DNA from: a virus
Reading direction: 5' to 3' (one strand)
UHGV virus genome: UHGV-0149822
Length of the DNA stretch: 12,028 bases
Numbering within the stretch: position 1 is the first letter of the stretch; each line of letters begins with the position of its first letter. The position numbers and the translations under genes were made by a program. This document shows, one piece after another, positions 1-12,028 of the stretch. A model generated the notes under the pieces. It worked only from the letters and a program-made list of their open reading frames with translations, ran no database searches and was not told where the DNA came from.

Positions 1-2
1 AG

Positions 3-368
3 AATGGAGTCAAGGCTGATTACGAGGCTTATAAGATAGGCTACGTAGTCCCATCTAGCGATCATTTTTACACGCCGGACTTCGTTTTACCAAACGGAAT
101 CATCGTGGAGACCAAAGGTATCTTCGATAGTGATGACCGTAAGAAGCACCTTCTGGTACGAGAACAGCACCCTGAGTTAGACATTCGGTTCGTGTTCTCA
201 AGTTCCCGCTCCAAGTTATACAAGGGGTCTCCGACCACGTATGGCGCATGGTGCGAAAAGAACGGCTATAAGTATGCCGATAAGTTCATCCCGGTTGAGT
301 GGCTGCGAGAGGCGACTGTACGTCTGCCTTCAGGTATCCTCATCCCCAAGAAGAAAGGAGTTAAGTGA
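3..368 (+). CDS. gp3: Endonuclease I / Holliday-junction resolvase (T7 gene 3 homolog); 5' end lies upstream of the window
   Basis: Frame opens at nt 3 with no start in window (NGVKADYEAYKIGYVVPSSDHFYTPDFVLPNGIIVETKG...). The PDF...ETKG...DDRKKHLL(V/I)REQHPELDIR...SSSR.KLYKGSPT segment matches T7 endonuclease I as I recall it, including the D...E-x-K catalytic motif. Stop TGA 366-368. Confidence 0.85.
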   Translation, partial: NGVKADYEAYKIGYVVPSSDHFYTPDFVLPNGIIVETKGIFDSDDRKKHLLVREQHPELDIRFVFSSSRSKLYKGSPTTYGAWCEKNGYKYADKFIPVEWLREATVRLPSGILIPKKKGVK

Positions 369-838
369 TGACTCAGAAATATAGACTTAAGGTTAGTGAC
401 TACGGGTGGCCTAAAGGTACTATCGTTACGAAATGTTCGAAAGACCCTGTACCATCGTCTGGACATGTTCTGGTGGAATCCACTGAGCGTGGAGCCTACA
501 AACACGGAGCAGCAGGTTATGACACTCAGCCTGACGGTATGTGGGGGGCGTGGGTTTTAAAAGAACATCTTGAGGAAATCGTAGAGGATAAACCGCAAGT
601 CCTGCCAGCTTCGAGCGTACCGCCTGTGACTGTGAATCGTGAAGTCCTGACCATCGACAAGATTGGTGTAGGCCAGACGTTCATCGTCCACGGAAAGCCT
701 GAAGAAGTTTACGTGAAGATTAGCAACTCACACGTCTTCAACCATAAGCGTCTCCAGATGCACACCACGGACGCACAGCGCTTCACCCAGCACCTGAATC
801 TAGTGGTCGTAGAATTGGTGGTGTACAATGGTAAGTAA
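365..838 (+). CDS. Hypothetical protein, 157 aa, no recognisable family; inserted between endonuclease I and lysozyme
   Basis: Uninterrupted ORF; ATG overlaps the gene 3 stop (ATGA at 365-368) and its stop (836-838) overlaps the lysozyme start (828), so it is embedded in the operon. No motif I can assign. T7 has no gene here. Confidence 0.6.
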   Translation: MMTQKYRLKVSDYGWPKGTIVTKCSKDPVPSSGHVLVESTERGAYKHGAAGYDTQPDGMWGAWVLKEHLEEIVEDKPQVLPASSVPPVTVNREVLTIDKIGVGQTFIVHGKPEEVYVKISNSHVFNHKRLQMHTTDAQRFTQHLNLVVVELVVYNGK

Positions 839-1286
839 GGTACAGTTCAACCCACGGTCCCGGACTGACGCTATCTTCGTTCACTGTTCGGCTACCAAGC
901 CAGAGATGGACATCGGGGTAGAGACCATCCGTATGTGGCACAAGCAGCAAGGCTGGCTGGACGTAGGCTACCACTTTATCATCAAACGTGATGGCACTGT
1001 GGAAGAGGGTCGCCCAGTCAATGTCGTAGGGTCACACGTTAAGGACTGGAACTCCAAGTCCGTAGGCGTCTGCCTTGTAGGTGGAATCAACGCTAAGGGT
1101 CAGTTTGAAGCTAACTTCACTCCAGCCCAGATGAACTCCCTGCGCAACAAGCTAGCTGACCTGAAGGTCCTGTATCCTCAGGCAGAAATCAAAGCACACC
1201 ATGACGTAGCACCTAAGGCGTGTCCAAGTTTCGACTTGCAACGCTGGCTGTCTACCAATGAACTGGTCACTTCCGACCGTGGTTAA
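828..1286 (+). CDS. gp3.5: Lysozyme / N-acetylmuramoyl-L-alanine amidase (T7 gene 3.5 homolog; in T7 also an RNA polymerase inhibitor)
   Basis: 152 aa; near-colinear with T7 lysozyme (DAIFVHCSATKP...GWLDVGYHFIIKRDGTVEEGR...GVCLVGGI...FTPAQM...AHHDVAPKACPSFDL..WL..NELVTSDRG), including the zinc-ligand His/His/Cys positions. GGTGG SD-like 817-821 upstream of ATG 828. Confidence 0.95.
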   Translation: MVSKVQFNPRSRTDAIFVHCSATKPEMDIGVETIRMWHKQQGWLDVGYHFIIKRDGTVEEGRPVNVVGSHVKDWNSKSVGVCLVGGINAKGQFEANFTPAQMNSLRNKLADLKVLYPQAEIKAHHDVAPKACPSFDLQRWLSTNELVTSDRG

Positions 1287-1310
1287 TAAACTCTAAAGGA
1301 GAATAACTCA

Positions 1311-1526
1311 ATGATTAAACTTATTGAATTTCTTGGTCGTCTGGTGGTGCGTGGTTATCGTCGTGCTGCGGTACTGGAACGAAAGGTAGCAGAGAAGACT
1401 GCTGACGGTGCGGCTGATGCTGCTGCTCTGGCTGACAAGCTGACCATCGCGTCACTGGAAGCTGGCATGAAGGCACGTCAAGCTGACACCAAAGCTGACC
1501 AGTTGGCTCAGTTCTTCAAAGCCTAA
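1311..1526 (+). CDS. Small Ala/Lys-rich protein (71 aa), function unknown
   Basis: Strong SD AAGGAG (1296-1301) 9 nt upstream of ATG 1311. Low-complexity predicted-helical sequence. Position between lysozyme and primase-helicase suggests a small class II gene; I cannot name it reliably. Confidence 0.6.
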   Translation: MIKLIEFLGRLVVRGYRRAAVLERKVAEKTADGAADAAALADKLTIASLEAGMKARQADTKADQLAQFFKA

Positions 1527-1544
1527 ACTATCACCTTAGGGATG
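1522..1544 (+). promoter_or_regulatory. Putative phage-RNAP promoter, degenerate copy (CTAAACTATCACcTtAGGGATGG)
   Basis: Matches the window's repeated promoter motif except two substitutions at about -4/-3. Located just upstream of the primase-helicase gene and overlaps the stop codon of the 71-aa ORF. Predicted +1 G at 1539. Confidence 0.45.
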
Positions 1545-1591
1545 GGACAATGAGTCCTGTCCCTTTGTTCGCATTTGTGATTAAGGAGTGA

Positions 1592-3295
<1,704 letters not shown>

Positions 3296-3306
3296 GGAGG
3301 AGTACA

Positions 3307-3471
3307 TTGCTAAGAAAACTTAAAGCTCGCTACCATCGGTTCATGTACAAATGGTGGAGCGATGAAGCAACCTGCCTGTCAAACATTCTAGGAGAACAGA
3401 GGTTCGACTCTAAGGCATGGAAGAAGGCTAACCGGAAGTTTATGTATCACTTCTTGCGTACAGACTTCTAG
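3307..3471 (+). CDS. Candidate small basic Trp-rich protein (about 54 aa) with TTG start; hypothetical
   Basis: Strong SD AAGGAGG (3294-3300) directly follows the gene 4 stop (TAA 3293-3295), with an in-frame TTG 6 nt downstream at 3307. The ORF runs to TAG 3469-3471. The six-frame track opens this frame at 3274 (GTG) inside gene 4. No homology recognised. Confidence 0.3.
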   Translation: MLRKLKARYHRFMYKWWSDEATCLSNILGEQRFDSKAWKKANRKFMYHFLRTDF

Positions 3472-3534
3472 GTCTAGACTCAAGGTCATTCACATAGAGT
3501 GGCCTTTATGATTAGACTAAACGGAGGATTAACC

Positions 3535-3936
3535 ATGTTTGATTGCATTGAGTGGAACGGGTGCCGAGACCGTTTCGGATACGGTATGCGAAAGGTCAAC
3601 GGGAAAGTCCGTAGACTACATCTAATAGCCTTCGAGGAGGCGAACGGTCCGATACCTGAAGGAATGGTCGTGCGACATAAGTGTGACAACCCATCGTGTT
3701 ACAACCCAGCACACTTAGAGCTGGGGACACGGGCCGACAACAATCGTGATAGAGACGTAAGAGGTCGAACCGCTAAGGGAGTGAGGCATGGGAGTTCTAG
3801 GCTTACACCTGAAATAATACAAGAGGCCAAGGTGCTCTACGCAGGAGGTGGATGGACTCACCGCTCCCTAGGTGAGAAGTATGGAGTGGGACACCGCACG
3901 ATAGCTAGAGCAATTGGAGGAGAAACATGGACTTAA
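3535..3936 (+). CDS. HNH homing-endonuclease-like protein with C-terminal HTH-like region (copy 1)
   Basis: HNH motif RHKCDNPSCYNPAHLELGTRADN visible. SD GGAGG (3523-3527) 7 nt before ATG 3535; the track frame opens earlier at GTG 3499. Stop TAA 3934-3936 overlaps the DNA polymerase start by 10 nt. Confidence 0.85.
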   Translation: MFDCIEWNGCRDRFGYGMRKVNGKVRRLHLIAFEEANGPIPEGMVVRHKCDNPSCYNPAHLELGTRADNNRDRDVRGRTAKGVRHGSSRLTPEIIQEAKVLYAGGGWTHRSLGEKYGVGHRTIARAIGGETWT

Positions 3937-6095
3937 GTAACGTATACGGGTCTGACATCGAGACCAACGGTCTCCTTGATACAGTCTCCCAGTTTCACTG
4001 TGGGGTCCTGATTAACGCCGAGTCGAATGAGACCCTTAAGTATGGGGTAGCTCCGATGGTCGGTATCGTCGGTGGCTTCAAAGAGTATGTTCAGAAGGTG
4101 GAAGAGATTGCCGCATCACCTGATGGTATGCTGGTATTCCACAACGGTATCAACTATGACGTCCCTGCTATTGACAAGCTGAAACGTCTGTACTTTGGGA
4201 AACGATTTAACTTCCCGAAACACAAGATGATTGATACCTTGGTGCTCGCCCGCTTGATGTATCCAAACATTAAGTTCTCAGACATGGGCGCGGTGAAATC
4301 TGGTCGTCTGCCACCTAAGATGATGGGACGCCAGTCTCTTGAGGCTTGGGGTTATCGTCTCGGTGAGATGAAAGGTGAATACAAACACGATTACGTTGCC
4401 AAGTGCAAGGCTGAAGGTATCGAATATAAGGCTGGGGACGAATGGTTGTTCCCGTCTCAGGAGATGCTGGACTATAACGTTCAAGACGTTGTGGTCACGC
4501 TGGCGTTGCTCAAGAAGTTCCTGACTGACAAGTATTACTTCCAGTCTGAACAGTTCGCTTTCGACCAGATTTATGCGTTGCGTCTGGAACATGATGCTGC
4601 GTGGACCTGTGCGAAGATGGAACGTAACGGCTATCCGATGAACACCGAGATGGTCGAAGGCTTATATCGTGAACTCACCGTCAAACGTGCAGAGTTGCTG
4701 GACAAGCTGCGTTCGACTTTCGGTAGCTGGTACGCACCAAAGGGAGGCAAGGAGTTCTTCAAGCACCCACGGACAGGCAAGGACCTTCCGAAGTATCCGC
4801 GAGTCGTGTATCCTAAGGTCGGGTCAGTATTCAAGAAGCCGAAGAACAAAGCTCAACGCTTAGGTCTGGAGCCTTGCGAGTTCGACTCACGAGACACAAT
4901 GGAAGGAGCACCATTCACGCCAATAACTTACGTTGAGTTTAATCCGGGAAGCGGAGACCACTTAGCGAAAGTCCTGATGGAGCGTGGCTGGGAGCCTGTG
5001 GACTTCACTGACACCGGGAAACCTGTAGTCGATGACGAGACGTTAGAGCACGTTAAGTTGCCAGACGCAGAGGCTCAGGCTTGCGTAGAGCTGGTCCGTG
5101 AGTATCTGGTAGTCCAGAAGCGCATCGGTCAGGCGGCTGAAGGTAAGAACGCATGGTTGAAACTTGTAGGTCCAGACGGACGTATGCACGGTTCAATCAA
5201 CCCATGCGGGGCAGTAACCGGACGTGCGACTCATAGTTCACCAAACATGGCTCAGGTCCCGGCTAATGGTGCTCCATATGGTGAGATTTGCCGTGGTGCT
5301 TTCGGTGCAGCTTGGAACAAGACGGATGGTACGCCAGACCCTTGGATTCAAGTGGGTGTGGATGCTTCAGGTCTTGAGCTTCGTTGTCTTGGGAACAGAG
5401 CGGCTCCGTTTGATGGTGGTGCATATGCGAAGAATGTGGTCGAAGGTGACATCCACTGGGCCAACGCAGTAAACGCTGGGTTAGCACCTAACGTCCCACG
5501 CGATAAGTCGAGCCACGACCATGATGCTTTCCGTAACAACGCTAAGACGTTCATCTATGCGTTCCTGTACGGTGCAGGGGCCGCTAAGATTGGACTGATA
5601 GTAGGCGGTGGGAAGAAGGAAGGTTCAGCTCTCATGAAGAAATTCATTGAGGGTACACCAGCCATCAAAGACCTCAGGGAAGCTGTGAGCAATACGTTAA
5701 TCTCAGACTCTAAGTGGGTGGACGGTGAGAATATCGTTAAGTGGAAACGCCGTTGGTTGCGTGGACTTGATGGTCGCCGTATCCACATCCGGTCACCGCA
5801 CTCAGCACTGAACGCCTTACTTCAAGGCGATGGTGCGGTAGTCTGTAAGCACTGGATTGTCGAGACTGAACGTATGCTCGAAGAGGCCGGGTATGTTCAC
5901 GGCTGGGAAGGTGACTTTGCGTACATGGCTTGGGTACATGATGAATTGCAGATTGCGTGTCGTACTCAGGAGATTGCTGAAGAAGTCGTCAAGATTGCTC
6001 AGCTTGCTATGCGTAAGGTGGGTGAGTTCTATAACTTTAAATGTGTCCTTGATACCGAAGGTAAGATTGGACCAACGTGGAAGGAGTGTCACTAA
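3927..6095 (+). CDS. gp5: DNA polymerase, family A with 3'-5' exonuclease domain (T7 gene 5 homolog)
   Basis: 722 aa. Exo I motif (SDIETNGL), Pol motif A (GVDASGLELR), motif B (KTFIYAFLYGAG), motif C (AWVHDELQ), and a lysine-rich insertion (PKYPRVVYPKVGSVFKKPKNKAQR) corresponding to the T7 thioredoxin-binding loop. Colinear with T7 gp5 along the whole length. Confidence 0.97.
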   Translation: MDLSNVYGSDIETNGLLDTVSQFHCGVLINAESNETLKYGVAPMVGIVGGFKEYVQKVEEIAASPDGMLVFHNGINYDVPAIDKLKRLYFGKRFNFPKHKMIDTLVLARLMYPNIKFSDMGAVKSGRLPPKMMGRQSLEAWGYRLGEMKGEYKHDYVAKCKAEGIEYKAGDEWLFPSQEMLDYNVQDVVVTLALLKKFLTDKYYFQSEQFAFDQIYALRLEHDAAWTCAKMERNGYPMNTEMVEGLYRELTVKRAELLDKLRSTFGSWYAPKGGKEFFKHPRTGKDLPKYPRVVYPKVGSVFKKPKNKAQRLGLEPCEFDSRDTMEGAPFTPITYVEFNPGSGDHLAKVLMERGWEPVDFTDTGKPVVDDETLEHVKLPDAEAQACVELVREYLVVQKRIGQAAEGKNAWLKLVGPDGRMHGSINPCGAVTGRATHSSPNMAQVPANGAPYGEICRGAFGAAWNKTDGTPDPWIQVGVDASGLELRCLGNRAAPFDGGAYAKNVVEGDIHWANAVNAGLAPNVPRDKSSHDHDAFRNNAKTFIYAFLYGAGAAKIGLIVGGGKKEGSALMKKFIEGTPAIKDLREAVSNTLISDSKWVDGENIVKWKRRWLRGLDGRRIHIRSPHSALNALLQGDGAVVCKHWIVETERMLEEAGYVHGWEGDFAYMAWVHDELQIACRTQEIAEEVVKIAQLAMRKVGEFYNFKCVLDTEGKIGPTWKECH

Positions 6096-6379
6096 TGGCT
6101 ATTACTAAACGTATTCGTGTGAGTTTTGACCTGAAGATGGTTGTTAACTCAAAGGCAGAAGAGACCGTGTGTCGCCAACTGGCTGAGATGACTAAAGCCT
6201 ACGCTGGTGGTGAGAAGTTGGATGGGCTTCAGTTGGCTCTGGTCAAAGCAGCAATCGAGTCAGGCCCTGAGTCTGCCATTGAAATTGTCGCCAAGAAGCA
6301 CATCAAGGAAGAGCTGGTAGACGCCTTTGGTGATGGCCAGTTAGGTGTGTCCAACCTGCGATTCGAGGTCAAGCAATGA
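6095..6379 (+). CDS. Small protein at the gene 5.5 position (T7 gp5.5 is an H-NS-binding protein); start uncertain
   Basis: SD AAGGAG (6081-6086) 8 nt before ATG 6095, which overlaps the polymerase stop (TAATG). The track opens the frame at 6077. Assignment is mainly by synteny and size (94 aa). Confidence 0.6.
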   Translation: MAITKRIRVSFDLKMVVNSKAEETVCRQLAEMTKAYAGGEKLDGLQLALVKAAIESGPESAIEIVAKKHIKEELVDAFGDGQLGVSNLRFEVKQ

Positions 6380-6585
6380 GTGAATACTTACGGGTCCTAG
6401 CGGCCCTTAAGTCCTGCCCGAAGACCTTCCAGTCCAACTACGTGCGAAACAACGCTGCACTTGTGGCTGAGGCTTCGAGCCGTGGACATCTAAGCTGCCT
6501 GTCTATGGATGGGCGTAACAACGGTGCGTGGGAGATTACCGCTGCTGGCACCAAGTTCCTGAACCAACACGGAGGCTGTCTATGA
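6376..6585 (+). CDS. T7 gp5.7-like small protein (in T7, an inhibitor of sigma-S RNA polymerase)
   Basis: 69 aa, MSEYLRVLAALKSCPKTFQSNYVRNNAALVAEASSRGH...GAWEITAAGTKFL, closely resembling T7 gp5.7 as I recall it. ATG overlaps the upstream stop (ATGA). Confidence 0.7.
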   Translation: MSEYLRVLAALKSCPKTFQSNYVRNNAALVAEASSRGHLSCLSMDGRNNGAWEITAAGTKFLNQHGGCL

Positions 6586-6818
6586 GTGAACTGGATTTAC
6601 TGAAGAAGTTTGACGAGCTTATGTCACTCCTTAATGGTGAAGAGAACTCAATGGCTGAAGAGTTCCGCGAGGCTCTAGCAGCTAAGTTAGACCGTGCCGC
6701 TGATGATAGACTCTGGCGTGAGTGCTTGGCTGGTGGCGGGGTGGACAACTGGTCTGGGTTCTATGAGTCACTGTCTGAAGGTGGATACTACAAGGAGGAC
6801 GACGATGACTTCGAATAA
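6582..6818 (+). CDS. Acidic 78-aa protein at the gene 5.9 position (T7 gp5.9 is a RecBCD inhibitor); function here unproven
   Basis: SD GGAGG (6571-6575) before ATG 6582, which overlaps the gp5.7-like stop (ATGA). The track opens the frame further upstream at 6528. Strongly acidic, ends ...YYKEDDDDFE. Its stop overlaps the gene 6 start by 14 nt. Confidence 0.55.
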   Translation: MSELDLLKKFDELMSLLNGEENSMAEEFREALAAKLDRAADDRLWRECLAGGGVDNWSGFYESLSEGGYYKEDDDDFE

Positions 6819-7674
6819 GAAGATAGCTCTGGTTCTGGATGGTGACTATCTGGTCTTCTCTTCTATGGCTGCTGCCGAGGACGAGACAGACTGGGGTGAT
6901 GACATCTGGACCCTTATCTGCGACCATGAGAAGGCTCGTCGTATCCTTGAGAACACCATCGCTGAAATCGTTAAGAAGCGCAAGGCGTGGAAAGACGCTA
7001 AGATTGTGATGTGTTTTACTGACGATAATAACTGGCGTAAGGACGTTCTTCCTACCTATAAAGCCAACCGTAAAGGTTCTCGCAAGCCTGTAGGTTACAA
7101 GAAGTTCGTAGCAGAAGTGATGGCTGACCCACGGTTCAACAGCTTCCTACGTCCTACGCTTGAGGGTGATGACTGTATGGGTATCATCGGGACCCGACCT
7201 CAGATTGTCGGGTGCGACCATGCGGTTCTGGTGTCCTGTGACAAGGACTTCAAGACCATCCCGAACTGTGAGTTCTTCTGGTTAACCACTGGTGAAATCC
7301 TGAGTCATACGACTGCCGAGGCAGACTACTGGCACATGGAGCAGACCATCAAGGGTGACACTACAGATGGCTACGGCGGTATTCCGGGGATGGGTGAGGA
7401 CACTACTCGTGCGTTCCTTGACGAGCCATACTACTTCGTGCAGGAGAGCCGTGAGCTTAAGACTGGTAAGAACAAAGGCCAGATTAAGACTGAGTGGAAG
7501 AAGTATCCGAAGCGTGAAGACATGACGTTGTGGGACTGCATGGTGACTCTGGCTGCTAAAGCTGGGATGACCGAGGAGGAACTTCTGGTCCAAGCTCAGG
7601 TAGCTCGTATTTGTCGAGCCTCCGACTACGACCCTAAGTCCAAGGAGGTCATCCTGTGGACACCATCCATGTAA
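6805..7674 (+). CDS. gp6: 5'-3' exonuclease, FEN-like (T7 gene 6 homolog)
   Basis: SD AAGGAGG (6792-6798) before ATG 6805; the track frame opens at 6694 but homology begins at 6805. LVLDGDYLVFSSMAAAE...CDH.KAR.ILE...KAW...FTD..NWRK...YKANRK...KPVGY...LEGDD.MG...SCDKDFKTIPNC.F.W.TTG.IL...TIKGD.TDGY.GI...GMTEE is colinear with T7 gp6 as I recall it. Confidence 0.93.
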   Translation: MTSNKKIALVLDGDYLVFSSMAAAEDETDWGDDIWTLICDHEKARRILENTIAEIVKKRKAWKDAKIVMCFTDDNNWRKDVLPTYKANRKGSRKPVGYKKFVAEVMADPRFNSFLRPTLEGDDCMGIIGTRPQIVGCDHAVLVSCDKDFKTIPNCEFFWLTTGEILSHTTAEADYWHMEQTIKGDTTDGYGGIPGMGEDTTRAFLDEPYYFVQESRELKTGKNKGQIKTEWKKYPKREDMTLWDCMVTLAAKAGMTEEELLVQAQVARICRASDYDPKSKEVILWTPSM

Positions 7675-7748
7675 TTTACTGGGTCGGACTTCTGGCCATT
7701 TACTGCATGTACAAGTGGTTCGGGTCGAACAACCGTCCTAAACACTGA
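7656..7748 (+). CDS. Candidate small hydrophobic peptide (30 aa, GTG start) at the gene 6.3 position
   Basis: SD AAGGAGG (7642-7648) 7 nt upstream of GTG 7656. ORF (M)DTIHVIYWVGLLAIYCMYKWFGSNNRPKH ends at TGA 7746-7748, with a hydrophobic core long enough for one membrane helix. Too short for the supplied ORF track; overlaps the end of gene 6. Confidence 0.3.
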   Translation: MDTIHVIYWVGLLAIYCMYKWFGSNNRPKH

Positions 7749-7800
7749 GTCTAACCGATAGTCATATCCTATCAATCCAACAGTCATCCATAGGTGAAAC

Positions 7801-7823
7801 ACTAAACTATCACTATAGGGACT
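7801..7823 (+). promoter_or_regulatory. Phage-RNAP promoter (ACTAAACTATCACTATAGGGACT), phi6.5-equivalent
   Basis: Exact copy of the 18-nt motif CTAAACTATCACTATAGG shared with the sites at 10953 and 11959. Positions -6..+4 are identical to the T7 consensus CACTATAGGG. Intergenic, 62 nt upstream of the gp6.5-position gene; predicted +1 G at 7818. Confidence 0.75.
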
Positions 7824-7884
7824 TTAGGACCTAAGATATGACTATAAGATAGACTTTAGTCTTAACTTAAAGAGGAGATTCAAG

Positions 7885-8157
7885 ATGGCGATTAATGCTA
7901 TTGAAAACGTTGTTAAGCAGTTACAGGAAGAAAGACTTGATGTTCCTAGCATCTCCCAGTCTGCCATCCAGTTCATGCACGTATTGTTCAACGCAAGCTA
8001 CGCTGAGAAGATGGGAGCTATCAGTCTCCTCAAGCAGCAGGGCTACAGCGATGCGTTCATTGCCGGGTTTATCAAGGGTCTCCAGTATTGCTCTGACACT
8101 CTCGACTCTGCGATTGCTATGCGTCGTGAGCTGAAAGATACCGTTCAGTTTGATTAA
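7885..8157 (+). CDS. Small protein at the gene 6.5 position (hypothetical)
   Basis: SD AGAGGAG (7871-7877) before ATG 7885; 90 aa. Assignment by synteny and promoter placement. Confidence 0.6.
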   Translation: MAINAIENVVKQLQEERLDVPSISQSAIQFMHVLFNASYAEKMGAISLLKQQGYSDAFIAGFIKGLQYCSDTLDSAIAMRRELKDTVQFD

Positions 8158-8171
8158 CTGTAGGAGGGACT

Positions 8172-8396
8172 ATGTGTTTCAGTCCAAAGATTAGCACTCC
8201 GAAGCCTTCGGTCCAAGCACCTGAACCAGCACCTCTGAGTGAGGAAGTTGCGTCAGTTGACATCGGGGCTGAATCGGATGTGGACACAAACGAGACCAAA
8301 GGTATCAAAGACCTGAAGGTCAAGAAGGAGTCTGCACCTAAAGATAAATCGTCAGTAAGTCGCGCTATGCGTAACTCTGGCGTCAACATGGGGTAA
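8172..8396 (+). CDS. gp6.7-like small virion/ejected protein (by synteny and N-terminal similarity)
   Basis: SD AGGAGGG (8162-8168) before ATG 8172. N-terminus MCFSPKI... and the ...EPAPL... stretch resemble T7 gp6.7 as I recall it. Lys/Ser-rich C-terminus. Confidence 0.6.
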   Translation: MCFSPKISTPKPSVQAPEPAPLSEEVASVDIGAESDVDTNETKGIKDLKVKKESAPKDKSSVSRAMRNSGVNMG

Positions 8397-8400
8397 GACA

Positions 8401-8805
8401 ATGCTACCATATCTCAACTCACGCGAAGGTCGCCACATGTGCGCTTGTCGCCTCTGGGAAGACGGGCAGTCTAACTTCAAGTCATTCGAGGACTTCAAGG
8501 CTCATACTTACCGTATGGCTGACGAGTTCGACGGTGAAGAATACACAATCTACGATGTCTCAGGTCAACCAGTAGCGTACCTCTACATGCTGGCTACCGC
8601 ATCTTGGCACCGACCGACTCCCGGTCTTGACCTTTCAATCGTAGCTATTCGTCGTGACTCGCAGTCCTCCCGCAAGGTTCTTGAGACTGTCAGACACATC
8701 ATAGACGAAGAGTGCAAGCGTTGGGGTCTTGGCTGGTACTCCCGTGTCAAGCATGTGTCCGGGTCGGTAGACATCGTAACAACTAAGGAGATTAATCGTG
8801 GGTAA
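8401..8805 (+). CDS. gp7-position protein (T7 gene 7 class; virion-associated), hypothetical
   Basis: 134-aa ORF between the gp6.7-like and gp7.3-like genes; stop TAA 8803-8805 overlaps the next gene's GTG start. Weak SD, so the start is uncertain. Confidence 0.55.
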   Translation: MLPYLNSREGRHMCACRLWEDGQSNFKSFEDFKAHTYRMADEFDGEEYTIYDVSGQPVAYLYMLATASWHRPTPGLDLSIVAIRRDSQSSRKVLETVRHIIDEECKRWGLGWYSRVKHVSGSVDIVTTKEINRG

Positions 8806-9046
8806 ATCAATCAGTAAGGCATTCAAGAAAGTGGTGAAAAGTACACTAGGGACCGTTGGTCTTGGCTCTGATGACGCGCCTAAGGTTGTTGAGGCTCAGA
8901 CCCCAGCGGCACCAGTGGAAGTACCGAACGACAAAGTGGAGGATGTGGATACTGAAACAACCGCATCTGACGAGAAGAAAGTGAAGCGTTCCGGTAAGCG
9001 TGGCCTTCAGGTCTCTCGCACCTCTGGTGGCGGTATTTCTATTTGA
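8798..9046 (+). CDS. gp7.3-like protein (in T7 a tail-associated protein needed for adsorption)
   Basis: SD AAGGAG (8785-8790) 7 nt before GTG 8798. Lys-rich N-terminus MGKSISKAFKKVVKS and C-terminal ...SGKRGLQVSRTSGGGISI resemble T7 gp7.3 as I recall it. Confidence 0.65.
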   Translation: MGKSISKAFKKVVKSTLGTVGLGSDDAPKVVEAQTPAAPVEVPNDKVEDVDTETTASDEKKVKRSGKRGLQVSRTSGGGISI

Positions 9047-9459
9047 CCGGGTGCATCGAGTGGAAGTGGGCCAAATCCCCTGATGGGTATGGACAGAAGC
9101 GTATAGACGGAAAGTTAGTGTATATGCACCGACTCGCTTACGCCGATGCCTATGGTCCAATACCTGACGGAATGCTCGTCCGTCACAAATGTGATAACCC
9201 CTCATGTTTCAACGTTAACCACTTAGAGCTGGGGACGCAACGTGATAACATGCAGGACGCTTCAAGTCGAGGTAGGATTAACACTACCAAGAAGGCTAGA
9301 GGTGAATCTCAGGGATTATCAGTTTTAACAGAAGACCTTGTTCGAGAAATCCGCAAGTCAACTGTAGGCTGCACGACCTTAGCTCGTGAGCTTGGCGTTA
9401 GTAAGTCTACCGTACTGCGTGTTCGCCAAGGTAAAACATGGAGGCACGTAGATGGCTGA
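9043..9459 (+). CDS. HNH homing-endonuclease-like protein with C-terminal HTH-like region (copy 2; at the T7 gene 7.7 position)
   Basis: HNH motif RHKCDNPSCFNVNHLELGTQRDN. Paralogous to the 3535-3936 protein at protein and nucleotide level. Apparent TTG start at 9043 overlaps the gp7.3-like stop (TTGA); no good SD, suggesting coupled or low-level translation. Stop 9457-9459 overlaps the portal start. Confidence 0.8.
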   Translation: MTGCIEWKWAKSPDGYGQKRIDGKLVYMHRLAYADAYGPIPDGMLVRHKCDNPSCFNVNHLELGTQRDNMQDASSRGRINTTKKARGESQGLSVLTEDLVREIRKSTVGCTTLARELGVSKSTVLRVRQGKTWRHVDG

Positions 9460-9736
9460 ACGTGAAGGATTTGCTGCTGAAGGCGCGAAGGCAGTTTATG
9501 ATAGACTGAAGAACGGTAGACAACCATATGAGACACGCGCTCAGAACTGTGCTTCTGTCACTATCCCGTCACTGTTTCCTAAGGAGTCAGACAACTCGTC
9601 TACGGAATACGTGACGCCGTGGCAAGCTGTAGGTGCTCGCTGTTTGAACAACTTGGCTGCAAAGCTGATGTTGGCGTTATTCCAGAGGCTGCTGCTCGTG
9701 TTGACGAAGGGCTGGCTATGGTCGAGCGTGTGTTGA
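9452..9736 (+). CDS. gp8: Head-to-tail connector (portal) protein, N-terminal fragment (T7 gene 8 homolog); frame terminates prematurely
   Basis: SD GGAGG (9438-9442) before ATG 9452. MAEREGFAAEGAKAVYDRLKNGRQPYETRAQNCASVTIPSLFPKESDN.STEY.TPWQAVGAR.LNNLAAKLMLALF matches the T7 gp8 N-terminus. Similarity stops after F (9680-9682); the frame then reads QRLLLVLTKGWLWSSVC and stops at 9734-9736. Confidence 0.85.
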   Translation: MAEREGFAAEGAKAVYDRLKNGRQPYETRAQNCASVTIPSLFPKESDNSSTEYVTPWQAVGARCLNNLAAKLMLALFQRLLLVLTKGWLWSSVC

Positions 9737-10956
9737 TGGCCTACATGGAGACTAACAGTTTCCGTGTCCCATTGTTCGAAGCTCTGAAGCAGCTTATCGT
9801 CTCCGGTAACTGTCTGCTCTACATTCCAGAGCCTGAACAGGGTACTTATAGTCCTATGCGAATGTACCGCTTAGTGTCCTACGTTGTTCAACGTGATGCT
9901 TTCGGTAACATCTTGCAGATTGTGACTCTCGACAAGGTAGCGTTTAGTGCTCTACCGGAAGACGTGAAGTCTCAACTCAACGCAGACGACTATGAGCCTG
10001 ACACCGAGCTGGAAGTATATACGCACATCTACCGTCAGGACGACGAGTATCTGCGCTACGAGGAAGTGGAAGGAATTGAGGTAGCAGGGACCGAGGGTTC
10101 TTACCCACTGACTGCATGTCCGTACATCCCTGTACGAATGGTTCGACTGGATGGTGAAGACTATGGTCGTTCTTACTGCGAGGAGTATCTGGGAGACCTT
10201 AACTCGCTGGAGACGATTACAGAAGCTATCACCAAAATGGCTAAGGTAGCCTCCAAGGTGGTGGGCCTCGTTAACCCGAACGGTATCACGCAACCTCGTC
10301 GTCTGAACAAGGCGGCTACAGGTGAGTTCGTTGCTGGTCGCGTCGAGGACATCAACTTCCTGCAACTGACGAAAGGTCAGGACTTTACGATTGCCAAGTC
10401 GGTGGCTGATGCTATCGAGCAACGTTTAGGCTGGGCCTTCCTTCTTAATAGTGCTGTTCAGCGTAATGCCGAGCGAGTCACTGCTGAAGAGATTCGTTAT
10501 GTTGCTGGCGAACTGGAGGCGACCTTAGGTGGCGTGTACTCAGTACAGTCACAAGAGCTTCAGTTGCCTATCGTCCGTGTACTGATGAACCAGCTTCAGT
10601 CTGCTGGCATGATTCCTGACCTTCCGAAAGAAGCGGTAGAGCCTACGGTCTCCACTGGTCTGGAAGCTCTGGGCCGTGGTCAGGACTTGGAGAAGCTGAC
10701 TCAGGCGGTTAACATGATGACTGGTCTCCAGCCGCTAGCTCAGGACCCGGACATCAACTTGCCGACCCTTAAGCTGCGACTCCTGAACGCTCTAGGCATC
10801 GACACCGCTGGCCTACTCCTGACGCAAGACGAGAAGATTCAGCGCATGGCTGAGCAGTCGTCTCAACAGGCAGTTGTCCAAGGTGCGTCTGCTGCTGGCG
10901 CTAACATGGGTGCTGCTGTAGGTCAGGGAGCTGGTGAGGACATGGCTCAAGCCTAA
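9619..10956 (+). CDS. gp8: Head-to-tail connector (portal) protein, C-terminal portion in a different frame (T7 gene 8 homolog)
   Basis: From about 9682 (P-E-A-A-A-R-VDEGLAMVERVLMAY...) to the stop at 10954-10956 this frame is colinear with T7 gp8 residues about 105 onward (e.g. YRLVSYVVQRDAFGN, LRYEEVEG, CPYIP.RMVRLDGE.YGRSY.EEYLGDL, GLVNP.GITQPRRL, VTAEEIRYVA.ELE.TLGGVYS, LKLR..NA.GIDT). The first ATG of the ORF (9619) is upstream of where homology resumes. Confidence 0.9.
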   Translation: MASCRCSLFEQLGCKADVGVIPEAAARVDEGLAMVERVLMAYMETNSFRVPLFEALKQLIVSGNCLLYIPEPEQGTYSPMRMYRLVSYVVQRDAFGNILQIVTLDKVAFSALPEDVKSQLNADDYEPDTELEVYTHIYRQDDEYLRYEEVEGIEVAGTEGSYPLTACPYIPVRMVRLDGEDYGRSYCEEYLGDLNSLETITEAITKMAKVASKVVGLVNPNGITQPRRLNKAATGEFVAGRVEDINFLQLTKGQDFTIAKSVADAIEQRLGWAFLLNSAVQRNAERVTAEEIRYVAGELEATLGGVYSVQSQELQLPIVRVLMNQLQSAGMIPDLPKEAVEPTVSTGLEALGRGQDLEKLTQAVNMMTGLQPLAQDPDINLPTLKLRLLNALGIDTAGLLLTQDEKIQRMAEQSSQQAVVQGASAAGANMGAAVGQGAGEDMAQA

Positions 10957-10974
10957 ACTATCACTATAGGAACA
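10952..10974 (+). promoter_or_regulatory. Phage-RNAP promoter (CCTAAACTATCACTATAGGAACA), phi9-equivalent
   Basis: Contains the 18-nt motif CTAAACTATCACTATAGG. Overlaps the portal stop codon and lies 97 nt upstream of the scaffolding gene. Initiating region is GGA rather than GGGA. Predicted +1 G at 10969. Confidence 0.7.
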
Positions 10975-11071
10975 CCGAAAGTAAGAGCGACTAAGTCGAC
11001 CATATGGTAGCCGTTAGTCCCACACTGCAAGTAGGTGTTTACTTATTAACGACTTAAAGGAGAATGACTCA

Positions 11072-11956
11072 ATGTCTCAATCAGTTTATGCCGAGTTCGG
11101 CGTTAGCTCTAATGCAATCACTGGTTCCGTTGAGGACCTGAACGAACACCAGAAGTCTATGCTTGAACAGGACGTAGCTGTTCGTGACGGAGACGACGCT
11201 ATTACCTTCAAGCAACTGGAAGCCGAAAACGAAGAGGCTACCGAAGAAGACGAAAACGTCGAAGAGACTGAAGGTGAAGAAGACCACGAGTCCGATGACG
11301 AAGAGTCTGAGACCGATGGTGATCAGCCTGAGTTCATCGAACTAGGTGATGCACCGAAAGAGCTGACTGAAAGTGTCACAGCTCTGGATGAAAACGAAGC
11401 TGCATTTGACGACATGGTGTCTTCTGCTGTAGAAGCTGGCAAGGTCACTGCTGATGAAATTACCGCTATCAAGGCTGAATACGCCAAGGACGGTAAGCTG
11501 TCTGACGCATCCTACGCTAAGTTGCAGGAAGCAGGTTACACCAAGCGTTTCGTAGATTCGTTTGTTCGTGGTCAGGAAGCTCTGGCTGAACAGTATGCTG
11601 CTGGTGTGGTTCGCTACGCTGGTGGTGCTGAACAGTTTAATCGCATCCTGTCACACCTTGAGTCCAACGACCCGTCAACTCGTGAAGCACTGGAAGCTGC
11701 TATCGTTCGTAAGGACATTGCAACTACCAAAGCTCTGCTGAATCTGGCTGGCAAGACTCTGGGTAAAGCTGTGGGTGTTAAACCTCAGCGTACAATCACC
11801 GCTCAGGCTAAACCTGTGGTCGCACCTAAGGCTCCTCAGACCGAAGCATTTAGCTCCAAGGCTGATATGATTAAGGCTATGAGTGACCCGCGATACCTGC
11901 GTGACGCCAAGTACACGATGGAAGTTCGCGCTAAGGTAGCTGCCTCAAGCCTGTAG
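11072..11956 (+). CDS. gp9: Capsid assembly (scaffolding) protein (T7 gene 9 homolog)
   Basis: SD AAGGAG (11057-11062) before ATG 11072; 294 aa with a highly acidic N-terminal half. VYAEFGV...ARDGDDAI, SYAKL.E.GYTK.F.DS..RGQEAL.EQY, YAGG...F, MIKAMSDPRY..DA.Y match T7 gp9 as I recall it. Confidence 0.9.
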   Translation: MSQSVYAEFGVSSNAITGSVEDLNEHQKSMLEQDVAVRDGDDAITFKQLEAENEEATEEDENVEETEGEEDHESDDEESETDGDQPEFIELGDAPKELTESVTALDENEAAFDDMVSSAVEAGKVTADEITAIKAEYAKDGKLSDASYAKLQEAGYTKRFVDSFVRGQEALAEQYAAGVVRYAGGAEQFNRILSHLESNDPSTREALEAAIVRKDIATTKALLNLAGKTLGKAVGVKPQRTITAQAKPVVAPKAPQTEAFSSKADMIKAMSDPRYLRDAKYTMEVRAKVAASSL

Positions 11957-11957
11957 A

Positions 11958-11980
11958 ACTAAACTATCACTATAGGGAGA
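11958..11980 (+). promoter_or_regulatory. Phage-RNAP promoter (ACTAAACTATCACTATAGGGAGA), phi10-equivalent (late promoter for the major capsid gene downstream of the window)
   Basis: Best copy of the motif; -6..+6 (CACTATAGGGAGA) is identical to the T7 consensus. Sits immediately after the scaffolding gene stop. Predicted +1 G at 11975. Confidence 0.8.
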
Positions 11981-12005
11981 CCAAGATAAAGACTCAAGGT
12001 TTCCC
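11975..12005 (+). other. Predicted 5' stem-loop of the gene 10 leader RNA (GGGAGACC ... GGUUUCCC)
   Basis: 11975-11982 GGGAGACC can pair with 11998-12005 GGTTTCCC (8 bp with one G-U), starting at the predicted +1. These are the same stem sequences as the T7 gene 10 leader hairpin, with a longer 15-nt loop. Confidence 0.5.
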
Positions 12006-12028
12006 TATTACTTCAGTCCATACGGATT

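Follow-up and report, generated by a model that had tools for sequence, protein, structure and literature searches.

Phages of the T7 group encode small, lineage-variable proteins that lack enzymatic motifs and bind a host protein. These early or middle gene products include Ocr (gp0.3), gp2, gp1.2, gp4.5, gp5.5, gp5.7 and gp5.9. To our knowledge, none of them has interchangeable modules fused in frame to a constant domain. In phage tail fibres and tailspikes, a conserved anchor is combined with a receptor-binding part that is exchanged horizontally, with recombination at conserved junctions. For Kayfunavirus phages, host range is usually attributed to nothing but the tailspike. Such phages, among them K1F, LM33_P1, CR44b and many sewage isolates, are models and therapy candidates for use against capsulated or pathogenic E. 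coli, Salmonella Typhi, Enterobacter and Citrobacter. Phage accessory regions, in which rapidly evolving genes are clustered between core genes, are diversity islands with unrelated alternatives in each slot of otherwise near-identical genomes (Silas et al. 2023, bioRxiv 10.1101/2023.04.06.535777).

We analysed a stretch of 12,028 nucleotides from virus genome UHGV-0149822, hereafter the window. The window is from a Kayfunavirus (K1F-like, T7-like); its best DNA matches are to this genus, with 90–95% identity. In T7, gene 3 (10257–10706) abuts gene 3.5 (10706–11161). As reported in the initial annotation, the window has an additional gene in this position, evident from the ORF list and the sequence (365..838). 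All features described here are on the + strand. Gene 3, encoding endonuclease I, is represented by its 3′ part (1..368) because it is truncated by the start of the window, and terminates with TGA at 366–368. Endonuclease I is annotated upstream of the additional gene in all relatives, and PF05367 was identified in gene 3 of related loci. Gene 3.5, listed as an N-acetylmuramoyl-L-alanine amidase or lysozyme, follows (828..1286); relatives have an amidase or endolysin here. The ATG of gene 3.5 is at 828. Hence, the additional ORF and gene 3.5 overlap by 11 nt (828–838), as initially described.

Counted from GTG 365 to the TAA stop codon at 836–838, the ORF specifies 157 aa. The upstream junction reads AAGTGATGACT. 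Hence, the ORF and the stop codon of gene 3 overlap as GTGA, for a start at GTG 365, or as the one-base-sharing TGATG, for a start at ATG 368. The ATGA overlap proposed previously is incorrect. The start is almost certainly ATG 368, giving a product of 156 aa, because a Shine–Dalgarno-like AGGAG (356..360) is located 7 nt upstream and the ATG is constant across homologous loci. Indeed, the preceding codon is GAA or GTA, neither of which is a start, in 11 of 32 homologous loci, while all have the ATG. We call this coding sequence (368..838, including the TAA) gene 3.2. No sigma-70-like or phage promoter was found within or just 5′ of the ORF; the closest repeat resembling a phage promoter is at 1518–1542. 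The gene 3.2 region had no match in Rfam.

Gene 3.2 is a real gene, and no chance ORF, as judged by an end-to-end match to PHROG 16385 (E = 4e-93, residues 1–156 against profile positions 1–157 of 157), 255 homologues and purifying selection on the C-terminal half of the product. The homologues are nearly all from contigs of 39–40 kb. In 20 annotated relatives, the order of genes 3, 3.2 and 3.5 is the same. On sequence grounds, the ORF is gp3.2 of K1F and EcoDS1, and gp3.01 of CR44b and CR8, which are annotated and uncharacterised. These proteins match over their full length, occupy the same slot and share a two-domain architecture with the same type of N-terminal module, which we call type A. 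The gene had been put forward as previously undescribed. It is already in the annotations, and the family forms PHROGs 16385 and 15211.

That the protein has no recognisable motif was borne out. There were no matches in Pfam (E ≤ 10), NCBIfam or PADLOC, and none to PDB sequences using either the single sequence or a C-terminal domain profile. Takeover and anti-defence proteins of the T7 group resemble gp3.2 in size and genome-position class but have no homology to it in Pfam. More generally, no sequence similarity was found to characterised anti-defence or host-takeover families as represented there (Ocr, gp5.9, ArdA, Acr and others). When 1.84 billion cluster representatives were searched exhaustively with a profile, only 18 matched, all of them family members or fragments. 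This search provided no remote homologue to lend a function. A metagenome scan added only 16 further loci, 6 of which have the type A module. Literature on gp3.2, K1F, the conserved motif described below, and Kayfunavirus anti-defence or hypervariability returned genome-annotation tables only. The motif is absent from the text supplements of the accessory-gene screen by Silas et al., and Kayfunavirus-type phages are outside the coverage of the HIDEN-SEQ preprint.

Structural models point to a two-barrel architecture, which is a new finding at the level of prediction. Briefly, gp3.2 is predicted to consist of two SH3-like small β-barrels and a proline-rich linker, with the fold class assigned at low stringency. 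In the AF2 model, the N-terminal domain (residues 1–72; 368..583) is a five-stranded SH3-like barrel, with pLDDT of 88–95 over residues 1–70. The linker (residues 73–86, EDKPQVLPASSVPP; 584..625) has low pLDDT and is predicted to be disordered. The C-terminal domain (residues 87–156; 626..835) is predicted to form a small β-barrel with core pLDDT of 91–94. Both are predicted confidently as barrels of the expected five or six strands and about 60–70 residues. Foldseek matches for the N-terminal domain were limited to SH3 and PsaE folds, all with E ≥ 0.2. In predicted topology and size, both halves of gp3.2 are like known SH3-like barrels (eukaryotic SH3, PsaE, FeoA, EF-P domain I/KOW, the ribosomal L2 C-terminal domain and Tudor). 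Small β-barrels of the SH3 class are typically binding modules, not enzymes. SH3 domains have a fixed groove and loops that confer specificity; the N-terminal domain of gp3.2 similarly pairs an aromatic scaffold with variable loops.

The two halves of gp3.2 contrast in conservation. Among 120 aligned homologues, there is almost no variation in the C-terminal half (mean column entropy 0.19 bits), while the N-terminal half (1.11 bits) varies at discrete positions of a fixed scaffold. The C-terminal domain is found in 220 phage records, compared to 228 records matching the whole region. Because these numbers are similar, this half looks like a core gene within Kayfunavirus. The idea that gene 3.2 is a lineage-variable small gene thus applies to the N-terminal half only; the survey of presence and absence found the N-terminal module to be variable and exchangeable, but not the C-terminal 70 aa. 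Using tblastn (E ≤ 1e-3), the C-terminal domain was essentially confined to Kayfunavirus-type records. Alignments identify an invariant motif (710..784) comprising Y115, S119-N-S-H122, F124-N125, Q130, H132, T134 and R138-F139. Written as SNSHxFN...QMHTT...RF, its core residues are also invariant in a second clade with 30–38% identity, and positions 131 (M) and 133 (T) are only nearly so. The two published matches in this clade are both Providencia phages. We considered an HNH or ββα-Me nuclease, given the His/Asn-rich motif. This was rejected; the HNH profile, with its canonical H...N...H spacing, was not matched.

The C-terminal domain also exists alone. Residues 87–156 are homologous to the 74-aa gp3.2 of Dev2 and the Citrobacter SH phages (PHROG 15211; E = 5e-40, profile positions 5–74 of 74), with ~80% identity and in the same slot. 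Unlike the window protein, these have no N-terminal module or linker. The Dev2/SH-type genes show the C-terminal domain to be the putative ancestral or minimal unit of gp3.2. The domain has three settings: on its own as a 74-aa protein, in fusion with any of at least eight unrelated N-terminal modules, or behind two stacked modules. In every case it is directly 3′ of gene 3 and 5′ of the amidase gene; the second clade has a 79-aa ORF between the C-terminal domain gene and the amidase gene. Constraint at the nucleotide level was rejected as the cause of the near-invariance, because dS is normal (0.1–0.7) and dN/dS (~0.12) is the same as in genes 3 and 3.5 (about 0.1).

One alternative is that gp3.2 is a phage-internal accessory factor, modulating the neighbours to which it is translationally coupled. 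It would affect either the resolution of Holliday junctions by endonuclease I or the lysozyme–RNA polymerase regulatory switch. The N-terminal half would be a poorly constrained appendage, with diversity arising from relaxed selection and recombination. Consistent with this, gene 3.2 has a fixed slot, which immediately follows gene 3 and precedes gene 3.5, and in the window it is tightly coupled to both neighbours. The slot is also kept in the distant clade of Providencia-phage relatives, with the extra 79-aa ORF after it, and conservation of the C-terminal domain is about as strong as that of genes 3 and 3.5. However, T7, T3 and other Studiervirinae do without the gene. Furthermore, relaxed constraint fails to explain why type A modules keep a scaffold of about 25 invariant residues, or why there are many alternative folded modules. 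We consider a phage-internal factor improbable. Were it correct, the outcome would be an upgraded annotation for two PHROG families.

Type A modules are found in only 56 records, with 56–93% identity. In those type A records with both values listed, the C-terminal domain is 88–97% identical. For example, K1F gp3.2 is only 56% identical to the window protein in the N-terminal half but 94% identical in the C-terminal half. The fixed aromatic scaffold of the N-terminal domain includes W14, P15, H46, W59 and W62. Variation is concentrated in loops at residues 9–12, 28–33, 39–43, 48–51 and 64–67. At the nucleotide level, diversity is 0.03–0.07 in gene 3, increases to 0.19–0.40 from the beginning of the ORF, in the N-terminal cassette, and returns to 0.07–0.10 in the C-terminal domain and gene 3.5. 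Hence, gene 3.2 contains a sharply bounded diversity island between otherwise conserved genes.

For the N-terminal domain, dN/dS is 0.54. The value is 0.23 for scaffold sites and 1.26 for 18 loop sites, the latter being biased upward because those sites were picked afterwards by amino-acid entropy. No codon had significant site-wise positive selection in a crude parsimony and binomial test, which is underpowered and ignores recombination. The result is in keeping with a phage-internal factor, and relaxed constraint in the loops is possible. We also considered whether a specialised mutagenic system, for instance a diversity-generating retroelement, makes the variability, instead of selection and recombination. 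The likeness is superficial: variable regions of such elements also have hypervariable positions on an invariant scaffold. However, the 12-kb window has no template repeat, or any other direct repeat, of the variable region. Synonymous changes are abundant too (252, compared to 489 non-synonymous changes, in the N-terminal region), and swapping of whole unrelated modules is a signature of recombination. We know of no reverse transcriptase encoded by T7-like genomes of 39–40 kb. A mutagenic element was rejected and, as an explanation, is effectively refuted.

A pattern of variable surface loops on a fixed scaffold could also arise by escape. In this scenario, gp3.2, or its N-terminal barrel, is sensed by host abortive-infection or NLR-like sensors, and the protein's own job is conserved, phage-internal and carried by the C-terminal domain. 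Loss or replacement of whole modules, with retention of the C-terminal domain, would be consistent with this. Moreover, programmed cell death systems are known to be set off by accessory proteins of phages (Silas et al. 2023, bioRxiv 10.1101/2023.04.06.535777). However, no sensor is known. If the N-terminal barrel were purely a liability, the 74-aa deletion form should have swept. Instead, at least eight modules are maintained with conserved scaffolds (dN/dS of 0.23 at scaffold sites), which argues for a selected function for each. Hence, we consider immune evasion as the cause to be quite improbable.

The N-terminal barrel is missing from some phages and, in others, is replaced by one of the at least eight unrelated modules. 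Comparison with the E. coli phage TM1, whose cassette is of type B, illustrates such a replacement. Gene 3 (97.3%), the C-terminal domain (98.6%) and gene 3.5 (95.7%) of the window and TM1 are closely similar but nucleotide identity in the cassette is only 38%. These two E. coli phages differ by a cleanly replaced cassette. The linker is conserved across N-terminal module types A, B, D and E, and one locus (L062) has a recombination junction at the shared GTGACTGT. By these signs, the linker is the recombination flank on the downstream side of the cassette.

Locus L062 also encodes a type B module as a stand-alone ORF. Such ORFs, with their own stop codon, a duplicated gene 3 tail and a duplicated ribosome-binding site, were present in three contigs. 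Together with the 74-aa genes, this means that tethering of the module to the C-terminal domain is not obligatory. Hence, the two parts might have independent functions that happen to share one frame. According to this explanation, the C-terminal domain is a self-sufficient middle protein and unrelated 'moron'-like accessory modules insert at a permissive hotspot behind gene 3, with no cooperation between them. The in-frame fusion would be kept since the linker gives the modules expression by translational coupling. Genes for the C-terminal domain only are common, as this predicts. The stand-alone type B ORF and the predicted disorder of the linker also fit, and modules can be stacked; in P0121 and P0094, type A is followed by a type B-like module and then the C-terminal domain. 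Conversely, in-frame fusion is nearly universal across hundreds of sequences. A stop codon and restart require one mutation, so such constancy is unexpected if the fusion is without value. In addition, the linker sequence itself is conserved across module types. We regard independent functions as unlikely, if less so than a phage-internal factor.

Variability of this kind is typical of host-interaction genes. Hence, the variable front half suggests a role for gp3.2 in interaction with the host. Our preferred interpretation is that gp3.2 is an adaptor made of two parts, namely an anchor that stays constant and a module that varies and binds the host. We propose this tentatively and rate it at slightly less than an even chance; binding by either domain, the partners and an anti-defence or host-takeover purpose are all things that we infer. 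Gene 3.2 would encode a small cytoplasmic two-domain protein, expressed in the middle (DNA-metabolism) period and coupled in translation to endonuclease I on the upstream side and lysozyme on the downstream side. The C-terminal barrel would be the conserved working core, with its invariant polar patch (SNSHxFN...QMHTT...RF) docking onto one conserved partner. This partner might be encoded by the phage or, alternatively, be a component of the host that is conserved throughout Enterobacterales. The N-terminal SH3-like barrel, tethered by the flexible proline-rich linker, would be an exchangeable specificity module for a strain-variable host protein. This is most plausibly a target for defence or takeover, and an anti-defence role, as initially suggested, is plausible. 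The scaffold of W14, P15, H46, W59 and W62 may form a binding groove, with specificity provided by the hypervariable loops. New specificities could come from diversification of the loops and from in-frame swaps of whole cassettes, through homologous recombination in the conserved gene 3 tail and linker that flank them.

Like tail fibres and tailspikes, gene 3.2 pairs a conserved anchor with a swapped specificity part. The likeness is one of analogy only. Unlike genes for those proteins, gene 3.2 lacks a virion signature and belongs to the middle DNA-metabolism region, which precedes the virion structural genes. A further difference from tail fibre and tailspike modules is that its variable part, of only ~70 aa, is at the N-terminus. 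By this analogy, gene 3.2 could do inside the cell what module swapping does for tail fibres. Its constant part, an effector or anchor, would be retargeted to different, rapidly evolving host immune or takeover targets, by in-frame exchange of ~70-aa binding cassettes, with recombination at the two conserved flanks, and by diversification of loops in a given cassette. We consider this possible but on balance doubtful. There is a further parallel with accessory regions, which likewise offer unrelated alternatives in one slot. However, those alternatives are separate genes (Silas et al. 2023), whereas those of gp3.2 are in-frame N-terminal domains of one protein.

If the N-terminal module does bind host factors, gene 3.2 would be a determinant of host range that acts after adsorption. 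It would also provide a natural library, with many alleles per scaffold and at least eight scaffolds per anchor, usable for finding new host defence targets. If the module-swapping interpretation is true, therapeutic phages similar to K1F and LM33_P1 would have a new protein family, present genus-wide, whose members act as programmable determinants of anti-defence or host range.

For the other N-terminal module types, Pfam, PHROGs and PADLOC provided nothing useful. The sole PADLOC match was a weak one to DruB, for a relative of type C (E = 0.003, 14 bits). The idea that type B is a duplicate of the C-terminal domain was not supported (hhalign probability 11%, 17 aligned columns). Module types are spread unevenly over host genera, a distribution confounded by many near-clonal Salmonella isolates. 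Type A is assigned to Escherichia in 39 records and Salmonella in 1, and type E to Salmonella in 20 and Enterobacter in 2. Phages of E. coli have at least types A, B and D, in addition to the form with no N-terminal module.

Between the genes for endonuclease I (gene 3) and the amidase/lysozyme (gene 3.5), the window encodes gene 3.2, a real gene. The ORF is present at 365-838 on the plus strand, as both the ORF list and the sequence confirm. In phage T7, gene 3 (10257-10706) adjoins gene 3.5 (10706-11161) with nothing between them. Hence, gene 3.2 is additional relative to T7, as the initial annotation had it. The 11-nt overlap described for the downstream end is also borne out, with the amidase/lysozyme gene starting at ATG 828. 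Upstream, an ATGA overlap with the gene 3 stop codon (TGA, 366-368, plus strand) had been proposed. Because the junction reads AAGTGATGACT, the overlap is instead GTGA or TGATG. The true start is almost certainly ATG 368, giving a 156-aa protein, and an AGGAG sequence (356-360, plus strand) lies 7 nt upstream of it. An equivalent of this codon is kept in 32/32 homologous loci; the preceding codon is GAA or GTA, not GTG, in 11/32.

We found no sigma-70-like promoter, terminator or Rfam element in or just upstream of the ORF. A 25-nt phage-promoter-like repeat, ..CTAAACTATCAC[TC][AT]TAGG[GA]A, occurs four times in the 12-kb window (1518-1542, 7797-7821, 10948-10972 and 11954-11978) but never in or immediately upstream of gene 3.2. 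The copy at 11954-11978 contains an exact CACTATAGGGAGA. Given the gene overlaps and the lack of a nearby promoter, gene 3.2 presumably shares a transcript with genes 3 and 3.5 and is translationally coupled to them. Its product, gp3.2, might have a phage-internal role, assisting endonuclease I or the lysozyme-RNA polymerase switch and carrying a loosely constrained appendage. We think this unlikely.

Many Kayfunavirus genomes (K1F-like Studiervirinae) match the region at 90-95% identity. There, the ORF is annotated as a hypothetical protein, as gp3.2 (phages K1F and EcoDS1) or as gp3.01 (CR44b and CR8). Hence, the gene itself is not undescribed. The lack of a recognisable motif was confirmed by searches of Pfam, NCBIfam, PADLOC and PDB sequences, all without a match. 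Over its full length the protein matches PHROG 16385 (E 4e-93), and its C-terminal 70 residues also match a separate 74-aa family, PHROG 15211 (E 5e-40). Both are labelled 'unknown function'. Literature searches found no published function, and gp3.2 is absent from the searched supplements of the accessory-gene screen of Silas et al. (bioRxiv 10.1101/2023.04.06.535777). A word-indexed search of 5.8 billion proteins identified 255 homologues, the great majority on contigs of 39-40 kb, and an exhaustive HMM search returned just 18 matches among 1.84 billion cluster representatives. Hence, the family is restricted to this phage group and a sister clade, in which the two published matches are both Providencia phages.

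Alignment of gp3.2 homologues revealed two contrasting halves joined by a proline-rich linker (residues 73-86). Residues from about 76 to 156 (PQVLPASSVPPVTVKREVLTIDKIGVGQTFIVHGKPEEVYVKISNSHVFNHKRLQMHTTDAQRF..HLNLVVVELVVYNGK), including the C-domain (87-156), are nearly invariant. The N-module (residues 1-72) has a fixed scaffold, GWPxGTIVTKC..DPxP....LVE...G.YKHG..G..TQPxGMWGAWV....LEEI, on which many positions vary. Column entropy averages 1.11 bits in the N-module and 0.19 bits in the C-domain. Hypervariable sites, with up to 16-18 different residues, cluster at 9-12, 16, 24, 28-33, 39-43, 48-51 and 64-67. The C-domain alone is a 74-aa gene in Dev2, Citrobacter SH phages and many Salmonella Typhi phages. 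Elsewhere it is fused to one of at least eight kinds of N-module, each of 55-90 aa and none related to another, through this proline-rich linker or one like it. We labelled these kinds types A to J, type A being that of the window. Modules can be stacked, since in P0121 (226 aa) and P0094 (227 aa) both type A and, after it, a B-like module precede the C-domain. Without exception, the gene lies directly 3' of gene 3 and upstream of the amidase gene, also in the sister clade, which is 30-50% identical in the C-domain family. In one sister-clade locus (L023; 4001-4677 of a contig from ENA ERZ17811656) the gp3.2-like gene directly follows endonuclease I, and an extra 79-aa ORF precedes the amidase. 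Residues F105, Y115, S119-N-S-H122, F124-N125, Q130, H132, T134 and R138-F139 are invariant in alignments including this clade (30-38% identity), with M131 and T133 nearly so.

Distribution was assessed by tblastn against 50,697 phage records. The C-domain occurs in 220, about equal to the 228 matching the whole region by megablast, and so resembles a genus-wide core gene. Type A was found in 56 records (39 Escherichia, 7 'Kayfunavirus' records and 1 Salmonella; 56-93% identity to the window), type E in 22 (20 Salmonella, 2 Enterobacter) and type D in 2. In type A records with both values listed, the C-domain is 88-97% identical to the window; for K1F, the N-module is 56% and the C-domain 94% identical. 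Phages of E. coli have at least types A, B and D and the form lacking an N-module. The host skew of module types is suggestive, though confounded by clonal isolate sets. Hence, the original description of a lineage-variable gene holds for the N-terminal half, a hypervariable and exchangeable cassette, but not for the gene as a whole. The gp3.2 locus is also present in records titled 'Enterococcus phage EFA-1' and 'Staphylococcus phage MBBL139' (among MT350292.1, OR786095.1 and MT446393.1/MT446394.1), whose host labels are almost certainly mistaken. EFA-1 has a Kayfunavirus classification and the flag UNVERIFIED_ORG. The UNVERIFIED record TH20 has a gp3.2 truncated to 101 aa.

Comparison with E. 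coli phage TM1 shows cassette exchange directly. Gene 3 is 97.3% identical, the C-domain 98.6% and gene 3.5 95.7%, but the N-module only 38%, because TM1 carries type B. A metagenomic phage (L062; 1501-2268 of a 40,065-nt Logan contig, SRR30884456) shows the mechanism. Here, a type B module and linker run into a second copy of the ribosome-binding site and gene 3 tail (...VRLPSGILIPQEERS*), forming a separate 98-aa ORF. A second gene downstream encodes a complete E-like module and C-domain. The recombination junction is at GTGACTGT, a string common to the linker and the gene 3 tail. The stand-alone type B protein was found on three contigs. Together with the C-only genes, it supports two independent functions in one reading frame, a possible if somewhat doubtful explanation. 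DGR-type mutagenesis of the N-module was ruled out because the window has no template repeat; its probability is negligible.

Evolutionary rates were compared in 32 type A genes and their flanks, taken from viral contigs, metagenomes and GenBank phages. Sliding-window nucleotide diversity is 0.03-0.07 in gene 3, climbs from the start of gene 3.2 onward and reaches 0.19-0.40 in the N-module (nt 372-554). Values are 0.07-0.10 in the C-domain and about 0.08 in gene 3.5. The exception is a secondary bump (0.16-0.17; window 750-838, with 0.17 at 750-823) at the 3' end of the C-domain, which reflects a small number of haplotypes that co-vary (DAQRFTQ...VVYNGK, DANRFQR...AVELVVYDGE and VSERFKS). The final codons of gene 3.2 overlap the lysozyme gene start; hence, the termini of both proteins are coupled. 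Pairwise Nei-Gojobori dN is about 0.03, and omega about 0.1, in each of gene 3, the C-domain and gene 3.5. For the N-module, dN is 0.18-0.39 among more divergent pairs, and omega is 0.4-0.96 for closer pairs and 0.18 at saturating dS. N-module dS is also far higher than in the flanks, which indicates that young backbones have received old alleles by shuffling. Counting changes by parsimony on neighbour-joining trees of 31 genes gave 489 non-synonymous and 252 synonymous changes over the 72 N-module codons (dN/dS 0.54). The ratio is 0.23 at scaffold sites, 0.12 in the C-domain and 1.26 at the 18 most variable N-module sites, picked afterwards by amino-acid entropy. Because of this post hoc choice, because no site was individually significant in the parsimony test, and because recombination was ignored, diversifying selection is plausible but not proven. 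Another reading, of the N-module as a sensed target escaping host recognition, we judge distinctly improbable.

An AlphaFold2 model based on a 45-sequence alignment predicts a five-strand barrel for residues 1-72 (pLDDT 88-95), with the hypervariable positions mostly in loops. Foldseek matches in the PDB were only SH3 domains and PsaE (E >= 0.2). Modelling of the C-domain required a more diverse alignment (A3) and predicts a five- or six-stranded barrel that includes a single short helix (mean pLDDT 82, core 91-94). The linker has low predicted confidence. Both halves are predicted to be SH3-class small beta-barrels, a fold-class resemblance only, which suggests binding rather than catalysis. 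SH3 domains combine a fixed groove with specificity loops. The conserved W14, P15, H46, W59 and W62 of type A, amid variable loops, may recall this arrangement. Type B as a duplicate of the C-domain was unsupported by profile-profile comparison (probability 11%).

The constant half of gp3.2 is conserved across the genus and the variable half is exchanged by recombination. Such a pattern is usually produced by interaction with variable host components, and the hypervariable, exchangeable N-terminal half therefore strengthens the case for a host interaction made initially. Our tentative preference is for a two-part adaptor with a constant docking barrel and a swappable specificity module. The constant barrel would dock on a conserved partner via its invariant polar patch. 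The N-terminal barrel would be an exchangeable specificity module for a strain-variable host protein. Anti-defence or takeover would be the most plausible purpose. Gene 3.2 would then belong to a known kind of locus, the phage accessory or host-interaction hotspot, in a form built as in-frame domain cassettes on a conserved anchor.

Elsewhere in the window, the portal gene (gene 8; 9452-10956) is in two frames (ORFs 9452..9736 and 9619..10956), with a break near 9680. All close relatives (phages ST31, Pipis, TM1 and K1F) align to 9452-10000 (549 nt) in two pieces covering 613 nt. Hence, the window lacks about 64 nt, right after the ...KLMLALF codons. This loss frameshifts an essential gene; the probable explanation is an assembly error or a defective copy of the genome. 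Two paralogous HNH-type ORFs, likely homing endonucleases, lie between the primase/helicase and DNA polymerase genes (3499-3936, 145 aa) and just before the portal gene (9043-9459, 138 aa). They have a 110-nt stretch in common (74% identity; 3619-3728 and 9127-9236). In TM1, another HNH gene lies upstream of gene 3.

Follow-up and report, generated by a model that had tools for sequence, protein, structure and literature searches.

In the viral genome UHGV-0149822 a small HNH endonuclease gene stands just upstream of the essential DNA polymerase gene and runs into its start codon. This locus raises the question of what such a gene is doing there, either as a mobile element in its own right, as a nuclease that serves the phage or as a relic, and of how the polymerase gene tolerates its presence. 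We consider it likely that it is a free-standing HNH_3 homing endonuclease gene that K1F-like phages carry as a selfish cassette.

An HNH_3 nuclease gene in a K1F-like phage

The stretch of DNA that was analysed, hereafter the window, is 12,028 nucleotides long. Gene order and Pfam matches assign it to a T7-like phage of the genus Kayfunavirus (K1F-like), as the region that runs from replication to head assembly. It contains a fragment of endonuclease I, gene 3.01, the amidase, the primase/helicase gene 4 (1595-3295), gene 4.3, the HNH gene and gene 5 (3927-6095), followed by 5.5, 5.7, the exonuclease gene 6, genes 6.5-7.3, a second HNH gene (9043-9459), the portal gene 8 and the scaffold gene 9. 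In a search with the whole 12 kb the best database match was Citrobacter phage CR44b, with 93.8% identity across 98% of the window, and 199 records covered at least 80% of it. The portal gene of the window genome carries a frameshifting 64-nt deletion at 9682/9683, so that this genome may be defective or poorly assembled. Phage promoters were found at positions 1522, 7801, 10952 and 11958. The same search of the window gave no promoter between genes 4 and 5, and therefore the HNH gene has none of its own and is probably transcribed together with the polymerase gene, starting at the 1522 promoter. An Rfam scan, group I introns included, detected no family at threshold anywhere in the window, so that neither an intron nor a known RNA element lies at the junction. 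A hairpin at 3471-3518 is conserved, with a stability only marginally above that of shuffled sequence (z -1.8).

The HNH gene occupies positions 3535-3936 of the plus strand (the strand of all the features described below for this gene and the polymerase), with its ATG at 3535 and its TAA at 3934-3936, and codes for 133 amino acids. The ribosome binding site (RBS) that it uses today is the GGAGG at 3523-3527. An upstream GTG at 3499 was considered as an alternative start and set aside. The gene at the gene 4/gene 5 junction had been described in the initial annotation as a free-standing HNH gene, and the family searches agree. The protein scores 63.2 bits with the Pfam family HNH_3 (PF13392; curated cut-off 24.8, E 1.7e-17), its residues 27-71 aligning with positions 2-46 of the 46 in the profile, and it also matches PHROG 59, 'HNH endonuclease' (E 2.5e-29). 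This catalytic core (3613-3747) includes His48 (3676-3678), Cys50, Cys55, Asn57, His60 and Asn69 (3739-3741). In an alignment of 68 sequences the invariant columns are C4, H48, C50, C55, N69 and D72, with N57 and H60 conserved in at least 90%, and the window protein keeps every invariant catalytic and zinc residue plus N57 and H60. The initial annotation had allowed that the HNH motif could prove inactive on alignment; it is intact, with the catalytic His/Asn pair and the Cys/His zinc ligands of HNH_3 all in place. The beta-beta-alpha-metal fold is likewise present, and the AlphaFold2 model of the protein is confident (mean pLDDT 90.4). Residues 92-127 (3808-3915) form a C-terminal three-helix helix-turn-helix DNA-binding domain. 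The dN/dS ratio of the gene was 0.08 against phage CLB_P1 (dS 0.47), 0.03 against CHX131 (dS 1.4) and 0.04 against BDX03P1, for which dS is saturated.

A PDB sequence search with the HNH protein returned no match to any chain at E values up to 1, and the comparison with known structures had therefore to be made at the level of the fold. I-HmuI from Bacillus phage SPO1 (PDB 1U3E) has the same arrangement, a beta-beta-alpha-metal nuclease at the N-terminus and a helix-turn-helix at the C-terminus, although the sequence identity is 16-20% and its chain has 174 residues versus 133 here. I-HmuI is encoded in an intron and nicks one strand, whereas the gene described here is free-standing and its product may nick or cut both strands. 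Taken together, sequence and model indicate that this is an intact, selected nuclease with an I-HmuI-like layout.

The closest known gene is 7.7B of CR44b (CDM21552.1), the direct counterpart of the HNH gene. It is found at the same position, with 99.0% nucleotide identity and one amino acid different, and likewise overlaps gene 5 by 10 nt. Its annotation reads '7.7B, predicted homing endonuclease' and includes a helix-turn-helix prediction. Nothing of substance separates the two genes beyond three substitutions private to the window (3557, 3624 and 3735). Counterparts of 7.7B are also found in phages phiYIO1-1, 101118UKE1, EPr2 and CLB_P1. Public annotation thus already covers the gene, the family to which it belongs and its likely role, and free-standing homing nucleases beside conserved phage genes are textbook knowledge that will not surprise the specialist. 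Our literature searches brought up no experiments on this gene, none on what HNH_3 nucleases target in T7-like phages, and no report of cleavage, nicking or homing by the protein or a close relative. What is added here is the exact anatomy of the junction and the representation of all the stages of a homing cycle at one site.

Anatomy of the junction with the polymerase gene

The stop of the HNH gene had been reported to overlap the polymerase ATG by 10 nt, and the overlap is exactly that (3927-3936). In the alignments, the likeness to genomes without the HNH gene stops on the left after ATGTTTGA (3535-3542), which lines up with the start of the polymerase gene in those relatives, and restarts on the right at GGGTCTGAC (3948). 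The HNH-less relatives carry an identical GGAGGATTAACC-ATG, which in them serves to start translation of the polymerase itself. In K1F, IME177, EcoDS1, YZ1, GA2A and IMEP24 the polymerase start reads ...CGGAGGATTAACCATGTTTGACCTTAAG..., and the HNH-less junction runs ...CGGAGGATTAACC ATG TTT GAC CTT AAG AGT ATC TGG GGT TCT GAC ATC GAG... The HNH-less polymerase begins MFDLKSIWGSDIE, with the N-terminus MFDLKSIW, but MFDLKDIW in K1F and IMEP24. In the genomes that carry the gene, it is the nuclease (MFD-CIEW...) that opens with the former RBS, ATG and TTT of the polymerase. The diverged nuclease of BDX03P1 opens instead with TAGGAGACATT ATG ATT GAC, a sequence with which, in SH5-type phages, the polymerase starts (MID...). 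The RBS and the second codon therefore co-vary with the local polymerase type, MFD going with GGAGGATTAACC and MID with TAGGAGACATT.

An insertion in frame after codon 3 of the polymerase was considered and rejected. Distant members of the nuclease family also start with M-x-D/E-C-I-E-W, and hence Asp3 is native to the nuclease; the only parts assignable to the polymerase at the left end are the RBS, the ATG and codon 2.

At its other end the nuclease gene finishes with ATT GGA GGA GAA ACA TGG ACT TAA and supplies a new start for the polymerase. Its Gly-Gly-Glu codons contain the replacement polymerase RBS, GGAGGAG (3916-3922), which is kept in the HNH-carrying relatives examined, as GGAGGTG in BDX03P1. 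The new polymerase ATG is formed from the Thr-Trp codons of the conserved C-terminal G-x-T-W of the nuclease. From there the polymerase reads ATG GAC TTA AGT AAC GTA TAC GGG TCT GAC (MDLSNVYGSD), the replacement start and recoded N-terminus, MDLSNVY, being the first seven codons, ATG GAC TTA AGT AAC GTA TAC (3927-3947). Eight codons (MFDLKSIW) have thus been exchanged for seven, leaving the polymerase one residue shorter. All the alleles with the nuclease, including one that is only 74% identical, encode MDLSNVY with synonymous differences, which argues for a long co-evolution of this segment with the nuclease. The N-termini of the polymerases consequently differ systematically between Kayfunavirus genomes with and without the gene.

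The polymerase itself is uninterrupted (3927-6095, 722 amino acids, Pfam DNA_pol_A E 7.2e-36). The right junction lies two codons upstream of its Asp10 (3954-3956) and Glu12 (3960-3962), which belong to a conserved D-I-E motif and which, by alignment, we take to be the Exo I residues Asp5 and Glu7 of T7 gp5 (MIVSDIEAN). The HNH gene has its own stop codon and is out of frame with the polymerase, and so does not have the layout of an endonuclease encoded in an intron or intein. Since the expression of the polymerase is preserved, the overlap renders the insertion nearly harmless, and it ties the start signals of the polymerase to the 3' end of the cassette. The annotation of the window is thereby settled, with the HNH gene starting at the ATG at 3535 and the polymerase at 3927, its N-terminus coming from the cassette.

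Distribution, transfer and decay at the site

The initial annotation had called such genes typically mobile and had proposed that relatives should be compared at the junction for presence or absence of this one. Among 223 phage records with a match across the gene 4-gene 5 junction, only 13 hold the gene, about 94% being without it. These 13 records correspond to some ten distinct phages (CR44b, phiYIO1-1, 101118UKE1, EPr2, CLB_P1, T147P5, ST17, CHX131, Bas105 and BDX03P1). Most of the other records listed cover 74-75% of the 1601-nt query, which means that some 400 nt are missing. The gene is therefore far from universal, and its presence is sporadic, at one defined site and with precise boundaries, as for homing genes. 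The same distribution, together with a location in the replication module between 4.3 and gene 5 and not beside the terminase genes, speaks against a terminase-assisting HNH protein of the HK97 gp74 type, which would be needed for cos cleavage.

Other genes have entered at this junction as well. GA2A has a C5 DNA methylase there and R1 a gene of the Endonuclease VII family (PF02945, E 1.4e-24) that likewise overlaps the polymerase ATG; these two inserts mark the junction as a favoured insertion site. In IMEP24 and SH5 an ORF of about 190 amino acids, function unassigned, is found between genes 4 and 5. A similar polymorphism is known from another place in the genus, since in the Kayfunavirus Hafnia phage Ca a 397-bp HNH gene is present or absent within one lysate (PMC8861465). 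There too the TAA overlaps the ATG of a downstream essential gene, in that case the large terminase, although that locus lies before gene 19 and the allele is a different one (PMC8861465). The stand-alone nuclease genes SegF, SegG and MobE of T4 and F-CphI of cyanophages (PMC6083498), which act by intronless homing, are also comparable, as they stand beside conserved essential genes, are sporadic among close relatives and have sequence differences in the adjacent gene that are linked to their presence. However, the Seg proteins are GIY-YIG nucleases and F-CphI belongs to Endonuclease VII, whereas the nuclease here is HNH_3. Furthermore, those genes are intergenic, while the cassette described here extends into the beginning of the neighbouring coding sequence, whose RBS, ATG and first codons it replaces.

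The divergence of the gene does not follow that of its surroundings. Against CR44b, 101118UKE1, EPr2 and phiYIO1-1 the HNH gene has 4-5 differences in 402 nt (98.8-99.0% identity), compared with 92.7-93.9% for the rest of the window. Over the neighbouring 450 nt of polymerase sequence, phages that carry the nuclease do not group together; the window is nearest to IME177 and YZ1 and 101118UKE1 is nearest to EcoDS1, all three without the gene. Some other 200-nt windows are also 98-100% identical in single comparisons, these phages being mosaic in general. The gene has therefore moved independently of its flanks, with general mosaicism as an alternative vehicle. These data show transfer of the cassette but, because the phages are mosaic anyway, say nothing by themselves about the nuclease as the driver of that transfer. 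No co-conversion tract was demonstrable in the polymerase gene, where the 450 nt downstream are not clustered by presence of the nuclease; such a tract could not be made visible because the low-divergence stretch at 3948-4090 is conserved in all relatives.

It is at this point that a domesticated or beneficial nuclease, moved by general mosaic recombination and not by self-promoted homing, has to be weighed. Such a protein might, for example, cut the polymerase gene of co-infecting competitors or degrade host DNA. The low dN/dS (0.03-0.08) over saturated synonymous divergence and the constant locus would fit this explanation, as would the dependence of the polymerase start signals on the 3' end of the HNH gene, and the mosaicism along the window is widespread enough for ordinary recombination to move the gene. 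However, some 94% of the related genomes do without it, the gene is far more alike between phages than its flanks, and there are decayed alleles and precisely excised sites, described below. We thus consider this explanation unlikely. Interference competition is in any case compatible with homing, and partly the two are one mechanism seen from the side of the phage.

Decayed alleles at the junction were found in two metagenome contigs (L019 and L020). One has a 40-nt internal deletion together with a change of Cys50 to Trp (C50W), and the other has lost the catalytic core by a deletion of about 150 nt. Both of them retain the polymerase RBS, the ATG and MDLSNVY. A further state is seen in phages Milel, Bia and TM1, which match the recoded MDLSNVY start and have no match to the HNH gene. 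Two of these were aligned; in Milel the recoded start directly follows the original RBS (GGAGGATTAACC-ATG-GAC-TTA-AGT), and TM1 has one C fewer. As judged from the alignment, this allele would be the expected product of recombination between the similar RBS-ATG repeats GGAGGATTAACCATG and GGAGGAGAAACATG, although it could instead be an ancestral resistant allele and not a loss. The site thus presents intact, decayed and recoded HNH-less alleles, as in a cycle of invasion, decay and loss. The sequences suggest that all the stages of the homing cycle are represented here, from empty sites and intact genes to decayed alleles and losses that keep the recoded start. The mobility proposed by the initial annotation is thereby supported by the presence of the gene in 13 of 223 records, its precise boundaries, 99% identity versus about 93% in the backbone, and the decayed and excised sites.

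The gene of the window might itself be one of the inactive forms, carried because the polymerase needs its 3' end. Decayed alleles do exist in other genomes, the portal gene of this genome is frameshifted, and the private change at 3557 is non-synonymous, replacing Thr8 by Asn. Nevertheless, the ORF is full length with all the invariant residues intact, this is the one amino-acid difference from the CR44b protein, and position 8 lies outside the conserved columns. An inactive relic is on these grounds improbable, and we continue with the gene as an intact homing cassette.

The second HNH gene and the predicted homing cycle

Gene 7.7, at 9043-9459 on the plus strand, is a second HNH_3 gene in the window. 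It is a paralogue of the first (42% amino-acid identity, E 2e-38), and its counterpart in CR44b is also gene 7.7. Its TTG start overlaps the stop of gene 7.3, and its 3' codons supply a GGAGG for gene 8 (ATG at 9452). It stands in place of 14 nt, TAAGGAGGTGACGA, between genes 7.3 and 8, and the first 45 nt of gene 8 have synonymous differences that track its presence. Like the first gene it is sporadic, with only 8 database records holding at least 80% of it, and in GA2A, ST31 and Pipis the slot is filled by other HNH alleles. HNH proteins of this gene 7.7 type are known in Studiervirinae (13a gp7.7, Vi06 7.7 and gene 7.7 of the window). They share with the protein at gene 5 the HNH_3 domain, the size, an N-terminal M-x-D/E-C-I-E-W and a C-terminal G-K-T-W, and their genes are also small, free-standing and packed against the next essential gene. 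On the other hand, the amino-acid identity is only about 42%, they precede portal gene 8 and not gene 5, and, unlike the gene studied here, they leave the N-terminus of the downstream protein unaltered.

The two genes had been described as sharing a 17-nt exact match and a core of 75-80% nucleotide identity. The 17-mer, CACTTAGAGCTGGGGAC, is indeed found exactly twice in the window, at 3712-3728, where it forms the codons His-Leu-Glu-Leu-Gly-Thr, and at 9220-9236, both on the plus strand; by our own arithmetic about 0.004 such pairs would be expected in random sequence of this length. The level of identity of the core also stood, at 80% (66/83) between 3646-3728 and 9154-9236, with the similarity ending at 3728 and 9236. 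The limits first given for it (3647-3733 and 9154-9240) are one base out of register and, taken literally and ungapped, give 25% identity. No significant nucleotide similarity was found between the two genes outside this core. Among the degenerate codons for identical core residues, 9 of 22 differ synonymously by our own count on the alignment, so that the likeness of the cores reflects retention by two old family members and not a recent duplication. At the 17-mer site the second copy of CR44b reads CACTTAGAGTTAGGAAC, with four synonymous differences; the 17-mer is not a conserved feature and is confined to the allele pair of the window. As read from the sequences, the nucleotide likeness arises because the two genes belong to one family and encode a common catalytic core (GPIP-G-VRHKCDNPSC-N--HLELGT).

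The initial annotation had also proposed that the two copies could act as repeats for recombination or deletion, and this part is not upheld. An exact 17-mer within 83 nt of 80% identity, in direct orientation, might seem suited to delete or rearrange the 5.5 kb between the copies. However, a genome with this deletion would lack the polymerase, the gene 6 exonuclease and genes 6.5-7.3 and would not be viable. The deletion is absent from the five near-full-length relatives that were aligned pairwise, and the 12-kb search gave no sign of it. Given also the variation of the 17-mer in CR44b and the lack of similarity along the rest of the two genes, we regard this role as extremely improbable.

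Returning to the homing cassette, the cycle could proceed as follows. In a mixed infection, the nuclease would nick or cut the HNH-less allele at or near the junction. It would probably recognize the conserved 5' end of the polymerase gene, a target that is predicted only from the position of the insertion, the candidate region on HNH-less DNA lying around ATGTTTGACCTTAAG...GACATCGAG. Carrier genomes would be shielded from their own nuclease by the insertion and the recoded codons. The recombination machinery of the phage would then repair the break from the genome with the gene and copy the cassette in, as in intronless homing.

A more specific version, which we advance tentatively and find somewhat less probable than its opposite, is that the cassette is fused to the translation start of the essential gene, taking over the RBS and ATG of the polymerase and encoding a replacement RBS, ATG and N-terminus, and that immunity, too, is determined by the recoded codons. 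If so, one segment of 20 nt would do three jobs, namely the expression of the polymerase, the protection of the carrier, and the restriction of clean loss to recombination between the RBS-ATG repeats, as in Milel and TM1. This would provide a compact and testable model of how free-standing homing genes can be nearly free of cost. It could also explain why unrelated nuclease families are found at the 5' end of gene 5, HNH_3 here and Endonuclease VII in R1.

For the phage-therapy genomes of the genus, a recurrent difference of 400 bp in presence or absence is explained as harmless. T7-like phages are easily crossed and engineered, and the locus is a convenient natural system for the study of intronless homing or interference competition in them.

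Altered alleles of the HNH gene and polymerase starts without it

Decayed versions of the HNH gene (window 3535-3936) were found at the same site in two Logan contigs from SRR14630139 and SRR18080418 (L019 1501-1797 and L020 1501-1755). One of these alleles carries a 40-nt deletion together with a Cys50Trp substitution, and in the other a deletion of about 150 nt has taken out the catalytic core. Both alleles retain the ribosome binding site (RBS), the ATG and the recoded MDLSNVY start of the polymerase gene. A different kind of alteration was found in phage phiYIO1-1 (L006 859-1293), in which, owing to a 33-nt in-frame tandem duplication, GEKYGVGHRTI stands twice within the helix-turn-helix region, and this may weaken DNA binding.

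The MDLSNVY start is also present in two HNH-less phages, Kayfunavirus Milel (L017, OX460914) and TM1 (L018, MT808983), where it lies directly behind the original RBS, around position 900 of both loci. The junctions of Milel and TM1, the two phages covered by this comparison, differ by one base; phage Bia (OX460967) also matched the cassette-type start. Alleles of the Milel/TM1 type could represent either precise losses of the HNH gene or an ancestral resistant allele.

Sequence upstream of the HNH gene

Just 5' of the shared RBS there is a hairpin with an internal loop (window 3471-3518), which is conserved across the aligned relatives. Its form recalls a T7-type RNase III processing site, but its stability is only marginally above that of shuffled sequence (z -1.8). 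In phage BDX03P1 (L008) a 12-nt insertion about 70 nt upstream of the HNH start creates CTATCACTGTAGGATAG, similar to the phage promoter core CTATCACTATAGGGA and located just 5' of both hairpin and HNH gene.

HNH genes at other positions and the broken portal gene

Additional HNH_3 genes were detected in relatives outside the gene 4/gene 5 junction, in positions 5' of gene 4 and immediately 3' of gene 5 (L014 1627-1992 and 6528-6809, from phage EPr2, and L013 6191-6472). Furthermore, the polymerase gene is split in K1F and in CLB_P1, the latter with an annotated HNH gene inside the split gene, whereas that of the window is uninterrupted. Another presence/absence difference among the relatives is a 226-nt segment (window 6591-6816) inside the ORF 6528-6818, absent from CR44b and 101118UKE1 and found in EPr2 (97.5% identity over 6601-6800) and CLB_P1 (86.5%).

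The second HNH gene of the window, gene 7.7 (9043-9459), follows the same design as the one preceding the polymerase. Its TTG start overlaps the stop of gene 7.3, its 3' end provides the RBS of portal gene 8, and the start region of gene 8 (window 9452-9500) shows synonymous differences, over its first 45 nt, that track the presence of gene 7.7. At least 80% of gene 7.7 was found in only eight database records, and in GA2A, ST31 and Pipis the slot is filled by other HNH alleles. Compared with CR44b, 101118UKE1 and phiYIO1-1, gene 8 itself (window 9452-11020) is missing 64 nt at 9682/9683. The resulting frameshift splits it into ORFs 9452-9736 and 9619-10956, and this genome is either defective or mis-assembled.

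Other cargo at the gene 4/gene 5 junction

In phage vB_EcoP-R1 (OQ703102) the same junction is occupied by a nuclease gene unlike the HNH gene, a member of the Endonuclease VII family (L011 841-1272, E 1.4e-24), and its stop likewise overlaps the ATG of the polymerase. Over the following 750 nt the R1 polymerase gene shares only 84.6% identity with the window, while most K1F-type relatives show 93-97% identity over the next 450 nt, a difference that suggests a long imported tract in R1. Phage GA2A has a C5 cytosine DNA methylase gene (L009 869-1741) inserted immediately 5' of the polymerase, which keeps the unchanged MFDLKSIW start behind this insert. The junction therefore accepts non-nuclease cargo as well.

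Follow-up and report, generated by a model that had tools for sequence, protein, structure and literature searches.

An acidic two-module protein in the gene 5.9 slot of a K1F-like phage: relation to T7 gp5.9 and to replisome C-terminal tails

Introduction

What does the small acidic protein encoded between genes 5.7 and 6 of a K1F-like phage act upon? The gene lies in a stretch of viral DNA of 12,028 nucleotides, the whole of which is referred to here as the window, from a Kayfunavirus genome. The first-pass annotation described a strongly acidic protein of 78 amino acids in the slot that holds gene 5.9 in T7, compared its C-terminus with the acidic, Phe-terminated tails of replisome proteins, and suggested, speculatively, that it may mimic either DNA or such a tail and target a host nuclease or the replisome.

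T7 gp5.9 mimics DNA and blocks the DNA site of RecBCD through ion pairs formed by Asp or Glu with Arg or Lys; its reported specificity is for RecBCD rather than AddAB (PMC9836394). It also blocks MukE, to which it binds in a different mode (PMC7617805). The corresponding Pfam family, PF25708 (Phage_T7_Gp5_9, "T7 gp5.9 RecBCD inhibitor"), has T7 gp5.9 as its sole characterised member, and this member is devoid of the GGVDNW signature. The label 'host RecBCD nuclease inhibitor', borne by a large family (3,113 clusters at E ≤ 1e-3), goes back to this single protein.

Results and Discussion

Gene 5.9 is a real gene to which gene 6 is translationally coupled

The reading frame in the 5.9 slot (Table 1) encodes a protein of 78 amino acids, MSELDLLKKFDELMSLLNGEENSMAEEFREALAAKLDRAADDRLWRECLAGGGVDNWSGFYESLSEGGYYKEDDDDFE, with 22 Asp or Glu residues and 8 Lys or Arg residues. 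Its net charge of -14 and its pI of 4.09 bear out the strong acidity, and its location between genes 5.7 and 6 the slot, that were described earlier. Gene 5.9 is real, because near-identical copies are present in six Kayfunavirus genomes and because its pN/pS is 0.07-0.37 (pairs with pS of at least 0.15). The ATG overlaps the stop codon of gene 5.7 as ATGA (6582-6585), and the 3' end of the gene overlaps gene 6 by 14 nucleotides from the gene 6 ATG at 6805, the same geometry as in the 5.9/6 junctions of T7 and T3. Gene 6 is translationally coupled to gene 5.9. Three other reading frames were judged to be spurious: two on the minus strand (6536-6748 and 6682-6927), as transcription in T7-like phages is confined to one strand, and a GTG-extended gene 6 frame from 6694, as the start at 6805 is fixed by its Shine-Dalgarno (SD) sequence and by homologues.

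Table 1. Coordinates of the features discussed, in positions of the window.
Feature	Position	Strand	Basis or remark
Primase-helicase C-terminal tail with terminal Phe (control)	3257..3292	+	ORF 1595-3295, ends ...WEYTDF
Gene 5.7, upstream neighbour	6376..6585	+	phrog_1334, E = 3.8e-38
SD sequence GGAGG for gene 5.9	6571..6575	+	6 nt 5' of the ATG
Gene in the 5.9 slot	6582..6818	+	ATG 6582, TAA 6816-6818; 78 codons plus stop
Cassette of 227 nt, missing in K1F-type genomes	6590..6816	.	Junction comparison with K1F
N module, residues 4-35 (LDLLKKFDELMSLLNGEENSMAEEFREALAAK)	6591..6686	+	Helix 1, loop, start of helix 2
C module core, residues 36-66	6687..6779	+	C-terminal half of helix 2, GGVDNW turn, helix 3 (WSGFYESLSE)
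G-V-D-N-W motif, residues 53-57	6738..6752	+	Conservation in 96 sequences
GGYY and acidic tail, residues 67-78 (GGYYKEDDDDFE)	6780..6815	+	Predicted unstructured
Gene 6 translation initiation region within the 5.9 tail codons	6792..6807	+	SD AAGGAGG 6792-6798, ATG 6805-6807; sequence and junction alignment of six relatives
Gene 6, 5'-3' exonuclease	6805..7674	+	phrog_107, E = 1.3e-80; PF02739

A cassette at the 5.7/6 junction

In K1F-type genomes, ATGAGTGA and AAGAAGATAGCT are separated by a single C, where the window has 227 nucleotides. Judged from this alignment, a K1F-like phage appears to have received a cassette precisely at its 5.7/6 junction. The cassette harbors gene 5.9 and gives gene 6 a new SD sequence, ATG and first four codons (MTSN). 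In K1F, where gene 5.9 is not present, the same SD sequence and ATGAGTGA serve gene 6. The locus spans 775 nucleotides in most Kayfunavirus records versus 1001 nucleotides here. Gene 5.9 is dispensable and variably present, as expected of an accessory gene for interaction with the host.

The dependence of gene 6 on cassette sequences for its ribosome-binding site and first codons, like the coupling of the two genes, favors a role for the protein as a cofactor or regulator within the phage, acting on the gp6 5'-3' exonuclease or the recombination machinery, rather than as an inhibitor of a host enzyme. Two cases from elsewhere in the family point in the same direction. In Bacillus phage Dartukuta, a YqaJ exonuclease encoded next to RecT bears a complete PF25708 module at its C-terminus, and SPO1 gp21.6 resides inside an SbcD/SbcC-like nuclease cluster, between the SbcD-like and SbcC-like genes. 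However, gene 6 occurs without gene 5.9 in K1F and in most Kayfunaviruses. Moreover, the family gene follows the dUTPase gene in Chaseviridae, is near PseT and RegB in Ounavirinae, and in other phages sits among replication genes with no exonuclease adjoining. Host proteins are the targets of T7 gp5.9, the one relative that has been tested. In the gam-bet-exo order of phage lambda, an anti-RecBCD gene also lies beside the phage exonuclease gene, and therefore gene context fits a cofactor and an inhibitor equally and does not separate them. On balance, we consider a cofactor role quite unlikely.

Family membership and modular anatomy

The window protein aligns with PF25708 at 37.7 bits (E = 2e-9; residues 21-74 with profile positions 3-46), where the curated gathering threshold is 24.5 bits. 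For comparison, core members score 45-74 bits, Kvp1 gp5.9 scores 72.5 bits, and T7 gp5.9 scores 27.8 bits. The protein is also a member of PHROG 6163 (phrog_6163, E = 1.9e-20), and it has no match in NCBIfam. By these profile comparisons it is classed as a two-module member of the gp5.9 family, composed of an N module followed by a C module.

The N module conforms to the pattern FDxLMSHLNxEENxMAxEFR, in which L13, L17, N18, E20, N22 and A25 are near-invariant. It is a shuffled unit that occurs elsewhere fused to unrelated C-termini, as revealed by partial-length matches in an exhaustive HMMER search, and N-only proteins are represented by P0044, P0068, P0076 and P0123. Further evidence for a shuffled unit comes from phiHAO1-1 gp28. 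Matches to P0051, P0120 and P0136 in the same search were discarded, since these are repeat proteins that match through a short W-containing repeat.

The C module carries the PF25708 signature, which consists of a helix, a [CA]LExGGVDNW turn and an x[GW][YF]xxSL helix. Residues V54, D55, N56 and W57 do not vary across 96 sequences, and G53 shows at least 90% conservation. A C-only family aligns with the window family over window residues 36-78 with an hhalign probability of 99.2%. Stand-alone TVTI...GGVDNW proteins, which form PHROG 6234 and the core of PF25708 (for example, SPO1 gp21.6 and Bacillus 280BB001 gp44), share the C module including GGY[YF] and the acidic run. In contrast to the window protein, they are only 50-60 amino acids long, begin with the TVTI strand and have no N module. 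Their hosts are Gram-positive or alpha-proteobacterial.

An AF2 monomer model (pLDDT 81, pTM 0.62) predicts helices at residues 3-16, 23-52 and 57-66, with no secondary structure beyond residue 66 and pLDDT below 50 for residues 75-78. The N-terminal TVTI(T/P)(K/R) strand of core PF25708 members and of T7 gp5.9 is not found in the window protein, which has the unrelated N module instead. A Foldseek search of the PDB with this model gave a best E of 3.8 and did not match gp5.9, and the same search of BFVD returned sequence homologues only. Profiles of the C-only and N+C types, searched against PDB sequences, yielded no real match, and the gp5.9 chains were not found at E ≤ 10. A literature search for 'GVDNW', or for a RecBCD inhibitor together with Kayfunavirus, returned nothing relevant.

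A mosaic chain connects the window protein to T7 gp5.9

BLASTP gives no alignment between the window protein and T7 gp5.9, and hhalign comparisons of T7-type with window-type alignments yield probabilities of 1% and 0.6%, with nothing significant. The connection is made by a third type, the gp5.9 proteins of Kvp1, Yepe2 and Klebsiella vB8388 ('type B', PHROG 4790). These align with the T7 type over T7 residues 1-30 (hhalign 98.5%, E = 2.9e-15) and with the window type over window residues 30-74 (98.7%, E = 4.4e-16). Likewise, Kvp1 gp5.9 matches four PHROGs: 4790, 6234, 9014 (T7-type) and 6163 (window-type). Together they make up a statistically solid chain of homology, built as a mosaic within one slot, that runs from T7 gp5.9 through the Kvp1/Yepe2 type to the window type.

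Type B proteins occupy the same slot and have the helix, GVDNW and short helix of the C module; their acidic tail ends ...YGEDDE. They differ from the window protein in carrying a T7-like N-terminal half (DNVTVTREAWNDMQSYIQSLEKD) in place of the N module, in overlapping gene 6 by 4 nucleotides and in having no Phe in the tail. Their annotation as 'host RecBCD nuclease inhibitor' was made by transfer.

T7 and T3 gp5.9 (PDB 8B1R and 9GMD; PHROG 9014) resemble the window protein in their slot between 5.7 and 6, the 14-nucleotide overlap into gene 6, their small size, their non-essential and variably present genes, and their Pfam family, and the pI of T7 gp5.9 (4.08) nearly equals that of the window protein. 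The architectures differ, however. T7 gp5.9 has 52 rather than 78 amino acids and comprises an N-terminal TVTIPR beta-strand and one long coiled-coil helix, whereas the window protein has neither the strand nor the acidic C-terminal coiled coil. Conversely, the GGVDNW turn, helix 3, GGYY and acidic tail of the window protein are all missing from T7 gp5.9, which ends ...EEKLNGTS. The monomer model of the window protein, with its three predicted helices, also differs from the single long helix of T7 gp5.9, which forms a parallel coiled-coil dimer braced by N-terminal strands.

The transitive overlap between the T7 and window proteins amounts to only ~17 residues (T7 14-30 with window 30-46), and within this range T7 residue n corresponds to window residue n+16. 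The acids of T7 gp5.9 that contact RecBCD are D4, D11, D15, D21, E24, E36, D38, E39 and E45 (PMC9836394). In the transitive register, D21 is matched by D37, while D15 and E24 fall on A31 and A40, respectively. The other six lie in segments without a window counterpart, such that only one of the nine is matched. Therefore, the assignment to RecBCD is weaker than the slot suggests. Furthermore, since T7 gp5.9 is marginal for PF25708 and the model does not recognise a divergent protein of the T7 type, belonging to the family reveals little about the function that was tested.

The acidic tail is a family trait, and its Phe is not

The window protein ends ...GGYYKEDDDDFE, with KEDDDDFE as its last residues. 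Its acidity at the C-terminus was compared with shuffles of own composition for 72 family representatives. At least three Asp or Glu residues are present among the last six in 42 of the 72 (11.5 +/- 3.0 expected; maximum of 22 in 2000 shuffles), and Asp or Glu is the last residue in 46 (17.7 +/- 3.7 expected). A C-terminal run of acids that finishes with Glu or Asp is a trait of the whole family and exceeds chance. We also considered whether the entire tail could be a by-product of the overlapping ribosome-binding site of gene 6. This idea was discarded for the acidic run because the run is kept in proteins whose genes have no such overlap, including Pistou (SDDE), MQM1 (GDSEE, with a spacer of 213 nucleotides downstream) and many stand-alone members.

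The likeness to replisome tails fared less well. As had been stated earlier, the primase-helicase of the window has an acidic, Phe-terminated tail. Phe is indeed the last residue in all four genuine tails inspected (T7 gp2.5, GDF; CLB_P1 gp2.5, YDF; T7 gp4, TDF; window gp4, TDF), whereas the 5.9 tail ends D-D-F-E with a penultimate Phe. This Phe is limited to a clade of at least 82% identity. It is missing in orthologues of 71-80% identity and in more distant members. The proteins that lack it include P0015-P0018, PcCB251, P510, Kc166A and Pistou, and relatives end in KDEDDE, TDEDE, EEDEDDE, DDLE, GEDDE, EDEDDE or SDDE. Across 96 sequences, Phe occurs within the last three residues in seven, five of which belong to the window clade, and an acidic run combined with a terminal aromatic residue is found in only one of the 72 representatives. 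In CLB_P1, the 5.9 tail has decayed to KEYDHDFW. Moreover, the Phe77 codon TTC (6810-6812) spans codons 2 and 3 of gene 6 (ACT TCG), and is fixed by them. The final Phe-Glu is a by-product of the overlap between the cassette and the start of gene 6, and not a mimic of a replisome tail.

What the 5.9 tail does share with those of T7 gp2.5 and gp4 is its acidic, unstructured nature, its place at the extreme C-terminus and a D-F pair. A tail of this kind, with D-D-F following an acidic run in a predicted disordered segment, could dock onto the phage DNA polymerase at its basic patches, or onto a different tail-binding partner, and modulate the replisome. The front basic patch of the polymerase (K587, K589, R590, R591 and R599) is identical in the window phage and would offer a putative docking site, and the observation that T7 gp2.5 and gp5.9 both trigger one Sir2-HerA system (PMC13434337) hints at a common surface property. 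However, the Glu after Phe, the narrow distribution of this Phe and its constraint by gene 6 all differ from the conserved, terminal Phe of genuine tails, and the C-terminal Phe of gp2.5 is called essential in titles cited by PMC12339929. We regard such a role in the replisome as highly improbable.

A DNA-mimic decoy against RecBCD is the preferred explanation

We propose, with middling confidence, that the window protein is most likely an acidic DNA-mimic decoy directed against host RecBCD. Inhibition of a host nuclease by DNA mimicry is the best guess because of the 5.9 slot, the acidity, the PF25708 score and the chain of homology. The part of the first-pass annotation that foresaw a gp5.9-like mimic is retained on these grounds, although direct similarity to T7 gp5.9 is missing and a single contact acid is matched. 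Further points counted in favor of the decoy are the association of family modules with recombination nucleases, the retention of the acidic tail in the absence of overlap, and the variable presence of the gene. In addition, every phage with the N+C type in an annotated phage collection infects Enterobacterales or Aeromonas, hosts that have RecBCD. Lambda Gam (PMC9836394) is another small, acidic DNA mimic directed against RecBCD, but it has no kinship in sequence or fold with the window protein.

In the mechanism that we envisage, this small accessory protein would be expressed from the cassette at the 5.7/6 junction and, possibly as a dimer, would sit as a polyanionic decoy in the DNA-binding site of a host enzyme that processes DNA ends, which in enterobacterial hosts would be RecBCD. 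The linear phage genome and recombination intermediates would then be shielded while the exonuclease of gene 6, translated together with the decoy, is at work. The acidic tail may stand in for the acidic C-terminal coiled coil by which T7 gp5.9 grips the RecB arm. The strictly conserved GVDNW and SHLNxEEN motifs sit uneasily with a decoy, in that they are non-acidic and simple charge mimicry needs no such motifs. The predicted fold of three helices also counts against it, as does the occurrence of the family in phages of AddAB hosts, given the reported preference of T7 gp5.9 for RecBCD.

A related explanation is that the protein is a DNA mimic or decoy whose main target is not RecBCD but MukBEF, SbcCD or an immune sensor, and its two modules may even have two targets. 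T7 gp5.9 itself provides a precedent with its second target, MukE, and its RecBCD contact residues are almost all lost here. The two modules are shuffled independently across phages, and the GVDNW module is present in phages of hosts without RecBCD: phages that infect Bacillus, Enterococcus and Ruegeria, hosts that use AddAB, commonly carry PF25708 modules. Against this, no particular alternative target has positive evidence, the N+C type is restricted to RecBCD hosts, and the slot and the chain of homology point to the function of gp5.9. We consider a main target other than RecBCD rather unlikely.

A more radical proposal, which we judge to be unlikely, is that PF25708 is not a family of RecBCD inhibitors at all. 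GGVDNW and SHLNxEEN would then mark two independently shuffled effector modules, directed at a target that is conserved across Gram-positive and Gram-negative hosts or at the phage's own recombination nuclease. The function of the window protein would be one so far undescribed, and T7 gp5.9 would be a derived outlier that lost GGVDNW and grew a long acidic coiled coil. If so, RecBCD and MukBEF activity would have been ascribed in error to thousands of proteins. The arrangements covered by this proposal are stand-alone modules, tandem modules, and modules fused to YqaJ exonuclease or to other domains.

Implications

As the window protein illustrates, the 5.9 slot of T7-like phages presents itself as a mosaic series assembled from at least three interchangeable pieces. 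The resulting proteins are natural chimeras with which the piece that binds RecBCD or MukBEF could be mapped, and a comparison of such chimeras could address whether a flexible acidic tail can do the work of the coiled coil of T7 gp5.9, which is acidic but rigid. For K1-capsule-specific Kayfunavirus therapy candidates, the presence or absence of the cassette may alter sensitivity to RecBCD, and also to defences that guard RecBCD (retron Ec48) or that sense gp5.9 (type III Sir2-HerA).

A constrained gene inserted between genes 5.7 and 6

The source phage is a K1F-like relative of T7 in the genus Kayfunavirus, with Kayfunavirus PDP351P4 (94.9%) and CLB_P1 (92.5%) as its top DNA matches. The window carries, in order, lysozyme, primase-helicase, HNH endonuclease, DNA polymerase, 5.5, 5.7, the gp5.9-slot gene, the gene 6 exonuclease and 6.5. 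The 5.9 start has a GGAGG 6 nt upstream and its ATG shares ATGA with the 5.7 stop; the final 14 nt of 5.9 overlap gene 6, an overlap of the same length as in T7 and T3. The first-pass annotation described a strongly acidic 78-aa protein in this slot, and this is borne out by the ORF, by its composition (22 D/E, 8 K/R) and by its pI (4.09 vs 4.08 for T7 gp5.9). Near-identical copies occur in six Kayfunavirus genomes, and pN/pS values of 0.07-0.37 (5.9 pairs with pS of at least 0.15) indicate a real gene under constraint. Databases already list it as a member of Pfam PF25708 and, under the name CLB_P1 gp5.8, as a hypothetical protein.

In K1F-type genomes gp6 starts MSDKK and the slot is empty, with ATGAGTGA-C-AAGAAGATAGCT at the junction. 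The window instead has a 227-nt cassette between K1F-type flanks, and the net gain of 226 nt agrees with the DNA matches, where most Kayfunavirus records cover 775 nt and the window 1001 nt. Because the cassette supplies its own SD, ATG and ACT TCG AAT, gp6 begins MTSN-KK; in the 5.9 frame the same gene 6 start bases read GAT GAC TTC GAA TAA (D D F E stop). The 5.7/6 slot is hypervariable within Kayfunavirus, being empty in K1F (locus L012) and most relatives and filled differently in phiHAO1-1 and CY1 (see table).

Features of the window and of compared genomic loci (L handles)
Sequence	Feature	Coordinates	Remarks
Window	HNH homing-endonuclease-like ORF	3499-3936	between gene 4 and gene 5; overlaps polymerase start 3927
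Window	Gene 5, DNA polymerase	3927-6095	
Window	gp5.9-slot ORF	ATG 6582, TAA 6816-6818	78 aa, C-terminal end GGYYKEDDDDFE
Window	Insertion cassette	6590-6816	
Window	Gene 6 initiation within 5.9 tail codons	SD AAGGAGG 6792-6798, ATG 6805	
Window	HNH homing-endonuclease-like ORF	9043-9459	just 5' of gp8, overlaps gp8 start 9452; annotated in CR44b as 7.7 homing endonuclease
Window	Portal gene (head-tail connector, gp8)	9452-10956	split between two frames: ORFs 9452-9736 and 9619-10956
Window	Portal break	near 9686-9697	
L001	T7-type protein scored on PF25708	1360-1518	
L016	T7-type protein scored on PF25708	501-659	
L019 (CLB_P1)	5.9 gene	401-637	tail KEYDHDFW
L022 (Dartukuta)	gp15	1031-2635	YqaJ domain at residues 12-144, long linker, complete C-terminal PF25708 module (62 bits)
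L029 (phiHAO1-1)	Slot protein	841-1296	151 aa, phrog_4382, with embedded N-module motif FWNLMSHLNSEDNDMAHEF
L030 (CY1)	Slot protein	841-1116	91 aa, phrog_2251, unrelated

The acidic tail is a family trait, but its Phe is not

The first-pass annotation likened the end of the 5.9 protein to the acidic tails of replisome proteins. Phe is the last residue of T7 gp2.5 (...EADEDGDF), CLB_P1 gp2.5 (...SSGGDYDF), T7 gp4 (...SNDTDF) and window gp4 (...WEYTDF), the last confirming the acidic-Phe end reported for the primase-helicase. The gp4 and gp2.5 tails dock on the gp5 front basic patch (K587, K589, R590, R591; DTDF peptide in PDB 6P7E), and titles cited in the same source describe the gp2.5 C-terminal Phe as essential (PMC12339929). 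This patch (T7 K587, K589, R590, R591 and R599; KWKRRW) is identical in window gene 5, so the docking site exists; the thioredoxin-binding segment is also well conserved, and 402 of 704 residues are identical to T7 gp5. However, the 5.9 tail ends DDFE and lacks the defining terminal Phe, and its Phe is not conserved among relatives. The likeness to replisome tails is thus lost, and mimicry of these tails by the 5.9 protein is very improbable despite the intact patch.

Relatives at least 82% identical keep the tail KEDDDDFE, those 71-80% identical end KDEDDE, TDEDE, EEDEDDE or DDLE, and distant members end GEDDE, EDEDDE, SDDE, PEDDDE, GDSEE, EDDEDE or RSDDE. At least three D/E are found in the last six residues of 42 of 72 representatives (11.5 +/- 3.0 in own-composition shuffles, maximum 22 in 2000), and D or E is the last residue in 46 of 72 (17.7 +/- 3.7 in such shuffles). 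Among 96 sequences with both the N and C modules defined below, the last residue is E in 66 and D in 10. An acidic run followed by a terminal aromatic was observed in a single representative of the 72 (P0063, a protein from the homologue search, ...GGYFEDDEF). The acidic run with a Glu/Asp end is a genuine family trait, and the Phe in the window tail is a local peculiarity.

The run is not a side effect of the ribosome-binding site of gene 6, since acidic ends persist where no downstream gene overlaps, as in Pistou and MQM1 (213 nt spacer). In CLB_P1, three of the eight tail codons carry non-synonymous changes, the SD is weakened to AAGGAGT, and gp6 is altered at N4G only. These changes suggest that the exact tail sequence is under relaxed constraint.

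Two modules make up the window-type proteins

A profile of close homologues, run exhaustively with HMMER against 1.84 billion representatives, yielded 135 matches, many of them partial. Reading of the matched sequences shows that window-type proteins can be divided into two modules, an architecture that appears to be new. The N module (window residues ~4-35, FDxLMSHLNxEENxMAxEFR) is also joined to unrelated C-terminal domains in the search proteins P0068 and P0076 (phrog_13236) and P0123 (phrog_24684). In the C module (residues ~36-78) the invariant GVDNW turn stands between a helix and a short helix, and GGY[YF] and the acidic run follow. This module is found alone after a TVTI strand, as a tandem pair in ~200-aa proteins that also have another conserved domain, and at the C-terminal end of both the 409-aa coiled-coil protein Bcep22 gp31 and a 534-aa exonuclease of the YqaJ family adjoining RecT in Bacillus phage Dartukuta. 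AlphaFold2 (96-sequence alignment; pLDDT 81, pTM 0.62) places helices at 3-16, 23-52 and 57-66 of the window protein, with no structure past residue 66 and pLDDT below 50 at 75-78.

The tandem-GGVDNW class includes P0060, P0071, P0081, P0082, P0084, P0102, P0104, P0106, P0127 and others, in which the modules precede a ~120-aa conserved domain (...WKRxTFPKEFxKAxK...); Pfam and PHROG annotation covers the modules only. The Dartukuta gp15 module reads ELITITKAEY...NAGVDNWSGYSYAM, and this fusion ties the PF25708 module to recombination exonucleases. That the window protein is itself a partner of the phage exonuclease is nevertheless unlikely.

A mosaic series connects the window protein with T7 gp5.9

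On PF25708 ('Phage T7 gp5.9 RecBCD inhibitor'; cut-off 24.5) the window protein scores 37.7 bits, and its PHROG is 6163, labelled 'unknown function'. T7 gp5.9, which gave the family its name, is a marginal member at 27.8 bits and falls in a different PHROG (9014); gp5.9 of Yersinia phage Rambo, a divergent T7-type protein, does not reach PF25708 at E<=0.01. The model is centred on 50-60 aa proteins of the form TVTI(T/P)(K/R)xEYxxL...CLExGGVDNWx[GW]YxESLxxGGYF plus an acidic run, which score 45-74 bits. The sole characterised member, T7 gp5.9, is an outlier without the family signature, a finding that appears to be new. BLASTP of the window protein against T7 gp5.9 gave no alignment, window-family profiles searched against PDB did not find the gp5.9 chains, and Foldseek returned no structural neighbour besides sequence homologues.

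With T7 gp5.9 as tblastn query, Berlinvirus and Klebsiella Teetrevirus proteins annotated gp5.9 were matched within T7 residues 4-30 only. Kvp1 gp5.9 (MSLHTDNVTVTREAWNDMQSYIQSLEKDQEFLNALRACGVDNWDGYSDAIEMVYGEDDE) carries the GVDNW C module behind a T7-like N-terminal half and matches four PHROGs (4790, 6234, 9014 and 6163). Using hhalign, Kvp1-type proteins align with T7-type proteins over T7 residues 1-30 (98.5%, E 2.9e-15) and with window-type proteins over window residues 30-74 (98.7%, E 4.4e-16), whereas direct comparison of T7-type with window-type gave probabilities of 1% and 0.6%, not significant and with no aligned region. Because the Kvp1 type bridges both, the 5.9 slot holds a mosaic series, which appears to be new: type A, a strand and a long acidic coiled coil, is found in T7 and T3; type B, a strand, helix, GVDNW and acidic tail, in Kvp1, Yepe2 and vB8388; and type C, the N module followed by a helix, GVDNW, helix 3, GGYY and an acidic tail, in the window, in some Kayfunaviruses, in Pectobacterium PcCB251 and in Klebsiella P510. 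The 'host RecBCD nuclease inhibitor' labels of PHROGs 6234 and 4790 appear to have been transferred via Kvp1-type chimeras.

A RecBCD decoy is the best-supported proposal for function

T7 gp5.9, an acidic mimic of DNA, blocks the RecBCD DNA-binding site through nine acidic contact residues (PMC9836394, Table 1). The best-supported reading, to which we give about an even chance, is that the window protein would act as a RecBCD decoy as T7 gp5.9 does, with its disordered acidic tail perhaps standing in for the acidic coiled coil at the T7 gp5.9 C-terminus, which grips the RecB arm. This reading is favoured by the slot and homology chain, by a charge equal to that of T7 gp5.9, by the patchy presence of a dispensable gene, by the recurring link between the module and recombination nucleases of phages, and by the finding that, in the annotated collection, proteins with both modules occur only in phages whose hosts are RecBCD-bearing Enterobacterales and Aeromonas. 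Slot, chain and charge likewise favour the DNA-mimic and host-nuclease part of the initial proposal, which had named a host nuclease or the replisome as target; the replisome part falls with the tail.

Against a RecBCD decoy, the T7 gp5.9 contact residues are not conserved. The overlap of the two proteins is transitive only and spans ~17 helical residues (T7 14-30 = window 30-46); it includes three of the nine contacts, with a matching acid for D21 only (window D37), and the other six sit in segments absent from the window protein. The predicted fold is also unlike that of T7 gp5.9, and the strictly conserved motifs are non-acidic. Moreover, phages of AddAB hosts such as Bacillus, Enterococcus and Ruegeria commonly carry PF25708 modules, whereas T7 gp5.9 is described as RecBCD-specific over AddAB (PMC9836394). 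T7 gp5.9 blocks MukE too (PMC7617805), and a decoy role against some other DNA-binding target in the host is a less probable alternative, although it is favoured over an exonuclease partner.

Other observations

All close relatives carry 64 nt more than the window at the portal break (765 vs 701 nt across 9400-10100, in a two-piece alignment). Loss of 64 nt would shift the frame of this essential gene, and the split portal may thus reflect a defective genome or an error in assembly. MT350292.1 ('Enterococcus phage EFA-1', labelled Enterococcus faecalis) is 95% identical to the window Kayfunavirus in the portal region, and its host attribution is probably wrong.

Follow-up and report, generated by a model that had tools for sequence, protein, structure and literature searches.

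A 64-nt deletion in the portal gene of a Kayfunavirus contig assembled at approximately 3x k-mer coverage, probably a sporadic lesion

The window analyzed here is the whole of a 12,028-nucleotide stretch, UHGV virus genome UHGV-0149822, and an exact look-up of its 94-aa product identified it as the entire contig ena:ERZ1743991:NODE_2221_length_12028_cov_2.983767. The contig comes from a SPAdes-style metagenome assembly, contains no Ns, and has a k-mer coverage of 2.98 (approximately 3x), a depth at which one or two reads at a site may dictate the contig sequence. We identified the window as a Kayfunavirus (T7-like, Studiervirinae), with DNA approximately 94% identical to CR44b and many E. coli/Salmonella phages. 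When 19 coding sequences of CR44b were mapped to it, 18 aligned over their full length, in a single frame and without gaps, and gene 8, which encodes the portal, was the only one found broken. Elsewhere in the window, approximately 220 nt at positions 6591 to 6811 are absent from CR44b and correspond to a gp5.9-like ORF (6582-6818, PF25708) between genes 5.7 and 6, which is ordinary mosaicism. Genes 5.5 and 5.7 (6095-6585) overlap by 4 nt (6376-6379), where CR44b annotates a joined 5.5-5.7 fusion product.

All features of the portal locus lie on the plus strand. Upstream, the HNH homing-endonuclease gene 7.7 (9043-9459) overlaps the portal start codon with its 3' end. Portal codons 1 to 77 (9452-9682) are in frame with the ATG at 9452, read MAEREGF...KLMLALF, and are collinear with the relatives through F77, with a few substitutions. 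Beyond these 77 residues (...AAKLMLALF) the same ORF continues for 17 out-of-frame codons (QRLLLVLTKGWLWSSVC) and terminates at a TGA (9734-9736), so that the ORF at 9452-9736 encodes 94 aa; the tail at 9683-9736 is a by-product of the frame change and has no portal character. An open -1 frame extends over 9619-10956, and its translation from 9682 onward, P-EAAARVDEGLAMVER..., supplies the remaining portal sequence. This remainder (9685-10956, stop at 10954-10956) corresponds to residues 100 to 522 of the intact relatives and lies in the -1 frame with respect to the start codon. By tblastn, residues 100 to 522 of the CR44b portal were placed at 9685-10953 with 97.6% amino acid identity and 0 gaps, and residues 1 to 77 mapped to a different frame of the window.

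The gene caller of the source collection starts the downstream product at an internal ATG at 9718, equivalent to M111 of the intact protein, yielding a 412-aa ORF (9718-10956). This ATG is preceded by GAAGGG 6 nt upstream (-12 to -7), and the upstream stop follows it at a distance of 16 nt. The 94-aa product and the 412-aa product each carry a PF12236 record, and where a portal gene is one ORF of approximately 520 to 545 codons, the window has it split between 9452-9736 and 9619 or 9718-10956. The first-pass annotation of this DNA, made from the letters and an ORF list, had described a portal divided between two frames at about 9682, continuing in the -1 frame and with a stop at 9734-9736, and the ORF map and raw sequence agree with it; the ATG at 9718 with an SD-like GAAGG upstream, which it had also pointed out, was likewise found in the sequence. 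Directly 3' of the portal stop, a phage-promoter-like sequence, ACTATCACTATAGGAACA, is located at 10958-10975, the same position as a predicted promoter of CR44b.

We aligned window positions 9600 to 9780 with 4 intact relatives (EFA-1, Pipis, EPr2, and CR44b) and identified a single contiguous gap of 64 nt between window positions 9682 and 9683, with flanks that align base for base. The window reads GCGTTATTC to the left and CAGAGGCTG to the right of this junction (spanning sequence ...GCGTTATTCCAGAGGCTG...), and the block that is gone here and kept by all relatives reads CCTCAGTCACCGTGGATGCGACTAACAGTCTCAGAATATGAGGCCAAGACCTTGAGTCAGGACT in EFA-1. Gene 8 consequently spans 1505 nt in the window, versus 1569 nt (522 codons, one uninterrupted ORF) annotated in the relatives. 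The loss amounts to 21 codons plus 1 nt, covering residues 78 to 99, PQSPWMRLTVSEYEAKTLSQDS (final codon incomplete), and the frame changes because 64 is not a multiple of 3. Five relatives encode the same peptide in this block, and their DNA varies there at synonymous sites. A deletion of about 64 nt, with about 21 residues absent relative to T7, had been proposed in the first-pass annotation; alignment with the relatives gives exactly 64 nt, and T7 gp8 (PDB 6qx5/6r21) aligns here without gaps with an intact relative. The other option it had offered, a naturally shorter loop together with a 1-nt indel, does not hold, since the 64 nt were lost as a single block and the loop is not shorter in any homologue. 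Comparison with the portals of the closest relatives, which it had put forward as a check, showed one continuous 1569-nt gene in them.

The missing segment is strongly conserved in length and, in part, in sequence. Across all 132 full-length homologues (63% to 97% identity), the stretch between F77 and E100 comprises exactly 22 residues, within which P78, W82, M83, L85, E89, and A92 are invariant. T7 gp8 retains this 22-residue segment, whereas the window does not. Homologue sizes ranged from 520 to 543 aa in 120 of 120 among the homologues listed, and the more distant cyanophage P-SCSP1u and 7y22 portals match over stretches of nearly equal length. An AlphaFold2 model of an intact relative, built from a 40-sequence alignment, was of poor quality, with a mean pLDDT of 54.7 and values below 50 across residues 26 to 89. 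Where it deals with the N-terminal part of gp8, the T7 portal paper places it in the wing domain (PMC6702177), and by that assignment the missing segment would be part of the wing region. With a segment of fixed length gone and the frame broken, no full-length portal can come from the window gene. Gene 8 is essential in T7, and the window allele is therefore best seen as null.

Codon differences from the relatives were counted with the 64 nt restored, and the synonymous to nonsynonymous ratios were 45:3 for EFA-1, 48:3 for EPr2, and 82:12 for CR44b, with the synonymous excess holding on both sides of the junction. Because nearly all substitutions are synonymous, the portal of this lineage was functional and under normal purifying selection until the deletion. 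The lesion is very recent, or else non-biological.

We searched for the lesion elsewhere. An 80-nt probe centered on the junction matched 171 phage records, and all 171 matched in two pieces spanning 143 to 144 nt, with the segment kept. A longer probe matched 253 records, in two pieces for 40 of the 40 among the matches listed. The junction sequence was not found in IMG/VR, JGI metagenome contigs, or GTDB genomes, and the exact 94-aa fragment is recorded on the window contig only. In a collection of 15 billion proteins, the 90% cluster of this fragment has two other members, each with a different lesion. One of these, from ENA ERZ15184986 NODE_69774 (coverage 0.5), is a 94-aa fragment caused by the loss of one T (GTTATT) 5 bases upstream, and the other is Enterobacter phage 02_vB_Eclo_IJM UZT50177, a GenBank portal garbled over several stretches. 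Further, Acinetobacter phage vB_Aba_01KA (PV615262) has one C fewer in the neighboring CCC run (TTCCC) and has its portal annotated in three pieces; its sibling PV615263, which matches the window at 100% of bases across 40 nt to either side of the junction, is intact.

The single-base losses in PV615262 (approximately position 1840) and NODE_69774 (approximately position 395) correspond to window positions 9677 to 9683, at most 6 nt from the left breakpoint, and each yields a 94-aa N-terminal portal fragment. A mutational hotspot at the left breakpoint was considered and dropped, since the searches behind these losses select for breaks at the junction position and the sequences found are error-prone and of low quality; the proximity of the losses is probably coincidence. 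Among the closest relatives, two Kayfunavirus records name unlikely hosts, namely EFA-1 (MT350292, "Enterococcus phage", UNVERIFIED_ORG) and vB_Aba_01KA. Apart from the lost C, the latter is identical over a 165-nt aligned stretch to E. coli phage vB_Eco_1RS, deposited by the same submitters, and the host labels of both records look unreliable.

We analyzed the breakpoints for signs of how the deletion arose. They share 1 nt (C) of microhomology, and neither a direct repeat at 64-nt spacing nor an inverted repeat around the deleted block was found. CTCAG occurs near both ends of the block and might have suggested direct-repeat slippage or a k-mer collapse, but the two copies are offset by 3 nt from the register of the junction. 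On visual inspection, CCTCAGTC and GACTCAGAGG seem to pair at the ends of the block, as a hairpin-mediated polymerase jump would need; the DNA fold of an intact relative across the deleted segment was, however, no better than that of shuffled sequence (z = 0.09), and with no inverted repeats this candidate was rejected. Ligation chimerism would not leave two fragments that are collinear and 64 nt apart, and a local polymerase jump or break repair, either in an infected cell or during library amplification, is more likely. Joining in a de Bruijn graph requires a shared k-mer. Because the breakpoints have none and only 1 nt in common, we infer that the junction existed in at least one read.

Cutting by an HNH endonuclease followed by imprecise repair likewise found no support as a cause, since the deleted block is identical in EFA-1, which carries the homing-endonuclease gene, and in EPr2, which does not; moreover, HNH 7.7 lies upstream of the portal start and not between the two halves of the gene. 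The window harbors two HNH homing-endonuclease paralogues (3535-3936 and 9043-9459) with approximately 42% protein identity, whose ends fall on or overlap the start codons of two essential genes, gene 5 for DNA polymerase (3927) and gene 8 for the portal (9452), respectively. The 7.7 copy is missing from relatives such as EPr2 and IME177 and thus behaves as a mobile insertion.

We consider it highly probable (approximately 0.85) that the split portal reflects an isolated null deletion in the small number of molecules sampled at approximately 3x, either a defective genome or an in vitro artifact, and is no feature of the lineage. A sporadic, non-homologous 64-bp deletion would have occurred within gene 8 of a Kayfunavirus, and a ribosome translating this allele would terminate after 94 residues (77 of portal and 17 out of frame), leaving it null, and the phage lineage itself would keep the intact 522-codon gene. 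The deletion would be confined to one or a few sequenced molecules covering the site and would have entered the assembly because, at approximately 3x k-mer coverage, no competing wild-type path outweighed it. If it arose in the cell, an error of replication or repair would have left a defective genome whose packaging requires portal supplied by a co-infecting wild type; if it arose in the tube, a polymerase jump during library preparation would be responsible, and we put the odds between the two as roughly even. Among the three options named in the first-pass annotation, a sequencing or assembly error and a defective genome stand as a class, given the coverage and the uniqueness of the lesion, and non-canonical expression does not. 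Several points weigh against a sporadic lesion: a 64-nt deletion is atypical of Illumina or de Bruijn error, the sequence offers no reason for a deletion at this particular spot, and the lesion departs from the usual pattern of spontaneous T7 deletions, which lie between short direct repeats.

Alternatively, a portal-null Kayfunavirus may have been present at appreciable frequency and kept by frequent co-infection, with the wild type giving portal in trans; the need for at least one junction-bearing read, as deduced from the 1-nt microhomology and the lack of a shared k-mer, is in keeping with such a helper-dependent genome, and the clean remainder of the contig speaks against generally poor data. 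We regard it as unlikely, since losing 64 bp brings no advantage in replication or packaging, no second public sequence shows the junction, and one or two reads suffice to fix a junction at approximately 3x. Less likely again is a join made by the assembler, in which no read held the junction and a coverage gap of approximately 64 nt was wrongly closed by graph simplification, a gap closer, or a scaffolder overlap. A k-mer coverage of 2.98 makes local gaps likely, but the breakpoints share 1 nt in register with no repeated word at the 64-nt spacing, so that a k-mer or short-end overlap has nothing to act on, and the contig is without Ns. The probability is lower still that a natural Kayfunavirus population carries the deletion as its dominant allele, persisting either as a portal-null "cheater" that co-infecting relatives complement or with a two-polypeptide portal produced via the ATG at 9718.

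Expression of the split gene as a working portal has also to be weighed. In one version, which we hold to be very improbable, the 94-aa N-terminal fragment and a 412-aa C-terminal fragment, reinitiated at the ATG at 9718 by translational coupling, would assemble into a functional portal. The position of this ATG, 6 nt behind GAAGGG and 16 nt ahead of the stop at 9734-9736, and its choice by the gene caller favor the idea, but the aligned intact relatives have the same ATG and SD-like motif within plain coding sequence (DEGLAM), so that neither evolved as a restart, both fragments lack residues 78 to 110, including the six invariant positions, and no relative is split here apart from evident 1-nt error frameshifts. 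The other version, programmed -1 ribosomal frameshifting near 9682 to give a 501-aa portal short of 21 residues, is the least credible of all. T7-like phages use -1 frameshifting elsewhere, in gene 10A/10B, and the RNA at 9676-9790 has a fold somewhat more stable than its shuffled versions (z = -2.0; 6 of 200 equally good), but this downstream structure is coding sequence common to the intact relatives and has no slippery site beside it. The junction had already been noted not to be a canonical slippery heptamer, and no X_XXY_YYZ heptamer was found in frame across the upstream ORF (9452-9736). G_UUA_UUC at the junction would, as read from its bases, allow poor -1 tRNA re-pairing. A long A/T homopolymer that could permit transcriptional slippage was likewise sought, and no homopolymer of at least 4 nt occurs in 9600-9740. 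A two-frame arrangement was sought in the relatives and was absent, each having one uninterrupted portal ORF. The frame changes exactly where conserved codons have been lost, a hallmark of a lesion rather than of recoding. The fixed-length, partly invariant N-terminal segment would be missing whether the product arose by frameshifting or by reinitiation. With no slippery site or homopolymer, a split that is not conserved, and a product short of the fixed 22-residue segment, the suggestion of non-canonical expression is not supported, and, as far as the nucleotide sequence can tell, the lesion is not programmed expression.

A sporadic null deletion in the sampled molecules, our preferred reading, gives the lesion itself little biological weight. 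It does bring a caution, namely that in low-coverage metagenome contigs an essential gene may bear an isolated lesion that looks clean and passes for recoding or a split gene. Were the allele instead dominant in the sample, it would exemplify, in a natural population of a lytic phage, a structural-gene mutant dependent on a helper, which would be of moderate interest for the study of phage populations.

Compared with known systems, the window gene is a T7-type portal (gp8, the head-to-tail connector, PF12236; T7 PDB 6r21/6qwp), as both of its fragments match PF12236, but it differs from this type in being interrupted, with 21 codons and 1 nt gone from a segment of fixed length and partly invariant sequence. 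It is closest to the Kayfunavirus portals, from which its protein, with the 64 nt restored, differs at 3 to 12 of 522 codons; PDB 9v30 is a 522-aa portal 98% to 99% identical to the Kayfunavirus relatives, and EFA-1 matches it over its full length. Like gene 10A/10B, expressed by -1 frameshifting, it is a structural gene of a T7-like genome that occupies two overlapping frames; unlike 10A/10B, it has no slippery site and no conservation in relatives, and the point of the shift is the deletion scar. The error-frameshifted Kayfunavirus portals (PV615262, UZT50177, and ERZ15184986 NODE_69774) resemble it in having the portal in pieces within low-quality or low-coverage sequence. In PV615262 and NODE_69774, however, a single base is lost at the junction site, versus a clean loss of 64 nt here with the rest of the contig intact, and PV615262 and UZT50177 differ further in having apparent frameshifts at several points. 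Spontaneous T7 deletions are usually bounded by short direct repeats, whereas the breakpoints in the window show microhomology of 1 nt and lack a suitably spaced repeat. In its outcome, the loss of an essential morphogenetic gene, the window resembles the null alleles of T7 gene 8 (amber or deletion), whose genomes propagate by complementation only.
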